64,000 nucleotides of DNA, from the NCBI GenBank assembly GCA_017964255.1, contig JAGCSI010000146.1, positions 5,860-69,859 of the forward strand. Reading direction: 5' to 3'. Shown one piece after another: positions 1-64,000 of the stretch. A program made the position numbers and the translations under genes. Numbering within the stretch: position 1 is the stretch's first letter; every line of letters starts with the position of its first letter. The notes beneath the pieces are model-generated. The model was given only the letters and a program-made list of their open reading frames with translations, was not told the DNA's origin and did no database searches. This stretch comes from Bacteroidales bacterium (GTDB taxonomy: Bacteria; Bacteroidota; Bacteroidia; Bacteroidales; WCHB1-69).

Positions 1-660
1 ATCGTCAATAGCAAGGACCCCGAGCTGACCGCCTTGTTCAATTTGCCCTACACTACCCGTGTATTGGGCGCACAAACGGAAAATATTAATATGAATTCCA
101 ACTATGGTACTTCTGCTTATGTGGTTAAGCGCGACGGTACCATCGATTTTCCTGTATTGGGTGAAATTCCGGCGGGAGGCAAAACCCGCGACGAGCTCTC
201 AGCCTTTATCAAAAATGAGCTGATTTCCCAAGGCTTGGTTAACGACCCCGTGGTGACGGTGGAATTCATTAACCTTCAGTTTTCTGTCATGGGCGAGGTG
301 AGAACTCCGGGCTCGTACAAAATCACCCGTGACTATGTCACTATTTTGGACGCGCTTTCGATGGCGGGCGACTTGAACATCAACGGTAAGCGCGAGAATG
401 TGCTGGTGCTCCGTCCCGACTCTATCGGCAAGCTCACCGCCTATACGGTGGATATGCGCTCCTTCGCCAGCGTGCAGAACTCGCCGGTGTATTATATCCA
501 TCAGAACGATTACATCTACGTGGAACCCAACAAGAAGAAAGCCAACGAATCCACCGTCAATGCCAACACGGTGCAGTCCGCGGCCTTCTGGATTTCCGTC
601 GCCTCCTTCCTCGCCTCCGTGGCCTCAACGGTTTCCGTTATCGTCACAAGAGCGAAATAA
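1..660 (+). CDS. wza: Polysaccharide export outer-membrane protein, Wza/BexD family (C-terminal part; 5' end lies outside the window)
   Basis: Frame 1 is open from nt 1, and the listed ORF 34..660 is its in-window part. The sequence has export-protein-like segments (DGTIDFPVLGEIPAGGKT, VTVEFINLQFSVMGEVRTPG). It ends in a hydrophobic helix (FWISVASFLASVASTVSVIV) and sits directly upstream of a Wzc-type kinase. Confidence 0.8.
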   Translation: MVNSKDPELTALFNLPYTTRVLGAQTENINMNSNYGTSAYVVKRDGTIDFPVLGEIPAGGKTRDELSAFIKNELISQGLVNDPVVTVEFINLQFSVMGEVRTPGSYKITRDYVTILDALSMAGDLNINGKRENVLVLRPDSIGKLTAYTVDMRSFASVQNSPVYYIHQNDYIYVEPNKKKANESTVNANTVQSAAFWISVASFLASVASTVSVIVTRAK

Positions 661-835
661 GATTTCGGATGAGGTTAGGAAGGTTAGAAAGGTTAGGAAG
701 GTTAGAAGAGATTATGGATTTCGGATTTTGGATTTAATTCATCATCCATCATCCATCATCCAAAATCTCTAAAACCCTAAACATTAACCCTCCTAACCCT
801 CCTAACCCTCCTAACCCCCCTCACAATTCGTAAAC
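661..835. repeat. Low-complexity stutter spacer that forms a long imperfect inverted repeat
   Basis: GGTTAGRA units lie at 673-708, CATCATC x3 at 740-760 and the complementary CCCTCCTAA x3 at 788-814. The left and right halves are imperfect reverse complements. The spacer contains CCCTAA/TTAGG telomere-like units. Confidence 0.85.
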
Positions 836-855
836 AATAAATTCAAAAAAATATC

Positions 856-3381
856 ATGCAAGAGAATCAAAACGCAACAGCGAATAACATCGACCAGCAA
901 GAAGAGCAGGCCATAGACTTGAAGGCGATATTTTACCTTTGCCTTTCCAATTGGTATTGGTTCCTGATTTCGGTTATATTATGCTTGGCTATAGCCACCT
1001 TCTATCTGAAGAAGACCACACCGGTCTATACCCGTTCGGCCAAGGTGCTGGTGAAGTCCGACGACAAGGGACGCTCATCCATGAAAGTCAGCGATTTCTC
1101 GGATTTAGGACTTTTTACCAATGGCGTCAACATCAATAACGAGTTGCTCACCATCCAGTCCATCGACAATGTTGAGGAGGTGGTGCGCCGCCTGCAATTG
1201 GATAAAACATATAACGTTGATGGCCTGCTTCATTCGGTCTTGTTGTATGGGAGCAGTCTGCCTATCCAGGTGGAAATGCCGGGCATAGCCGATTATACTG
1301 CCCTTTCCTTTGATGTGAAAATCGAAGGGGCGAAGCTTACCCTGTCCGCATTCAAGTTGGATAAGGAAGAGAAAACAGGTTCCATTACAGCCAACTTGGG
1401 CGATACCGTCGCCACTCCGGTGGGTGTGCTTTGTGTGGTTCCCACCGAGTTTTTCAATCCTAAAAACCAGTACAAAACCATTCATTTCAAACGCTCGCCC
1501 ATCGGCATCACTGCTATGGGGTATGCCTCTAAGTTGACGGTGGCATTGGCGGCTAAGCAAACCGATGTGATGACCTTGACAATGAACGACATCTCCAAAC
1601 AGCGAGCGGATGATTTCATCAATATGCTGATTGCGGTGTACAATGGCAATTGGTTGAAAGACAAGAACCAGATTACGGTCAGCACTTCCATGTTTATCGA
1701 TGACCGTTTGCAGCTCATTGAAAAAGAATTGGGTTCAGTGGATGACGACATTTCCTCTTACAAGAGCGCCAACCTTTTGCCCGATGTGGCTGCGGTAACC
1801 GCTATTTCCTTGAACCAGAGCACCATTACCACCGACCGTATTCTGGACCTGAACAACCAGATTGCCATGACGCGTTATGTGCGCAATTATCTGGTCAATA
1901 TGGAGAAAAAGGACCAGCTTTTACCGGTGAATTCAGGGGTGGGCAATGCACAGATTGAAGGTCAGATAGCCGCGTACAACAACATGATGCTGAAACGCAA
2001 CAACTTGGCCGCCAACAGTAGCGAGCAGAGTCCCTTGGTGCGTGAGATGGACGACAATTTGGCCAACATGCGCCAGGCCATTGTGGCTACCCTTGACAAT
2101 CAGTTGGAAACTCTTAATACCCTTTTGGTGAGTTTCCAAGGTACCGGACGGCAAATCAACTCCCGCTTGGCAGCCAGTCCAGGTCAAGCCAAGTACCTGC
2201 TGTCGGTGGAGCGTCAGCAGAAGGTGAAAGAGTCGCTGTATCTGTTCCTTTTGCAGAAACGTGAGGAAAACGAGTTGTCGCAGGCCTTCACCGCTTACAA
2301 CACCCGCGTGATTGAGAAACCCAATGGCTCGCCTTATCCCACCAAGCCGAAAAAATCTATCATCAGATTAATCGCCATCGTTTTGGGTTTGGCCATTCCG
2401 GGCTTTATCTTGTTCATGATTGATTACCTGAACACTACCGTGCGTAGCCGTAAGGATCTGGAGAAACTGAGTGTGCCGCTCGTTGGCGAGATTCCTTTGG
2501 TGTATAATCCGGAGGAGGCCAAGAAGAATAAAAAGAAGAAAAAAGCGGTGCAGCATGATGGTCAGACCAATCCCGAGGGCTTTGCCAAGACTGTGGTAGT
2601 GAAACATGGCAGCCGTAACGTCATCAACGAGGCTTTCCGTGTGTTCCGTACCAATTTGGAATTCATGACCAAGAACAAAGAGAACAATGTTTTCATGTTC
2701 ACCTCTTTCAATCCGGGTTCCGGTAAATCCTTTATCGCCATCAACTCGGCCATCAGCTTGGCCATCAAGAAACGTAAGGTGCTGGTTATTGATGGAGACT
2801 TGCGTCACGCTTCCTTGTCTGCCTATATCTTCTCGCCTAAGAAGGGTATCGCTAATTACTTGGGCCGTCAGGAGGAGGATATTAATAAACTGATCATCCA
2901 GAGTGATGATTATCCTTATTTGAGCTATCTGCCCGTGGGTACCATTCCGCCCAACCCCACCGAGTTGCTGGAGGATGAACGTTTTGGTGAATTGATCAAG
3001 CGGTTGAAACAGGAATACGATTATGTGATGATTGACTGTCCGCCTATCGACATTGTGGCCGACCCGCAGATTATCAACAAGTATGTGGATCGTACCGTCT
3101 TTGTGGTGCGTGCCGGCCTGATGGAGCGCAGTCTCATCCCTGAACTGGAGAAACTCTACACCCAGCACAAATATGTCAACCTGTGCATGATGCTCAACGG
3201 CACCACCAGCTCCGATGGCCGCTATGGCTACCGTTACGGTTATCGCTACGGCTATCGTTATGGTTACCGCTACGGTTACAAATACGGCTATGGCTATCAC
3301 AACTCCTACTACGGCAATAACAGCGCCTACGGCGGCTACTACCACGAAGACGACGAAACAACAGAAGAGAAACAAAGTTAA
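856..3381 (+). CDS. wzc: Polysaccharide co-polymerase / tyrosine autokinase (Wzc/GumC-type, PCP-2a)
   Basis: 841 aa. There is an N-terminal TM (WYWFLISVILCLAIATFYL) and a second TM (IIRLIAIVLGLAIPGFILFMI). The motifs are Walker A FNPGSGKSF, A' VLVIDGDLRH and Walker B DYVMIDCPP. The C-terminal tail is Tyr-rich (RYGY x5, KYGYGY). Confidence 0.9.
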   Translation: MQENQNATANNIDQQEEQAIDLKAIFYLCLSNWYWFLISVILCLAIATFYLKKTTPVYTRSAKVLVKSDDKGRSSMKVSDFSDLGLFTNGVNINNELLTIQSIDNVEEVVRRLQLDKTYNVDGLLHSVLLYGSSLPIQVEMPGIADYTALSFDVKIEGAKLTLSAFKLDKEEKTGSITANLGDTVATPVGVLCVVPTEFFNPKNQYKTIHFKRSPIGITAMGYASKLTVALAAKQTDVMTLTMNDISKQRADDFINMLIAVYNGNWLKDKNQITVSTSMFIDDRLQLIEKELGSVDDDISSYKSANLLPDVAAVTAISLNQSTITTDRILDLNNQIAMTRYVRNYLVNMEKKDQLLPVNSGVGNAQIEGQIAAYNNMMLKRNNLAANSSEQSPLVREMDDNLANMRQAIVATLDNQLETLNTLLVSFQGTGRQINSRLAASPGQAKYLLSVERQQKVKESLYLFLLQKREENELSQAFTAYNTRVIEKPNGSPYPTKPKKSIIRLIAIVLGLAIPGFILFMIDYLNTTVRSRKDLEKLSVPLVGEIPLVYNPEEAKKNKKKKKAVQHDGQTNPEGFAKTVVVKHGSRNVINEAFRVFRTNLEFMTKNKENNVFMFTSFNPGSGKSFIAINSAISLAIKKRKVLVIDGDLRHASLSAYIFSPKKGIANYLGRQEEDINKLIIQSDDYPYLSYLPVGTIPPNPTELLEDERFGELIKRLKQEYDYVMIDCPPIDIVADPQIINKYVDRTVFVVRAGLMERSLIPELEKLYTQHKYVNLCMMLNGTTSSDGRYGYRYGYRYGYRYGYRYGYKYGYGYHNSYYGNNSAYGGYYHEDDETTEEKQS

Positions 3382-3493
3382 CAATTGACAGTTTTTTTCC
3401 GTTACTTTTCGCTTGATCGAAAAGTAACCAAAAGATCAATCCGACGGTAAGTGCAGCCGCACAGGCCCGTACCCCCCAAACCCATCATTCCCT

Positions 3494-4183
3494 ATGCTAT
3501 TCCCCAAAATAAACCAACTCCTCTCCAATTTCACCGACCATCACTCTCACATCCTGCCGGGGGTGGATGATGGGGTGAAGAAAATGGAAGTATCCCTGCA
3601 AGTGCTGGAAAAGTACGAGCAGTTGGGTATCGCTGAGGTGTGGTGTACGCCGCATACCATGGAAGATATTCCCAATACCACCGAGGAGCTCAAAAGTCGG
3701 TTTGCTGAGCTGTGCGAGGCCTATAAGGGTCCCATCAAGTTGCATCTGGCCTCTGAGTATATGATGGACGGACTTTTCGAGGAACGTTTGGAAGAGGGTA
3801 ATCTGCTGACCTTGGGTGAGGAGGGCAATCAGCTTCTGGTGGAGACTTCCTATTTCACCCCTCCTATCGACATGGATATTATCTTGCGCCGTATCCGACA
3901 AAAGGGATATTTCCCGGTACTGGCGCATCCCGAGCGTTATGTGTATATGAATAAAGATCGTTATCATGAACTCAAGGACGATGGTATTCGTTTCCAGCTC
4001 AACCTCTCTTCCATTGCCGGTGCTTACGGTCCCGATGTCAAAGCCAAAGCCCTCTGGCTCCTCAAAAAGCAATATTACGACCTTGCCGGCTCCGACTTGC
4101 ATTCGCTGAGGAATGTTTCTTTCTGGGAGGCACGTGCTCCTCGAGCCCTACGGAAATTCCTGGCTACGAGCTGTGGGCAATGA
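3494..4183 (+). CDS. cpsB: PHP-family protein-tyrosine phosphatase (CpsB/CapC/Wzh type)
   Basis: 229 aa. It has the N-terminal HSHILPGVDDG motif, followed by CTPH, LAHPERY and GSDLH metal-ligand-like motifs. It lies directly after the tyrosine kinase. Confidence 0.8.
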   Translation: MLFPKINQLLSNFTDHHSHILPGVDDGVKKMEVSLQVLEKYEQLGIAEVWCTPHTMEDIPNTTEELKSRFAELCEAYKGPIKLHLASEYMMDGLFEERLEEGNLLTLGEEGNQLLVETSYFTPPIDMDIILRRIRQKGYFPVLAHPERYVYMNKDRYHELKDDGIRFQLNLSSIAGAYGPDVKAKALWLLKKQYYDLAGSDLHSLRNVSFWEARAPRALRKFLATSCGQ

Positions 4184-4273
4184 GCAATGAGTGATGGTAT
4201 GAAGAAATCACTTCTGAAGGGATAGCTAAAAATTAAAAGATAAACGTAAACAATAATTTGCTATGATTCTATG

Positions 4274-4301
4274 GCTCACAGCTCATAGCTCATAGCTCAC
4301 A
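4274..4301. repeat. Heptamer stutter repeat GCTCAYA x4 (intergenic)
   Basis: The tandem run gctcaca gctcata gctcata gctcaca is read directly, just upstream of ugd. Confidence 0.8.
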
Positions 4302-4318
4302 ACAAACAATAAACAAAT

Positions 4319-5680
4319 ATGAAAATTTCAGTAGCAGGAACAGGCTATGTGGGCATGAGTATTGCCACTCTGCTCTCTCAACACAATGAAGTAACCGCTG
4401 TGGACGTGGTTCCAGAACGAGTTGACATGGTGAACCACAAAAAGTCACCTATCCAGGATGACTATATTGAGGACTTTTTGGCCCACAAACCCCTGACCAT
4501 CAGTGCCACCTTGGATCAAGAGGCGGGCTATCGCGATGCGGACTTTGTGGTCATTGCGGCTCCTACCAATTATGACCCTCAGAAGAATTTCTTCGATACC
4601 TCCGCAGTGGAAGCGGTCATTGATGCTGTGCTGAAGGTCAACCCCGATGCGGTGATGGTCATCAAGAGTACAATTCCGGTGGGATATACCCGTTCGCTGT
4701 ATGTGAAATACCACAAGCAGGGAGCAAAGAAGTTCAACTTGCTTTTCAGCCCTGAGTTCCTGCGCGAAAGCAAGGCCCTGTACGACAACCTTTATCCTTC
4801 CCGTATTATTGTGGGTATTCCGAAAATGATGAAGGGCAAGGATTATGAAGAGGAGAACGAAGCCATCAAAGCCCTCACCGATATCGACTGGATTAGCCAG
4901 AAAGCCCATCAGTTTGCCGACCTCCTCGTCGAAGGTGCTATTGCTCCATCCAAAGACAACTGTCAACTGTCAACTGTCAACTGTCAACTGAACAAGGGCA
5001 TCCCTGTCCTGTTCATGGGCATGAAAGAGGCCGAGGCCGTCAAACTTTTTGCCAACACCTATTTGGCTCTCCGTGTCAGCTACTTCAACGAGTTAGATAC
5101 TTACGCTGAAGTGAAAGGTTTGGATCCGCAGGCTATCATTGAGGGAGTGGGACTCGACCCCCGTATCGGTTCGCATTATAACAACCCCAGCTTCGGCTAT
5201 GGCGGCTACTGCCTGCCCAAGGATACCAAGCAGTTGCTGGCCAATTATGCCGATGTGCCCCAGAACATGATGAGCGCCATCGTGGAGAGCAACCGAACCC
5301 GTAAGGACTTCATTGCCGACCAGGTGCTGAAAATGGCTGGTTACTATGCTTATAGCGAGAATAATCAATTCAAAATTCAAAATTCAGAATTCAAAGTTCC
5401 GACTATCGGAGTGTACCGGTTGACCATGAAATCGAACAGCGATAACTTCCGTCAGTCGGCTATTCAGGGCATCATGAAGCGTATCAAGGCCAAGGGTGCC
5501 GAGGTGATTATTTATGAACCTACTTTGGAAGACGGCAGCACTTTCTTCGGTTCACAGGTGGTGAACGATTTGAACAAGTTCAAAGCTCAGAGCCAAGCCA
5601 TCATCGCCAACCGCTATGATAGTTGCTTGGATGATGTGAAGGAGAAGGTGTATACGAGGGATATTTTCAAAAGAGATTAG
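4319..5680 (+). CDS. ugd: UDP-glucose 6-dehydrogenase (copy 1)
   Basis: 453 aa. It has the N-terminal Rossmann motif [11 protein letters not shown] and the catalytic-region sequence [10 protein letters not shown]. It is highly similar to the second copy at 23720..25075. Confidence 0.9.
4957..4990 (+). repeat. Tandem heptamer CAACTGT x ~4.9 inside the ugd coding sequence
   Basis: The run caactgt caactgt caactgt caactgt caactg is read directly and translates as [12 protein letters not shown]. The same TCAACTR unit recurs in the spacer at 5925-5952. Confidence 0.9.
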
Positions 5681-5717
5681 GTTAGAAGGTGAGAGGGTGA
5701 GAAGGTGAGAAGGTGAG
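5680..5717. repeat. Octamer stutter repeat GGTGAGAR x ~4.5 (intergenic)
   Basis: The sequence ggttagaaggtgagagggtgagaaggtgagaaggtgag starts at the ugd stop codon. Confidence 0.8.
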
Positions 5718-5924
5718 TGTTTAGGGGGAGTCTCGCTGTGCTCGAGGGGAGATTGAAATTAGCAAATTTGTAAATTAGTTAATTAGCAAATGAAGGTAAC
5801 TAATAAATTCGTCAAGACGTCAAGGCGTTAAGACATGCACTACGTGCATTCGGTTAGACGAATTTCGTCTCCCCGCCTCCACGAACGAGCGAAGCGAGTG
5901 TCTTTACGCCTTAACGTATAATTA

Positions 5925-5952
5925 TCAACTGTCAACTATCAATTATCAACTA
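5925..5952. repeat. Heptamer stutter repeat TCAAYTR x4 (intergenic, abuts the rfbA start)
   Basis: The sequence tcaactg tcaacta tcaatta tcaacta ends 2 nt before the ATG at 5955. Confidence 0.8.
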
Positions 5953-5954
5953 AT

Positions 5955-6842
5955 ATGAAAGGTATTGTTCTCGCCGGGGGTTCCGGCACCAGATTATATC
6001 CTATTACTAAGGGAGTGAGCAAGCAGCTCCTGCCCATCTACGACAAGCCGATGGTGTATTATCCCATCAGCGCGTTGATGCTGGCGGGGATCAGAGATAT
6101 TCTGATTATCTCCACCCCGTATGATTTGCCGGGCTTCAAGCGTTTGCTGGGCAACGGCTCCGACTATGGTGTGCATTTCGAGTATGCCGAGCAGCCATCT
6201 CCTGATGGTTTGGCACAAGCTTTTATCATTGGGGAGAAGTTCATTGGTGATGACTGCGCCTGTCTGGTCTTAGGTGATAACATCTTTTACGGTAATGGTT
6301 TTACCTCGTTATTACGCAATGCCGTCAAAGACGCAGAAGAAAACAACAAAGCCACCGTTTTCGGCTACTGGGTAGCCGACCCCGAGCGTTACGGTGTGGC
6401 TGAGTTCGACAAGCAGGGCAATTGCTTGAGTATCGAAGAGAAACCAAAAGAACCCAAGAGCAATTACGCCGTGGTGGGGCTTTATTTTTATCCCAATAAG
6501 GTGGTGGAGGTGGCCAAGACTATCAAGCCGAGCGCAAGAGGAGAGTTGGAGATTACCACCGTCAACCAGCGTTTTCTGGAAGATGGCGAGTTGAAGGTAC
6601 AGACCCTTGGACGGGGATTTGCATGGCTTGACACAGGCACTCACGACAGTTTGGCTGAGGCGTCCACCTTTGTGGAGGTCATTGAGAAACGTCAGGGTCT
6701 CAAGGTGGCATGCCTCGAAGGCATCGCCTACCGCCATGGCTGGATTACCGAAGACAAAATGCGCCAGTTGGCCCAGCCGATGCTGAAGAACCAATACGGG
6801 CAGTACCTGTTGAAAGTGATAGAGGAGTTGAGAGGGGAGTGA
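5955..6842 (+). CDS. rfbA: Glucose-1-phosphate thymidylyltransferase
   Basis: 295 aa. It has the N-terminal [18 protein letters not shown] motif, and LGDNIFYG and [10 protein letters not shown] are typical of RmlA/RfbA. Confidence 0.92.
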
Positions 6843-6957
6843 TGAGCGGTGAGCTGTGAGCAATGAGGTGAGAAGGTTAGGAGGTTAATGTTTAGGGTTT
6901 AGAGTTTAATGGTTAGGAAGGTTAGGAAGGTTATGGATGATGGATTTTGGGTGATGG
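6843..6957. repeat. Stutter spacer of the same family as 661-835, in inverted orientation
   Basis: It contains GGTGAGAA/GGTTAGGA units, TTTAGGG and GGATGATGG. Positions 6883-6904 match the reverse complement of 767-789 with a one-base indel. Confidence 0.8.
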
Positions 6958-7047
6958 AAAGTTGAAATTTAATAGTTTGAATTTATTTGTTAAGAAAAAT
7001 AATATTAAAAAATCATAAAAAACATTGGATATTTGAAAAATAAATTG

Positions 7048-7055
7048 TACTTTTG
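7048..7055 (+). promoter_or_regulatory. Candidate Bacteroidetes -7 promoter box (TAnnTTTG)
   Basis: TACTTTTG matches the TAnnTTTG consensus. It lies about 80 nt upstream of the ATG at 7133, at the start of the AT-rich island. Confidence 0.4.
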
Positions 7056-7132
7056 CGTTTGTAAATAAAGTGTTTTTGTCTTTTAGTACAATTTGTACAG
7101 TGCAAGCTATAGGAAAAAATGTTAATCAGAAT

Positions 7133-8167
7133 ATGATAGAGGGTATAACTATAAATAATTTCAGAGGAATCCATACGTGTAAGATTGACGGCTTGTCGCA
7201 GGTGAATCTTTTCTTTGGAAAGAATAATTGCGGTAAGTCATCACTGCTTGAAGCTGTTTTTTTGGTATGTGGACAGTCGAATCCTCTTTTGCCAGCCTCC
7301 ATCAATGCTATGAGAACATATAACCGTATCTCTGAACAAGATATACGCTATTTCTTCTACAAAATGGACATCTCCAGAGAAATTTCTATTTCTACTTATG
7401 GCGGCCAGGAAAGACACCTCGCTATTTCTGCTTTTCAGCAAATGTCCAATGTGGATGTCAACAGCATCTCAACGGAACTTCTTCATCAGTATGGCCTGAA
7501 AATGAGATTCAGCACTAACGAAGGCGAATATAATTCAGAAGTACAATACGATACGCACGATCCTAATAAGATAGAGCAAAAGTCACAGGTTGATTCAAGA
7601 TATGTTGAGAAGTTGAAATGTATGTATCTGAGTCCCCGTTACGACTCAAATGCTTCTTTGGAGGGACTTCAGAATATTTACTTGAACAAAGACGAAGAAT
7701 TTCTCGCCGCGGCATTAAAGCTATTGGAACCGGCAGCCAAAGACCCCGTTTTTATTGAGAACGTTATGCTTGTTGATGTTGGATTGTCACAGAGAATCCC
7801 CATCAATCTTATGGGTGATGGTATCAGAAAGATAGTTTCTTTTTTGACCAGTATCTATGCTTGTCGGGGTGGTGTGGTTCTCTTCGATGAACTCAGTAAC
7901 GGTTTCCATCATTCGGTGATGAAACCTATGTGGGACATTGTGATTCGCGCTGCCGTGAAAAACGATGTGCAGGTTTTTGCCACCACCCACGACGAGGATT
8001 CCATTCGTGGATTCCAACAGGCGGCATTTGATTTTTCAAATGAGAAAGGGAAAGAAGTGGCTTCAGGTTTCAAGCTTCAGAAGATAAAAGACGATGAATT
8101 GAAGGAATATCGCTTCTCAATCAACCAGATTGGTTATGCGATGGAACAGGAAATGGAGATTAGATAG
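7133..8167 (+). CDS. ABC-type (AAA_15/AAA_21-like) ATPase, defence-associated architecture
   Basis: The preferred start is the ATG at 7133 (MIEGITINNFRG) rather than the GTG at 7070. The motifs are Walker A GKNNCGKSS, signature-like MGDGIRK, Walker B VVLFDELSNGFH and H-loop ATTHD. Confidence 0.75.
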   Translation: MIEGITINNFRGIHTCKIDGLSQVNLFFGKNNCGKSSLLEAVFLVCGQSNPLLPASINAMRTYNRISEQDIRYFFYKMDISREISISTYGGQERHLAISAFQQMSNVDVNSISTELLHQYGLKMRFSTNEGEYNSEVQYDTHDPNKIEQKSQVDSRYVEKLKCMYLSPRYDSNASLEGLQNIYLNKDEEFLAAALKLLEPAAKDPVFIENVMLVDVGLSQRIPINLMGDGIRKIVSFLTSIYACRGGVVLFDELSNGFHHSVMKPMWDIVIRAAVKNDVQVFATTHDEDSIRGFQQAAFDFSNEKGKEVASGFKLQKIKDDELKEYRFSINQIGYAMEQEMEIR

Positions 8168-8176
8168 GTAAAAATT

Positions 8177-8809
8177 ATGGTTCAGATTTTTATAGAAGGA
8201 CATGATAAAAAGGTTCCAGAAAGCGAATTCCTCAGTGCGATATTGAAGCATTTAGGTGTGCCTTCTGATAGATATGAGATTATGCCTACCAATGGCTATA
8301 AGAACCTTATGGATTCGGATGATGCATCCAATATAGGGTTAATGCGAGCCAATACTGATGTTGGTGGTAAAAATCTTGTTGTTTTTGATGCTGATACTGC
8401 TGATAATAATGGAGGATACGATGTTAGAAGAAATGAGCTGTTGAAGCGCAAGGAAGAATTGGGATTAGAGTTCGACCTCTTCCTCTGGCCTGATAATAAG
8501 AGTGATGGTGATGTGGAGGTGTTGATGGAAAGTATTGCCAGAAAGGATCTTTACCCCGAGTTCTTTGATTGCTTCGGTAAATATGAACATTGTGTCTCTC
8601 AACGAAAAAACGAAGACGGAAGTTGTTTCTATACTACACCAAACCGAAAGGGAAAACTGCATACCTATTTCAATTCAATTCCTATCTCCAAAATCAAGAA
8701 GAATAAGTTTGGCAGAGGAGAATGGTTATGGGAAGATAAGAATATTTGGAATCTTGATGCCGAATCGCTGAAACCCATCAAGGAGTTCTTGTTATCTAAT
8801 TTAATGTAA
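8177..8809 (+). CDS. Toprim-like small protein (DUF3226/DUF4276/RloB-like class)
   Basis: 210 aa. An N-terminal IFIEG (conserved Glu) and a later VVFDADT (DxD) fit a Toprim-type acidic signature. It lies 9 nt after the ATPase. Confidence 0.5.
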   Translation: MVQIFIEGHDKKVPESEFLSAILKHLGVPSDRYEIMPTNGYKNLMDSDDASNIGLMRANTDVGGKNLVVFDADTADNNGGYDVRRNELLKRKEELGLEFDLFLWPDNKSDGDVEVLMESIARKDLYPEFFDCFGKYEHCVSQRKNEDGSCFYTTPNRKGKLHTYFNSIPISKIKKNKFGRGEWLWEDKNIWNLDAESLKPIKEFLLSNLM

Positions 8810-9732
8810 TGAACGAAAATATTTGGACGGCGCAGGCGGTTGAGACTGCCGTCATTGAAGATAATTCCAATCTCGAAATAATACTCAGCAATTATTTCCA
8901 GACCTTCATTGAGAGGTTAGGCGAATATGAGATTAATATACAGGAGATTACTACTACTGAATTATTGACCCAAAAGATTCTTGAGGGCATTGAGAAGTTG
9001 GAAGTGTTGAGGAAAGAGTTTATTTCGGTGGTGAAAATATTTGTACCAAGCGATAATTCAATCCTTAAACAGTATCTTCCCCGTTTTTTTGATAATTTGC
9101 TTAAATTTTACGAGGAAAAAGGTATTAACCTGTATGCGGGAACCGGTGCCGATGTGCTTCGAAACGATCATTACCGTTTTTTTAATCAGTTTTTGTACAT
9201 ATCACTGACTTCAATTCTATTGGAAAACAAATGTTTTGAGACATTGAAATCCATTCTCCATGCAAAATATCAGGTATATGACAAGGCGTACCAAATTCTT
9301 CGCGATGTCAATTTCATCAGGTTTCGCACTTACAATTATACTTTGAATCAGTTTTTGAATACCACGTCTCCGAAAAGGATAAGTGTAACAGCAGACTATA
9401 TTCGTAATTACTCGGTCCCGTCAGAATTCGAAAAATTAATCAAGGCAGACATATTGCTTTACTATATTTCATTGTGGTATCATATAGACAAAATTTTTAA
9501 TGCTTCGTGGTTTCCCGAATTGAGTGTTTATAACCGAGATGAGCAGATTCTTCCCTATATGAAATCAAGAACTTATTTTGAGAAAGCCAAGGTGCTATTT
9601 GGTGTGAATACAGTGGAGGAGTATAAAAAATTGCTTGAAGACACCCGGGAAAATCCTGATTGGACGGGAATGTATCGTATACCCTTGGTTCAAACAGGTT
9701 TGTTGTATGATACTGTAGGGAGTGTAGAATAG
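8809..9732 (+). CDS. Hypothetical protein, third gene of the ATPase/Toprim-like operon
   Basis: 307 aa. The start overlaps the upstream stop (TAATG). I recognise no motif, and the composition looks helical. Confidence 0.6.
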   Translation: MNENIWTAQAVETAVIEDNSNLEIILSNYFQTFIERLGEYEINIQEITTTELLTQKILEGIEKLEVLRKEFISVVKIFVPSDNSILKQYLPRFFDNLLKFYEEKGINLYAGTGADVLRNDHYRFFNQFLYISLTSILLENKCFETLKSILHAKYQVYDKAYQILRDVNFIRFRTYNYTLNQFLNTTSPKRISVTADYIRNYSVPSEFEKLIKADILLYYISLWYHIDKIFNASWFPELSVYNRDEQILPYMKSRTYFEKAKVLFGVNTVEEYKKLLEDTRENPDWTGMYRIPLVQTGLLYDTVGSVE

Positions 9733-9956
9733 GTTAAACACAGACGTGACTTAAGCATAATCAAGTAGATAAGTTAATAAAAAGTGTTTTGTACCAACTA
9801 AATTTCAAGAAGAAGATAAAATGAAATCAGTATTGTTGAATTATGCCAAAAAGTGTTCAGGTAAAGATTATTTCAATGGGGTAGTTTATGACAGGGATTT
9901 GAATATGTCTGTTTTCAAAGAAGGAAAAAAATGATTGACATTAATAATTATTTTTG

Positions 9957-10556
9957 ATGAAAACGCAAACAAGATTTCCAAAATATCTACTGTATATCTT
10001 GTCAATGGCACCATTTTTCATCATCCTTGGACTGATGAGTATGGATATTCCAATTTGCTTTGACAATTATGCAGAATTTATTGGCTGGAAAACCCTTTGG
10101 CATAATACACGAGTCGGATTCTTTATCATCTTGGGTTCTGTTTTTGTAGAATTGGTTATTTACTGGATGTTTCAGCGTGTTTGTAAAAGATGTGCTGGTG
10201 AGGCAAGTGAAAAGATAACTGTAATAAAAAATCAAAATTTTGAACTGATGTCATTCGTGACCTCCATATTCCTGCCATTAATTAGCTTTCAATATAACCA
10301 ATTGAGTCACTGGATTGTTACTGCGATTATTGTCTGTTTGATTGGGTATATATTTTGTCACGCAGATGCCTACTATACCAATCCAACGCTTGCGCTTTTT
10401 CGGTATAGGCTATATGATGTTGAACTTGATAACCAACAAGCAAATAATAGCGAAACACGTTCTATCACTATAATAGCTCAATCAGTGCTGATGGTGGGTG
10501 ATAAGGTGCGTTGTGTTTCGATGACCGATGGGGTATCTTATGCTAAAAAAGTATAA
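9957..10556 (+). CDS. Multi-pass membrane protein, KwaA-like by architecture
   Basis: About 199 aa from the ATG at 9957. It has four hydrophobic segments: YILSMAPFFIILGLM, VGFFIILGSVFVELVIYW, LMSFVTSIFLPLISF and WIVTAIIVCLIGYIF. Confidence 0.55.
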   Translation: MKTQTRFPKYLLYILSMAPFFIILGLMSMDIPICFDNYAEFIGWKTLWHNTRVGFFIILGSVFVELVIYWMFQRVCKRCAGEASEKITVIKNQNFELMSFVTSIFLPLISFQYNQLSHWIVTAIIVCLIGYIFCHADAYYTNPTLALFRYRLYDVELDNQQANNSETRSITIIAQSVLMVGDKVRCVSMTDGVSYAKKV

Positions 10557-10559
10557 TTT

Positions 10560-11516
10560 ATGAATAAGCCGGAATTAATTGAAAAAGTGGGTTTTGTTCT
10601 TGAGGAAGGCTATAAGGAACTACAACTCTATGGCTTTGTTGCAGGAGATGACAATCCCTACAGTATCAGTATTTCAAATGACTTGGAAACAGAGTTGATT
10701 GCCGTTGTCGCTTCGGGTGTTCAATCCTTGTTGGTTGATAAAGAGTATGAGATAGTATCTTTCTCAACCGCTGACGAAAGAAAAGACCGTTATTACCTTT
10801 ACGATTTGGAAGAGATTCCCGAAAGAATCATTCAAATGTCCTTTGTTATTGGAAACCACAATGTTGAAAGTTTTAATCTTCAGCAACACGATGTAACAGA
10901 GATTAACACATTGATACTATCAGTTTCTGACGGCGACGGTCATTCGTTTTCGTTATACAAGTTACTGTCGCCTGTGGAAAAAGTGGTTACCACTTCAAAG
11001 TCAATTTTAGCAAGACTTGGCGTTGACGATGCGGTGCTTAAAGAGGAGAAGTCGCCATTGCTCAAAATCGGACCGAGGTTTCAAATAGTTTTTGTTGATA
11101 ATTATTATCTTTTCTTGGAATCATCGTCCATTGAATCAAACTTCAAATTACACCAAATACTAAATAATGAGGCTGCCAGAAACATACATGTGATACAAGA
11201 AACCAACCTATTAAAAGATGTGGCCAAACTTCAACAATACGCTGAAAAAACGGCTTTTAGCCGAAAACTTGTTAATGTGATGCGAAATTCAAAAGTCATA
11301 AAAGAACATATTTCAAAAGACAAAGTATTTGAATTCATAGGGAATGATGCAAAACTAAGTGAGCAGTTGTGCATAAAAACTATTGAAGGTGAGCAATTCA
11401 TAGACATTAGGAATCTTGAAAGTGCTAAATGTTTCTTGGATTTGCTTAATGATGAGTTTGTGTATTCCAAACTAACAGGCCAAGAATATCAGGCGGTTGA
11501 TAAGGATGAAAGATAA
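10560..11516 (+). CDS. Soluble ~320-aa partner, KwaB (DUF4868)-like by size and position
   Basis: 318 aa, starting 4 nt after the membrane protein. It has no enzymatic motif. The pairing and sizes match the Kiwa two-gene layout. Confidence 0.45.
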   Translation: MNKPELIEKVGFVLEEGYKELQLYGFVAGDDNPYSISISNDLETELIAVVASGVQSLLVDKEYEIVSFSTADERKDRYYLYDLEEIPERIIQMSFVIGNHNVESFNLQQHDVTEINTLILSVSDGDGHSFSLYKLLSPVEKVVTTSKSILARLGVDDAVLKEEKSPLLKIGPRFQIVFVDNYYLFLESSSIESNFKLHQILNNEAARNIHVIQETNLLKDVAKLQQYAEKTAFSRKLVNVMRNSKVIKEHISKDKVFEFIGNDAKLSEQLCIKTIEGEQFIDIRNLESAKCFLDLLNDEFVYSKLTGQEYQAVDKDER

Positions 11517-11539
11517 TTTTTGTATGATGAGTTGAAAGC

Positions 11540-12382
11540 ATGAAAAAATTAGACTGGAAAACATACGAAGAACTAGTAAAAGACATATATGAGAGTCTTG
11601 GGAAGGCCTCAAACGTCAAAATATTAGGTTATGGCAATGGTTGTAAACGAAAAGGAAACTCAAGTGTAGAACATCAGATAGATGTTTTGACTTCACATAA
11701 TGACGGCCTACATGATTATTTGACTGACATCGAATGTAAATATTGGAATCAGAAAGTAAATAAAGACATAGTGATGAAGGTGAAAGAAATTGTGGCTGAC
11801 TGCAATTTCTCAAAAGGTATAATTGTATCAAAAATTGGATTTACCTCAGATGCTATTGATTACGCAAGATTCGTAGGTGTTGGTTTGGTTGAGTTGAGGG
11901 AGATAACAGAAGAGGATTGGAAAGGAAGAGTAAAGACAATTGTTCTTAAAATAGTTGCTAAAACCCCAGTGTTAACGTCATGTCAGATAAACATGATTTC
12001 AGATGACCCCAAGGTTATGTATCAGGAAACCAAGGGAGTTACAGCCAATGCAACACTTACAGAAATATGTAAGCCAGATGGTACAAAAATAACCTTGTCA
12101 GAATTTATACAAAATGGTTTATTCAAAAAAATCAGTAGCGAAGAGCCCACTGATGAAATAACAGAGCATTATTTTTTCGAAGAAGGCACAACTATTATAT
12201 ACAGAGAAACAGGTATCACACATAAGTTGAATACAATTATACTCTCAGGGAAGATTGAAACAGAAACTATGAATAGTGTGATAGATGGTAGTGATGAGGT
12301 ATTATATTATATGAAGAGTATTTTTGAAGGCATGGTACTTACAATTAGAAAAGATGGCAGAATTGTAAAACAGAATAATTGA
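11540..12382 (+). CDS. Mrr-like (PD-(D/E)xK) restriction-endonuclease-domain protein with an unknown C-terminal domain
   Basis: 280 aa. The N-terminus reads WKTYEELVKDIYESLG ... HQIDVL ... DIECKYW ... GIIVSKIGFTSDA, which fits the Mrr_cat pattern (D...E-x-K). Confidence 0.65.
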   Translation: MKKLDWKTYEELVKDIYESLGKASNVKILGYGNGCKRKGNSSVEHQIDVLTSHNDGLHDYLTDIECKYWNQKVNKDIVMKVKEIVADCNFSKGIIVSKIGFTSDAIDYARFVGVGLVELREITEEDWKGRVKTIVLKIVAKTPVLTSCQINMISDDPKVMYQETKGVTANATLTEICKPDGTKITLSEFIQNGLFKKISSEEPTDEITEHYFFEEGTTIIYRETGITHKLNTIILSGKIETETMNSVIDGSDEVLYYMKSIFEGMVLTIRKDGRIVKQNN

Positions 12383-12387
12383 AAAAA

Positions 12388-13344
12388 ATGAAAACCATCT
12401 GCATTGATATAGACGGAACCATAAGCCACTACATAGAATGGGTTGACTCAAAGACATTCGGTGAGGTTTTGCCTCATTGTGCCGAAACGATACATCACCT
12501 CAAGGCCGATGGTTGGTTTGTCATTATTTATACAACAAGAGTTGACAAGGATGAAATAAAGAATTTCTTGGACAAAAACAATGTCCCCTTTGATGCCATC
12601 AATGAGAATCCGAACCAACCTAACAATGCAATAGGAGGAAAGCCAATAGCCGATGTTTATATTGATGATAGAGCGATTCAGTTTGACGGTGATTGGGAAG
12701 GAGCATACACGAAGATAACAGGTTTCAAGTCTTGGGAGGAAAAACCTGAAGTGAAACAGCGGCCCACAAAAGAGTATAGTGCTGAATTGATGATAGCGGA
12801 TTTCTCTCAGTGCATGGAAATGCATCGACATTACGATTCCTTAAATTGGCAAATAACCAAGTTTGCATTTGGTGAAATACTTGTTGCTATTGGTGCCTGC
12901 TGGACAGTTTACTCATTTGATATGGCAAAAGAAACAGCTCCGGAACTGAAATGGTGGGCAATAGGCATGATAGGACTTGTTAGCTGGCTGTATGGAATTT
13001 TGTCAATCTACACAATAGTGAAAAACAGAGGATATTTTGTCAGAACATCCCGTCATATCAATGAACTACGACATCATGCCATCGCAAGTAAGCCATTGGG
13101 TTTTGAGAACTCAGCACACTTTTGGGAAGATCCAACCTATCCAAAAGTCAGAGATTGGAAAAGCACCCAGTTTTTCAGCCTTTATATGCTTGTGTTATTA
13201 CTAATGGCAATTTCATATTTGACCACGTTTTCTTTTGTTCATCTGCTTAACGGTTTTTGTTATTGGATTGGCTGGCTATCTGTGCTTGCAACTATAGGGA
13301 TTTGGCTGATTATTGTTTTTACGGCAGTGAAAGAAAAGTTTTAA
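12388..13344 (+). CDS. HAD-phosphatase-like domain fused to a 4-TM C-terminal domain
   Basis: The ATG at 12388 is preferred (a TTG at 12379 is possible, overlapping the upstream stop). The HAD motifs are I ICIDIDGT, II YTTR and IV YIDDR. The C-terminal half has four hydrophobic helices (e.g. ILVAIGACWTVYSF, WWAIGMIGLVSWLYGILSIY). Confidence 0.6.
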   Translation: MKTICIDIDGTISHYIEWVDSKTFGEVLPHCAETIHHLKADGWFVIIYTTRVDKDEIKNFLDKNNVPFDAINENPNQPNNAIGGKPIADVYIDDRAIQFDGDWEGAYTKITGFKSWEEKPEVKQRPTKEYSAELMIADFSQCMEMHRHYDSLNWQITKFAFGEILVAIGACWTVYSFDMAKETAPELKWWAIGMIGLVSWLYGILSIYTIVKNRGYFVRTSRHINELRHHAIASKPLGFENSAHFWEDPTYPKVRDWKSTQFFSLYMLVLLLMAISYLTTFSFVHLLNGFCYWIGWLSVLATIGIWLIIVFTAVKEKF

Positions 13345-13357
13345 ATAAATAGGATTT

Positions 13358-14419
13358 ATGAAGAAAGATAAATATTTGATACGTTTTTTCCAAGTCGGAA
13401 ATGGCACAAAGGGTGGTGACGCTATTCTGATTCGATTGTTTGATGATAAAGATAAAGAACACCTTGTTTTGATAGATGGAGGCTATAAGGAAACAGGAGA
13501 TAAGATAATAAATTATATCAAAGGAACTTGTTCAACCAGCCATATAGATATTGTTTTTAATACACATCCAGACAGAGACCATATATCTGGTTTGGTGACA
13601 CTTTTTGATGATAAAGACATTACGATAGGATGTTTGGTTCTTAACCGTCCTTGGAAGGATGCTAAATTCACCAAGGATATGTTTGACGATAGTAAAATCA
13701 CAGACAGAAGCCTCGTTCAACGTCTCAAAGACAATTTTAATCAAGCCGAAGAATTGGAATCAATCGCCAATGATAGAAAAATTAGAATAGAAAGAGCTTT
13801 TGCCGGTGTGTGTTGTTACGATGGACTTATTAGGGTATTGGGGCCTTCAAAGACGCTTTACGAAAGGGGGCTTTTGGCATCCGACAAAACACCTGAAACT
13901 TATATTGAAGCAGGTTTGGGTGACTATTCACCAGCGGCATATAAAGAGGAGGTTTATGATTCAAGTCAACCGATTGAATGGTTCGATGATGAGCAGACAT
14001 CTGCTGTAAACCAAACAAGTTTTGTTATAGCCTTGGATTTAGGAAAGCAAAAGGTGTTGTTTACGGGTGATGCAGGAAAAGAGGCTCTTAATGATGCATT
14101 AGACTATTATGTGTCAATAGGAGGTAATCCTAAAGATTTCACAATAGTTCAGTTGCCGCACCATGGAAGTAGAAAAAACATAGCCCCATCAATTATCAAT
14201 AGATTTGGCAATCCCGAGTACATTGTGTCATGTCCACCAGATGGTGAAAGCGAGGGCCATCCGTCCAGAAGATTGATGAATAAAATATTAGAGATTAACC
14301 CCAAGGCGGATATTTATTTCACGAAGAAGGTGAACTTTGTTTTCCATGAGAATGTTCCTGTGACAAATTGTGAACCGCAAAAACCGGCAACGGTTTATGA
14401 TAAAATGGATGGGAGATAA
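13358..14419 (+). CDS. Metallo-beta-lactamase-fold hydrolase, ComEC/Rec2-related type
   Basis: 353 aa. It has NTHPDRDHISG (an HxHxDH-like motif) and QLPHHGSRKN, both typical of the ComEC-type MBL domain. Confidence 0.7.
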   Translation: MKKDKYLIRFFQVGNGTKGGDAILIRLFDDKDKEHLVLIDGGYKETGDKIINYIKGTCSTSHIDIVFNTHPDRDHISGLVTLFDDKDITIGCLVLNRPWKDAKFTKDMFDDSKITDRSLVQRLKDNFNQAEELESIANDRKIRIERAFAGVCCYDGLIRVLGPSKTLYERGLLASDKTPETYIEAGLGDYSPAAYKEEVYDSSQPIEWFDDEQTSAVNQTSFVIALDLGKQKVLFTGDAGKEALNDALDYYVSIGGNPKDFTIVQLPHHGSRKNIAPSIINRFGNPEYIVSCPPDGESEGHPSRRLMNKILEINPKADIYFTKKVNFVFHENVPVTNCEPQKPATVYDKMDGR

Positions 14420-14447
14420 AACGACAAATATCAAGATTGTAGACAAA

Positions 14448-14514
14448 CAGCGGCCTTCCGGTATTAACGTGCAGCCGGAGTCGCGATAGGGGTGGGAAGG
14501 TCATCTACACAGCC
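14448..14514 (+). promoter_or_regulatory. Leader RNA motif, copy A (5' half only)
   Basis: It shares the blocks GTGCAGCCGGAG ... TAGGGG ... AAGG ... ACACAGCC with copies at 22187, 23521 and 46544. It lies 31 nt upstream of the epimerase ATG. Confidence 0.45.
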
Positions 14515-14544
14515 TGAATATCCCGACGAAATAAAACTAAAACA

Positions 14545-15801
14545 ATGAATATACTCGTTACCGGTGCGGCCGGGTTTATCGGTGCCAGTTTGGTGATGCG
14601 CCTCCTTCGCGACATGACCGAGGGCACCATCGTCGGCCTCGACAACCTCAACAGCTATTACGATGTCTCCCTCAAGGAGTACCGTCTGAAGAAGCTCGAT
14701 GCGCTCTATGCTCAAAGGATGGGGATTCCGGGTCCAGCCCGGAATGAGGGGACGTGTGTTCGGAATGAGGATTCCTCGTCGAGGGCGAAGACCCGCAATC
14801 TCCATTACGAATTTGTGAAGGGAAGTATTGCCGACCGCGAGCTGGTGAACAAGTTGTTTGAAGAATACAAGTTCGACATTGTGGTGAACCTGGCGGCACA
14901 GGCGGGCGTGCGGTACTCTATTGAGAATCCCGATGTGTATATCGAGAGCAACATCATAGGGTTTTACAATATCCTTGAAGCCAGTAGGCATTCTTACGAC
15001 CTCGTAGACTCCTCGTCGCAGGCGGGAGCCCGCGATCCTAATGCTGTCCCTCATTGCGGGCTTGACCCGCAATCTCAAGGGGATTCCGGCTCGGAGGCCG
15101 GAATGAGGGCTCAAGGCCAGAATGAGGGGTATAAAGGTGTTCAGCATCTCGTGTATGCTAGCAGTTCCAGTGTATATGGCGGCAACAAGAAAGTGCCCTT
15201 CAGCGTGGATGACCGAGTGGATAATCCTGTAAGTTTGTACGCCGCCACCAAGAAAAGCAACGAACTCTTCGCCCACTGCTACAGCAAACTCTACAACATC
15301 CCCACCACCGGCCTCCGTTTCTTCACCGTCTATGGCCCCGCTGGCCGTCCTGACATGGCTTATTTTGGTTTCACCAACAAGCTTCTGAAAGGTGAGACGA
15401 TACAGATATACAACTATGGCAACTGCCGCCGCGATTTCACCTACGTGGACGACATAGTGGAAGGAATTGTAAGAGTGATGCAGAAAGCCCCCGAGAAGCG
15501 TAATGGCGACGACGGCCTGCCGATTCCGCCTTATAAGGTGTACAACATTGGTGGCGGCCAGCCTGAGAATCTATTGGACTTTGTGCAGACTTTGCAGGAA
15601 GAACTGTTGAGAGCAGGTCTCCTTCCGCAGGATTACGATTTCGAGGCTCACAAGCAGCTGGTGCCGATGCAGCCTGGTGATGTACCCATCACGTATGCTG
15701 ACGCTACGGCATTGGAACGTGACTTTGGGTTTACGCCTAAAATTACGCTGAGAGAGGGATTGAGGAAGTTCGCGGAGTGGTATAAAGGATACTATGGTTG
15801 A
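14545..15801 (+). CDS. NAD-dependent sugar-nucleotide epimerase (UDP-glucuronate 4-epimerase-like SDR) carrying two in-frame repeat insertions
   Basis: 418 aa. It has the N-terminal VTGAAGFIG motif and the catalytic YAATK. About 65 extra residues (GIPGPARNEG..., HCGLDPQSQGDSGSEAGMRAQGQNEG) are encoded by GC-rich palindromes. Confidence 0.8.
   Translation: MNILVTGAAGFIGASLVMRLLRDMTEGTIVGLDNLNSYYDVSLKEYRLKKLDALYAQRMGIPGPARNEGTCVRNEDSSSRAKTRNLHYEFVKGSIADRELVNKLFEEYKFDIVVNLAAQAGVRYSIENPDVYIESNIIGFYNILEASRHSYDLVDSSSQAGARDPNAVPHCGLDPQSQGDSGSEAGMRAQGQNEGYKGVQHLVYASSSSVYGGNKKVPFSVDDRVDNPVSLYAATKKSNELFAHCYSKLYNIPTTGLRFFTVYGPAGRPDMAYFGFTNKLLKGETIQIYNYGNCRRDFTYVDDIVEGIVRVMQKAPEKRNGDDGLPIPPYKVYNIGGGQPENLLDFVQTLQEELLRAGLLPQDYDFEAHKQLVPMQPGDVPITYADATALERDFGFTPKITLREGLRKFAEWYKGYYG
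14721..14800. repeat. GC-rich palindromic element(s), in frame inside the epimerase
   Basis: It contains ATTCCGGG-TCCAG-CCCGGAAT-GAGGG (14725-14750), a further CGGAATGAGG half-site and the palindromes GAGGA-T-TCCTC and CCTCG-T-CGAGG. Confidence 0.85.
14996..15132. repeat. GC-rich palindromic element cluster, in frame inside the epimerase
   Basis: It contains CCCTCATTGCGGG-CTTGA-CCCGCAAT, ATTCCGGC-TCGGAG-GCCGGAAT-GAGGG and the half-site GGCCAGAATGAGGGG. Confidence 0.85.
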
Positions 15802-17014
15802 AAGAAATAGTGAAGAAACAAAAAATAGTGTAAATATGGAACTTAAACCTGAAATAGAGAAACAAATTAAAGAACAGCTCGTTGAAAAGGAACAAGTATG
15901 GTCGAAGTATGCTTGTAAATCAAGTGATGCGATTCAGTTTTATCACCGTAAAGAGGATATAAGACCTGCTTTCTTTCATGATGTTGACAAAATCATTCAT
16001 TCTCGCTGTTACAGTAGATACATTGATAAGACACAGGTTTTTTATTTGATAGAAAACGATCATATCACCCATCGTGTTCTCCACGTTCAGTTGGTTTCCA
16101 AAATTGCAAGAACCATTGGTCGGTTTTTAAATCTGAACGAGGATCTAATAGAGGCTATATCCTTGGGACATGATGTTGGACACACTCCTTTTGGACATAA
16201 CGGAGAGAGAATAATTTCGGATTTTTGTGAAAGGAAGGGAGAAGGAATTTTCGAACATAATGTGCAAAGTTTCAGATTGTTTCATGAGATAGAAAAGAAA
16301 GGTGATGGTGTCAACATGTGTGTTCAAACATTAGATGGCATTATTTGTCATAATGGAGAACTTCTGGTACCTCGATTTGATTGTGATAGAACAAAAACAA
16401 AAGAAAAGCTTTTTAGTGAATATACAGAAAGTTTGAAAAACAAAGGAGTTTCTGCTAAAATGAAACCTATGACTTTGGAAGGCTGTGTGATGAGAATATC
16501 TGATATAATCGCATATATTGGTAGGGACATTGAAGATGCAATCAAACTTCAGCTAATAGACAGAAAAGATATTCCTCGTGAAATAACAAAGGTTTTGGGT
16601 GATAATAACAAAGAGATAATCAACAATCTCATAATTGATCTTGTTAATAACAGTTATGGGAATGATTACATTTCATTTTCCACTGAAGTATTTAACGCAT
16701 TGGATGAACTGAAAAAATGGAATAACAAAAACATTTATAGTAATCCTGAAAAAATGGCTCAAGACGATAAGATTAAGAAAATGTTTGATTACATGTTGGA
16801 AACAAATCTTGTATTTCTGAATGAAAATAACACTAAATCTAATATAATCAAATGGTTAGATGGGGAAATGTCACATTCATATATAGATAAATCTTCTAAT
16901 GTACGAATTGTGGCAGATTATGTGTCTGGTATGACAGACGATTATTTAATGAATAGTTATAAAGAATTGGTTCTCCCAAAATCATTCGGTATTAATTTCA
17001 GCAAAAAGGCATAG
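15794..17014 (+). CDS. dGTP triphosphohydrolase-like HD-domain protein (dNTPase)
   Basis: 406 aa. It has HRVLHVQLVS and LGHDVGHTPFGHNGE, the dGTPase-family HD signature. The start overlaps the epimerase stop. The gene is AT-rich. Confidence 0.8.
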   Translation: MVERNSEETKNSVNMELKPEIEKQIKEQLVEKEQVWSKYACKSSDAIQFYHRKEDIRPAFFHDVDKIIHSRCYSRYIDKTQVFYLIENDHITHRVLHVQLVSKIARTIGRFLNLNEDLIEAISLGHDVGHTPFGHNGERIISDFCERKGEGIFEHNVQSFRLFHEIEKKGDGVNMCVQTLDGIICHNGELLVPRFDCDRTKTKEKLFSEYTESLKNKGVSAKMKPMTLEGCVMRISDIIAYIGRDIEDAIKLQLIDRKDIPREITKVLGDNNKEIINNLIIDLVNNSYGNDYISFSTEVFNALDELKKWNNKNIYSNPEKMAQDDKIKKMFDYMLETNLVFLNENNTKSNIIKWLDGEMSHSYIDKSSNVRIVADYVSGMTDDYLMNSYKELVLPKSFGINFSKKA

Positions 17015-17058
17015 TCTCGGTTTATTGTTCCTACATTCATCGTTATTATTGATATAGA

Positions 17059-17469
17059 AACTACGGCAATTGTCGCCGCGATTTCACTTACATTGACGAT
17101 ATAGTTGAGGGAATAGTAAGAGTGATGGCCAAGGCTCCGGAGAAGAAGACTGGCGAGGATGGACTGTCGGTTCCTCCCTATGCGTTGTATAACATCGGTG
17201 GAGGCCAACCCGAGAATCTCCTGGATTTTGTACAGACCTTGCAGGAAGAACTGTTGAGAGCGGGTGTTCTTCCGCAGGATTACGATTTTGAAGCTCACGA
17301 GCAGCTGGTTCCGATGCAGCCTGGCGATGTGCCCGTTACGTATGCGGATAGTACCGCATTAGAGAGAGATTTTGGCTTTACTCCAAAGATAACGTTGCAA
17401 GAAGGTTTGAGAAAGTTCGCGGAGTGGTATAGAGAATACTATAAAAAGAACGAAATAGTGCGAGGATAA
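17059..17469 (+). pseudogene. Orphan 3' fragment (~135 codons) of a second epimerase allele
   Basis: 17059-17450 aligns with 15411-15795 (NCRRDFTYIDDIVEGIVRVM...KFAEWY), with many substitutions; I estimate roughly four-fifths identity by eye. No N-terminal half is present. Confidence 0.85.
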
Positions 17470-17983
17470 AGAAGACATCAAAAACATAACAAGAAAAGGA
17501 GAAGCACGGAAGTATCCATTGTGGTATACGGAGATAGCATGGGGTAGCAGAGTGGAAGAAGATTGGGAACACCTCACGATAGCGAGGAAAGTTGAAGATA
17601 TTGATAAGCCGAATACGAGCGTGGAGCGCGAGAAAAAATACTCAAAACGATGAACAACTCAATAGAACAATTTGAAGATATGTATTCTCGCTGGGCGTTG
17701 CTAGACAAGTTGGGGAAGGAGATATAATTGGCGGAGAAGTGGCAGAGAACACAGGATATTTATCAGGTATTACAGTGGTCGTATAGGGTTAATGGAAGGC
17801 TCACAGCGGAAGAGTGTAATTACGTGAAGCAGTTGAACCAGTGGTTCCAGGTGCTGCAAGCACAGAAAATGGAGGTTGACATAGATTTTGCTAATGAGAT
17901 GATGAAGCACCTTGCTAAGATGATGGTGAGCCGCCTGTAATAGAATTGCGAACTAAAAGATTTGTGTAAACAACGACGACGAT

Positions 17984-18106
17984 ATGGCATCCAAATTACG
18001 TCTTGAGATTCACCGTATAACCCTCCAAAAGCAAGTCTATGATGACGTTGTTCGGTTGGTGTCAGTAGACGTACCAAAAGTTGACGATGACGATTTGCCG
18101 TTATGA
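17984..18106 (+). CDS. Possible 40-aa small ORF, translationally coupled to the next gene
   Basis: It reads MASKLRLEIHRITLQKQVYDDVVRLVSVDVPKVDDDDLPL. Its TGA overlaps the ATG at 18103 (ATGA). It falls below the ORF-track length cutoff. Confidence 0.3.
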   Translation: MASKLRLEIHRITLQKQVYDDVVRLVSVDVPKVDDDDLPL

Positions 18107-18897
18107 CAAATAATAATGTATTTAAAATTATGATCAGATTTTTGTTTTTGTTTTTAACATTGCCATTCCTTTCTTGTTCAATCTCAGAAGAGGACCCAAT
18201 AGGAACAATCGATCAAGTCGTGCAAGACACGACAACTAGTATAGATACAATAATAGAAGTAAGCCCCGATACTGCGTTATTCTTGTATAAACATAAAGAG
18301 ACAAATGCTTATGCAATGCCACCTCAAGAAAAAAAGAAAACCCATTTTGATTGGGGTTTCATAGCTGTGTTAATAGCACTAATTGCCTTATGTGTGAATT
18401 TTATTCAGTCAAAAAAAAGTAGCAATCAAGCAGAAAAAACGTATGACAAATTTGTCACAACATCAGAAAAACAGTTTAATATACAAACGAATACTCTTGA
18501 AACAATAAAAAACCAGACAGAAAAGATTTATAGCAACAATAATAAAAGAGATTTTATCGGTTATCTATCAGATTGTTATACTTCAATAGGCTTGGTGGGT
18601 AAATATTTGAAAGATAATTTCTCAAATATTATTTGGAACGTACAAACCAATGATTATGTGTTTGGATTATTACAACCAGCCATTAAGGCAGCCACGGCAA
18701 TGGAAATTACGCTATCCTCATTAGAAGAGTTTGATAATAATGAGGAATTTGTAAATTCGGTAAAACTATGTGCTAAATTGGGTGAAAAAGAATTCATTAA
18801 TCGTGAAGATGTAGAATTGATGATTCATCAGTTAGAGGAATGTAAAATTGTTTTTGAAAAATACATTAAAAAATTAAAAGGAGGACAAAATGAATAA
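18103..18897 (+). CDS. Membrane-anchored hypothetical protein (possible lipoprotein signal plus one internal TM)
   Basis: 264 aa. The N-terminus is hydrophobic with a Cys (FLFLTLPFLSCS). There is an internal TM (FIAVLIALIALCVNFI) and a helical C-terminal domain. Confidence 0.6.
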   Translation: MTNNNVFKIMIRFLFLFLTLPFLSCSISEEDPIGTIDQVVQDTTTSIDTIIEVSPDTALFLYKHKETNAYAMPPQEKKKTHFDWGFIAVLIALIALCVNFIQSKKSSNQAEKTYDKFVTTSEKQFNIQTNTLETIKNQTEKIYSNNNKRDFIGYLSDCYTSIGLVGKYLKDNFSNIIWNVQTNDYVFGLLQPAIKAATAMEITLSSLEEFDNNEEFVNSVKLCAKLGEKEFINREDVELMIHQLEECKIVFEKYIKKLKGGQNE

Positions 18898-21109
18898 TTT
18901 AGAATTGAATACTTGTTTGAGGTACACTCCTTTTGATAACAAGGTTGCAACTATTTTTGGCAATGATGCTGATGCGGTGAAGTCCTTTTATGATAATTTG
19001 TTTGAGCAGTATGAACAAAAATATTATAATCCACTGAAGCAAAAACTGGATTCTGCCATTCAGGCTATTGAAAAAAGGTTTATATATTTTGTGGGACCTG
19101 CTGGTTCTGGGAAGACAACATTCCTGCATTATTATTTCATGAATATACCCAAAGAAGACAATGTCAATTATAGTTTTGTCAATTTGGTTGAGTACCCAGC
19201 AATCTCTATGGATGATGATACACTGAAGAGAAGTCTTTGCAACTATATTGACAATGTGCTGGATGAAGAAGCAATAAATAGGTTTATAGATAAATATTTG
19301 GAAAGTGGAAGTCACATGTCCGCTTTAGTAGAAGGAGGCCAGTATAAAGATACTCAATTGCTTAATTTTCTGTTCAGGAGAAAATACGAGAATAAACTTA
19401 GCGCTTTGACGAGTTTGCTTAATTGTTACAACCCTGTCCAACTAGCTGCTATTTTTGTCATCTTGTCCATTTATAAAAAGAATGGTAAAGAAGCACAAAA
19501 TGTCTTTGTGTTCGATAATATAGATGAATTGTCATCCACGTATATAGGAAAAAAATTTGTTTCTTTTGTGTTGGATGTGTTTTCTGTCGTTCAAGAATTT
19601 TTTTATACAATAGACACGACTTTTTTTGAGACAGGTTCACCTTATATCGACCATTGTACTTTTCTCATTGCCATACGAGCCATAAATGCTAAACTTCTTG
19701 GAGAGAGCCAACAACTAAACGAAAGGGTCAGGTCTCAAAATGTAAAGATAGAATTTAATCCTTATATTTATTCCTATCCAAAGATGTTGAAAAAAAGGAT
19801 TGATTTTTACGCTGGCATTTCACAAGGTATAGATGAAACAGAGAAGAGATTGGCCTTCCGTAGATATAGTCAGATGGTGGCTGATGAGAAACAATATGTA
19901 GTGAGCCATCTTGAACCATTATTGAACTTTGATAGGCGTATTCTCACTTTGTCTTTCAATGATATTCTTAATAAATCAACTTGGTTCGGTAATTTAGAGT
20001 CACTTCCTGATGGTATTGGACGTAGAGGGGCTGTTATTCTTAATACGCTTGATTTTCTTTATCACGAAAACAACAACTCCTCCATGTTTGCCACTTATGT
20101 TCAAAATGACATCAAATGCAATACAAAAGAAGAGTCTAAAAAGTGTAATATTCATCGTATGTGTTTTACATTGCTGAGCAATTTAAGCGGTTTGAGTTCT
20201 ATCGCAAAAAACCAAAGATCAAATGTTCTTAATGATGAAAGTGTATTCTTCGAACATTTGGAAGGAGTAAGATTAGATTTATTTGTCAATCGGTTGCGTA
20301 AATGGTATTCGGACGACGAAATAAAAAATGTTTTGGACAAATTGGTTAGCATTTCCTCGTCCAACTATGAAGTCCCTGTATTCCTTGAAGGGGATGTTGT
20401 TGATACATTTACTGAGACTTATTACAAATCGCAAGAAACAAACATCTCTACGCCATCATATGTCCATTCGCTTGTTGACCACGTAATGACAATGTCAGAC
20501 TCGGCTAAACAGAGTGTTTCTATTAAAATAAACCCACTTTGTGTCATTTACCCTTACCATATTTTTATTCATTTTGAATATTTTAATCTGCTCTCTTTTT
20601 ATGCTCCTGGGCAAAAAAACAATGATATATTAAAACCATTGTTTATAATTGATGATAAAAAAGAGCTTAGGGAATGTCTTGATAGAGTTTGGTTGACGTT
20701 CGAAAATATGATAAATGGCATGCAGACACATTTTTGCAATGAGTGTGGAGGGAATTGCAAAAAAAATGTCAATGGAACAAAGTGCAAAGAACAAGTTCTC
20801 AAATTTAAGGACAAGGACTTCTGTTTCAATGGTGCATTGTATTCTACAAGATGTATCTCTTCAATAGTGAATTATCTAGACTATTATCGAACTTTCATTT
20901 GGAAAAAGTCAGAGTTGGATAAAGAGATTCAGAATATACTCATTACAGAAATCAGAAAATATATTGATAAATATTGGGAAAAGAAGATACAAGACGACAC
21001 CGCGAAGGAGAAAATGGCCGAAATAAGTCGCAATATTAGGGATATTGAGGGGAAGGGTGAATACGCAAAATCCTGTATGTTGGAGTCAGATGATTTTGGA
21101 ATCAATTAG
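18890..21109 (+). CDS. Large P-loop NTPase of unknown family
   Basis: 739 aa. It overlaps the upstream gene by 8 nt. The motifs are Walker A GPAGSGKT (nt 19094-19117) and Walker B-like NVFVFDNIDE. A Cys cluster (CNECGGNCKKNVNGTKC) lies near the C-terminus. Confidence 0.7.
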   Translation: MNNLELNTCLRYTPFDNKVATIFGNDADAVKSFYDNLFEQYEQKYYNPLKQKLDSAIQAIEKRFIYFVGPAGSGKTTFLHYYFMNIPKEDNVNYSFVNLVEYPAISMDDDTLKRSLCNYIDNVLDEEAINRFIDKYLESGSHMSALVEGGQYKDTQLLNFLFRRKYENKLSALTSLLNCYNPVQLAAIFVILSIYKKNGKEAQNVFVFDNIDELSSTYIGKKFVSFVLDVFSVVQEFFYTIDTTFFETGSPYIDHCTFLIAIRAINAKLLGESQQLNERVRSQNVKIEFNPYIYSYPKMLKKRIDFYAGISQGIDETEKRLAFRRYSQMVADEKQYVVSHLEPLLNFDRRILTLSFNDILNKSTWFGNLESLPDGIGRRGAVILNTLDFLYHENNNSSMFATYVQNDIKCNTKEESKKCNIHRMCFTLLSNLSGLSSIAKNQRSNVLNDESVFFEHLEGVRLDLFVNRLRKWYSDDEIKNVLDKLVSISSSNYEVPVFLEGDVVDTFTETYYKSQETNISTPSYVHSLVDHVMTMSDSAKQSVSIKINPLCVIYPYHIFIHFEYFNLLSFYAPGQKNNDILKPLFIIDDKKELRECLDRVWLTFENMINGMQTHFCNECGGNCKKNVNGTKCKEQVLKFKDKDFCFNGALYSTRCISSIVNYLDYYRTFIWKKSELDKEIQNILITEIRKYIDKYWEKKIQDDTAKEKMAEISRNIRDIEGKGEYAKSCMLESDDFGIN

Positions 21110-21156
21110 AGATTATAAAATTTGGTGGCGTTTGATCCAATTAGAAATATACAAAG

Positions 21157-22179
21157 ATGAATATATTAGTTACTGGCGGAGCCGGGTTTATAGGTAGCCA
21201 TACCTTAATTGAGCTATATGCTGCAGGGCATACTGCTGTTGTGATAGATAACTTGAGCAATAGCAATCCTGTTGCATTGAAAAGAGTAGCAGAAATCATA
21301 GGCATTAAGAATATCCCCTTTTATAAGGTAGATATCCGTGACCGCGAAGGGTTAGAGAAGGTATTTGAAGAGCATCAATTTGATGCATGTATTCATTTCG
21401 CTGGCCTAAAGGCGGTAGGAGAGAGCGTGGAAAAACCATGGGAGTACTACGATAATAATATTGGCGGTACTCTTACTTTGCTGGATGTGATGCGTAAACA
21501 TGGTTGCAAGAACATTATCTTTAGTTCCAGCGCAACTGTTTATGGTGATCCTGCTGAGATTCCAATAACCGAAAACTGTCCTAAAGGTCAATGCACCAAC
21601 CCTTACGGCTGGACAAAAAGTATGTTAGAACAAGTGCTGATGGATATGCAGAAAGCAGATCCAGAATGGAATGTAGTGCTGCTTCGTTACTTCAACCCCG
21701 TGGGTGCGCATCCGAGCGGACGCATTGGCGAGAATCCAAATGGCATCCCCAACAACCTGATGCCGTACATTACACAGGTAGCAGTAGGCAAGCGTAAAGA
21801 ACTGGGCGTGTTTGGCAATGATTACGACACTCCTGATGGTACAGGCGTTCGCGACTATATCCATGTTGTTGATCTTGCCGATGCTCATGTTTGTGCTCTT
21901 AAGGCATTAGAACGTAAATGCGGCCTTGGAATCTTCAATGTGGGCACCGGCCACGGATATAGCGTGCTGGATATGGTGAAGGTTTTTATCCGTGTGAATA
22001 GAGTGGATGTTCCTTATAGCATCAAGCCACGTCGAGCCGGGGATATTGCTACCTGTTATTGTAATCCTTCCAAAGCAGAATCAGAACTCGGATGGAAAGC
22101 CAAGTATGGTATTGAAGAAATGGTACGCGATAGTTGGAACTGGCAACGACAAAACCCAGAAGGATATAATGAAGAATAG
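21157..22179 (+). CDS. galE: UDP-glucose 4-epimerase
   Basis: 340 aa. It has MNILVTGGAGFIGSH, the catalytic YGWTK (a YxxxK motif), and typical GalE length and C-terminus. Confidence 0.9.
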   Translation: MNILVTGGAGFIGSHTLIELYAAGHTAVVIDNLSNSNPVALKRVAEIIGIKNIPFYKVDIRDREGLEKVFEEHQFDACIHFAGLKAVGESVEKPWEYYDNNIGGTLTLLDVMRKHGCKNIIFSSSATVYGDPAEIPITENCPKGQCTNPYGWTKSMLEQVLMDMQKADPEWNVVLLRYFNPVGAHPSGRIGENPNGIPNNLMPYITQVAVGKRKELGVFGNDYDTPDGTGVRDYIHVVDLADAHVCALKALERKCGLGIFNVGTGHGYSVLDMVKVFIRVNRVDVPYSIKPRRAGDIATCYCNPSKAESELGWKAKYGIEEMVRDSWNWQRQNPEGYNEE

Positions 22180-22186
22180 ATGAACT

Positions 22187-22246
22187 TGCGGCATCAGGCC
22201 TATGCGCAGCCGGAGCCGTTCAGGGGCAGGAGGGCAGCAACACAGC
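22187..22246 (+). promoter_or_regulatory. Leader RNA motif, copy B (5' half only, degenerate)
   Basis: The sequence ATGCGCAGCCGGAGCCGTTCAGGGGCAGGAGGGCAGCAACACAGC aligns block for block with copies C and D. It lacks the third hairpin. Confidence 0.4.
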
Positions 22247-22386
22247 ATGAGTGCAACACTGAACTTAAACAATGAAAATACTAGACTTCGATGAAGCTTG
22301 ATTGTTCAGTAGAAATATAGTTGCTCTGTAAGAGCCCTATAGTATAGAACGTCATAAATGATTGATTATAATAATTCATTTTATTA

Positions 22387-23393
22387 ATGAAGCAACGTAA
22401 TTATTCTATAGATAGTTTAAAATTTATATGCGCTGTCCTTGTCGTTTTTCTTCATACGCAATGGAATTTTCAAGATGAATTCCTACCTATTACGAGATGT
22501 GCCGTTCCATGTTTCTTTATTATTTCAGGATATCTTCTTTATGAAGGAAGTGGGATAAAGCCAGAACGTCTGAAGCGCAATATTTCTCATGTTGTCAAAA
22601 TTTCATTGTGGGCAAGCATATTCTATATTGTTTGGATAGAGACGGTGTCATTACTAACGCTTCGTGAAGTGTGGCTTCCAACATCTAGAAATATTGTGGA
22701 TTGAATTCTCTTTAATGAAACTCCGTTTTGTTTTCATCTTTGGTACCTTTTTGCATATTTATATGTGCTTCTTATTATGATGGTGATCAACAGGTATAAC
22801 TTGTGGAAGTTTCTCTATATAGCAGTTCCGGTTTTGTTATTGACCGACTTAGCGTTTGGAACTTATAGTATTGTTCTATGGGGTTGGGAACTACCATTCT
22901 ATTATGTTAGGAATTTTCTTTTTGTAGGATTGCCCTATTTTGCTATAGGAACGATGATAAAAAAACTAAAGAGGTCTTCGTGTGGCCTCAAGGCCATAAT
23001 AGCCAGGTTCAATGTGCAGTATATGTTTAGTGTTTTAATGTGGTGGGGGTGGTAATTGTTTGTATATTAACAACTTATGCAGAAAAGTCTTTACTACTGT
23101 CTTTAGACTCTTGTGCAACAAGAGAGCATTATTTAAGTTCAACATTCTTGTCAATTTCTATTTTTTTGTTAGCATTGACATATAAAAGTGCCTCTAAGTC
23201 ATTGTTCTCTGAAATGGGCGAAAAAGATTCTTTGTATATCTATATTTTTCATCCATTATTCATTTCCTTGTGCAATGCATTGTTCATAAAGATTCACATG
23301 CAAGCAATATATTTGTGGGTAGCACCAATAATAGTGTTGATAACAACAATGGTTTTTGTTAAGTGTATTAGAAAGTTGAAGTTTGTCAAATGA
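22387..23393 (+). pseudogene. Acyltransferase family 3 (O-acyltransferase) gene broken into three ORFs
   Basis: ORFs 22387..22704, 22765..23055 and 23040..23393 are consecutive hydrophobic pieces. The first begins with the family-typical SLKFICAVLVVFLHT. Stops and frameshifts lie between the pieces. Confidence 0.7.
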
Positions 23394-23520
23394 GTTTCAC
23401 TAACAGTAAAAAAAGGACACATAAACGTGAACCATGTGTTAAAGAATATTAGTGTTTATACAGATGTAATTCGAACAGGAATAAAATATCAATAAATCAT
23501 TAAAGGTTATCTTTTTGAAA

Positions 23521-23652
23521 CAAGCGGCTCGGTCTTTATGCGCAGCCGGAGCCGCTTTAGGGGCGAAAGAGCATCCACACACTCTGGCCGCCCCAGATAT
23601 AGTGGCAGAAAGTTCCCGCTGGTCTCTCAAAAATGGTATAATTCCCAGCGGG
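23521..23652 (+). ncRNA. Candidate structured leader RNA, copy C (three hairpins)
   Basis: H1 is AGCGGCTC/GAGCCGCT (23523-30/23549-56), H2 is GGGGCG/CGCCCC (23560-65/23589-94) and H3 is CCCGCTGG/CCAGCGGG (23615-22/23645-52). The H3 loop TCTCTCAAAAATGGT is conserved. The element lies 68 nt upstream of ugd copy 2. Confidence 0.55.
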
Positions 23653-23719
23653 TCTGCCAATAACTTGCAAGAAAACGATTGCTATGGCAATTGAACTAAA
23701 ATATTGAAATCTTACAATT

Positions 23720-25075
23720 ATGAAAATATCAGTAGCAGGTACTGGCTATGTAGGCATGAGTATTGCCACATTGCTGGCACAACACAATGAAGTAACCGCT
23801 GTGGACGTGGTTCCAGAGCGTGTTGACTTGGTAAATAATAGGAAGTCACCTATACAGGATGACTACATAGAGGATTATCTTGCAAACAAGTCACTCAATA
23901 TCAAGGCAACTCTTGACCAGGAAGCTGGGTATCGTGACGCTGACTTTGTGGTGATAGCAGCGCCAACGAACTATGATGTAAAGAAGAACTTCTTCGACAC
24001 GAGTCATGTTGAAGAGGTAATTGATGCGGTGCTGATGGTGAATCCCGATGCTGTAATGGTTATCAAGAGTACCATCCCCGTGGGCTATACTCGTAGCCTC
24101 TATGTGAAATATGCAGCAAAGGGCGTAAAGAAGTTTAACCTGCTGTTTTCTCCTGAATTTTTGCGTGAAAGCAAGGCTTTGTACGATAATCTCTATCCTA
24201 GTCGTATCATCGTTGGTATTCCTAAGATGATGAGTGACGAGTTCAAGGAGGAAAACGATGCAATTAAGCAAGTAACAGACCTCAACTGGCTCACAGAACG
24301 TGCCCATGTGTTCTCTCAACTCCTCGTAGAGGGAGCTATTGGACCTTCAAAGGACTCTCAGCCTGTACCTGAAACTTGGAACTTGAAAACTGAAACAGAC
24401 AAGGGTATCCCTTGTTTGTTTATGGGTATGAAAGAGGCAGAGGCCGTAAAACTCTTTGCAAATACCTATTTGGCTCTTCGTGTAAGCTATTTCAACGAAC
24501 TGGACACCTACGCTGAAGTGAAGGGTTTGGATACACAGGCCATTATCGAAGGTGTTGGTCTTGACCCTCGTATAGGTACTCACTATAACAACCCCAGCTT
24601 TGGTTATGGTGGTTATTGCTTGCCTAAAGATACCAAGCAGCTGCTTGCAAACTATGAAGATGTGCCAGAAGATTTGATTCGTGCTATTGTAGAGAGCAAC
24701 CGCACACGTAAGGACTACATTGCCGATTCTGTCCTTAAACGTGCAGGTTACTATGATGCAAGCAGTCTTTATGATTCTGAAAGAGAACAGCGGTGTGTGA
24801 TTGGCGTGTATCGTCTTACAATGAAGAGCAACAGCGACAATTTCCGCCAGAGTGCCATTCAGGGCATTATGAAACGCATCAAGGCCAAGGGTGCAGAAGT
24901 AATCATCTACGAACCCGCCTTACCTGATGGAGATACCTTCTTTGGTTCGCTTGTTGTCAATGACCTTGCCACATTCAAGGCCAAGAGTCAAGCAATTATA
25001 GCCAACCGCTATGACAGTTGTCTTGATGATGTAAGGGGAAAAGTTTATACCAGAGATATCTTTAAAAGAGATTAA
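23720..25075 (+). CDS. ugd: UDP-glucose 6-dehydrogenase (copy 2)
   Basis: 451 aa and collinear with copy 1. A 38-nt run is identical between the copies (23780-23817 = 4379-4416). The low-complexity loop differs from copy 1 ([15 protein letters not shown]). Confidence 0.9.
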
Positions 25076-25076
25076 A

Positions 25077-26033
25077 ATGGGATCATATTCAAGAAATTAT
25101 CCGTTTGACTTAGCCCGCTCCATTTGTGTGATATGGATAGTGGGGTTTTGGCACATGTTACAATATTTGCCAGACGAACTGCAACTGAGCGATACGGCAT
25201 TACCCATATTCAAAAGTATTACTATGGGTGTTTTGTCTTGTTTTACCTTTTTGTCAGGATATTTCTTGAAAAAATATGATTTTCATGATATTCAGGATGT
25301 GTTGTTTTTCTATAAAAAGAGATTCCTGCGCTTCTATCCTCTGTTTGTCATAGCAACCTTTAGCCTTATTATTTGCGGAAGTACTATTCGTCAGATAATA
25401 TTAGCAATCGTAGGTTTGTCCCTTCTTTGCCCCCCCCCTATAGAGACATTGTGGTATTTTAGCATGCTCCTTCTCTTCTATTTAATGACCCCTTTATTGA
25501 AAATACGAATGGACGAATGGCGAAAGAATGTAGTTCCAATCGTTCTAATTCTATCAGTTTTAGTGTTAGGTTATATTTTCTTCGACAAAAGGCTTATCAT
25601 TTATTTTCCGTTCTATGTTTTGGGGTTGAATATCACTAATCATACTGTAGATAGAATGCTCAATCCATGGACTTTAGCTGTGTCAATAGCTGTATTTGTA
25701 GTTATATGTATATGGGGCCAATACAACATAATTGTTCAAATCGTTCAGTCATTATGTGGATTGATTGCAATACTATCCTTTTGTAAGCTTGTCTATTTCG
25801 GTGGGTTGCAGCGTTCTGTTTCTTTTGTTGCAGAAGCCTCGATGTGTGCATATCTGTTCCACAGACCTTTATATACCATCGTCTTGGTGGCTTTACGTAA
25901 ACTTACGCAGTATCAATATATGTCTATCCCAATAGCATTGATATCAATAGTTGTTTTGTTCTTAATAGCTTACTTTGTACAAATATTATATAACAGATTG
26001 ATTCAACAAATATCGTTAAAATATGGAAGATAA
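25077..26033 (+). CDS. Acyltransferase family 3 membrane O-acyltransferase
   Basis: 318 aa and multi-TM throughout. The N-terminus (FDLARSICVIWIVGFWH) resembles acyltransferase_3 proteins. Confidence 0.65.
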   Translation: MGSYSRNYPFDLARSICVIWIVGFWHMLQYLPDELQLSDTALPIFKSITMGVLSCFTFLSGYFLKKYDFHDIQDVLFFYKKRFLRFYPLFVIATFSLIICGSTIRQIILAIVGLSLLCPPPIETLWYFSMLLLFYLMTPLLKIRMDEWRKNVVPIVLILSVLVLGYIFFDKRLIIYFPFYVLGLNITNHTVDRMLNPWTLAVSIAVFVVICIWGQYNIIVQIVQSLCGLIAILSFCKLVYFGGLQRSVSFVAEASMCAYLFHRPLYTIVLVALRKLTQYQYMSIPIALISIVVLFLIAYFVQILYNRLIQQISLKYGR

Positions 26034-27273
26034 ATTAGTGACGATTTGTCCGTCTGAACTCAATGGAGAGGTCTTTATTACTGGTGCCAAAAACGCAGTG
26101 TTGCGTCACTTGGCCGCAAGTATCCTTAGCGACGGAATAATCTGCATTTCAAATTATCCAAAAGATATGCTTGATATACAGGTGCATGAAGAAATGCTTA
26201 CCGTGCTTGGCAAAAAGGTTACCCCAAATGAGGGGATTATCACAATTGAGGGTTCTGTAAATACATCAAACCTTGTATGGGAAAAACGTTCAATTAGGAA
26301 CACTTTATTGATTCTTGGAGCTCTTCTTACCAAGACCGGTGAAGGTCGTGTTCCCCTGCCTGGCGGCTGTTCGTTGGGAGACCGTAAGTATGACATTCAT
26401 GTTGGGCTTATGGAAGCTATGGGGGCCAAAGTGTGGCAAGAGGACAATTATCTTTGTGCAAAAACGGAAGGCCGGCTTAAAGCTTGTAACTACACATTGC
26501 CCATGCGTTCAACAGGTGCGACAGAAAATTCCATTATCATGGCATCTTTAGCAGAAGGTACAAGCCGAATTTGGAATCCACATATTCGCCCAGAGATACT
26601 TGATCTCATAGAGTTCTTGAGGAAGATGGGAGCTAAGATAAGTGTCAATGGCCAAGAGTCTATCATTATTGAAGGAGTAAAGAAACTTGACAGAGAAGTC
26701 TATCATTCGGCACTGAGTGACAATATGCAGGCACTGACTTATCTTATTGCCGGAGGTGTTGCTGGTAAGGAGTTGTTGATTCACAATTTTCCATTTGCCG
26801 ACTTAGAGATACCATTGGTTTTTTTGCGGTTTTCTGGTCTCTCGTATTATCAGAATGGTAACGACCTAATTGTTCGCAAGTGCAATCCCTATCCTGTTGA
26901 CATCAGTACCGGTCCTTATCCTGGAATTAATTCAGATATGCAACCTCTTTTTGCTGTTTGGGGAGCTCTGTCTCAAGGCACATCCACGATTACTGATCTT
27001 CGTTTTGTGGGCAGATATGGCTATGCAGAAGAATTTGCCAAGATGGGAGTTATAAGTGCGGTCGACAATAACCGCTTGCTCATCTATGGCGGCAATTCTA
27101 TTATAGGTGGGCAGAAAGTAACCGCATTGGATTTACGTGCTGGTGCTGCCCTGCTACTTCTGAGTCTCATTGCTGATGGGCCTACTACAATTGATGATTT
27201 CTGGATGATAGAAAGAGGGTATGATAGCCTTAAATCGACCCTTGAAAAGTTAGGTGTAAGGATTAAATATTAA
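26023..27273 (+). CDS. UDP-GlcNAc 1-carboxyvinyltransferase paralog (MurA-like enolpyruvyl transferase)
   Basis: 416 aa. It has the active-site-like LPGGCSLGDRKYDIH (compare MurA LPGGCAIG..R..D.H) and an EPSP/MurA-type length. Confidence 0.75.
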   Translation: MEDKLVTICPSELNGEVFITGAKNAVLRHLAASILSDGIICISNYPKDMLDIQVHEEMLTVLGKKVTPNEGIITIEGSVNTSNLVWEKRSIRNTLLILGALLTKTGEGRVPLPGGCSLGDRKYDIHVGLMEAMGAKVWQEDNYLCAKTEGRLKACNYTLPMRSTGATENSIIMASLAEGTSRIWNPHIRPEILDLIEFLRKMGAKISVNGQESIIIEGVKKLDREVYHSALSDNMQALTYLIAGGVAGKELLIHNFPFADLEIPLVFLRFSGLSYYQNGNDLIVRKCNPYPVDISTGPYPGINSDMQPLFAVWGALSQGTSTITDLRFVGRYGYAEEFAKMGVISAVDNNRLLIYGGNSIIGGQKVTALDLRAGAALLLLSLIADGPTTIDDFWMIERGYDSLKSTLEKLGVRIKY

Positions 27274-27278
27274 ATTGA

Positions 27279-28805
27279 ATGTCCGAAATATCAGATAATA
27301 AACGAATAGCGAAAAACACGCTGTTTCTATACGCTCGTATGCTCCTCATCATGCTGGTGGGGTTGTTTACGGTGCGTGTAGTACTTGACATTTTAGGAGC
27401 AGATGATTATGGCATCTATAATGTCGTAGGGGGCGTTGTTGCGATGTTTTCTTTCTTGACCAACTCAATGGTATCAGCTTCGCAACGATATTTCGCTTAC
27501 TATATTGGGAAGAAAGATTCCGAAAAACTTCGTCAATATTTCGTAATCACATGCCTATGCTATCTTGGCATAGGCCTTATTGTAATCATTTTAGCAGAGA
27601 CCGTTGGCTTATGGTTTGTGCTTAACAAACTCACAATACCTGAGGAACGAATGACCGCAGCCCTTGTGGTTTATCAGTGCTCTATATTTAGCTTTGTACT
27701 CAGAATACTAGTAATACCACACCAGTCATTCATTATCGCCAAAGAGCGTATGAGCATTTATGCTTATATAAGTATAGTGGAGGCTATTCTTCAATTATTG
27801 ATAGTATACTTGCTTATTGTTATCGAAATGGATCATTTGGCGCTGTATGGAATTCTTCACTGTTTTACAGGCCTTATCATATCTGTCTGGTATATCATCT
27901 ATTGTCGATACCATTTTAAGGAAACCAAGTTATATAAATATTATAACAAGAATCAGTTTGTGGATCTGTTGAGTTATAGTGGGTGGAACTTAATAGGAGT
28001 TTTATCTGGAGTGTGCAGAAGCCAGGGAATAAACATTCTGTTGAATATGTTCTTCATGCCGGCCATAAATGCTGCACGAGCTGTTGCCTATCAAATAAAC
28101 TCGGCTGTAACGACATTTGCAAACAACTTCTTCAGTGCTGTTAAACCTCAAATTACCAAACAATATGCTGCCGGAGAAAATGCAGGTATGGTTAATCTTG
28201 TTTTCAGGTCATCTAGATTCTGCTATTACATTTTGTATTTTCTTGCTCTTCCCATACTTTTTGAGGTGCCAACGATATTGAACTTATGGCTTAAGGACGT
28301 ACCTGATTATACAGTTTTATTTTCTCGTTTAGTTATAATAAATGCCTTAATCGATAGCACGGCTCTCCCTATAATGACAGCCATTCAAGCAACCGGACGT
28401 ATTAGGAATTATCAAATAGTGACGGCAGGCTTGTTATTACTTATTTTACCTGTTTCCTATGTTTTCCTCAAATTGGGCTACCCTCCGCAATCCACAATGA
28501 TAGTGTCTATTTGTATTTCTGCCATAGCACAGTTATCACGAATGTTTTTTGCTAAGCAGTTACTATCAATTAGAATTGGGGCTTATTTCAAAGAAGTACT
28601 AGTGCCGATTGGAATAGTAACCATTCTTTCATTCATACCACCTTTTGTGTTGAAATCTATAATGAATAATGGATACTTTGAATTCTTTATAGTTATTGGT
28701 ACATCATGCCTTTTTGTGGCCTTGATTGCTTTCATGCTTGGTATGTCCCAAGCAGAACGAAGTTATTTGATAAGCATTGTAAAAAAGAGAATTCATAAAA
28801 AATGA
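27279..28805 (+). CDS. wzx: Wzx-type oligosaccharide flippase (MOP superfamily)
   Basis: 508 aa with about 12-14 hydrophobic segments. The N-terminus (KNTLFLYARMLLIMLVGLFTVRVVL) is typical of polysaccharide-biosynthesis flippases. Confidence 0.75.
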   Translation: MSEISDNKRIAKNTLFLYARMLLIMLVGLFTVRVVLDILGADDYGIYNVVGGVVAMFSFLTNSMVSASQRYFAYYIGKKDSEKLRQYFVITCLCYLGIGLIVIILAETVGLWFVLNKLTIPEERMTAALVVYQCSIFSFVLRILVIPHQSFIIAKERMSIYAYISIVEAILQLLIVYLLIVIEMDHLALYGILHCFTGLIISVWYIIYCRYHFKETKLYKYYNKNQFVDLLSYSGWNLIGVLSGVCRSQGINILLNMFFMPAINAARAVAYQINSAVTTFANNFFSAVKPQITKQYAAGENAGMVNLVFRSSRFCYYILYFLALPILFEVPTILNLWLKDVPDYTVLFSRLVIINALIDSTALPIMTAIQATGRIRNYQIVTAGLLLLILPVSYVFLKLGYPPQSTMIVSICISAIAQLSRMFFAKQLLSIRIGAYFKEVLVPIGIVTILSFIPPFVLKSIMNNGYFEFFIVIGTSCLFVALIAFMLGMSQAERSYLISIVKKRIHKK

Positions 28806-29650
28806 GAATAGAACGTAATCTGGATTTAACCGAATTCAACTCTTATCGGATTCATTCAGTCGCAGAGACTGCGTATTTTCCGGAAACGACTGAAGAAATA
28901 AAAAAATTGGCAGATAGTATAAATCCTATCATCATTGGCGGTGGTTGCAATGTTATTTTCGCGCAAGATTGTTATGCACAACCTATCATGTTTGTTAGAG
29001 ACAACTATTCTGGTATTTCTTCAAATGGAGAATGTCTGGTGGTAAAAGCTGGTACCGACTTAAAGGTGCTAAGTGAATATGCTAAAGACCATTCGTTAAG
29101 TGGTGTGGAGTACTATTATGACATCCCAGGATGTGTTGGAGGTGCAACTATTATGAATGCCGGTTGTAATGGCCGTTCATTCAGCGAATTGTTGGAGGAG
29201 GTAACTTTTTACGATATTGAGAAGGAGACTATATCAACGATGACTAAAGAGGAGATGAGATTTGAATACCGTGGCAACGTGCTTAAGGACATGAAAGTTG
29301 TGGTTTTGGAAGTTGTCTTGAGGTTACAGAAATCAAGTCAAACAGATATAGCATTATTGATGGAAAATAATAAGGAAAACCGATGGGCAAAGCAACCACG
29401 TGATTATCCGAGCGCAGGAAGCGTTTTTAAACGCCCTGTCGGTCACTTTGTGGGGCCAATGATTACCGAGGTAGGATTAAAAGGCTATCGCATTGGTGAT
29501 GCTATGATTTCAGACAAGCATGCAGGTTTTATTGTCAATCTTGGGAATGCCTCAGCAGGGGACATCATATCGCTCATTCGTATGGCTCAAGAAAAAGTAA
29601 AGGCTCAGTTTGGTGTCGAGTTAGAACTAGAACAAAGAATCATAGGATAA
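28802..29650 (+). CDS. UDP-N-acetylenolpyruvoylglucosamine reductase paralog (MurB-like)
   Basis: 282 aa. It has NSYRIHSVAE, IIGGGCNV, a PSAGSVFKRP-type motif and ISDKHAGFIVN, as in type-II MurB. Confidence 0.75.
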   Translation: MRIERNLDLTEFNSYRIHSVAETAYFPETTEEIKKLADSINPIIIGGGCNVIFAQDCYAQPIMFVRDNYSGISSNGECLVVKAGTDLKVLSEYAKDHSLSGVEYYYDIPGCVGGATIMNAGCNGRSFSELLEEVTFYDIEKETISTMTKEEMRFEYRGNVLKDMKVVVLEVVLRLQKSSQTDIALLMENNKENRWAKQPRDYPSAGSVFKRPVGHFVGPMITEVGLKGYRIGDAMISDKHAGFIVNLGNASAGDIISLIRMAQEKVKAQFGVELELEQRIIG

Positions 29651-30789
29651 TGAAATCCATACTATTTGTTATCAATACATTTTCAGATATAGGGGGGCAT
29701 TACTATAGCTTAGTGACCACTGCTACAGCATTAAGTATGCAATATAGAGTTTATATAGTAAATGTCGGAGAAAAACCGGCACCTATTATTTCAAACACTG
29801 ATATTCCCCACTCCTATGTTTATTCTGATTTAAAAAATCAAGGCTCTGTCACACGACAAATTACTAGGATTGTAAAATCGCAACATGCTGAAGTTATTCA
29901 TGCTTTTGATCAAGTTTCTTATTTTTTAAGTTTCTTTACCGCATGGAGATGTGGAATACCTTTAGTCGCGACTAAGTGCGGTGGGCCTGTGAGTCCTAAT
30001 TATCCATATATTAATAACATTGTCGTTTTTACCAAAGAGGATCAGACGTTTTTCAATTCAAAGTTAAATTGTAATGAGTCCCAGATAGCTCTAATCCCCA
30101 ACAGGGTTATTCCTTTTCAGCAGGATAAGGATAGAATTGATTCGTTGAGAAAAGTATGCAATATTGAAGACAAGCGAGTTATTCTTCGAATAGGCAGAAT
30201 AGATCCATTCTATTATGAAACTAGCAAACAAAGTATTAACTTAGCGAAAGCCTTGCATGAGTTAGATCCGTCTTTTGTTTTGTTGATTGTGGGTAATGTG
30301 GTGGATAATGAGACTCTTGGAAAAATGCGTCAGGATGCTTATGGTTGTGATTTCATATACTTTGTGACCGATAGAAAATTTACGCTCGATGCAAAACAGT
30401 TAATTGATATAGCAGAAATTGTTGTTGGAACAGGCAGAGGGTTTATGGAAGCTTGCAGTTTGGGCAAAACCATGATGGCACCGAATAAGGGCAACTTGTA
30501 TCCGACTATGATGACAGACGATATATTTGATGAAGTGTTTTATTATAATTTCTCAGAGCGGTACAAAGGGCGTGATTATTCTCCTACTGAGATTATTGAA
30601 ATGATTAATCATAGTAAAGGGGAGTCCCTATCATGGTTTGATCATTATTTCTCTAGTTCAAAGATTGAACCTTTATATTCTTCTTTTTATGATAATTTAA
30701 AACCGACAAAATATTATAAAATCTTCAAAGATATTGTTAAGCCTCTTCTTTCGGGGTGGTATCATACTATTAAATTGAGAAATAGATAA
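29650..30789 (+). CDS. Putative glycosyltransferase (GT-B-like) or hypothetical protein
   Basis: 379 aa. The N-terminus (ILFVINTFSDIGGHY) and a mid-protein ILRIGRID...LLIVGN resemble GT4 layouts, but there is no clear EX7E motif. Confidence 0.4.
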   Translation: MKSILFVINTFSDIGGHYYSLVTTATALSMQYRVYIVNVGEKPAPIISNTDIPHSYVYSDLKNQGSVTRQITRIVKSQHAEVIHAFDQVSYFLSFFTAWRCGIPLVATKCGGPVSPNYPYINNIVVFTKEDQTFFNSKLNCNESQIALIPNRVIPFQQDKDRIDSLRKVCNIEDKRVILRIGRIDPFYYETSKQSINLAKALHELDPSFVLLIVGNVVDNETLGKMRQDAYGCDFIYFVTDRKFTLDAKQLIDIAEIVVGTGRGFMEACSLGKTMMAPNKGNLYPTMMTDDIFDEVFYYNFSERYKGRDYSPTEIIEMINHSKGESLSWFDHYFSSSKIEPLYSSFYDNLKPTKYYKIFKDIVKPLLSGWYHTIKLRNR

Positions 30790-30799
30790 GAAGAATTAT

Positions 30800-31921
30800 A
30801 TGAGAAAACAAACAGTTTTATTATTCAATACTATTTATCCAACACAAACAGGAGGAATGGAAGTGTATAACTACCGTTTATCCAATCGTATTCTGACGGG
30901 AAAGACACCGAATATTATTTTGTTGTTGTCTGATTCGTCTCGGGTGGATAATAGGCGGATTTTTTGTATACGCAATCGAATATTTGGAATTACTCGCTAT
31001 GGTTTAGGAATGCTATCTGTATTTGTTTCTTGTTTGATCTCGAGACATATACATATCAGGAAATGGAAAACAGTAATGATTCCCTATACAAGCAATTTTG
31101 AGTTCAATGCATGGCCAGTTCTGTTGTTCAGTAAACTGTTTGGATTTAAGTATGTGCTTCATTGTCATGGGGGGGGAGCAAAAGAATGGCGTACACCAAA
31201 GTTGCAAACAAAGCTTTTCAGAAGAGCTAGTCACGTGACAGCCGTATCACAAAAGATTATCGATGAGTATGAAAAAAGGACAGGATGTAAAGTTGAGTAT
31301 TTACCGCCTTTGATGGACTACAAGAAATCCACTTTATCCAAAGAAGAGGCAAAGAAACAATTTGGTCTTGAAAAGTATGACAAAATTGTTCTCTATGTCG
31401 GAAGTGTTAAACACCTAAAATCACCTGAGACTCTGCTAAAAGCATTCTCTTCACTTCCCGATGACTATGTAAAAGAGAAAAGAATTGGTCTGGTAATGGC
31501 AGGTGGAGGAGAACTGCTTATGGAAATGCAATCCAAATACTCATCTAATAGTAATATACATATTCTTGGCGCGGTAAAAAACGAGCTGATTAAGGACTTG
31601 TATGCCGCTGCAGATATTTATGTTATATGTTCCTGGTTTGAAGGTACTCCTCTCGCTTTAATGGAGGCTATGTATAATGGTCTTTGTTGTATTGGAACGA
31701 AGGTGCAGGGAATAGACGCTATTCTCGAAGACAAAAAGAATGGACTGTTATTCCAGAAAGACGATGATAAGGTTTTGCGTGAACTTTTACAAAAGTGTCT
31801 TAATGACGATGATTTGGCACTGCGATTAGGAAAGAATGCACAGGAGTTCTATAATACTCATTATTCATACGACAACCACTTGAAAAAAGTGTTTGAATTA
31901 CTTGATTATAGTAAAAACTAA
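30800..31921 (+). CDS. Glycosyltransferase family 4 (GT1-type fold)
   Basis: 373 aa. It has the C-terminal EGTPLALMEAM (EX7E) motif. Confidence 0.75.
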   Translation: MRKQTVLLFNTIYPTQTGGMEVYNYRLSNRILTGKTPNIILLLSDSSRVDNRRIFCIRNRIFGITRYGLGMLSVFVSCLISRHIHIRKWKTVMIPYTSNFEFNAWPVLLFSKLFGFKYVLHCHGGGAKEWRTPKLQTKLFRRASHVTAVSQKIIDEYEKRTGCKVEYLPPLMDYKKSTLSKEEAKKQFGLEKYDKIVLYVGSVKHLKSPETLLKAFSSLPDDYVKEKRIGLVMAGGGELLMEMQSKYSSNSNIHILGAVKNELIKDLYAAADIYVICSWFEGTPLALMEAMYNGLCCIGTKVQGIDAILEDKKNGLLFQKDDDKVLRELLQKCLNDDDLALRLGKNAQEFYNTHYSYDNHLKKVFELLDYSKN

Positions 31922-31922
31922 T

Positions 31923-33041
31923 ATGAGAAACGTAATAATGATGCACAGTGTGGGCAGTAACCATACCTTGTGGAAAGAACGCTGGCTCTCGGTTGACAAA
32001 GAGCAGTTTGAGGTGTTTTGCCGATACCTGAGCAAACATGGTTATAAAACGTACTTTCTTGATTATTGGTATGAGCAAGAGAATGTGTCAGTAAAAGATA
32101 AGAAGGATTTATACCTGACATTTGATGATGGATATCTTGACAATCTGCTGGTCGCCTATCCCATCATGAAGAAATATGGCATCAAGGGTACTATTTTCGT
32201 TAATCCAGAGTTCGTTGACCCCAGTAGCGGTATTCGCACATTAGAGGGTAACAAAGGAGAGACACTAGGATTTCTGAATTGGGACGAGATTCGCTTCCTC
32301 GACAAATCTGGAGTGATGGATATTCAGTCGCATAGTATGTCGCACAATTTCTATTTCAGAAGCGATAATATGATAGATGTGCATACACCAGAGGATAAGT
32401 ATCATTGGTTGGCATGGTATAATAAACCGGAGAGAAAGCATGTTTGGCAGTTAGAAGACCAAAGTATTTATACTCCTTATGGAACTCCAGTGTTTGAGTA
32501 TTATCGTGCTTTAGGGCTACGTCGTTATTTCCCAGATGAAAGGGTTGTAGATAAGTCAATCACTTTATATAATGAAGGTAAAAGCAAAGAAGATATTATC
32601 GCTGCATGCATTGAGCTGTTGAAGACATATCCTGGCCGTTTTGAGACTGACGAGGAGAAAGAACTGCGTTTTCGTTATGAGTTATTTGATAGTAAGCGGA
32701 TCTTGGAAGAAAAGTTGGACAAGAGGGTGGATTTCCTTTGCTGGCCTGGAGGGGGGTATGACGAAATGTCATTACAATTGGCTGAAGAAGCAGGATATAA
32801 GGCTTCTACTATTGCATCAAGAGAAGGAAGGTTGCTTGTTAATAATATAGGATTGAAATACAAAAGAATAGTGCGAATGGGAATGGATTCTACGATTAGA
32901 AAAGGCAGGTATTTCAGACCACTGCGTATTGTTCCATCTCATTATAAGGGTCATCTATCTTTCATGCTTAAAATTGAAGAAAGGCGACCAATAGCTCTTT
33001 TTCTTGCAAAAGTTAATAATTTGTTTTTAAGATTTTTCTGA
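31923..33041 (+). CDS. Polysaccharide deacetylase (NodB-homology) family protein
   Basis: The ATG at 31923 is preferred (MRNVIMMHSV). It has the LTFDDGYLDN motif, HSMSH and WPGGGY. Confidence 0.7.
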   Translation: MRNVIMMHSVGSNHTLWKERWLSVDKEQFEVFCRYLSKHGYKTYFLDYWYEQENVSVKDKKDLYLTFDDGYLDNLLVAYPIMKKYGIKGTIFVNPEFVDPSSGIRTLEGNKGETLGFLNWDEIRFLDKSGVMDIQSHSMSHNFYFRSDNMIDVHTPEDKYHWLAWYNKPERKHVWQLEDQSIYTPYGTPVFEYYRALGLRRYFPDERVVDKSITLYNEGKSKEDIIAACIELLKTYPGRFETDEEKELRFRYELFDSKRILEEKLDKRVDFLCWPGGGYDEMSLQLAEEAGYKASTIASREGRLLVNNIGLKYKRIVRMGMDSTIRKGRYFRPLRIVPSHYKGHLSFMLKIEERRPIALFLAKVNNLFLRFF

Positions 33042-34255
33042 TGAGTAATAAATACACCTTTTCTATAATCGTCATTTTTTTGGTGATTATTTGGGGACCA
33101 CTTCAGGCTTATATAGAGACTGATGGTGCATTTAGAATTCCAATGGCATTGTCATTTATTGCAGTTTTAATGTGGAGTTCTGATATTATAAAGTTCTGCT
33201 TTCGTAAAGCAGTAGCTTTTTATTTAATACTTGCGCTTTATATTTTTATTAATGGATTGGCACATCATAGTCAATTATTGTATGGAGAAGGATTCATGGG
33301 TGTCTATTTGATGGCCGTTGCACTTTTTCTGCCAGTTATGATAATGCTTGTGGTATTTTGTTGTTCAAGATATAAGTTGGATAAGACGCTTCAGTGGATT
33401 ACTGTCGCATTAGTTGTATATTGTGTGTTATGCTTCTCCTCAGGTGAAATGGTAGATGATATCTCCGGTGAAGGTCAAAGATTTACCTCCATTATTAATG
33501 CAAATGAGGTGGCATTGATGCTTGCAATATGTTTTGCTTTTTTATATTTACTATTTGTAAGAGGTCGTATTAGGTTACCCTTTTTTGTTTCATTAGGAAT
33601 CCTTATTGTAATTGGAGAAATGGCAACGGGCTCTCGTATGGGGTTCTCAATGGTCGGTATAATGTCGGTTTCTTCTATTATAATGTTAAGAAAGCGTGGA
33701 AAAATAAACTCTTTTCTAAAAACAGTTTCATTGCTTCTTATTGCATTTGTTCTAATCTATTATATGATGGAATATACTTATGTCGGCCAGCGTTTATCAA
33801 GTACTACGACTCAGACAGAAACGATGGTGATGGCAACGGGAACTATTTGGGATAAGTTTGGCGATAGAGGTCTTCAATATTACTATAGCTGGCCGTTTTT
33901 TCTCAAAAGTCCGATTTTTGGAATTGGGTTCCACCAGTGGGTAAATGTAGGTAATTTTGGCTATGTATGTCATTCTGAATATCTTGTTCAATATCTGGAG
34001 GATGGATTAATTGGTATTGGCCTTTATCTTCCCTTTTTTTTTGGTCTTATAATGAAGCTCTGGCGTAATAGGAATAAGGCAAATTCAAAAGAATCAGCAA
34101 CGAATAAGGTTGTACTATCCGCAATGTTTGCTATTGCGTTTGCCAATGCAGTCTTGTGGACCTTTTCTAGTATTGGAGTTTTTGCACTCTATGGTATAGC
34201 ACACGTATTAACTATAGATGATAGCAGGAAAAAGGTTAAATCGTTACTTGCATAA
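33041..34255 (+). CDS. wzy: O-antigen/capsule repeat-unit polymerase (Wzy-like)
   Basis: 404 aa with about 10 TM segments and a large late loop. The call rests on locus context (wzx and glycosyltransferases). Confidence 0.55.
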   Translation: MSNKYTFSIIVIFLVIIWGPLQAYIETDGAFRIPMALSFIAVLMWSSDIIKFCFRKAVAFYLILALYIFINGLAHHSQLLYGEGFMGVYLMAVALFLPVMIMLVVFCCSRYKLDKTLQWITVALVVYCVLCFSSGEMVDDISGEGQRFTSIINANEVALMLAICFAFLYLLFVRGRIRLPFFVSLGILIVIGEMATGSRMGFSMVGIMSVSSIIMLRKRGKINSFLKTVSLLLIAFVLIYYMMEYTYVGQRLSSTTTQTETMVMATGTIWDKFGDRGLQYYYSWPFFLKSPIFGIGFHQWVNVGNFGYVCHSEYLVQYLEDGLIGIGLYLPFFFGLIMKLWRNRNKANSKESATNKVVLSAMFAIAFANAVLWTFSSIGVFALYGIAHVLTIDDSRKKVKSLLA

Positions 34256-34265
34256 TTATTGTGTT

Positions 34266-35186
34266 ATGAGAAATATTTCTTTTTATCTTACACATCCGAA
34301 GAAAACGCTCTTTTACATATTTATTACGTTTTCACATTTCCTTCCAGATAGGCTCCATTTGAAATTGCTTTATCGTTTTGAGATGGGGAAGAATCTTGAT
34401 TTGGATAATCCGCAGACTTTTTGTGAAAAACTCCAATGGTTGAAATTGTATAATCGGAAAGCAGAATACACCACGATGGTGGATAAACTAGCCGTCAAGA
34501 AATATGTGACGGACAAGATCGGAAGCCAATATGTAATTCCCGTCTTGGGCGTATGGGAGCGTCCGGAAGATATCGATTTTGAATCTTTACCTGAAAGGTT
34601 TGTACTCAAAACCACTAACGGGGGAGGGGGAGAAGGCGTTTATATATGCAAAGATAAAAGAATGATTGATAAGAGAGAAGCAATAAGAATGATGTCTCAT
34701 TCTATGAAAGCTGATATATATAAAGCACGCGTTGAATGGGCATACAAAAACGTGCCCAAACGGATATTTGCTGAACAATATATGGAAGATAAGCCAGATG
34801 TTGCAGACCTGCCAGATTATAAATGGTATTGCTTTAATGGGTCCCCCACTTTCTGCCAAGTTATCAAAGATCGTTCTTCAAAAGAAACCATTGATTTCTT
34901 CGATACCGATTGGAATCATCAAGAGTTTGTTGGTTTAAATCCTAATGTCACTCATGCTCAAGTATTACCTGAACGTCCGGCACATCTTGAAACTCAGATT
35001 CATATAGCGAAAGAGTTATCTAAAGATATTCCTTTTTCAAGGATTGATCTTTATGAAATAAACAATAAAATCTATTTTGGAGAAATAACGTTATATCCTG
35101 CTTCTGGAATTGGAAAGTTTCGCCCTGAACAATATGATCAGATTTTAGGGCAGTTACTGGTTTTGCCGGAAGATAAGCATTGCTAG
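34266..35186 (+). CDS. TupA-like ATP-grasp protein
   Basis: The ATG at 34266 is preferred. The N-terminal region (PQTFCEKLQWLKLYNR, DKLAVKKYV) and the C-terminal FSRIDLYEINNKIYFGEITLYP match the TupA-like ATP-grasp pattern. Confidence 0.6.
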   Translation: MRNISFYLTHPKKTLFYIFITFSHFLPDRLHLKLLYRFEMGKNLDLDNPQTFCEKLQWLKLYNRKAEYTTMVDKLAVKKYVTDKIGSQYVIPVLGVWERPEDIDFESLPERFVLKTTNGGGGEGVYICKDKRMIDKREAIRMMSHSMKADIYKARVEWAYKNVPKRIFAEQYMEDKPDVADLPDYKWYCFNGSPTFCQVIKDRSSKETIDFFDTDWNHQEFVGLNPNVTHAQVLPERPAHLETQIHIAKELSKDIPFSRIDLYEINNKIYFGEITLYPASGIGKFRPEQYDQILGQLLVLPEDKHC

Positions 35187-35224
35187 AAGTATCTTATTTT
35201 GAAAGAGATGAAATCCAAAAAAAT

Positions 35225-36310
35225 ATGAAAGAAAAAAGGAGATTACTATTAATTATTGATACTCTTAATTCAGGGGGTGCACAGAGGCAATTGGTAGGTT
35301 TAGCGAAATTGTTGAAAGACAATGGCCATACCGTGCGTGTGATAAGCTATATAGATGCTCCTTTTTATAAAGCATTCCTTGATGAGAACGAAGTGGATAA
35401 CGAGTGCTTGATAGAAGGAGGGCCAGCAAAGCCAAATTACATCAAGGTATATAGGGCTATTAAAAAGGACATTAAATGTTTTAAGCCAGAAGTTGTAATA
35501 GCATATTTACAATTTCCTTCAATTATGTCTTCGCTTATCCATAGTAGAGATAAGTCGTTTAAATTAATTGTATCAGAACGAAATACTACACAAGAATTTG
35601 ACTGGTTCGAAAGAATAAAATTTTGGACTTTCCGTTGGGCTGACTATATTGTGCCAAACTCGCATTCTCAAGAAAGATTTATTCAACTGCATTATCCAAA
35701 GTATGCAAGTAAAATTGTTACGATTACTAATTTTGTAGATACAGATATTTTTGTTCCTGCAACCAAGCAATTTGAGAATCCGACACCTATATTACTGTCT
35801 GTTGGTAGGGTTATGGTGCAGAAGAATGTGTTAGTATTCATAAATGTATTAAAGCGTCTTAAGGATGAAGGTATTCTATTCAAAGTACTTTGGTATGGAG
35901 GGAAAGAAGATCAATATTTTAAAGAGTGTGAAACAAAACAAAAGGAATACGGATTGGATGGATTGTTAGAATTTAAAGGTCGGACAAATGACGTTCTGGA
36001 TGTCTATCAAAAAGCAGACGTTTTTTGTCTTCCTTCTATTTATGAAGGATATCCTAATGTCTTATGCGAAGCGATGTGTTGCGGCTTGCCTGTAACTGCA
36101 AGTGATGTGTGTGATAATTCGGATATAGTTTCATCTTCGTGTGGACGCTTGTTCAATCCTTATGACGAAGATGATATGTATAATAAGATTAAAGAGATTC
36201 TCACAATGAATAAGAGTGAACTGGCTAAGATGGGTGAATGTAGTCGAGATATATCGATTAGAAAGTTCTCTAAGGTCGAATTTGTGATAAAATACGAATC
36301 TTTGTTTTAA
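35225..36310 (+). CDS. Glycosyltransferase family 4
   Basis: The ATG at 35225 is preferred. It has LLLIIDTLNSGGAQRQ and EGYPNVLCEAM (EX7E). Confidence 0.75.
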   Translation: MKEKRRLLLIIDTLNSGGAQRQLVGLAKLLKDNGHTVRVISYIDAPFYKAFLDENEVDNECLIEGGPAKPNYIKVYRAIKKDIKCFKPEVVIAYLQFPSIMSSLIHSRDKSFKLIVSERNTTQEFDWFERIKFWTFRWADYIVPNSHSQERFIQLHYPKYASKIVTITNFVDTDIFVPATKQFENPTPILLSVGRVMVQKNVLVFINVLKRLKDEGILFKVLWYGGKEDQYFKECETKQKEYGLDGLLEFKGRTNDVLDVYQKADVFCLPSIYEGYPNVLCEAMCCGLPVTASDVCDNSDIVSSSCGRLFNPYDEDDMYNKIKEILTMNKSELAKMGECSRDISIRKFSKVEFVIKYESLF

Positions 36311-36342
36311 AACAAGAAGAAAATCTACGTAAAGTCTTGATA

Positions 36343-37026
36343 ATGAATACAATTAATGAAATAAGGAGTGGAGAGAAAAAGGCCAACAAGCCAGGATTAA
36401 AGAGTGGTTTGAGAGACTTTTTGAAAAGTATTTGGATGTTTATTCAGAGGAAAAAATATCCTTTTATTTCAACAACAGCCATCATTGGAAGACAACTCGT
36501 TGTTCTATCACCACGTAATCTTGTTATGGAAGATTACACAAACATTAAAGATGGTTTAATAATGAACACCAGAGCTAAATTCATTTTTAAAAAATGGTCG
36601 GGGGCTGCATCTGGATTGACTGTTATTACGGGAAACCACATGTCAGTTCCAGGCAAGCATCATAAAATGGTATCTGACAAGGATAAAGACGAGATAGATA
36701 TTAATCATGAATTTGATAAGGATGTTGTTGTTAATGAGGACGTTTGGCTTGGAGTGAATGTAATCCTTATGGCGGGTGTTACCATTGGGCGTGGTGCTAT
36801 TGTTGGTGCTGGAGCTGTGGTGAGATATGATGTTCCTCCCTATGCTATCGTGACTGGTAATCCTGCAAAGGTTGTTGGTTTTCGTTTTACACCCGGAATT
36901 ACCGTTCAACATGAAGAGGAACTGTACCCTGAAGAGGAAAGACTTTCGGAAGAATTGCTACAAGAGAACTATAAAAAATATTTTGTTTCAAGGATTAAAG
37001 ATATTCAGGATTATCTGAAACAATAG
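36343..37026 (+). CDS. Hexapeptide-repeat (left-handed beta-helix) O-acetyltransferase
   Basis: It has VWLGVNVILMAGVTIGRGAIVGAGAVVRYDVPPYAIVTGNPAKVV. The ATG at 36343 is preferred over the TTG at 36337. Confidence 0.75.
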   Translation: MNTINEIRSGEKKANKPGLKSGLRDFLKSIWMFIQRKKYPFISTTAIIGRQLVVLSPRNLVMEDYTNIKDGLIMNTRAKFIFKKWSGAASGLTVITGNHMSVPGKHHKMVSDKDKDEIDINHEFDKDVVVNEDVWLGVNVILMAGVTIGRGAIVGAGAVVRYDVPPYAIVTGNPAKVVGFRFTPGITVQHEEELYPEEERLSEELLQENYKKYFVSRIKDIQDYLKQ

Positions 37027-37030
37027 AGAT

Positions 37031-37441
37031 ATGAAGCATTTAAAATCAATAAATCACATTGGATATGCTGTTAAAGATATATCCAAGAGTGCGAGTGTTT
37101 ACACCTCGGCAGGTTGGGCCTTGTCCCCTGTCTTTGATGAGGAAGTACAAGGAACCAAAATAGCCTTTTTAACAAAGAAGGGTTTCCCGACGATTGAATT
37201 AGTGGCTCCATTGAAGGAAGGGACTCCCTCACCTGTTGATAATTATTTGGAAAAGGTTGGCTGTTCGACGTATCATGTATGCTATGATGTGGATGATATC
37301 GAACAGGCAGTAGAGGATCTCTTCGATGAGGGGTTCAAGCCATTATTTATGCCTGTAGAGTCTGTGGCTATGGATGGGCATCAGATATGTTATTTGTATC
37401 ACATGAGTGTTGGATTGATAGAGTTAGTAAGTACAAGATGA
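37031..37441 (+). CDS. VOC/glyoxalase-family protein (methylmalonyl-CoA-epimerase-like)
   Basis: 136 aa. It has INHIGYAVKDI, HVCYDVDD and GLIELV. Confidence 0.6.
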   Translation: MKHLKSINHIGYAVKDISKSASVYTSAGWALSPVFDEEVQGTKIAFLTKKGFPTIELVAPLKEGTPSPVDNYLEKVGCSTYHVCYDVDDIEQAVEDLFDEGFKPLFMPVESVAMDGHQICYLYHMSVGLIELVSTR

Positions 37442-38937
37442 AATATACATTTTATAGTCAGGTGCTGAATCCTGTATTGCAGAGCATCGAGAAATATCCT
37501 GATAGAAATGCTTTCTGCATAGATGAGAAATTCTATACATACAGTGATTTTTCAAAGAGAATAAGTGCTATTTACTCTTCGTTAGAAAAACATTCCACAA
37601 CAAAGCAACAAGTGGGTTTGGTCATCAATGATGACTTGGATACGTATGCTTCCATATTTGCACTATGGTTGAAGGGACTTTGTTATGTGCCATTACATCC
37701 GGGTTGGCCATTGGACCGATGTGAGGAGATTTGTAGTCAGGTAGGTCTTAGTTTGATTTTGGATTCATCCTCAAAAACCAGGTATACGGGGCAGGAAGTA
37801 CTCATGACATCCTCTGTTGAGGATTTGAGCGCCCAATTGACGTATACGTCCAATGTAGATGAAGATGATTTAGCTTACATCTTATTTACATCTGGGAGTA
37901 CGGGCAAGCCTAAAGGTGTGCAATTGATGAGAAAGAACGTTGCTGCCTTTATGGATTCTTTCTGGCAAACAGGTATAGAAATCAATGAAGAAGACCGGTG
38001 CTTGCAGGCCTTCGATTTGAGCTTTGACGTGTCGGTTCAAAGTTATCTGGTGGCTCTTACCCGTGGAGCATGTGTCTTTACAATACCACATGGACAAGTT
38101 AAATATGTGTATGCCAGCGGCCTAATAGAAGATCATGGAATTACATTTGGCGCAATGGCTCCGTCAATGCTCCGTTATCTACAGCCCTATTTTGATGAGA
38201 TGGATGCAACAAGCCTTAAAGCCTGTATTTTGACAGCAGAGGCTTGCCCTGTTAACTTGATGGAAGAATGGTATAATTGTGCCACAAATACAGAGATATA
38301 TGATTTCTATGGTCCAACAGAGGCAACTATTTATTGTACTTATTATAAGCTGACCAGAGGCGGTAATAATAAGAGTTTGAATGGAATTATCTCAATAGGA
38401 AGACCTTTGGCAAATTGCATTGGGTTAATACTTGATGAAGCTGGGAACGAATTACCTACAGGGGAAAAAGGAGAATTTTGTGTTGCGGGTGATCAAGTCA
38501 CAAAGGGCTATTGGGATAATCCAGAGAAAAACGAAAGTTCTTTCTTCTACAAAGAAGTGAATGGTGAAAGAATACGTTTCTATCACACTGGAGACCTCTG
38601 CTATAAGGACGAAGATGGCGACATCATGTATTCTGGACGCTTGGATCATCAAGCTAAGATACAAGGCTTTCGTGTTGAATTAGGGGAAATAGAGTTTCAC
38701 GCCAGAGAGTTTCTGAAAAAGAATGCAGTTTGCATTGCATTTGATAACGAGAAGTGTCTCACAGAAATTGCGATGTTCATTGAAAGTACAGAATTCAATG
38801 CAGAAGATTTGCTGGCGTATATGAGAACAAAGATGCCTTCCTACATGATACCAACAAGGCTCTTCTTCATTCCTGTTTTTCCGCTGAATTCCAATGATAA
38901 AACAGATAAGGTAAAACTTAAAGGAATGATAAAATGA
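37438..38937 (+). CDS. AMP-forming adenylation enzyme (DltA/NRPS A-domain-like carrier-protein ligase)
   Basis: The start at 37438 (ATGA overlap) is preferred. It has the A3 core motif LAYILFTSGSTGKPKGV, plus YGPTE and YHTGDL. Confidence 0.8.
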   Translation: MKYTFYSQVLNPVLQSIEKYPDRNAFCIDEKFYTYSDFSKRISAIYSSLEKHSTTKQQVGLVINDDLDTYASIFALWLKGLCYVPLHPGWPLDRCEEICSQVGLSLILDSSSKTRYTGQEVLMTSSVEDLSAQLTYTSNVDEDDLAYILFTSGSTGKPKGVQLMRKNVAAFMDSFWQTGIEINEEDRCLQAFDLSFDVSVQSYLVALTRGACVFTIPHGQVKYVYASGLIEDHGITFGAMAPSMLRYLQPYFDEMDATSLKACILTAEACPVNLMEEWYNCATNTEIYDFYGPTEATIYCTYYKLTRGGNNKSLNGIISIGRPLANCIGLILDEAGNELPTGEKGEFCVAGDQVTKGYWDNPEKNESSFFYKEVNGERIRFYHTGDLCYKDEDGDIMYSGRLDHQAKIQGFRVELGEIEFHAREFLKKNAVCIAFDNEKCLTEIAMFIESTEFNAEDLLAYMRTKMPSYMIPTRLFFIPVFPLNSNDKTDKVKLKGMIK

Positions 38938-39605
38938 TAGATGAAACAAAATATATATTTCGTGATGCAACGTTAGCAGATGTTGACTTCCTTTCTACAG
39001 CTATTGTTGAAGCTAAAAAAGGTGGTTCAGAAATGGTCGGAATGGCCAACCTCTTTGACTTATCCGTAGACTCCTTTAGGAATTACGTTAAACAAATGCT
39101 TGAAGAGGAAATTGATGGCTGCGATTTCTCAATCAGTAGTTTTATCATCGCTGAGTATGAAGGAAAGCCTGTTGCAACTTTCGGGGGTTGGGTAGAAGGC
39201 GAAAATGAAGATGAAATGCCGTCGTCGTTACTGAAATCCAATCTGATTGGATATGTTATTCCGATTGAAAATGTTCAGAAAGCAAGGGAAAAATCACATA
39301 TTCTTGAGGATTTACAAGTCGAGAGAGTGGCAGGAACTTATCAATTGGAATATGGTTATACTGTGCCTGAACATCGTGGTCATCATCTTATTGGAAGACT
39401 AATAGAAAAACATATTAACCGAGCCAAAGCTTCTGCTTTGAGTGTTAGAAAAATGCAAGTCTTGGTATATGACAACAACATAGCTGCGATTACAGCCTAT
39501 ACAAAAGCAGGGTTCAAAGTTATTCAAACATTGGTGGCGGACAATAGCGAAATACTTAAGTATTACCCTCATAATAGAGAATTATTTTTAGAAAAATCAT
39601 TATAA
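38934..39605 (+). CDS. GNAT-family N-acetyltransferase
   Basis: 223 aa. It has a VPEHRGHHLIGRLIEK segment (Q/RxxGxG/A-like), and the size and fold pattern are typical of GNAT proteins. Confidence 0.55.
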   Translation: MIDETKYIFRDATLADVDFLSTAIVEAKKGGSEMVGMANLFDLSVDSFRNYVKQMLEEEIDGCDFSISSFIIAEYEGKPVATFGGWVEGENEDEMPSSLLKSNLIGYVIPIENVQKAREKSHILEDLQVERVAGTYQLEYGYTVPEHRGHHLIGRLIEKHINRAKASALSVRKMQVLVYDNNIAAITAYTKAGFKVIQTLVADNSEILKYYPHNRELFLEKSL

Positions 39606-39617
39606 AACTATTAAACA

Positions 39618-39863
39618 ATGGAAAAAACAGAAATTATTGAAAAGTTGACATCCGTATTTCAGGAGGTCTTTTCTGACAACTGTCTCGTGCTCAACGATGA
39701 AATGACAGCTAATGATGTCGAAAAGTGGGATTCTCTCACCCACATGTTAATGATTTCAACGGTTGAGGAGCAGTTTGGAGTTAAGTTTAAGTTGAAGGAG
39801 CTTAACAAACTTAAGAAAGTTGGAGATATTGTGGAGATTCTACACGACAAACTTTCGGCATAG
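39618..39863 (+). CDS. Acyl/peptidyl carrier protein
   Basis: 81 aa. It has a WDSLTHMLMI phosphopantetheine-attachment-type DSL motif. Confidence 0.75.
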   Translation: MEKTEIIEKLTSVFQEVFSDNCLVLNDEMTANDVEKWDSLTHMLMISTVEEQFGVKFKLKELNKLKKVGDIVEILHDKLSA

Positions 39864-39984
39864 GCATTTTGTTGTCAATCGTAATGGATTAGAGCCTTTT
39901 AATGCGTGGCTAGCAATCATTAAGGCTCTAATCCAAATTATCAGTTTAAATAGTATTATTATCAAATGATAGCAAAGATTAATA

Positions 39985-41028
39985 ATGTCGATGACTAAAG
40001 TACTTGTACTATCTACAAGCAAGAGGGCTCGTGGGGGCATCGCTGCTGTTTTGAAACTCTATGAGCAAAGTGATGTGTGGAAAAAGTATCATTGTCGATG
40101 GGTTTCTACACATAAGGATAGTAGCAAACTGATAAAGATTTGGTATCTATGTAAAGGAATGATAGAGTTTCTTTTTTTACTACCATTTTATGATATCGTC
40201 CACATCCACTTTAGCCTAGCCGGTTCTGCACGAAGAAAGTACCCATTCTTTAGGATAGCAAAGAAGATGGGAAAAAAAGTCATTATTCATTTGCATTGTG
40301 GGTCTCAGATTGATGATATTTGGAATCATACTTATCAGACGATGTTCGAACAATGTGATTGTGGAATACTGCTATCAGAGAGCTTGAAATCAAAAATCGA
40401 AGAGCATATTGGAAAATCTGACAAACTGAAAGTAGTGTATAATCCCTGTCCAATCGTACCCAATAATACTGAGTATGAAAAGAAGAATCATATTCTTTTT
40501 AGCGGAACGCTATATGACGGTAAAGGCTACAAAGACTTGATTAATGCATTTGCAAGAGTGGCAGCAAAGTATCCAAATTGGAAGATTGTTTTTGCAGGAA
40601 ACGGTGAAGTTGAGCAAGCGAGGGCTTTATCAGAGAAGTTAGGGATTAGTAAACAGGTGCTATTGTTAGGCTGGGTTAGTGGAGAAGCAAAACATAAGGC
40701 ATTCAGTGAGGCAAAAGCATTATGTCTCCCCAGTTATGCTGAAGGTTTTCCAATGGCTGTATTGGATGCTTGGGCATACGGTTTGCCTGTGGTAACCACC
40801 CCTGTAGGTGGTGTTCCAGATGTGGCTGTAGATAGAGAGAACATGCTGTTGTTTGAGCCTGGAGATGTGGATCAATTGGCCGTACAGTTGGGACGAGTGA
40901 TAAATGATGAGGCGTTGAGAGTTCGTTTGAGCGAGGAATCTGCAAAAATGGCGCAAAATCAGTTTAACTTGGTTTCGATAACGAATCAGGTTGGCGACAT
41001 TTATAAACAAATAGTGAAGACGGAATGA
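39985..41028 (+). CDS. Glycosyltransferase family 4
   Basis: 347 aa. It has EGFPMAVLDAW (EX7E-like) and an N-terminal VLVLSTSKRARGGIAAV. Confidence 0.7.
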   Translation: MSMTKVLVLSTSKRARGGIAAVLKLYEQSDVWKKYHCRWVSTHKDSSKLIKIWYLCKGMIEFLFLLPFYDIVHIHFSLAGSARRKYPFFRIAKKMGKKVIIHLHCGSQIDDIWNHTYQTMFEQCDCGILLSESLKSKIEEHIGKSDKLKVVYNPCPIVPNNTEYEKKNHILFSGTLYDGKGYKDLINAFARVAAKYPNWKIVFAGNGEVEQARALSEKLGISKQVLLLGWVSGEAKHKAFSEAKALCLPSYAEGFPMAVLDAWAYGLPVVTTPVGGVPDVAVDRENMLLFEPGDVDQLAVQLGRVINDEALRVRLSEESAKMAQNQFNLVSITNQVGDIYKQIVKTE

Positions 41029-41029
41029 C

Positions 41030-41779
41030 ATGGACTTAAAAGAAATACATATTTGGAACATCAAGTATAATCTACTTACTGTAGATGAAATTGTAATGAT
41101 TGTAAATAAATGGTTGTCTGAAGGGCGTAAGGGTGTTCATTTAACTGGAGCTGATGCATACGTGACAGTTCTTGCCCAAAAGGATGAACTGCTTCATCGT
41201 GCTATTATGGAATCCGACATAGTTAATGTTGACAGTTATTACCCAACAAAGATGCTGGCCAAACAAGGTTATGAAATCAGAGAGAGAGTCACTACACCTG
41301 ATGTGATGGAAGGTTTTTTAAAAAGTGCAAATGAAAAAGGACAGAAGATTTATTTGTTAGGAGCTAAAGAGGAAACATTACAAGCCTTAATTGAGATATT
41401 GAAGAGAGATTATCCCAATATGAAAATAGTAGGATTCCATAATGGCTATTTCAAAGAAGAGGAAGAAGACGCTATTGCTGAGGCTATCTCAAAGGTGGCT
41501 CCCGACTACCTCTTTTTAGGTATGCCTACACCAAGGAAAGAACATTTTATTTTAAAATATAAAAGAAAAATTGATGTTGGTGTTTTTCTTGGCGTTGGTG
41601 GCGCTTTTGACGCCAGAGCTAACGTAATGAAAAGGCCCCCTAAATTTATGCGTGGTCATGGGTTAGAAGCTTTTTTCAGAGTGCTTAGAAGTCCCAGAGT
41701 ATATGGAAAAAGGCTGCATATTTTTAGAGAGTTTGACAAATTAGTTGAAGAATATAATAATAAATTGAAAGATAATTGA
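41030..41779 (+). CDS. WecB/TagA/CpsF-family glycosyltransferase (GT26)
   Basis: 249 aa. It has IYLLGAKEE, PDYLFLGMPTPRKEHF and GVGGAFD, which are typical of GT26. Confidence 0.7.
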   Translation: MDLKEIHIWNIKYNLLTVDEIVMIVNKWLSEGRKGVHLTGADAYVTVLAQKDELLHRAIMESDIVNVDSYYPTKMLAKQGYEIRERVTTPDVMEGFLKSANEKGQKIYLLGAKEETLQALIEILKRDYPNMKIVGFHNGYFKEEEEDAIAEAISKVAPDYLFLGMPTPRKEHFILKYKRKIDVGVFLGVGGAFDARANVMKRPPKFMRGHGLEAFFRVLRSPRVYGKRLHIFREFDKLVEEYNNKLKDN

Positions 41780-41792
41780 TAAGATTGTAGAT

Positions 41793-42737
41793 ATGAGCAA
41801 AGCATTCATTTTTCCTGGCCAAGGTTGCCAGAAGGAGGGGATGGGAAGCGACCTCAATGAGCAGTTTCCCCAGGCACGAGAGCTATTTGAGCGGGCTAAC
41901 GACTTCTTGGGCTACAAGATAACGGACGTGATGTTTCATGGTACGGAAGAGGAGTTGATGGAAACCAAGAACACCCAACCCTCGGTGTTCGTGTATGAAA
42001 CCATCCTCGCCCTGTGTCAGGATGATGTGAAGCCCGACGTGGTGGCCGGTCACTCACTGGGTGAGTTTGCGGCATTGGTAGTGGCCGGTATCCTTTCGTA
42101 TGAAGATGGTCTGAACCTTGTCTTGAACCGTGCCTTGATTGGCCAGAAAGCCTGCGAGAAATATCCCACAGGTATGGGAGCCGTGATCGGCCTTACGGAC
42201 GAATATGTGGCACAACGTATCAAAGAGATTTGGGAGGAGACAGGTGAGCCTATATATTTTGCCAACTACAACGGCCCCGGTCAGGTGGTCATCAGCGGCT
42301 CGATGAAGGGCGTGATGAAAGCCTGCAAGGCATTCCGCAAGGAGGGAGCCAAGAAGGCTGTGCCGCTGGCCATTGGCGGTTCGTTCCATACACCTTATAT
42401 GGACGAGGCGCGTGAGGAATTGGGTGAGATTATCAAGAAGACTCCGTTCAGTACCCCCAAGATCCCTATCTACCAGTGCGTGGATGCCCTGCCGCATACA
42501 GACCCAGACGAGATTAAGGAGAACCTGATTCAGCATATCACTCACCCTGTGCTGTGGACGGACATGACCCGCAACATGGTGAAGGATGGCGTGACGGAAT
42601 TTTATGAGGTGGGAACCGACGATACACTGGAGAAGATTGTTCGTCGCATGGCTCCAGAACTACATCAGCAGTCGTTGCTGGATGTGCCTACTTATGCTGG
42701 GAAGGTGAAGAATTTCAAGATTGTGAAGGATAGTTGA
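41793..42737 (+). CDS. fabD: Malonyl-CoA:ACP transacylase
   Basis: 314 aa. It has FIFPGQGCQ, the active site GHSLGEFAAL, and GSFHTPYM. Confidence 0.85.
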   Translation: MSKAFIFPGQGCQKEGMGSDLNEQFPQARELFERANDFLGYKITDVMFHGTEEELMETKNTQPSVFVYETILALCQDDVKPDVVAGHSLGEFAALVVAGILSYEDGLNLVLNRALIGQKACEKYPTGMGAVIGLTDEYVAQRIKEIWEETGEPIYFANYNGPGQVVISGSMKGVMKACKAFRKEGAKKAVPLAIGGSFHTPYMDEAREELGEIIKKTPFSTPKIPIYQCVDALPHTDPDEIKENLIQHITHPVLWTDMTRNMVKDGVTEFYEVGTDDTLEKIVRRMAPELHQQSLLDVPTYAGKVKNFKIVKDS

Positions 42738-42782
42738 GAGTTGAGGGTTTAGAGTTGAGAGACAGTAATAAAGTTTAGAGTT
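42736..42782. repeat. Stutter spacer (GAGAGTTGAGGGTTTAGAGTTGAGAG ... AGTTTAGAGTT)
   Basis: It is read directly. It belongs to the same TTTAGRG/GTTGAGA unit family as 6843-6957. Confidence 0.7.
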
Positions 42783-42814
42783 ATATATATTATTCACATT
42801 AAATTATTAGAATT

Positions 42815-43042
42815 ATGACTTTAGAAGAATTTGTAACGGCATTTGCCGATGAGTTTGATGAGACTCCTGCTGAGAGCTTTGCTCCTGCAACTGTTTACAA
42901 AGACTTGGATGAATGGGGTTCGCTGACCGCCCTCAGCATCATAGCACTGGCTATGGAAGGCTTTGGTAAAAAGATTACCGGTGCAGATCTCAGATCGGTT
43001 GATACCATCGAGGATTTGTACAATCTGATTCAGACCAAGTAA
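42815..43042 (+). CDS. Acyl carrier protein
   Basis: 75 aa. It has an EWGSLTALSI serine attachment-type motif. Confidence 0.7.
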   Translation: MTLEEFVTAFADEFDETPAESFAPATVYKDLDEWGSLTALSIIALAMEGFGKKITGADLRSVDTIEDLYNLIQTK

Positions 43043-43052
43043 ACGACAGGCG

Positions 43053-43805
43053 ATGGAGAATCCTTTTTCCCTTGAAGGGAAATGCATATTGGTAACGGGA
43101 GCCTCGTCCGGCATCGGACGAGGCATTGCCGTGGCCTGTGCCAAGATGGGAGCAAAGGTGTTACTCTCCGGCAGAAACGAGGCGAGACTGCAAGAAACAC
43201 TCTCGTTGATGTCAGGGGATGGACACACGGTTTTGTGTGGTGATTTGAACTCGGAAGAAACCCGCAAGGAAGTTGTCGAAAAGATACCCGACCTGAACGG
43301 TGTGGTATATTGTGCCGGTATTTCGCAGATTCAGATGGCAAAGCGTATGGAGCAATCCTCATTAGAGGGTATTTTCCAGACCAATGTCTTTTCACCACTG
43401 ATGCTGAACACCCTACTGCTGAAGAAAAAGAAAATCAAGAAAGACTCATCCATCATATTTATCTCATCAATTTCTGGCGTATATCGCAGTCAGATAGGTG
43501 AGGGAGGCTACGGAGCCACCAAGGCCGCTCTTACAGGCTATGTGAAGAGCCTGGCCCTGGAACTTGCCGCCCAAGGCATCAGGGTGAACACTATCCATCC
43601 CGGAGTTGTGGAGACACCCCTGCTGGAAGTGAGCAACGGCACCTTTGGCGAAGAAGAGTTGGAAGCCCTGCGGCAGAAATACCCCTTGAAGCGTTTCGGA
43701 AAGCCGGAAGACATTGCCCATTGTGCGGTCTATCTGCTGAGCGATGCTTCGAGTTGGATGACAGGTTCCAACCTGTTGATTGATGGTGGGTTTACATTAA
43801 AATAA
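43053..43805 (+). CDS. Short-chain dehydrogenase/reductase (3-oxoacyl-ACP reductase-like)
   Basis: 250 aa. It has VTGASSGIGRG, YGATKAAL (YxxxK) and PGVVETPL. Confidence 0.8.
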   Translation: MENPFSLEGKCILVTGASSGIGRGIAVACAKMGAKVLLSGRNEARLQETLSLMSGDGHTVLCGDLNSEETRKEVVEKIPDLNGVVYCAGISQIQMAKRMEQSSLEGIFQTNVFSPLMLNTLLLKKKKIKKDSSIIFISSISGVYRSQIGEGGYGATKAALTGYVKSLALELAAQGIRVNTIHPGVVETPLLEVSNGTFGEEELEALRQKYPLKRFGKPEDIAHCAVYLLSDASSWMTGSNLLIDGGFTLK

Positions 43806-43810
43806 TTAGA

Positions 43811-44812
43811 ATGAAAGCATATATCAAAGCAATCAACTATGCCCTGCCGGAAGGTGTGCTGACCAACGAAGAGGTGGCCGCCATGTTTCCGGAGTGGACG
43901 GTTGAGAAGATAGAGAAGAAACTCGGCATCAAGCAGCGTCATATCACTGCTGAGAACGAGACGGCAAGCGACCTTGCCATTCAAGCAGCCGAGGAGTTGT
44001 TTGAAACCACGGGCATCGACAAGGAGGAGATAGACTATCTGATCTTTGTGACCCAGAGTCCCGACTATCACCTGCCCACCACGGCCTGTGTGATTCAGAA
44101 ACGTATGGGGCTGAGCCATAACCTCACCTCCATCGATGTGAACTTAGGTTGCAACGGTTTTGTGGTAGGACTGTCATTAGCCAAGGCCGTGATCATGGCT
44201 GGTCAGGCCAAAAACGTGCTGCTGCTGACGGGTGAGACCTACTCGAAATACATGCACGAGCGCGACAAGAGCAACCGCACCATCTTTGGTGACGGAGCCA
44301 GCGCTACGGTGGTGAGTACCGAGGGGATGGCCGAGATAGGCGACTTTGTGGTGGGAACCGACGGTGAAGGTGCAGAGAACCTGATTGTGAAGACCGGTGG
44401 TGCCCGTCACTTGAAACCAGCCAACGACCTGGAGTTTGACGACTTCGGGAATCCCCGTTCGTCGGACAACCTGTATATGGACGGCCCGGCCATCCTGAAC
44501 TATTCGCTGGAGTTCCTCACGAAGCTGGTGAACGATGTGCTGGCAAAGAACAACCTGACGATGGATGACATTGACCTGCATGTGTATCATCAGGCTAACA
44601 TCTTCTTAGCCAACTTGGAGCGCAAGACCCTGCGGATTCCGCCCGAGAAATATTGGGTCTGCATAGAGAATACGGGTAACACCGTCAGTTCCACCATTCC
44701 CATTGCCCTCTGTGAGGCTTTGAGACAAGGCAAACTGACCAAGGGCATGAAAGTGCTATCGATAGCCCAGGGCTTGGGTTATACTTGGGGTGGTATGGTG
44801 CTCTACTTCTAA
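43811..44812 (+). CDS. 3-oxoacyl-ACP synthase III (FabH-like KAS III)
   Basis: 333 aa. It has the active-site context LGCNGFV (Cys), YHQAN (His) and NTGNTVSSTIP (Asn). Confidence 0.8.
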   Translation: MKAYIKAINYALPEGVLTNEEVAAMFPEWTVEKIEKKLGIKQRHITAENETASDLAIQAAEELFETTGIDKEEIDYLIFVTQSPDYHLPTTACVIQKRMGLSHNLTSIDVNLGCNGFVVGLSLAKAVIMAGQAKNVLLLTGETYSKYMHERDKSNRTIFGDGASATVVSTEGMAEIGDFVVGTDGEGAENLIVKTGGARHLKPANDLEFDDFGNPRSSDNLYMDGPAILNYSLEFLTKLVNDVLAKNNLTMDDIDLHVYHQANIFLANLERKTLRIPPEKYWVCIENTGNTVSSTIPIALCEALRQGKLTKGMKVLSIAQGLGYTWGGMVLYF

Positions 44813-44821
44813 TCAGAAAGC

Positions 44822-45445
44822 ATGCTGAAGATAGAGCGGTTTGTCAACCAACTGATGACCTCCAACTGCTATGTGGTGGTGGACGAGGAGAGCAAGCATT
44901 GCCTGTGTATTGACCCAGCCTCTGAGCAATCGGAACGGGAGATTGCCTACATTGGGCAAAACGGGCTGACGCTTGACCACATCATCCTCACCCACGAGCA
45001 TACTGACCATACTTGGGGTGTGAATGCCTTGAAGGGTCGGTTTGCGGAGGCCAAAGTCATCTGTTCGGAAGTATGCTGTGAAAACCTGGCGAAGGAGTTT
45101 CAGGCATATTTCCTCCTCTATTTTGACAATCCCGACTACCAATATACAGTGTGTCAGGTGGATGAAACCACCGAGGCGATGGGAGGCAGCCTGCTTTGGC
45201 AGGGACACAAGATTAAGTTTGTTTCCACCCCAGGGCATAGCTTGGGTTCCATCAGTATAGACATAGACGGAAGACTGTTTACGGGCGATTCCATCATGCA
45301 GTCGAAACCGTATGTCAACAAACGAAATGGCTCGAAGGAGCTGTTCTTTGAAAGCGTGAAAAAGATTCTGGAAACCTACCCTCAGGAGACCTTGGTATAT
45401 CCGGGGCATGGGGAGGTGTTTCAGTTAAAAGACTATCAACGATGA
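44822..45445 (+). CDS. Metallo-beta-lactamase-fold hydrolase (thioesterase-like)
   Basis: 207 aa. It has THEHTDH (HxHxDH), TPGHS and a late GH. Confidence 0.75.
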   Translation: MLKIERFVNQLMTSNCYVVVDEESKHCLCIDPASEQSEREIAYIGQNGLTLDHIILTHEHTDHTWGVNALKGRFAEAKVICSEVCCENLAKEFQAYFLLYFDNPDYQYTVCQVDETTEAMGGSLLWQGHKIKFVSTPGHSLGSISIDIDGRLFTGDSIMQSKPYVNKRNGSKELFFESVKKILETYPQETLVYPGHGEVFQLKDYQR

Positions 45446-46398
45446 TACATATAGAGAACAAAAAGACCACGGAACTGAGCAGGGAAGACCTGGAGCAGAT
45501 ACGGAAAGGATTCAACGACACCTTCTCGCTCGACAGGCCATTTGACGTGTTTATGAACCAGTATGTGCAGAATGCCTTTGGCTATTCGTGGCACAACGTG
45601 GTCTATGACGACGACAAGGTGGTGGGGCATATCTGTGCGGTACCCAGTTACTATTGGTGCGACGGAGAGAAAGTGGTGTTTGTGGACGGAGTGGATGCGT
45701 TTATCCTGAAAGAATACCGTGACGGAGAGATCTTTCTGGAGCAGTTGCAGTCCTACTTCGGACACATGAAGGAGATAGGTGCCAAACTGATGGTGGGCTT
45801 TCCCGATGCCAAGGTGATGAAGCTTTACGCCAAAACCAAGGTATATAAGAAGATAGGCGAGATGCAGACCTATATCCTGCCCTATAGGGTTGGGGGTATA
45901 AAACCCTCGTTGAAGCTCTTCAATTGGGCATCGGAAGCGTTTGCTTGGTGCTATGTGGGGCTGACAGGACTTTTTGCCAGCAAGGAAGTCACTAAATTCA
46001 AGATTGAGAAAGACACCGAATCGTTCAATGCCACCCGCTACAAACGGATGGATGGCGATTACCAAATAGTGAAGAACGGAGATGTGGAGTTCTTCTATAA
46101 GTGTATGCCCTTCAAGGGCGTGAGGGCTGCTTTCCTGATTGACGTAACAGGTAAGTCGGCCAAACACTTCAATCAGGCGGTGAAATACATCCTGATGCAT
46201 AACCGCAAGGAGTTTGACCTCATACTGTATGTGGGCAACCTCTATTTCAAGAACAGCGGCCTGATCAAGGTTCCGGCCAAGTTCGCCCCCAAGCAGTTCA
46301 ACTTCATCATCAAGTTCTTCGATAAGAACTACAACAACGACATGGTGAAAGAAATCAGGAACTGGGATGTGAATTTGGCGACGTATGATGTGATATAA
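45442..46398 (+). CDS. Hypothetical protein; possible acyl-ACP-dependent acyltransferase (inferred from context only)
   Basis: 318 aa. The start overlaps the upstream stop. It has no motif I can name, and it is the last gene of the fabD-ACP-fabG-fabH-MBL block. Confidence 0.5.
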   Translation: MIHIENKKTTELSREDLEQIRKGFNDTFSLDRPFDVFMNQYVQNAFGYSWHNVVYDDDKVVGHICAVPSYYWCDGEKVVFVDGVDAFILKEYRDGEIFLEQLQSYFGHMKEIGAKLMVGFPDAKVMKLYAKTKVYKKIGEMQTYILPYRVGGIKPSLKLFNWASEAFAWCYVGLTGLFASKEVTKFKIEKDTESFNATRYKRMDGDYQIVKNGDVEFFYKCMPFKGVRAAFLIDVTGKSAKHFNQAVKYILMHNRKEFDLILYVGNLYFKNSGLIKVPAKFAPKQFNFIIKFFDKNYNNDMVKEIRNWDVNLATYDVI

Positions 46399-46543
46399 GA
46401 AGAAACTTCAAACTTTAAACAAATTATAGTAGACTTTGTTCTCTTGGACACGAACGTTTACCTGCATTGTCAGGCATTCGACACCTTGCCCTTGAAGGAA
46501 ATTGTCTGGGCAATGGATGAGATGGCTGTGTTGTAAAAATTAA

Positions 46544-46690
46544 ATACGGCAATAGGCTTTTACGCGCAGCCATTGCCGTATTGGGGCAGAAGGGTAATCC
46601 ACACAGCCCGGATGCCCCTAACCATAAGTGGGTGGGTCAACGCTGGTCTCTCAAAGATGGTTCAATTTCCAGCGTTCCTGCCCGTTTTTT
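46544..46690 (+). ncRNA. Candidate structured leader RNA, copy D (three hairpins plus a T-run)
   Basis: H1 is ATACGGCAAT/ATTGCCGTAT (46544-53/46572-81), H2 is GGGGCA/TGCCCC and H3 is AACGCTGG/CCAGCGTT (46639-46/46669-76). The H3 loop TCTCTCAAAGATGGT is conserved. A TTTTTT run follows at 46685-90. The element lies upstream of the ATG at 46769. Confidence 0.55.
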
Positions 46691-46768
46691 GTAATTGAAT
46701 CTGAAAAAAAGAATCCTATAAGTTGTGAATATCAACTATACCTTCATAAAAGAATAAACAAGATTACT

Positions 46769-47635
46769 ATGAATATACTGACATTCGACGTAGAAGAATG
46801 GTTCCACCTTCTCGATTTCGATGCCACTCGCACCGAAGCCGACTGGGGGAAGTATGAGGTGAGGATACATGAGAATGTGGAACGCGTGTTTCGAATCCTG
46901 GAAGACACGAATACCAAGGCTACTTTTTTCATCATTGGCTGGATAGCGAAAACCTACCCCGAACTGGTAAAGAAAATAGCTGAGAAGTATCAGATTGGTT
47001 CGCACACGATGACGCATCAATTGGTATGGCAACAGAGTAGGGAAGCGTTCAAAGAGGATGTATCGGCTTCCATCAAACTGTTGGAAGACATTAGCGGTAA
47101 AGCTGTGGAATGTTTCCGGGCTCCGGGATTCTCTATTAGGGAGAGCGAAGCATGGGCTTTTGAAACGCTGGCGGAACTTGGGATAAAGTACGACAGTAGC
47201 GTTTTTCCTGCTCCAGCCTCGCATGGGGGAATGCCAAGTTATGGTGCGGCGGTGCCATCGATAATGGAGGTTGGCGGTGTGCAGATGAAGGAATTCCCTA
47301 TTCCGTATCACTCTTTTGCAGGCCGACATATCGTCTTCAACGGAGGTGGTTATTTCCGTCTGATGCCCTATCGTATCATCAGGAAGTGGACGAAGGAGAT
47401 CGCGGGTCAAGCCCGCGATGAGGGTTATTGTCTGAGTTACATTCATCCTCGTGACCTGGATGCCGGTCAACCTATGTTGGAAGGCCTTCCCGCCACCCGT
47501 AAGTTCAAGAGTTACGTTGGCTTGAAAGGCGCAGAAAACAAGCTACGGAAGTATTTGACGGAATTTGGGTTTATGGATATTGCCACGGCAGAGAAATTGG
47601 TGGATTGGAAGAATGCACCGGTGGTGCAATTATGA
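46769..47635 (+). CDS. Polysaccharide deacetylase family protein (DUF3473-type C-terminus)
   Basis: The ATG at 46769 is preferred (MNILTFDVEEWFH). HTMTH is also present. It carries an in-frame palindromic insert (EIAGQARDEG). Confidence 0.8.
   Translation: MNILTFDVEEWFHLLDFDATRTEADWGKYEVRIHENVERVFRILEDTNTKATFFIIGWIAKTYPELVKKIAEKYQIGSHTMTHQLVWQQSREAFKEDVSASIKLLEDISGKAVECFRAPGFSIRESEAWAFETLAELGIKYDSSVFPAPASHGGMPSYGAAVPSIMEVGGVQMKEFPIPYHSFAGRHIVFNGGGYFRLMPYRIIRKWTKEIAGQARDEGYCLSYIHPRDLDAGQPMLEGLPATRKFKSYVGLKGAENKLRKYLTEFGFMDIATAEKLVDWKNAPVVQL
47396..47424. repeat. Palindromic element GAG-ATCGCGGG-TCAAG-CCCGCGAT-GAGGG, in frame in the deacetylase
   Basis: This 29-mer is identical to 49569-49597 in fnlB and is read in the same frame in both genes. 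Confidence 0.95.
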
Positions 47636-47662
47636 GATTGCGGGTCTTTGCCCGCGATGAGG
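47634..47662. repeat. Palindromic element, intergenic copy abutting the deacetylase stop codon
   Basis: The sequence is GAG-ATTGCGGG-TCTTTG-CCCGCGAT-GAGGT, and it overlaps the TGA at 47633-35. Confidence 0.9.
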
Positions 47663-47701
47663 TAGAACAGTGATAAAAACAAAAATAATAAAAAATATTA
47701 A

Positions 47702-48793
47702 ATGAGTGTATTTCAAGACAAAACCCTCCTGATTACAGGAGGTACAGGCAGTTTCGGCAATGCTGTGCTGCGTAGGTTTTTAGACAGCGACATCAAGGAA
47801 ATCCGTATCTTGAGCCGCGATGAGAAGAAACAGGACGATATGCGCCACTACTTGCAGGCGCAGCGTCCGGATGTGTTCCACAAGGTGAAATTCTATATCG
47901 GCAACGTGCGTCAACGCGAGGCGGTGGACTTCGCCATGGGTGGGGTGGACTATGTGTTCAGCGCGGCTGCCCTGAAGCAGGTGCCCAGCTGCGAGTTCTT
48001 CCCTATGGAGGCGGTGCGCACCAATGTAGAGGGAACGAACAATGTGTTGTTGAGCGCTATTGCCCATGGTGTGAAAAATGTGGTGGTGCTCAGTACGGAC
48101 AAGGCAGCTTACCCCATCAATGCGATGGGTATCAGCAAGGCGATGATGGAAAAAGTGGCTATTGCGCAAGGCCGAGCCTTGGGTGAAGGAGCCGCTACCA
48201 CAATTTGCTGCACCCGTTACGGTAACGTAATGGCTAGCCGTGGTTCTGTTATTCCCCTTTGGGTGGAACAGATGATGGAAGGCAAGCCCATCACCATCAC
48301 CGACCCCAACATGACCCGCTTCATGATGACGCTGGATGATGCGGTGGATCTGGTTATTTATGCATTTACCCATGGCCACAATGGTGACCTCTTCGTGCAA
48401 AAAGCGCCTGCCGCTACACTCTCTGTGCTGGCACAGGCCCTGAAGGAGACTTATGCTAAGCTTGATCCCAAATACGGTGAGACGGAAGTGAAGGTGATTG
48501 GCACGCGCCACGGCGAGAAGCTCTATGAGACGCTGGTGACCCGCGAGGAGATGGCCCGCGCCATCGACATGGGCAATTACTTCAGGATTCCCTGCGATAG
48601 CCGCGACCTGAACTACGACAAGTATTTCACCGAGGGCAGTGAGGATATCTCCCGCATTGAGGACTATCACAGTCACAACACGGGTCAGCTTGACGTGGAG
48701 GGTATGAAGGAACTGCTCCTGAAATTAAGGTTTATACGTGAGGACTTGGGATTAGAGCCCAGAGCAAAGAGTAAGGATATTAGATCTGAATAA
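47702..48793 (+). CDS. fnlA: UDP-GlcNAc 4,6-dehydratase/5-epimerase (FnlA/Cap5E/WbjB)
   Basis: 363 aa. It has the hallmark N-terminus KTLLITGGTGSFGNAVLRRFLDSDIKEIRILSRDEKKQDDM. Confidence 0.88.
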   Translation: MSVFQDKTLLITGGTGSFGNAVLRRFLDSDIKEIRILSRDEKKQDDMRHYLQAQRPDVFHKVKFYIGNVRQREAVDFAMGGVDYVFSAAALKQVPSCEFFPMEAVRTNVEGTNNVLLSAIAHGVKNVVVLSTDKAAYPINAMGISKAMMEKVAIAQGRALGEGAATTICCTRYGNVMASRGSVIPLWVEQMMEGKPITITDPNMTRFMMTLDDAVDLVIYAFTHGHNGDLFVQKAPAATLSVLAQALKETYAKLDPKYGETEVKVIGTRHGEKLYETLVTREEMARAIDMGNYFRIPCDSRDLNYDKYFTEGSEDISRIEDYHSHNTGQLDVEGMKELLLKLRFIREDLGLEPRAKSKDIRSE

Positions 48794-48794
48794 G

Positions 48795-50159
48795 ATGAAA
48801 ATACTAGTTACCGGAGCCAAAGGCTTTGTGGGTAAAAACCTTTGTGCCCAATTAAGGAATATCAGGGATGGCAAAGCCCGGAATTATGCCGTGCAAATTG
48901 AGGAGATTTTCGAGTACGACATTGATTCCACACCAGAGGAATTGGAACTGGCCTGCCGAGAGGCGGACTTTGTATTCAACCTCGCCGGGGTGAACCGTCC
49001 GAAGGAAACCTCTGAGTTTATGGCGGGCAACTTCGGCTTTGCCTCTACTTTGCTTGATACTTTGAAGAAGCACGGCAATAAGTGCCCAATCATGCTCAGC
49101 AGTTCGCAGCAGGCAAGTCTGACGGGACGATTCGGGAATTCCGAATATGGAAGAAGTAAAAAAGCCGGAGAGGATCTCTTCTTGGAGTACGAAAGGGAGT
49201 TTTTGCAAGCAGCTCCTCATGCCGCAGTTGATGCGGCATCTCCAGGAGATTGCGGGTTTTCGCCCGCAATGAGGGATCAAGCCCGCGATGAGGGATTAAG
49301 ACCTCGTGTCTTAATCTACCGTTTCCCGAACCTTTTTGGCAAGTGGTGCCGGCCCAATTATAATTCCGCGGTGGCCACCTTCTGCAACGCTGTGGCGAAC
49401 GATTTGCCTTATACGGTGAATGATCCGTCTGTGGAACTGGAACTTCTGTACATTGATGACCTTGTGGAAGAAATGATTGCCTGTCTGCAGGGAAAGGAGC
49501 ACAGATGTGAGTTTGAAGGGCTGGAAGTAATCCCGACTCCTCATGCCGGACTTGATGCGGCATCTCCTGAGATCGCGGGTCAAGCCCGCGATGAGGGAAT
49601 AAACGTGGGCCGCTATTGTTACGTGCCAACCACCCACAAGGCTACTTTGGGTGAGATTGTGGATTTGCTGAATTCCTTTGCGGCACAGCCGTCAACGCTG
49701 ATGATTCCCGAGATTCCCGCCAACAGTTTTGCAAAGAAACTGTACTCTACATATCTCTCCTATTTGCCTAAGGAGAAGGCCGCCTTTCCGCTGAAGATGA
49801 ACGTAGACGACCGTGGCTCATTCACAGAGCTGGTGCATACGCCCAGTTGCGGTCAGGTGAGCATCAACATTTCCAAGCCCGGCATCACCAAGGGCCAGCA
49901 CTGGCATCACACCAAATTCGAGCAGTTCATTGTGGTAAAGGGTCATGGCCTGATTCAGCAACGTAACCTCAACGACCCTGAGGGCAAGATTTTGGAATGG
50001 GAGGTGAGCGGCGACAACATCCAGGCGGTTCACATGCTCCCGGGATACACCCACAACATCATCAACCTCAGTGACACCGAAGATCTTGTCACTGTCATGT
50101 ATTGCAACGAGATTTTCGATCCCAATAAACCGGATACATTTTTTGAAAAAGTTAAATAA
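48795..50159 (+). CDS. fnlB: FnlB/Cap5F/WbjC-type reductase (SDR plus C-terminal cupin) with two in-frame repeat insertions
   Basis: 454 aa. It has the N-terminal KILVTGAKGFVGKN and a C-terminal cupin region (GITKGQHWHHTK). About 60-85 extra residues are encoded by palindromic elements. Confidence 0.8.
   Translation: MKILVTGAKGFVGKNLCAQLRNIRDGKARNYAVQIEEIFEYDIDSTPEELELACREADFVFNLAGVNRPKETSEFMAGNFGFASTLLDTLKKHGNKCPIMLSSSQQASLTGRFGNSEYGRSKKAGEDLFLEYEREFLQAAPHAAVDAASPGDCGFSPAMRDQARDEGLRPRVLIYRFPNLFGKWCRPNYNSAVATFCNAVANDLPYTVNDPSVELELLYIDDLVEEMIACLQGKEHRCEFEGLEVIPTPHAGLDAASPEIAGQARDEGINVGRYCYVPTTHKATLGEIVDLLNSFAAQPSTLMIPEIPANSFAKKLYSTYLSYLPKEKAAFPLKMNVDDRGSFTELVHTPSCGQVSINISKPGITKGQHWHHTKFEQFIVVKGHGLIQQRNLNDPEGKILEWEVSGDNIQAVHMLPGYTHNIINLSDTEDLVTVMYCNEIFDPNKPDTFFEKVK
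49215..49294. repeat. Composite palindromic element, in frame in fnlB (insert A)
   Basis: It reads CCTC-ATGCCGC-AGTTGAT-GCGGCAT-CTCC, then ATTGCGGG-TTTTCG-CCCGCAAT-GAGGG, then the half-site TCAAG-CCCGCGAT-GAGGG. Confidence 0.9.
49539..49597. repeat. Composite palindromic element, in frame in fnlB (insert B)
   Basis: It reads CCTC-ATGCCG-GACTTGAT-GCGGCAT-CTCC, then ATCGCGGG-TCAAG-CCCGCGAT-GAGGG. Confidence 0.9.
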
Positions 50160-50165
50160 AAAGAT

Positions 50166-51323
50166 ATGGCTTCTTTTAAAGATAATGGAAAACTTAAGCT
50201 TCTCATCATTGTAGGCACACGACCAGAGATTATCCGTCTGGCGGCAGTGATTAACAAATGTAGGCAATACTTTGACTGCCTGCTGGCGCATACAGGACAG
50301 AATTATGACTATAACCTGAACGGGGTGTTTTTCAAAGACCTCGGTCTGGCTGACCCAGATGTGTATATGGAAGCTGTAGGTAAGGATCTGGGCGAGACGA
50401 TGGGCAACATCATCGCCAAGAGCTACCAGCTGATGGTGGAGGTGCAGCCCGAGGCAGTCCTTGTTCTCGGCGACACCAATAGCTGCTTGTCGGTTATTGG
50501 TGCCAAGCGACTGCATATCCCCATCTTCCACATGGAGGCTGGCAACCGCTGCAAGGACGAGTGTCTGCCCGAGGAGACCAACCGCAGGATTGTGGATATT
50601 ATTTCTGATGTGAACATGGCTTATTCTGAACATGCCCGTCGCTATCTGGCCGATTGCGGGCTGCCCAAGGAAAGGACTTATGTGACGGGTAGCCCGATGG
50701 CGGAGGTGCTGCACAATAATCTGGCATCGATTGAGGCGTCGGATATTCACCAGCGGCTGGGCTTGGAGAAAGGCAAGTATATACTGCTTTCGGCACACCG
50801 TGAGGAGAACATCGATACTGAAAAGAACTTCCTTTCGCTGTTCAACGCCATTAATGCTATGGCGGAGAAATACGATATGCCGATCCTCTATAGTTGCCAT
50901 CCCCGTAGCAGAAAGCGTTTGGAGGCCAGTGGATTCAAACTTGACGAGAGAGTGATTCAGCATGAGCCGCTCGGATTCCATGACTATAATTGTCTGCAGA
51001 TGAATGCCTTTGCGGTGGTTTCGGATTCGGGCACTCTGCCGGAAGAGAGTTCCTTTTTCACGTCGGTGGGTCATCCGTTCCCTGCGATCTGTATCCGCAC
51101 ATCGACCGAGCGCCCTGAGGCATTGGACAAGGCCTGCTTCTTTATTGCCGGTATAGATGAGAAGTCGTTGCTGCAAGCGGTTGAGACGGCTGTTTCGATG
51201 AACCTTGCCGGTGACCATGGCATCCCTGTACCGGATTATGTGGATGAGAACGTCAGCACCAAAGTAGTGAAGATCATCCAAAGCTACACGGGCATTGTGA
51301 ACAAGATGGTGTGGAGGAAGTAA
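50166..51323 (+). CDS. fnlC: UDP-N-acetylglucosamine 2-epimerase, non-hydrolysing (FnlC/Cap5G/WbjD)
   Basis: 385 aa. It has LKLLIIVGTRPEIIRL, VLGDTNS and HMEAGNR. Confidence 0.88.
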   Translation: MASFKDNGKLKLLIIVGTRPEIIRLAAVINKCRQYFDCLLAHTGQNYDYNLNGVFFKDLGLADPDVYMEAVGKDLGETMGNIIAKSYQLMVEVQPEAVLVLGDTNSCLSVIGAKRLHIPIFHMEAGNRCKDECLPEETNRRIVDIISDVNMAYSEHARRYLADCGLPKERTYVTGSPMAEVLHNNLASIEASDIHQRLGLEKGKYILLSAHREENIDTEKNFLSLFNAINAMAEKYDMPILYSCHPRSRKRLEASGFKLDERVIQHEPLGFHDYNCLQMNAFAVVSDSGTLPEESSFFTSVGHPFPAICIRTSTERPEALDKACFFIAGIDEKSLLQAVETAVSMNLAGDHGIPVPDYVDENVSTKVVKIIQSYTGIVNKMVWRK

Positions 51324-51678
51324 AGAATTGTTATATTACAATCTTATTGATTTTAGACACTTCATGTGTGTAGGAGTAAGCAACTGCCATCACGCATTCA
51401 TTGTCCAACTTTCATTGATTATTGTGTTGTCAATAATGAAACTCATTATTAATTCAAGAACTCATTTATTCACTAAAATACAGAAAGGAGGGCATATGAC
51501 GCCAGTAAAATTATTTTTATTTCAGTTAAGGAAGTTCTTTTCCGCAACTACTTTTGTCAGTTTCTTAGAAACTCTTTGGGCAATCGGGTGCTCCGTGGTG
51601 GCAGGGATTATCCCTGCAAAAAAATAACCACTTATTATAGTATTGCAAGTTTTAGCAGAGTGTAAAGAAAAGGATATC

Positions 51679-52077
51679 ATGAAAATAGACAAAGAACTAT
51701 TGGATGATTTAACGGGGCGTGCCAAGGCATCGCCCCGTTTGCGGATGAATTGCGACCTTCGCAACGGCGCCGAGGACAGTTCCCAGCGTATGCTCAACGC
51801 TATCGAGCCTGGTACTGTGCTGCCGATTCATCGCCATAGGGAGAGCTCCGAGACGGTGGTGATGCTGCGTGGCAAAGGCCGTTGGAATTACTTCGATGAC
51901 AACGGCAACCTCACAGAGTCTTTCCTCCTTTCCGCCGATGGCGACCTCCGTGGCCTCTCCGTCCCGCAAGGCCAGTGGCATAACGCCGAGAGCCTCGAAA
52001 CAGGCACGGTGATCCTGGAATGCAAGAATGGGAAGTATGACCCGAAGGGGACGGAAGAGTTTCGGAATAAAAGTTAG
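51679..52077 (+). CDS. wbuC: WbuC-family cupin-fold protein
   Basis: The ATG at 51679 is preferred. It has a cupin HRH (LPIHRHRESSE) and QGQWHN. Its position after fnlC is the usual one for wbuC. Confidence 0.7.
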   Translation: MKIDKELLDDLTGRAKASPRLRMNCDLRNGAEDSSQRMLNAIEPGTVLPIHRHRESSETVVMLRGKGRWNYFDDNGNLTESFLLSADGDLRGLSVPQGQWHNAESLETGTVILECKNGKYDPKGTEEFRNKS

Positions 52078-52152
52078 TATTGAGATAGGTATGGAGTTGT
52101 GAGAGTGCGTCAGTAACTACGGCATGCCAAAGTGGAAGATGATAACACATAT
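51944..52152. repeat. Left boundary repeat: wbuC 3' end plus 40 nt, fused to a 34-nt piece of the distal AbiJ-like gene
   Basis: 51944-52117 aligns with 61746-61918 with scattered substitutions. 52119-52152 is identical to 62749-62782. Confidence 0.85.
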
Positions 52153-52296
52153 AAAATGAGAGTTGTCTTTTACAAACCCAGACCAAACATCATGGGTAAA
52201 AACATATAGAAAACGGAAGAAACATTGGAGAAGCCTATAAGTCTTGTTGTTAAAGTTAGACAATAGTATTTAACCTCCATATTTTTACATTGCATT

Positions 52297-55200
52297 ATGT
52301 CTAGATCTGAGAAAATAAACAACAAAATAAACAACATTGTCTCAACCAATGCTTTCAACGACAGATTTACGTCGTTGACACGTTCTATTAAGATTTTTCT
52401 TCCTTCCAAAGAGTCAAATAGAAAAGACGAGGTTGAAAATAACAATTTTGATGATTTTGTTGGACGTGAGCGTTTGATGGAACGATTGTATAATTGGCTT
52501 TCTGACAAAAATAAAGATAGCGGGTCTTATTTGGTAACAGGTTTTCGAGGGATGGGCAAAACAAGTCTCGTAACCCGAGTAACAGATCGGTTAACACGTG
52601 AAATTAAGCAGAAGAGTGAGCGATACTACTTTATATTGCTCTTGCTACCTTTACTGTGTCTAGGAATTATTTATTCAATTGACATTGTCAATACACTCCA
52701 AGGTTATGTTTATGTGATTTTTTTCATGTCTCTTTTCCTGCCTCTCGGGTGTTTGGGATACTGTAACAAGTATAATAAAAAAAGATACAAGTATCCCAAT
52801 AGGGATAAATTTGAAGAGGAACATGTCAGTAAAATGGCAAGAGGTAAAGACGATGACAAGAGCGAAAAAAAATATAGCAATATCAAGGTTTCAATTAATT
52901 TAGGCCACGAAGTACTCAATGAACGTGATGTCTTGAGCATGATTGCAACCAGTGTAAGGAACAAATACAAGGTGTTCGTCAAAAGCATACAGCCTCATTT
53001 TTTTCACAACATGATAATTGTACTCATTGTGGGAATATTTGGCGCTGGTGGTGCTCTTTGGGTCGAAAAAGAGGTTGTTAATGTGGCTGGATTTAAGAAA
53101 TATTCAGATAATATAGAAGTATATCGAGAGAAAGCTGTTGATTGTAATGCTGATGGTGAATTTCTTGAAATCGAAGGTAATCATGGCGAATCGTGGTTTC
53201 CGAGATTAATGTACAACATTGGACATGCTTTTCATGAAACATACAGGAATAACCCCTTTTCAAGAATGTTGTTCAAATTTTTAATGTATGGTTCTTTTGT
53301 TGCCTTATTTTGGTGGTTGGGAAGTTTTTTAAATTTGTTGATACCAAGACGCTCAACGCCACGAAAAGTTCTTCGACGGCTTGATACATTAGTGGAACGG
53401 ATTGTAGCCACTACCGAGGAGGTGTCTGGTGCGACATCTGTTGCTGAAAAAAATGTATTGTCGGTTTCTTTCTTCAATAGACAAAGGCATAAGATTAGGC
53501 CTATTGCTGATATTCGAGAGATTGAGACTGAATTAGCTGAAATTATCAATCAGATTAATTCTGATGGGTGCCCAAACAATTATAGAGCTCACTTTATTGT
53601 CGTGTTTGATGAAATGGATAAAATTGATCCTGCAATAATGGAACAACACAATGTTAATGAAATGCCGGAATTTACGGATTCTGTGAAAGGATTTCCGGAT
53701 GGCATGGATTCCCGCGAACGAAGGAGAAATGTGTTGAAACTATTGGCAAACATCAAACTTTTTGTTTCGACAGCTAAAGCAAAGTTTATCTTCATCTCTG
53801 GCCGTGAACTTTATGATGCATATCTTGCAGATCTCAGTGATCGCGACTTTGCCATCAGCAGTATTTTTTCAGGAGTTATTAATGTGGATAGTTTCCTTAC
53901 TCCGGAAGGTGGGCAAACAGATGTACGCTCCATGTCGGAATGGTACATCGCTAATCAATTGATACCATTTACATGGCTCAAGGAGAAAGAAATAATGAAT
54001 GCTGAAGGGAGAATGAAAGGACAAAGTGAAATGAATAAGGAAAAGGCTGTGTTAAAACAAGAACGTCCCTCCTTGCGTTGGTATTACGAGTATTTGGTTG
54101 ACGAATGCAAAAATGACCCTCAAGAAGCTACTTATGTCATAGGTTTTCTCCATATTTTTGCTGCTTATTTGACACATATCAGCAATGGATCTCCTAAAAA
54201 GATTTTCTTGTATTTTGACAAATACATTCGACTTGCCAAAGACTGTTTGCCCATGAATGACTGGAAGGATGAGTGTATTGTGGGGCAAGAGATAAGGAGT
54301 GATAAGAGACAAAGAGTACTTTTTTTTGAGCCTATTCAGCAGAAAACCATTAATTTTGTTTATTATCTCTCTAATCCGATCATGGGTACCATAACCAATG
54401 ATATGAGCAATTATGGAGACCGGTTCTTGGTTTCCTTATCATTTATCATTGACCATATCTATAAGTATCACAGCCGAAGTTTTTCTTGGCGAAACTTGGA
54501 GCAAATTCCTGATCTGCTGAAGACCAGTAAAGCACCAGAACTTCGTGATGAGATGACCTCAATTATGGAGTATTTGACGCAGGTGCATATTTCTCCAATA
54601 CTCATTGGATTGAACGAATATAAGTTTCACAAAAGCATTGCGGAGGAGATTTCTGTAATGTCAAGAATGTCAGATGAAGCTTCTGCCATTTTTAATTTCA
54701 CACTAGACGAATCGCTGTCGGTAATTCAATATAACACCCGTCTGCTCAATTATTATAAGAAACTTGATAAAGAAAGTAGTCAAGATAATAATACACAAAA
54801 AGAACAGAAGTACATGCCCCTTATTGCCCGTATTCATTCTAATTTAGGGGATTTGCATTTCTGGGATGAGGATTATTACTCTGCGACATTGGAGTATAGG
54901 GCAGCTATAGAGACGCTTCCTGACAGCAATGAGGATGAATCTGGATTTCTTACACGGGTTAGGTGTATGTTAAAATTAGGACTTGCCTATGAATTACGTA
55001 AACTTTATCCCAATGCATACCAAACTTATTGTCGTCTCATTAATTTGTTGATTAGCAAACGTTGGGTCCACGAAGAAGAATTTGGTCTTTCAGTGATGGA
55101 TGCTCGTATCAAAGGTTGGCAAGAGAAGCGTCAGGTAATGATATATCCCCCTACACCAGAATATTCTTGGTATGAAGACGCAAACTTCGCACATCAATTC

Positions 55201-57897
55201 AAACACCCTTTGTTTGAAGGTAATTACAATCTTCCGGAAAATACATCTTTTAGTGCTAATTTTGATGGTATTATATCGACTTTTGCCAGAGACTTAACTG
55301 TTCAAAAGTCACAGACTATCAATACCCTCACTCTTTTTGAGGAAATAAGGTATTTGTATCAGTCAATTCTTGCAAAATTAAGCATCTTGGAAAAAATGGG
55401 TATGAGTGGAATCACCCAAACTAATATTGATGTAGCGGAGGGAGAATTCAGGACAATACATAAGAGTGTAAATTTCAGAGAGAAATTTATTATTGCTGCT
55501 GATTTTTTTAGAAAACTGGCAGAGATACTTTATTACAAAAACAATCTTACAATTTTAACACAGAACCAAGATGCCTTTTACGTTTCAGCTTATTATTTTG
55601 ATCAGGACTTAATGGCTAATCTTGACGATTTTTGCACACAACGTAGTGACAATGCACATACTTCAAAACATGATATAAGATATTTCTTTTATATACTGAA
55701 TAATTCAGCATCTGATAAAATACCAAAAGTAGATTACTCTTCACTAGGGAATCGGTGTACATTGGATCGCCTTTATCAATATCTTGATGACAATGTTGAT
55801 TTTTTTCTTAACGATGATAAGACCTTACAAGCGGAAAATAGAAAAATAGATAGGGAAAGGGTTGCTAAAAACGTCAAAAGATACCTGAAGTACAACATTG
55901 AAAATGTGATACCTAATTCCAGAAAGGTCCTTTATTTTAGAAGTGTTGAGGCGTGTGATAATCACAGCAAATTGCTCCGTCAATGTGGGTTGCGAACGCC
56001 TTGTTATGCTTGTAAGTATTATGTGCGTAGTCTTCGGATTTTGGCAGATAATATGTTTGTAGATAAGGATGTACTGGATAATACGATTACTAAATCCATG
56101 GGTATCATTAAACATTCGTTCAAAAACAAATTGCTTTATACTAATTCAAGCAATATTCGAGCATTGGCACAGACTCTAGAGGGTTTTGGTAATGTGATGT
56201 TTTCATGCGCTTCGGGTAATAATCGTGAAGGGAAAAAGCACTATTCGCCGAATGGTATTAGCAGGAGCGTCATAAAATTATTGCAGGAATTAAGTTTTAA
56301 GGATACTGAGAAGGAAGAGTTGGAGACAATAATTGAAGGGGAAAAAGAATTAATGAAATGCCTTCCCTTAAGTCGTCTTGATAAAAGTATTCTATATTAT
56401 TGGGATGCATATCGGTTCTATCTGATGGATGCTTGTTACAACGATGCTGTTGGCTGCTTGAACAAAATTCTCAATCTCCTTGTCTATTACATAGAAGTGT
56501 TGTGTTATTATGAAGATGGGTCTAATTTACAATGGGGAGATGAAAAAGATACTGTTGTTGCATTGATTGGAGATAAAGAGTTCAATGATTCTTTTATAGC
56601 AACTCTTTTTCATTTGATTGTGAGGTACACAAGTTATAAATATGACCTAACCAATTTAAGTGAAATAAATGAGTTGAAATGGATATACAGTAAGGAGATT
56701 CGTCATAATATAGACCTTACCCGTTTGTCTTTGTTTCCTGCTGTACGTTCTGCGTGGCTTCGTGCAATTGAAATCCGGGCAAAAGGACTCCGCTTTCTTG
56801 TCAAACAAGGATTCATGGGATATGAACAAGATGATTATCTGAAATTCATTAAATTGACATACCCTCTCATTACTCCTCAACGACGTTATGAAACAACATT
56901 CTATGAAGAGGTTATGGGATATTATACTAAAATGAGGTATAATGACCATATAATGAACATTCTCTTTGGGGGTAATCCGCTTATTGACAAAAAAGCAAGG
57001 GATTATTCAGACAAATATCACATTGTTTTCTATGAGAAGTTATACGATTTTCTTGACTCTCGTGTTTTTTCTGTAAAAAAGGATTATCAGTTTTTTGATA
57101 TTGATATTGAACATGATGTGAATAAGCGTTTGGACTTGATTGAGTTTTTGATTCACGATTCGCTCGTTTGCATTACCAATATGGTTAATGTGTTTACACC
57201 GCACAATCATCTAACATCATATTCGAAGAGTTTTGTCGGTGTTGTATATAACTTTTTTTGGGAATGGTCACGAAAATATGAATTTTTATATACTCTGTAT
57301 CAGTATCATGAACTTATAAAAAAAGGATGTAAAAAAGAAGCCGAAAAGATTGTGGGAAATATATGGGGTAGCAGCAGTGTTCAAAGTGCTGGTGCGGGCG
57401 AGGGGTTAAGAAGACGTTTGGGGCAAGCGATGAGTAAATGTAGCGATTGGATTACACAGAATGAAACAGAAACGGAAAAGGAAAGTCGTTATGGTTCCCG
57501 AAGTGATCGCTTATACGAGCGCTTGCGTCATGACATAGATGACATAACCATTAATACTATTTTTAGTAATTATGCGGCCGAAATGGCATTGAAATACTAT
57601 CAAAAAGCAGTGGAGGCTAATACGGAAGGAGAGTCATACAGGGAAATGATAGGTGCAATGCATTTTTTGAATGATGACCTTAACAATGATACGTGCCAAT
57701 TTAACATTGCATGTGATAGATTCCTCCTCAATTGTGGAGTTGTTGCTGAGCAACACCGTCGTCTTGAGAAGCTTTACAAGAATTCGAATGTTTACAGCCT
57801 TCGCAAGGCATATATTGAAGGTCCAGACAAATTGAGCAGAGAAACTATTGCCCAAAATCAATTTGACAGGTCGCAATTTATTAATTCAGAATATTAA
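52297..57897 (+). CDS. Giant KAP-type P-loop NTPase (TM helices inserted between the Walker A and B motifs) with a ~1400-aa helical-repeat/TPR-like C-terminal region
   Basis: 1866 aa. Walker A GFRGMGKTS is at aa 82-90 and Walker B FIVVFDEMD at aa 433-441. Four hydrophobic segments lie between them (aa ~110-130, 137-156, 235-255, 323-349). TPR-like stretches occur further downstream (YYSATLEYRAAIETL, LGLAYELRKLYPNAYQTYCRLI). Confidence 0.75.
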   Translation: MSRSEKINNKINNIVSTNAFNDRFTSLTRSIKIFLPSKESNRKDEVENNNFDDFVGRERLMERLYNWLSDKNKDSGSYLVTGFRGMGKTSLVTRVTDRLTREIKQKSERYYFILLLLPLLCLGIIYSIDIVNTLQGYVYVIFFMSLFLPLGCLGYCNKYNKKRYKYPNRDKFEEEHVSKMARGKDDDKSEKKYSNIKVSINLGHEVLNERDVLSMIATSVRNKYKVFVKSIQPHFFHNMIIVLIVGIFGAGGALWVEKEVVNVAGFKKYSDNIEVYREKAVDCNADGEFLEIEGNHGESWFPRLMYNIGHAFHETYRNNPFSRMLFKFLMYGSFVALFWWLGSFLNLLIPRRSTPRKVLRRLDTLVERIVATTEEVSGATSVAEKNVLSVSFFNRQRHKIRPIADIREIETELAEIINQINSDGCPNNYRAHFIVVFDEMDKIDPAIMEQHNVNEMPEFTDSVKGFPDGMDSRERRRNVLKLLANIKLFVSTAKAKFIFISGRELYDAYLADLSDRDFAISSIFSGVINVDSFLTPEGGQTDVRSMSEWYIANQLIPFTWLKEKEIMNAEGRMKGQSEMNKEKAVLKQERPSLRWYYEYLVDECKNDPQEATYVIGFLHIFAAYLTHISNGSPKKIFLYFDKYIRLAKDCLPMNDWKDECIVGQEIRSDKRQRVLFFEPIQQKTINFVYYLSNPIMGTITNDMSNYGDRFLVSLSFIIDHIYKYHSRSFSWRNLEQIPDLLKTSKAPELRDEMTSIMEYLTQVHISPILIGLNEYKFHKSIAEEISVMSRMSDEASAIFNFTLDESLSVIQYNTRLLNYYKKLDKESSQDNNTQKEQKYMPLIARIHSNLGDLHFWDEDYYSATLEYRAAIETLPDSNEDESGFLTRVRCMLKLGLAYELRKLYPNAYQTYCRLINLLISKRWVHEEEFGLSVMDARIKGWQEKRQVMIYPPTPEYSWYEDANFAHQFKHPLFEGNYNLPENTSFSANFDGIISTFARDLTVQKSQTINTLTLFEEIRYLYQSILAKLSILEKMGMSGITQTNIDVAEGEFRTIHKSVNFREKFIIAADFFRKLAEILYYKNNLTILTQNQDAFYVSAYYFDQDLMANLDDFCTQRSDNAHTSKHDIRYFFYILNNSASDKIPKVDYSSLGNRCTLDRLYQYLDDNVDFFLNDDKTLQAENRKIDRERVAKNVKRYLKYNIENVIPNSRKVLYFRSVEACDNHSKLLRQCGLRTPCYACKYYVRSLRILADNMFVDKDVLDNTITKSMGIIKHSFKNKLLYTNSSNIRALAQTLEGFGNVMFSCASGNNREGKKHYSPNGISRSVIKLLQELSFKDTEKEELETIIEGEKELMKCLPLSRLDKSILYYWDAYRFYLMDACYNDAVGCLNKILNLLVYYIEVLCYYEDGSNLQWGDEKDTVVALIGDKEFNDSFIATLFHLIVRYTSYKYDLTNLSEINELKWIYSKEIRHNIDLTRLSLFPAVRSAWLRAIEIRAKGLRFLVKQGFMGYEQDDYLKFIKLTYPLITPQRRYETTFYEEVMGYYTKMRYNDHIMNILFGGNPLIDKKARDYSDKYHIVFYEKLYDFLDSRVFSVKKDYQFFDIDIEHDVNKRLDLIEFLIHDSLVCITNMVNVFTPHNHLTSYSKSFVGVVYNFFWEWSRKYEFLYTLYQYHELIKKGCKKEAEKIVGNIWGSSSVQSAGAGEGLRRRLGQAMSKCSDWITQNETETEKESRYGSRSDRLYERLRHDIDDITINTIFSNYAAEMALKYYQKAVEANTEGESYREMIGAMHFLNDDLNNDTCQFNIACDRFLLNCGVVAEQHRRLEKLYKNSNVYSLRKAYIEGPDKLSRETIAQNQFDRSQFINSEY

Positions 57898-57909
57898 AAC
57901 CATCAGAAT

Positions 57910-58893
57910 ATGCGAGAAAAAATAAAAATTATAGTTAGAGCAAGTTTTGATAACATGGGAACTGTTTCGGTCACTGATGTAGCAGAACAAACCAAGATAG
58001 ATCCTGTGGAAGGGGATATTTATGAAGTGGAAAAAGGGGTGGACTTATATTTGATAGCCAATGCAAAAGAAAGCCATCGATTTGTTGTGTGGAACGATGG
58101 TACGATAGAAAATAATCGCAAAATACAAGTAACAGAAGAAAATGAATATATGGCTGTTTTCACACCAATAACCAAATCGAACTGCCTATGCCTACTGTTA
58201 AATAAACTATTACATGCTAATCCTATTTCTGTTCAAACTTCGTTTGCAGGTAACGAGTCATTTAACAATGCCAACAGCAATATTTCCAATCAAGGTAATG
58301 CTAAAGAAATAGAAAATAAGACGAAAAATTTAATTTTTAAAGGATTCAATCCATTTTGGATGTTCTTGATATTGTTATTGACAATTATTTCGATATCTTG
58401 GTTTTTGTTGAGTCCATTGAAACATTACATTGAAGAATTGAATCATTTGGATGCTGTTGATTTTATTCAGAAAGCAGGGCCTATACTTTTGTATTGCGTC
58501 ATAATAGGCGTGATTGTTATGGTGTCAATCATTATGGCTGTTAGAAGCCTTCTTCCGTATTTTGGGAAAAAGTTAGATTTTGAGCAAAAAATGTGGGAAC
58601 TCCAATATAGGAATCAAATTCGATTCCAAGATGAAGACCGAAAATATGAGCGTCTCGGTCATGAAATGGAGATGGCTCTCCATGACAAGAAGGAAAAGGC
58701 TATAATTGAAGAGAATGTGCGTGACAATGAACATAAGCGCAAACTAGATATTAAAGAGCGAGAGCGCATTGCTGAATTGAGTAAAGTTATACTTGAGTTG
58801 GCCAAAATAAAAAATACAATAACTATTAAAGATTCCGATTGTAATAATAAGACTATTGTAATTGAAAAGAGTGTTTTGACAAATGACAAATGA
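57910..58893 (+). CDS. Two-TM protein with an N-terminal beta-rich domain and a charged coiled-coil tail; partner of the giant NTPase
   Basis: 327 aa, starting 12 nt after the giant ORF. The N-terminus (HRFVVWNDG...YMAVFTPI) is reminiscent of InlB B-repeat-type domains. The TMs are FWMFLILLLTIISISWFLL and ILLYCVIIGVIVMVSIIMAV. The tail is rich in E/K/R. Confidence 0.65.
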   Translation: MREKIKIIVRASFDNMGTVSVTDVAEQTKIDPVEGDIYEVEKGVDLYLIANAKESHRFVVWNDGTIENNRKIQVTEENEYMAVFTPITKSNCLCLLLNKLLHANPISVQTSFAGNESFNNANSNISNQGNAKEIENKTKNLIFKGFNPFWMFLILLLTIISISWFLLSPLKHYIEELNHLDAVDFIQKAGPILLYCVIIGVIVMVSIIMAVRSLLPYFGKKLDFEQKMWELQYRNQIRFQDEDRKYERLGHEMEMALHDKKEKAIIEENVRDNEHKRKLDIKERERIAELSKVILELAKIKNTITIKDSDCNNKTIVIEKSVLTNDK

Positions 58894-58948
58894 GTTTTTT
58901 TAACAAAAAGGGGATGTTTACAAGAACCAGATATTTGAGTGCTGAATA

Positions 58949-58973
58949 CAAAAAAAGCAGGATTTCTCCTGCT
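58949..58973 (-). terminator. Intrinsic terminator for the minus-strand tRNA-like gene
   Basis: On the minus strand, the hairpin AGCAGGA-GAAA-TCCTGCT is followed by a T-run of six (seven counting the last stem base). It lies about 23 nt downstream of the tRNA-like 3' end. Confidence 0.5.
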
Positions 58974-58995
58974 TATATATAGTTGTGTAATGAAT

Positions 58996-59080
58996 TTTAA
59001 GGTGGGGGATTCGAACCCCCGAGCCAGGGAAGGCTTCCTGATTTTCAGTCAGGTGCATTAAACCACTCTGCCAACCTTCT
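58996..59080 (-). tRNA. Type-II (long variable arm, Ser-like body) tRNA-like gene with anticodon GAA and a defective acceptor stem; possibly a pseudo-tRNA
   Basis: The minus strand reads AGAAGGT-TG-GCAG-AGTGGTTTAA-TGCA-CCTGA-CTGAAAA-TCAGG-AAGCCTTCCCTGGCTC-GGGGG-TTCGAAT-CCCCC-ACCTTAA-A. The T-arm, anticodon arm and variable arm are well formed. Pairs 1:72 and 2:71 are A-A and G-A mismatches. Confidence 0.6.
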
Positions 59081-59136
59081 ATATTTTCTTTTGCAAAAAT
59101 CATGCCAATCTCAACGACTGACATAATGACAGTTAG

Positions 59137-59307
59137 CTTTGCGATAGTGACGGGTTATACCTTTTTCTTGAAGAGGACGTGGACATCACATATATCCAGC
59201 ATATTTTGGGCCACAGTTCCATCTCCACCAAGCAGATATACCTGCATGTTAATCTCTTCCGGCAGCGCGAGATTTTGAAAAATTACCATCCTCGGAATCG
59301 GATATAA
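59137..59307 (+). pseudogene. C-terminal remnant of a tyrosine recombinase/integrase
   Basis: The translation LEEDVDITYIQHILGHSSISTKQIYLHVN matches the integrase box II region (LLGHSS..T..IYTHV, including the catalytic Tyr). An upstream in-frame stop lies at 59134, and no N-terminal part is present. Confidence 0.75.
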
Positions 59308-59362
59308 TGCAATGAAGAAAATGAAAAAAAAATCTCATTACGTTTTATAAGATAAAAAGTTG

Positions 59363-59370
59363 TATTTTTG
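59363..59370 (+). promoter_or_regulatory. Candidate Bacteroidetes -7 promoter box (TAnnTTTG)
   Basis: TATTTTTG lies 55 nt upstream of the ATG at 59425. Confidence 0.4.
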
Positions 59371-59424
59371 CAAAACTGTTTTGTATCGGACAATATTGGT
59401 GAAAAGTAGTAAAAAAAGAAAAAG

Positions 59425-60159
59425 ATGACATACTCATTTAAACCTGTCGAACACCATATCTATCAGAATACTTTTCTGAAAGATGTACGTGTTGCGGTTG
59501 AGTTCTCACCGGTTGATACTGATTCTGTGAAGAAGGATCAGTTACAGAAATTCTTTAATAAATTTAAGGGAACGAACATCGATGTGAATGATTTCCTGAC
59601 GAAAGAAAACATCAGTGTTATTTCTAGCAATAGGGAGGTGGAGTTCCTCTTTTCTTTAAGTTATGCCGAGGCAAAGTTGAGTACTCCTTTCTATAGTACT
59701 TTTGACTCTGCCATCCAGTATTGGCAGTTGTTGCTTGATTACATGAATGCTATTGGAGTATGTCGGATGGAGGGGATTATGGTTCGCAAATACAGTGAGT
59801 TCTCTTTCCGAAGTAATAATGCTGATTTTAAGTTTAAAGATGTGATGAGCGAGGTTTTTAGTGGTGAATTGATGGAAAAAATACCCCAAAACACTTCTTT
59901 TAACGGGCTAAATAGTTTTGAAAAAACATGGATGGAAAAGGATGAAGACAGTGGCTCTACTTTTAATGTCGTTTTTGGTTTTAAGAAAGCTGATACCAAT
60001 ACTAAATATGACCATCTGACGCTTGTAACATCTTTAGAAATGAACAACGGTCCCATTGGTCTGGATGGTTTTATAGATAAAATCAAAGAATATAATGCGA
60101 TTTTGTATAATGCTTTTCATTGGTGTGTAAAAGAAGAGATTATAAAAGAAATGAATTAA
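59425..60159 (+). CDS. Hypothetical protein (possibly TIGR04255-like; weak)
   Basis: 244 aa. It is the first of three tightly packed genes. It has no recognisable catalytic motif. Confidence 0.55.
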   Translation: MTYSFKPVEHHIYQNTFLKDVRVAVEFSPVDTDSVKKDQLQKFFNKFKGTNIDVNDFLTKENISVISSNREVEFLFSLSYAEAKLSTPFYSTFDSAIQYWQLLLDYMNAIGVCRMEGIMVRKYSEFSFRSNNADFKFKDVMSEVFSGELMEKIPQNTSFNGLNSFEKTWMEKDEDSGSTFNVVFGFKKADTNTKYDHLTLVTSLEMNNGPIGLDGFIDKIKEYNAILYNAFHWCVKEEIIKEMN

Positions 60160-60165
60160 GGAACG

Positions 60166-60747
60166 ATGAAAAAAACTTTATATACTGCACAAACATTTTC
60201 CCTGCGTGAAGACTTTAAGAGGCGATTGCGTAAGGGTGTGATGATTGCATTTATGTTTACTGCAACAGTGGCCAGTGCGTCATCTGTTGATAGCTACGAT
60301 GTTGAAAATAATGTTGTGAATACAGAAACAATAGCAAGAATTCCAACAAAAAGCACGCAGACCAACGGTATTATATCTGTTGAGCTTTTGGCCGATAGTT
60401 ATCCTGAGTTCAAAACCGTGCAGGCATTCGATAGACTTATCACACGTTTACCCGAGGCTTTATCTATGGAACCTGTAATGCGTTTTGTGACAGAGGGTAT
60501 AGGGAACATTGATGCTGAACGTGTTGTCATGGATTGTGATACGGAAAACGAGGTGTTAAATGTTTCGTACAAATTGCGTGACAATATGCTTCTGTCTATT
60601 TCCAAACCGCTTGAAACTATGAATGATCAATTTGTGATGTTCAATGTGTATCATGGTCGGGATCTATTGGTATCGGATAGTGCCAGCATAGAATTATTAT
60701 CGGAGTATATTCATAACGTTGAGAATAGAATCAAAGAGTTGGCATAG
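60166..60747 (+). CDS. Hypothetical protein with an N-terminal membrane anchor or signal
   Basis: 193 aa. A basic stretch is followed by the hydrophobic segment GVMIAFMFTATVASASS. Confidence 0.55.
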   Translation: MKKTLYTAQTFSLREDFKRRLRKGVMIAFMFTATVASASSVDSYDVENNVVNTETIARIPTKSTQTNGIISVELLADSYPEFKTVQAFDRLITRLPEALSMEPVMRFVTEGIGNIDAERVVMDCDTENEVLNVSYKLRDNMLLSISKPLETMNDQFVMFNVYHGRDLLVSDSASIELLSEYIHNVENRIKELA

Positions 60748-60750
60748 CGA

Positions 60751-61524
60751 ATGGCAAAACCGCAATACCCAAACGAGATTCTTCCACAACAAGGTTGGCG
60801 GCAATGCATCTGCACACAAGATTTGTTGGATAGTTGCCCTGACGCAATGTTGGGTCGGAAAATGGATGGTACGAAAGAACAATGTATCAATCCAGAAGAC
60901 GGCTCTATATACATGAACGTTTTACCAACAGGAAGCATTCCCAATCTTTCATGCAGTTTGTTGGGTACTTTCTTCAAAGTGGATCATCTTCACTTCTTGC
61001 CAGACAATGCGGGAAAAGCCGCTTGGGAGGAAGGAACACTTGTGGGTAAGGAAATGCTGTGTGAAGAGAATTACTATCATTTTCCTGAAGTTACCGTTGT
61101 GGGTTGGAAAGTGAAGGACGTTTCTAGTAAGGAATTGCCATATAATCGCACGTTTGAGAAGCCACAGTTATATGAAGAATTCAAAGAGGAGGTTGAAGAT
61201 GTAGCTGAAATACGCAAGATGGTCGTTTATTTAGATACTTGGGAAAAACTGAAAACCAATCCAGCCAAAAAAAAACAGCGTATTGTTGAGGTTATGGGTG
61301 TAGCTAAGGTGAATCATGCTCCAACGATGTTGAATTATTGGCATTTCACCATTGATATTTATACTGCCGAAAATGACTTGGATCCATTGTTGAAGGTCAG
61401 TGATGGATGGCGTAAGTATATAGCGGCAAATCTATGCGACTTCTTGAGACGTTCCTATGATATTATTACAGACGATGCTCAGGTTGCGCCTGTTGATAAA
61501 AAATCGTTGTGGGTTAAAGAATAG
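60751..61524 (+). CDS. Hypothetical protein
   Basis: 257 aa, starting 3 nt after the upstream gene. The N-terminal third is Cys-rich (CICTQDLLDSC, C at several positions). Confidence 0.55.
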   Translation: MAKPQYPNEILPQQGWRQCICTQDLLDSCPDAMLGRKMDGTKEQCINPEDGSIYMNVLPTGSIPNLSCSLLGTFFKVDHLHFLPDNAGKAAWEEGTLVGKEMLCEENYYHFPEVTVVGWKVKDVSSKELPYNRTFEKPQLYEEFKEEVEDVAEIRKMVVYLDTWEKLKTNPAKKKQRIVEVMGVAKVNHAPTMLNYWHFTIDIYTAENDLDPLLKVSDGWRKYIAANLCDFLRRSYDIITDDAQVAPVDKKSLWVKE

Positions 61525-61745
61525 TTGTTGAGTAAGTTTCTGGTAAAAGCCATCTTGTGAAGTTGTTGGTAAAGACTATGGACGGAAAGCACATCATATT
61601 CAGCGGAGGCTTCATTATCGTTGAAAATGAATTACCTTTCATTGATGAAGTGGAAGTAAGTCTTGTTGAGGCATAAGAGAGAGGGGATAAAGAATTACAA
61701 TGACAAGCAACCATACAGACTCCGTCCATCTCTCATTTGATGTCA

Positions 61746-61918
61746 ACCTTCGGGGCCTTTCCGTCCCTCAAGGCCAGTGGCACAACGCCGAGAGCCTCGA
61801 AACCGGCACAGTAATCCTGGAGCGCAAGAACGGGAAGTATAACCCGAAAGGGACGGAGAAGTTTCGAAATAAAGTTAGTATTGAGACAGGTATGGAGTTG
61901 TGAGAGGGCGTCAGTAAT
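61746..61918 (+). pseudogene. Orphan wbuC 3' fragment plus its downstream 40 nt (right boundary repeat)
   Basis: It encodes LRGLSVPQGQWHNAESLETGTVILERKNGKYNPKGTEKFRNK, matching the wbuC C-terminus. A more degenerate similarity extends back to about 61708. Confidence 0.85.
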
Positions 61919-61963
61919 CATATCAATTTCCATGATATTAGAAGGACACACCAAAGTTTTATT

Positions 61964-62896
61964 ATGATCAGTTTATTTTCAGAAAGGAATGGTTACGCTA
62001 AGTCCTCTGATTACATAATCAAAGGAAAGATTACGCACAACATAGTCAATGCGCTTTCATCATGTTTTACGCAGTTGAAACAAGATTTGGATAATGCCGA
62101 TTATTTGATAAGCGAAGCGAATGGTGATGAGGACTATTTAATTTTTACAAACGGATCGTTTTACAAGATGGATAGGACGGTGTGGACGGATTTTATGAAC
62201 AGAAGAGCTGACAAGTATGTTGGTGGTATCAATATGCGCGAATTTGATGCAGTGCAAGTTTGTTTGCTTAACAAGAAAAATAAGTGGTATAAGAAACTTG
62301 ATTGTGTAGAGGTTGCAATAGAGTTTATGAGAACTCACTATACAGATTCCATAAGAAAGAAGGTTGTTGAAGATTTTGTTCAAGAAATTAATAGGCAGTT
62401 TGAGAGATTGAAATATGGATATAGAATTGTTCAAGGTAAGATAGTAGATATAATCTCAGACATTGAGATACAGTCAATAAACAAGTCGGTTGAGGTTAAC
62501 GCAAAAAATAATGTATCTGTTCACATGCTCCAGGCCTTGAATTTATATGCATTAAAACCTAATCCAGACTATAGAAATTCAATAAAGGAATCTATCACCG
62601 CTGTTGAGACTTTGTTTCGCGAGTTGACAAATGAGAGTACATTTGGGAAGGCATATGGTAAAATCAAAAAACAGATTTCAATCCATCCAAGATTGGAAGA
62701 AATGATACAGAAAATGTATGACTACACAAATCAAAAGGAAACAGGGATACGGCATGCCAAAGTGGAAGATGATAACACATATTTGCCAACAGCACAAGAA
62801 GCTACGCTAATGCTGGTTATATGTAGTGCAACAATCAATTATGTGAGAGAAAAAATGGGAACGTTGCGAGGTGAGTTATCTCAGGAATTATCGTAA
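61964..62896 (+). CDS. AbiJ-N-terminal-domain-like abortive-infection-type protein (weak call)
   Basis: 310 aa. The N-terminus (LFSERNGYAKSS) resembles the FS.R.GY signature of AbiJ NTD4-type proteins. The C-terminal GIRHAK region may be HEPN-like. Confidence 0.4.
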   Translation: MISLFSERNGYAKSSDYIIKGKITHNIVNALSSCFTQLKQDLDNADYLISEANGDEDYLIFTNGSFYKMDRTVWTDFMNRRADKYVGGINMREFDAVQVCLLNKKNKWYKKLDCVEVAIEFMRTHYTDSIRKKVVEDFVQEINRQFERLKYGYRIVQGKIVDIISDIEIQSINKSVEVNAKNNVSVHMLQALNLYALKPNPDYRNSIKESITAVETLFRELTNESTFGKAYGKIKKQISIHPRLEEMIQKMYDYTNQKETGIRHAKVEDDNTYLPTAQEATLMLVICSATINYVREKMGTLRGELSQELS

Positions 62897-63258
62897 ATTA
62901 TCAAAGATACTGAGAACGGGAAAATGCGAGAAGGATATCCTTAGGAATTGAAAAAAAGAGATGTCCTAAAAACATTGAAAGCCGATTTTCTGAAAAAAAA
63001 ATGATGTGCGATGAGTTCGAATTAATCGTTGATTATTTGCAAGATATGGTAGGATGATTTTTTGAAAACACATCCAATCTTATCGAATTTTATTGTATTT
63101 TTGTAGCGTGTTGTGATGGTCGTTTTTGTTGTAAATATTATAAGATACTGAATTTTAATTTTAATTAATTATGAAATTCTAATACCATTTTTAATTTGTA
63201 TTGCTCAGTTTCAATCTGTTGGGTGAGCAGACAAAACTTAAACTATAATATTCGGGAT

Positions 63259-64000
63259 ATGGAAAAAAGTTTTAAATATAAAGGCCAGGACATAATGTTA
63301 TCGGTTAGACTGACAGATGATACGCATGGTTTTTTGGTGGACTCAGGGGGAGAGATAGTGCAAAGGTTTGTATTGGAAGACGATACTACTCGATTGGAAG
63401 ACGGTAACTCGTTTGATGAGAGTGAGGAAAGTGTGCTTAGAAAAATAGATACGCTCCGTTTGCAGGCCATTGAGCAGGTTTTTACAGGTATCGAAAATGA
63501 AAGTGATGACACAAAGACAGTATATGCCAATGACGAGACAGATCCGTTTAATCCAGATGAGATTTCGATAGACACAAAGCCAGTGACAATGGAAACTTTG
63601 TTAAGGCGATTGGAACAAAAAACAATTCGTCTAAATCCTGACTTTCAGCGACAAGAGGTTTGGGATGATGTACGTAAATCGCAATTGATAGAATCGTTGC
63701 TGCTAAAGATTCCTATTCCGATGTTCTATGTTTCATCTGATGAAAAGGCCAACTGGACTGTGGTTGACGGTTTGCAGCGTATCAGTTCTTTCCGAGACTT
63801 CATACTTGGTGAGAATTACATGAAAGACAGGGAAAAATATAAGAACGAAAAAGGCGATGGGATGCGGCTGACGGGATTAGAGTTTTGGAAGACTCTCAAT
63901 GGGAAAACCATGAACGAATTACCATCCCATCTGTACAACAGGATATTAGAAACTGTTTTTACATTCACCATAGTTAATCCTGGCACTCATGAGGAGGTGA
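63259..64000 (+). CDS. DUF262 (ParB-like nuclease, GmrSD N-terminal type) protein, 3' end outside the window
   Basis: The frame is open from the ATG at 63259 to the window end and is absent from the ORF track because it has no stop. The motifs are FQRQEVW, IPIPMFYV and VDGLQRISS (DGQQR-type). Confidence 0.7.
   Translation, partial: MEKSFKYKGQDIMLSVRLTDDTHGFLVDSGGEIVQRFVLEDDTTRLEDGNSFDESEESVLRKIDTLRLQAIEQVFTGIENESDDTKTVYANDETDPFNPDEISIDTKPVTMETLLRRLEQKTIRLNPDFQRQEVWDDVRKSQLIESLLLKIPIPMFYVSSDEKANWTVVDGLQRISSFRDFILGENYMKDREKYKNEKGDGMRLTGLEFWKTLNGKTMNELPSHLYNRILETVFTFTIVNPGTHEEV

What the first reader, a model, noticed from the sequence alone, without database searches (positions are those of the whole stretch)
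52297..58893. 1866-aa KAP-type NTPase with TM helices inside the ATPase core, a huge helical-repeat tail and a TM/coiled-coil partner: candidate undescribed defence or sensor module
Seen in sequence: one uninterrupted 5.6-kb ORF in an AT-rich island. Walker A (GFRGMGKTS, nt 52540-52566) and Walker B (FIVVFDEMD, nt 53593-53619) are about 345 aa apart. Four strongly hydrophobic ~20-aa segments lie between them. Established knowledge: transmembrane helices (two or four) inserted within the P-loop NTPase domain are the defining feature of the KAP family of P-loop NTPases (Aravind, Iyer, Leipe and Koonin). Seen in sequence: the remaining ~1400 aa carry no nuclease, TIR, Sir2, protease or cyclase motif that I can recognise. 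They do contain TPR-like helical-repeat stretches, which is the layout of STAND/Avs-like sensors. A 327-aa gene starts 12 nt downstream; it has a beta-rich N-domain, two TMs and a charged coiled coil, which suggests a two-gene unit. Inference: this is a membrane-embedded NTPase switch with a large ligand-sensing array, whose effector may be membrane disruption by itself or its partner. Neighbouring defence-like genes (AbiJ-like, DUF262), an integrase remnant and duplicated boundaries all fit mobile defence cargo. I do not recognise it as any named system.
Basis: partly seen in the sequence, partly recalled or inferred. Interest (0 to 1): 0.85.

Follow-up and report, generated by a model that had tools for sequence, protein, structure and literature searches.

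The report
Membrane-embedded STAND-like ATPase with small partner
This is a real, unnamed family of giant Bacteroidota ATPases that resemble NLR/STAND immune sensors but have two membrane-spanning hairpins built into the ATP-binding domain; they usually lie among phage-defence genes, so they are probably a new membrane-acting defence module, though this is untested.

Summary
The 1866-aa ORF (52297-57897), Walker A (K88), Walker B (D438/E439) and four hydrophobic helices between them are all present. So is a 327-aa partner, 12 nt downstream, with two TM helices and a charged tail.

The "KAP-type" label is not supported. Pfam KAP_NTPase, PADLOC (Tmn, PifA, Avs) and NCBIfam give no match. With the TM inserts spliced out, the ATPase core matches AAA_16 in 13 of 13 members, with weaker hits to STAND families. 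The TM helices form two hairpins, one after helix α1 and one after α2. The last 1200 aa form a confidently modelled all-α solenoid with no enzyme fold and no structural match.

The family is large: 603 clusters at E≤1e-30, nearly all 1400-2200 aa, mostly Bacteroidota. Of 246 members, 245 have at least two TM segments between the Walker motifs.

A fast-evolving 2-TM partner is adjacent in all eight independent close contexts examined, but in only about a third of 76 loci overall.

Defence or mobile-element genes lie within 9 kb in seven of those eight contexts. In the window, direct repeats bracket the block at the end of a capsule locus.

Best reading: a membrane-integrated STAND-like defence sensor that works like Tmn or PifA. 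The function is inferred.

The parts
52297..57897 (+). Gene for the 1866-aa membrane-embedded STAND-like NTPase
   Evidence: ORF. 446 homologs, full-length down to 31% identity. 603 clusters at E<=1e-30.
52540..52566 (+). Walker A / P-loop GFRGMGKTS (aa 82-90; K88)
   Evidence: Motif scan. G82, R84, G85, M86, G87 and K88 are invariant in 29 and in 55 sequences. Pfam AAA_16 scores 36.1 bits against a cut-off of 32.6.
52609..52764 (+). First TM hairpin (TM1 aa 105-127, TM2 aa 134-156), inserted between helix alpha1 and strand beta2 of the NTPase domain
   Evidence: Hydropathy. AF2 helices 105-127 and 134-165. Basic residues flank the cytoplasmic sides (read from the sequence). Sequence conservation is low, 0.29.
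52999..53337 (+). Second TM hairpin (TM3 aa 235-258, TM4 aa 323-347) with a hypervariable predicted periplasmic loop (aa 259-322), inserted between alpha2 and the Walker B strand
   Evidence: The loop is 26-98 aa long across 29 relatives, with majority-residue frequency 0.27.
53593..53619 (+). Walker B FIVVFDEMD (aa 433-441; D438, E439, D441 and K442 invariant)
   Evidence: With the inserts spliced out, AAA_16 aligns across Walker A to Walker B (profile positions 2-147 of 167).
53782..53817 (+). Strand beta4 with the conserved 'FIFISGRE' motif (aa 496-507); R503 is a candidate sensor-1 arginine
   Evidence: AF2 strand 496-501. G502 and E504 are invariant and R503 is at least 90% conserved. The sensor-1 assignment is an inference.
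54184..54201 (+). Invariant NGSPKK (aa 630-635), a candidate STAND 'GxP' motif at the end of the helical domain and just before a winged-helix-like beta hairpin (aa 643-680)
   Evidence: N630, G631, P633 and K635 are invariant. AF2 secondary structure. The motif assignment is an inference from established STAND anatomy.
54337..57894 (+). Cytoplasmic all-alpha solenoid (aa 681-1866), TPR-like at its start, with no enzymatic fold
   Evidence: PDB profile hit to NASP TPR over profile positions 826-906, E=0.0026. Foldseek on the N-terminal model finds TPR proteins and the STAND-TPR structure 6mfv. The C-terminal model has pLDDT 81.6 and pTM 0.86 and is all helices. No PDB or BFVD match at E<1e-3.
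55954..56013 (+). Invariant cysteine cluster C1220 ... C1236-x2-C1239 (plus C1304), a possible structural metal site
   Evidence: Invariant columns. The metal-site reading is an inference.
57619..57741 (+). Conserved C-terminal acidic motif (NTEGxxY ... YFLNDDLNNDTCQF ... R; aa 1775-1815)
   Evidence: E1777, G1778, Y1781, D1793, D1794, D1798 and R1808 are invariant. In locus L053 this region is encoded as a separate 250-aa ORF.
57910..58893 (+). Partner gene, 327 aa: N-terminal cytoplasmic domain, TM hairpin (aa 145-167 and 191-213; nt 58342-58548), and charged C-terminal coiled-coil-like tail
   Evidence: Homologs by tblastn appear only next to close NTPase relatives. An analogous 2-TM protein with a charged tail is adjacent in about 24-27 of 76 loci, downstream or upstream. 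An 11-12-nt A/T-rich spacer recurs. No Pfam, PADLOC, NCBIfam or PDB match.
51905..52152 (.). Left copy of the direct repeat: the 3' end of the DUF6016/cupin gene plus 75 nt
   Evidence: the repeat finder families D1, D3 and D5; blastn.
61707..61917 (.). Right copy of the direct repeat (84% identical over 212 nt), bounding a ~9.6-kb inserted block that holds the NTPase, its partner and three unknown ORFs
62748..62782 (.). Second, perfect 35-nt copy of the last part of the left repeat (52118-52152), lying in the 3' part of the PDC-S32 ORF; suggests nested insertions at the same site

Best explanation
The 1866-aa protein is the founding example, in this window, of a large unnamed Bacteroidota family of membrane-integrated STAND-like ATPases.

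Shown:
- A P-loop nucleotide-binding domain of the AAA_16/STAND type is split by two transmembrane hairpins. One follows helix alpha1 and one follows alpha2, so all catalytic pieces stay on the cytoplasmic face.
- A helical domain ending in an invariant NGSPKK (GxP-like) motif follows, then a winged-helix-like hairpin, then a ~1200-aa cytoplasmic alpha-solenoid with no enzyme fold.
- In gut and rumen Bacteroidales it is co-transcribed with a fast-evolving small protein that has a TM hairpin and a charged coiled-coil-like tail.

Inferred:
- It is an anti-phage or conflict sensor-effector.
- The solenoid holds the ATPase off until it binds a trigger.
- Nucleotide-dependent oligomerisation of the nucleotide-binding domains then brings the intradomain TM hairpins, and those of the partner, into a ring. 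That ring leaks ions or otherwise collapses membrane homeostasis and arrests infection.
- This is how the TM-containing NTPase Tmn (decameric pore, Mg2+ export, plasmolysis) and PifA (membrane permeabilisation) are reported to act.
For: Anatomy:
-.
- The intradomain TM segments are family-wide: 245 of 246 members.

NTPase class:
- AAA_16 scores above Pfam's cut-off on the native protein.
- It hits 13 of 13 cores once the inserts are removed, together with AAA_22, ATPase_2, NPHP3_N, nSTAND1/6, iSTAND and NB-ARC.
- Foldseek finds TPR proteins and the STAND-TPR structure 6mfv.

No enzymatic effector:
- Pfam, PADLOC and NCBIfam give nothing.
- The confident C-terminal model finds only generic solenoids.

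Accessory, horizontally moving gene:
- It occurs in 151 of 185,579 species representatives, almost all Bacteroidota.
- In the window it lies in a low-GC block bracketed by direct repeats.
- One relative sits on an ICE.
- Neighbouring genes are heterogeneous.

Defence neighbourhoods, seen in 7 of 8 independent close contexts:
- PDC-S32, Menshen NsnABC and another STAND.
- KAP NTPase, HipBA and an integrase.
- TIR, ThsB, Nmad2, radical SAM and HEPN.
- SLFN and a reverse transcriptase.
- GmrSD on an ICE.
- SIR2-TPR.
- AAA_15, SIR2, HNH, AbiC and PIN.
- AbiL, KwaB, PtuA and PDC-S01 also appear among the nearest neighbours of more distant members.

Partner:
-.

Precedents:
- Tmn (PMC13001434).
- KAP NTPases with unknown C-terminal regions that protect E. 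faecalis and need Walker B (PMC13552941).
Against: - There is no functional data of any kind.
- There is no match to any PADLOC model.
- Among the three nearest genes on each side in 30 more distant loci, only about 6% hit defence models. Many of the rest are housekeeping: ribosomal proteins, metabolic enzymes, ABC transporters.
- The solenoid is as conserved as the ATPase core (0.63 against 0.65-0.73). That is unlike the fast-diversifying sensors of many Avs proteins and would also fit binding of a conserved host component.
- Several contexts adjoin capsule loci, and one sits in an FHA/kinase/PP2C cluster. Either could point to envelope signalling.
- The N-terminal model is only moderately confident (pLDDT 69, pTM 0.53). 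Oligomer or pore formation could not be modelled.
- The partner is missing from most environmental Bacteroidota homologs.
Confidence: 0.45

Rival explanations
1. It is a membrane-anchored signalling or scaffolding ATPase of the cell envelope, not an immune protein. For example, it could couple a conserved cytoplasmic ligand to capsule, outer-membrane or secretion functions. Its presence in islands would then reflect only that capsule-locus ends are recombination hotspots.
For: - It adjoins capsule biosynthesis genes in the window and in three or four other lineages. The last capsule gene, DUF6016, recurs next to it.
- One relative is embedded in an FHA / Ser-Thr kinase / PP2C / MotA_ExbB cluster, with the PP2C stop codon overlapping its start codon.
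- The solenoid is strongly conserved.
- Many distant members sit among housekeeping genes.
Against: - The distribution is sporadic, about 0.08% of species representatives.
- There is no conserved neighbourhood beyond the small partner.
- In the window it lies inside a repeat-bounded, low-GC insertion rather than within the capsule operon proper.
- Defence genes are next door in 7 of 8 close contexts.
Confidence: 0.2
2. It is a divergent member of the KAP family of P-loop NTPases and works as PifA or EF_KAP do.
For: - TM helices (four) are inserted in the P-loop domain. That is the hallmark named in the title of Aravind et al. 2004, as cited in PMC13552941 and PMC8195603.
- It has a large repeat-rich C-terminal region.
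- A genuine KAP NTPase gene lies directly upstream of a 65%-identical relative.
Against: - Pfam KAP_NTPase gives no hit on the native protein at E<=1. It hits only 2 of 13 spliced cores, at E=0.4, while AAA_16 hits 13 of 13 at down to 1.8e-11.
- hhalign of the core profile against the neighbouring true KAP gives 0.3% probability.
- No PADLOC model, PifA's among them, matches at E<=1.
Confidence: 0.07
3. It is a distant member of the YobI/Tmn family, whose signature is two TM helices inside the P-loop domain followed by solenoid arms.
For: The overall layout is the same: an N-terminal P-loop domain with TM helices after Walker A, then long cytosolic alpha-solenoid arms (PMC13001434).
Against: - No Tmn hit in PADLOC, for either the native protein or the spliced core.
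- No YobI hit in Pfam.
- There are four TM helices in two separate insertion points rather than one hairpin.
- The core is AAA_16/STAND-like, with a GxP-like motif and a winged-helix-like element.
Confidence: 0.05
4. It serves the mobile element that carries it, for example in entry exclusion, addiction, or inter-bacterial competition or immunity, rather than in anti-phage defence.
For: - One abundant relative (a cluster of 349 sequences) sits on an ICE between T6SS toxin/immunity genes and conjugation genes.
- The window block is bounded by repeats.
- HipBA, an integrase and a transposase lie next to another relative.
Against: - Most loci have no conjugation or T6SS genes.
- No homolog occurs in 72,556 plasmids or 50,697 phage genomes.
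Confidence: 0.1

Closest known systems
[quoted passage not shown]
   Same: - It is a single large polypeptide with an N-terminal P-loop domain.
- TM helices are inserted inside that domain, after Walker A.
- Long cytosolic alpha-helical solenoid arms follow, with no enzymatic effector.
- It is encoded in defence contexts.
- Its reported mechanism (oligomeric membrane hub, ion export, plasmolysis) is the model I borrow here.
   Different: - There is no sequence-profile match (PADLOC Tmn, Pfam YobI).
- Here the core is AAA_16/STAND-like.
- Here there are two separate hairpin insertions (four TM helices) and a variable periplasmic loop.
- The protein is roughly twice the size.
- A 2-TM coiled-coil partner is often present.
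KAP-family NTPases (PifA of the F plasmid; EF_KAP of E. faecalis, PMC13552941; Pfam PF07693)
   Same: - They are membrane-associated P-loop NTPases with TM segments in or around the NTPase domain.
- They carry large uncharacterised C-terminal regions.
- They are shown or proposed to act in phage exclusion in a Walker B-dependent way.
   Different: - The Pfam KAP model does not match, and hhalign against a real KAP gives 0.3%.
- The size, the GxP/winged-helix module and the TPR-like solenoid all point to STAND rather than KAP.
Antiviral STAND NTPases (Avs, bacterial NLR-like proteins; PMC13581612)
   Same: - The core is of the AAA_16/NPHP3_N/nSTAND type.
- A helical domain, a winged-helix-like element and then a large TPR-like alpha-helical array follow it.
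- It is located in defence islands.
- Some Avs proteins use pore-forming membrane effectors (stated in PMC13001434).
   Different: - There is no N-terminal effector domain, only about 50 aa before the nucleotide-binding domain.
- The membrane-spanning elements sit inside the nucleotide-binding domain itself.
- The C-terminal array is conserved rather than hypervariable.
- There is no match to PADLOC Avs models.

Membership tests
KAP family P-loop NTPases (Pfam PF07693; Aravind et al. 2004) | Sequence-profile similarity of the NTPase domain to KAP_NTPase | tested here: not met
   No hit at E<=1 on the native protein. Only 2 of 13 insert-spliced cores hit, at E=0.4. hhalign against the true KAP of L082 gives 0.3% probability.
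KAP family P-loop NTPases (Pfam PF07693; Aravind et al. 2004) | Two or four TM helices inserted within the P-loop NTPase domain | tested here: met
   Four helices lie between Walker A and Walker B. 245 of 246 relatives have at least 2, and 157 have exactly 4. This is an architectural resemblance only.
STAND NTPases | P-loop nucleotide-binding domain of the STAND/AAA_16 type with Walker A and an hhhhDE Walker B | tested here: met
   AAA_16 scores 36.1 bits against a cut-off of 32.6 on the native protein. It hits 13 of 13 spliced cores, spanning profile positions 2-147 of 167, best E=1.8e-11. Sub-threshold hits include NPHP3_N (11/13), nSTAND1 (9/13), nSTAND6, iSTAND, NB-ARC and NACHT.
STAND NTPases | Helical domain with a GxP motif, and a winged-helix domain, directly after the nucleotide-binding domain | tested here: inconclusive
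   An invariant NGSPKK (aa 630-635) ends a helical bundle and precedes a beta hairpin at aa 644-677 in the AF2 model. However, the model is only moderately confident, and Foldseek gave only a weak hit to the STAND-TPR structure 6mfv (E=2.3e-3, prob 0.77).
STAND NTPases | Large C-terminal repeat (sensor) array | tested here: met
   TPR-like hits. The C-terminal model is all-alpha solenoid with pTM 0.86.
Avs (antiviral STAND) tripartite architecture | N-terminal effector domain (nuclease, protease, TIR, Sir2 or a TM module) before the NTPase | tested here: not met
   Only about 50 residues precede the nucleotide-binding domain, and they carry no domain hit. The TM helices are inside the nucleotide-binding domain, not N-terminal to it.
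Avs (antiviral STAND) tripartite architecture | Trigger-induced oligomerisation and phage protection | not testable with these tools
   Needs expression, phage challenge and biochemistry.
YobI / Tmn family | Profile similarity to Tmn (PADLOC) or the YobI-type ATPase (Pfam) | tested here: not met
   No PADLOC family at E<=1 for the native protein. No Tmn among the hits to the spliced cores. No YobI family in the Pfam lists.
YobI / Tmn family | Two TM helices inside the P-loop domain plus cytosolic solenoid arms | tested here: met
   The first hairpin follows helix alpha1, and a solenoid tail is present. A second hairpin is an additional feature.
Anti-phage defence system (generic) | Recurrent co-localisation with known defence genes | tested here: inconclusive
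   Seen in 7 of 8 independent close contexts. Among 150 nearest neighbours of 30 more distant loci only about 6% hit defence models. No background-corrected statistic was computed.
Anti-phage defence system (generic) | Protection against phage on expression | not testable with these tools
   Experiment needed.

The most novel reading that the evidence does not exclude
This is a Bacteroidota-wide, previously unclassified lineage of NLR-like (STAND) immune receptors that are integral membrane proteins. Two TM hairpins inside the nucleotide-binding domain mean that the oligomerisation step which activates all STAND proteins would here directly assemble a membrane channel. A co-evolving 2-TM coiled-coil subunit joins it, and a hypervariable periplasmic loop may add a second, extracytoplasmic input. 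This would be an evolutionary route to a membrane-acting NTPase defence that is independent of KAP and of YobI/Tmn.
Probability: 0.3. Interest if true: 0.8.

Novelty: new variant of a known kind. Interest (0 to 1): 0.66.

Why it matters
Membrane-acting phage defences are poorly understood. Tmn and the KAP NTPases were tied to mechanisms or phenotypes only in 2026.

A third, unrelated NTPase lineage with TM helices built into the ATP-binding domain would show that this design arose repeatedly. It is also abundant in gut, rumen and environmental Bacteroidota, with at least 600 clusters at 50% identity. These hosts include those of crAss-like phages, and their defence repertoires are under-explored.

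It would further give a STAND/NLR-type switch whose output is the membrane itself. That makes the coupling of nucleotide-driven oligomerisation to channel formation directly testable.

If the function turns out to be envelope signalling instead, it would still be an unusual membrane-integrated STAND.

Tried and rejected
- **KAP membership.** Tested with Pfam on the native protein and on insert-spliced cores, and by hhalign against a real KAP neighbour. Rejected.
- **Tmn/YobI, Avs, PifA and other PADLOC families.** No hits.
- **NCBIfam.** Only P-loop-level noise, such as DnaX and Orc1/Cdc6, far below the cut-offs.
- **PDB sequence-profile searches.** The full-length search gave only a weak NASP TPR hit. 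The spliced core gave nothing below E=0.1.
- **Foldseek on the 1100-aa N-terminal model.** The results were dominated by TPR proteins.
- **Foldseek on the C-terminal model against PDB and BFVD.** No significant match.
- **The downstream 1949-aa AAA_16/NPHP3_N protein as a possible paralog.** Its first 269 aa (the part held in L001) show no similarity to the target's N-terminal 400 aa.
- **The three ORFs 59425-61524 as conserved companions.** They occur only with the identical gene (L001/L002), so they are not part of the core. They have no Pfam, PADLOC or PDB hits.
- **Plasmid and phage collections.** No homolog.
- **Promoter and terminator scans.** Counts were no more than about 1.4 sd above the shuffled expectation, so they are uninformative for operon structure. 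Bacteroidota promoters are also not sigma-70-like.
- **Looking up names or accessions for homologs.** Only 'hypothetical protein' was returned, so the family could not be cross-checked against the supplementary tables of the 2026 STAND census.
- **The Aravind 2004 KAP paper.** It is not held in the library, so its content is cited from its title, from citing papers and from memory.
- **A first attempt to scan alignment A1 against Pfam.** It exceeded the residue limit.

Full report
**1. Observation**

The window holds an uninterrupted 5.6-kb ORF at 52297-57897 (+) of 1866 aa. It is followed after 12 nt by a 327-aa ORF at 57910-58893.

Walker A (GFRGMGKTS, aa 82-90, K88) and Walker B (FIVVFDEMD, aa 433-441) are at the stated nucleotides.

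Hydropathy finds strong hydrophobic segments at 113-131, 138-156 and 238-256. The AF2 model adds a fourth membrane-length helix at about 320-348.

GC falls from 0.47-0.53 in the capsule-biosynthesis genes upstream to 0.33-0.38 from 52 kb onward.

This is not a chance ORF. There are 446 homologs, full-length down to 31% identity. A profile of the N-terminal 700 aa finds 1458, 1023 and 603 clusters (at 50% identity) at E≤1e-3, 1e-10 and 1e-30. Nearly all of the best 150 are 1400-2200 aa long.

**2. Anatomy of the large protein**

The N-terminal model has moderate confidence (pLDDT 69, pTM 0.53). It gives this order of elements:

- β1 (76-81), P-loop, α1 (88-99)
- TM1 (105-127), TM2 (134-165)
- β2 (195-201), α2 (209-229)
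- TM3 (232-261), loop (262-299), TM4 (to 348)
- helices, then a disordered linker (373-400), α3 (406-421)
- β3, the Walker B strand (432-438)
- β4 (496-501, 'FIFISGRE'), β5 (526-529)
- a helical bundle ending in the invariant NGSPKK (630-635)
- a β hairpin region (644-677), then helical repeats

So there are two separate hairpin insertions into the nucleotide-binding domain. Basic residues flank the cytoplasmic ends of all four helices (read). This keeps the catalytic pieces on the cytoplasmic side and places aa 259-322 in the periplasm. That topology is an inference from the positive-inside rule, because no TM predictor was available.

Across 246 full-length relatives, 245 have at least 2 hydrophobic segments between the Walker motifs and 157 have exactly 4. 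The median Walker A to Walker B distance is 363 aa.

Conservation is highest in the cytoplasmic pieces of the nucleotide-binding domain (majority-residue frequency 0.65-0.73) and in the first solenoid (aa 681-1100, 0.63). It is lowest in the TM helices (0.29-0.34) and the periplasmic loop (0.27, with length varying from 26 to 98 aa).

The C-terminal 916 aa model confidently (pLDDT 81.6, pTM 0.86) as an all-α solenoid. Foldseek finds nothing at E<1e-3 in PDB or BFVD, only generic solenoids.

Two further conserved features are an invariant cysteine cluster (C1220, C1236, C1239, C1304) and an acidic C-terminal motif at aa 1775-1815.

**3. What kind of NTPase**

- Pfam finds only AAA_16 on the native protein, at 36.1 bits against a cut-off of 32.6. 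It covers the Walker A region alone, because the inserts break the match.
- I spliced out the inserts in 13 diverse members (alignment A4). AAA_16 then aligns from Walker A through Walker B in 13 of 13, with a best E-value of 1.8e-11.
- Weaker hits on the spliced cores are AAA_22 (13/13), NPHP3_N (11/13), ATPase_2 (10/13), nSTAND1 (9/13), nSTAND6, iSTAND, NB-ARC and NACHT.
- KAP_NTPase appears in only 2 of 13, at E=0.4.
- hhalign of the core profile against a genuine KAP NTPase, encoded next to a 65%-identical relative, gives 0.3% probability.
- PADLOC (Tmn, PifA, Avs, bNACHT) gives nothing significant.
- NCBIfam gives only P-loop noise.
- PDB sequence profiles give nothing for the core.
- Foldseek on the N-terminal model returns TPR proteins and the archaeal STAND-TPR structure 6mfv, weakly.

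The core is therefore STAND/AAA_16-like, not KAP and not YobI. The GxP and winged-helix assignment is an inference from the motif and the model.

**4. The partner**

The 327-aa protein has a TM hairpin (aa 145-167 and 191-213) and a tail that is 43% K/R/E/D. It has no family or PDB match.

By tblastn it is recognisable only next to NTPases of at least 58% identity. However, a protein of the same design recurs immediately downstream in many Bacteroidales loci. That design is a TM hairpin, an 'L-x-PY[FW]' motif after TM2 in several, and a charged helical tail. In the 32-33% identity clade it lies immediately upstream instead.

All eight independent contexts retrieved for close homologs have one. 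An automated screen finds one in 24 of 76 distinct loci and misses two or three visible by eye. Few are in Saprospiraceae, Cytophagales or Flavobacteriales.

The 11-12-nt A/T-rich spacer is preserved across lineages.

Conclusion: the pair is an operonic two-gene unit in gut and rumen Bacteroidales, but the ATPase is the core of the family.

**5. Context**

In the window, the gene follows a capsule-biosynthesis cluster. The 3' end of the last capsule gene (DUF6016) plus 75 nt (51905-52152) is repeated at 61707-61917, at 84% identity. Its last 35 nt are repeated again, perfectly, at 62748-62782.

A ~9.6-kb low-GC block is therefore bracketed by direct repeats. It holds the NTPase, the partner and three ORFs that have no matches.

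Downstream come a PADLOC PDC-S32/AbiJ_NTD4 gene and, beyond the window end, a complete Menshen NsnABC system and an unrelated 1949-aa STAND.

The relatives sit in these contexts:

| Relative (call) | Neighbouring genes |
|---|---|
| | KAP NTPase, HipBA, integrase, transposase |
| | TIR, ThsB, Nmad2, HMUDK_hel, radical SAM, HEPN, at a capsule locus |
| | SLFN and a reverse transcriptase, inside a capsule locus |
| | An FHA/kinase/PP2C/MotA cluster |
| | On an ICE, between T6SS toxin/immunity genes and GmrSD plus conjugation genes |
| | SIR2-TPR and a transposase |
| | AAA_15, SIR2, HNH, AbiC, PIN |

DUF6016 also lies next to the gene in three other lineages. The end of capsule loci therefore looks like a recurrent insertion site.

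For 30 more distant loci, the three nearest genes on each side are very heterogeneous: 124 Pfam families among 150 proteins. A minority are defence hits (AbiL, KwaB, PtuA, PDC-S01, AAA_21 ATPases) and many are housekeeping genes.

The family occurs in 151 of 185,579 species representatives. Almost all are Bacteroidota, with a few in Calditrichia, Kapaibacterium and Aminicenantia. It is absent from the plasmid and phage collections.

**6. Mechanism**

*Shown.* The protein is an accessory, horizontally mobile, membrane-embedded STAND-like ATPase. It has a large cytoplasmic solenoid, no enzymatic domain, often a small 2-TM partner, and frequently lies in defence islands.

*Inferred.* It is a defence sensor-effector whose output is the membrane. 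Nucleotide-driven oligomerisation of the nucleotide-binding domains would gather the intradomain TM hairpins, and those of the partner, into a channel or a membrane lesion. This is modelled on three precedents:

- Tmn, which has two TM helices inside the P-loop domain and solenoid arms. It forms a decameric pore, exports Mg2+ and causes plasmolysis (PMC13001434).
- PifA.
- The Walker B-dependent KAP defence proteins (PMC13552941).

I put about 0.45 on this overall. The defence role is more likely than the specific pore mechanism.

The main rival (0.2) is an envelope or capsule-linked signalling role. The capsule-locus adjacency, the kinase/phosphatase cluster and the unusually conserved solenoid all suggest it.

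**7. Comparison and novelty**

It works like Tmn or KAP but fails their membership tests. It meets the core STAND criteria but lacks the N-terminal effector of Avs proteins, and it carries its membrane element inside the nucleotide-binding domain.

I found no description of such a family in Pfam, NCBIfam, PADLOC 2.0 or the searched literature. I could not check the supplementary tables of the 2026 STAND census (PMC13581612), because no accessions were retrievable.

I rate it a new variant of a known kind, with interest 0.66.

Noticed in passing
window 51905-52152, 61707-61917, 62748-62782: The 3' end of the DUF6016/cupin gene plus downstream sequence is duplicated around a ~9.6-kb block. A perfect 35-nt sub-repeat recurs inside the 3' part of the PDC-S32 ORF, which suggests nested insertions at one site. 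No integrase lies inside the block. The 10.6-kb Logan contig L002 begins and ends with this same 30-nt repeat. That is most simply an assembly break at the repeat, but it could also reflect a circular form.
   Followed up: partly
window 59425-60159, 60166-60747, 60751-61524: Three tightly packed ORFs (244, 193 and 257 aa) inside the same repeat-bounded block have no Pfam, PADLOC or PDB match. They occur only with the identical NTPase gene (L001/L002). They could be an independent unknown three-gene system.
   Followed up: partly
window 61964-62896: A 310-aa protein matches PADLOC candidate system PDC-S32 (E=2e-69) and Pfam AbiJ_NTD4.
   Followed up: yes
L001 20999-24326 and 24793-25601 (same contig, beyond the window end): A complete Menshen system is present (NsnA 9e-126, NsnB 3e-88, NsnC 9e-25). 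It is followed by an unrelated 1949-aa AAA_16/NPHP3_N STAND protein. The island therefore continues past the window.
   Followed up: partly
L006 9323-9697; L084 7562-7958; L023 24509-24895: DUF6016 genes, the last gene of capsule loci, lie next to NTPase homologs of only 34-37% identity. The L084 copy is frameshifted. The end of capsule loci seems to be a recurrent insertion hotspot for islands carrying this family.
   Followed up: partly
L082 7088-8893: A genuine Pfam KAP_NTPase gene (601 aa) lies 108 nt upstream of a 65%-identical homolog of the target, on the same strand.
   Followed up: partly
L087 1302-9004 and 15753-17672: A 57%-identical homolog is embedded in a cluster of FHA, Ser/Thr kinase-FHA, MotA_ExbB, FHA-trypsin and PP2C genes. 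The PP2C stop codon overlaps its start codon by 4 nt. This hints at phospho-signalling control in that lineage.
   Followed up: no
L053 8021-8770: The conserved C-terminal acidic-motif region of the NTPase is encoded as a separate 250-aa ORF, 20 nt after a 1739-aa ORF. This is either a frameshift or a natural split.
   Followed up: no
window 47396-47424, 47634-47662, 49213-49294, 49537-49597: Short GC-rich palindromic repeats of 29-31 nt (for example GAGATCGCGGGTCAAGCCCGCGATGAGGG) recur inside and between the capsule-biosynthesis ORFs. They look REP/MITE-like.
   Followed up: no
window 53071-53262 (aa 259-322 of the NTPase): The predicted periplasmic loop between TM3 and TM4 is the most variable part of the protein. 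Its length ranges from 26 to 98 aa among 29 relatives, while the large cytoplasmic solenoid is conserved. This is the reverse of what is usual for STAND sensors.
   Followed up: partly
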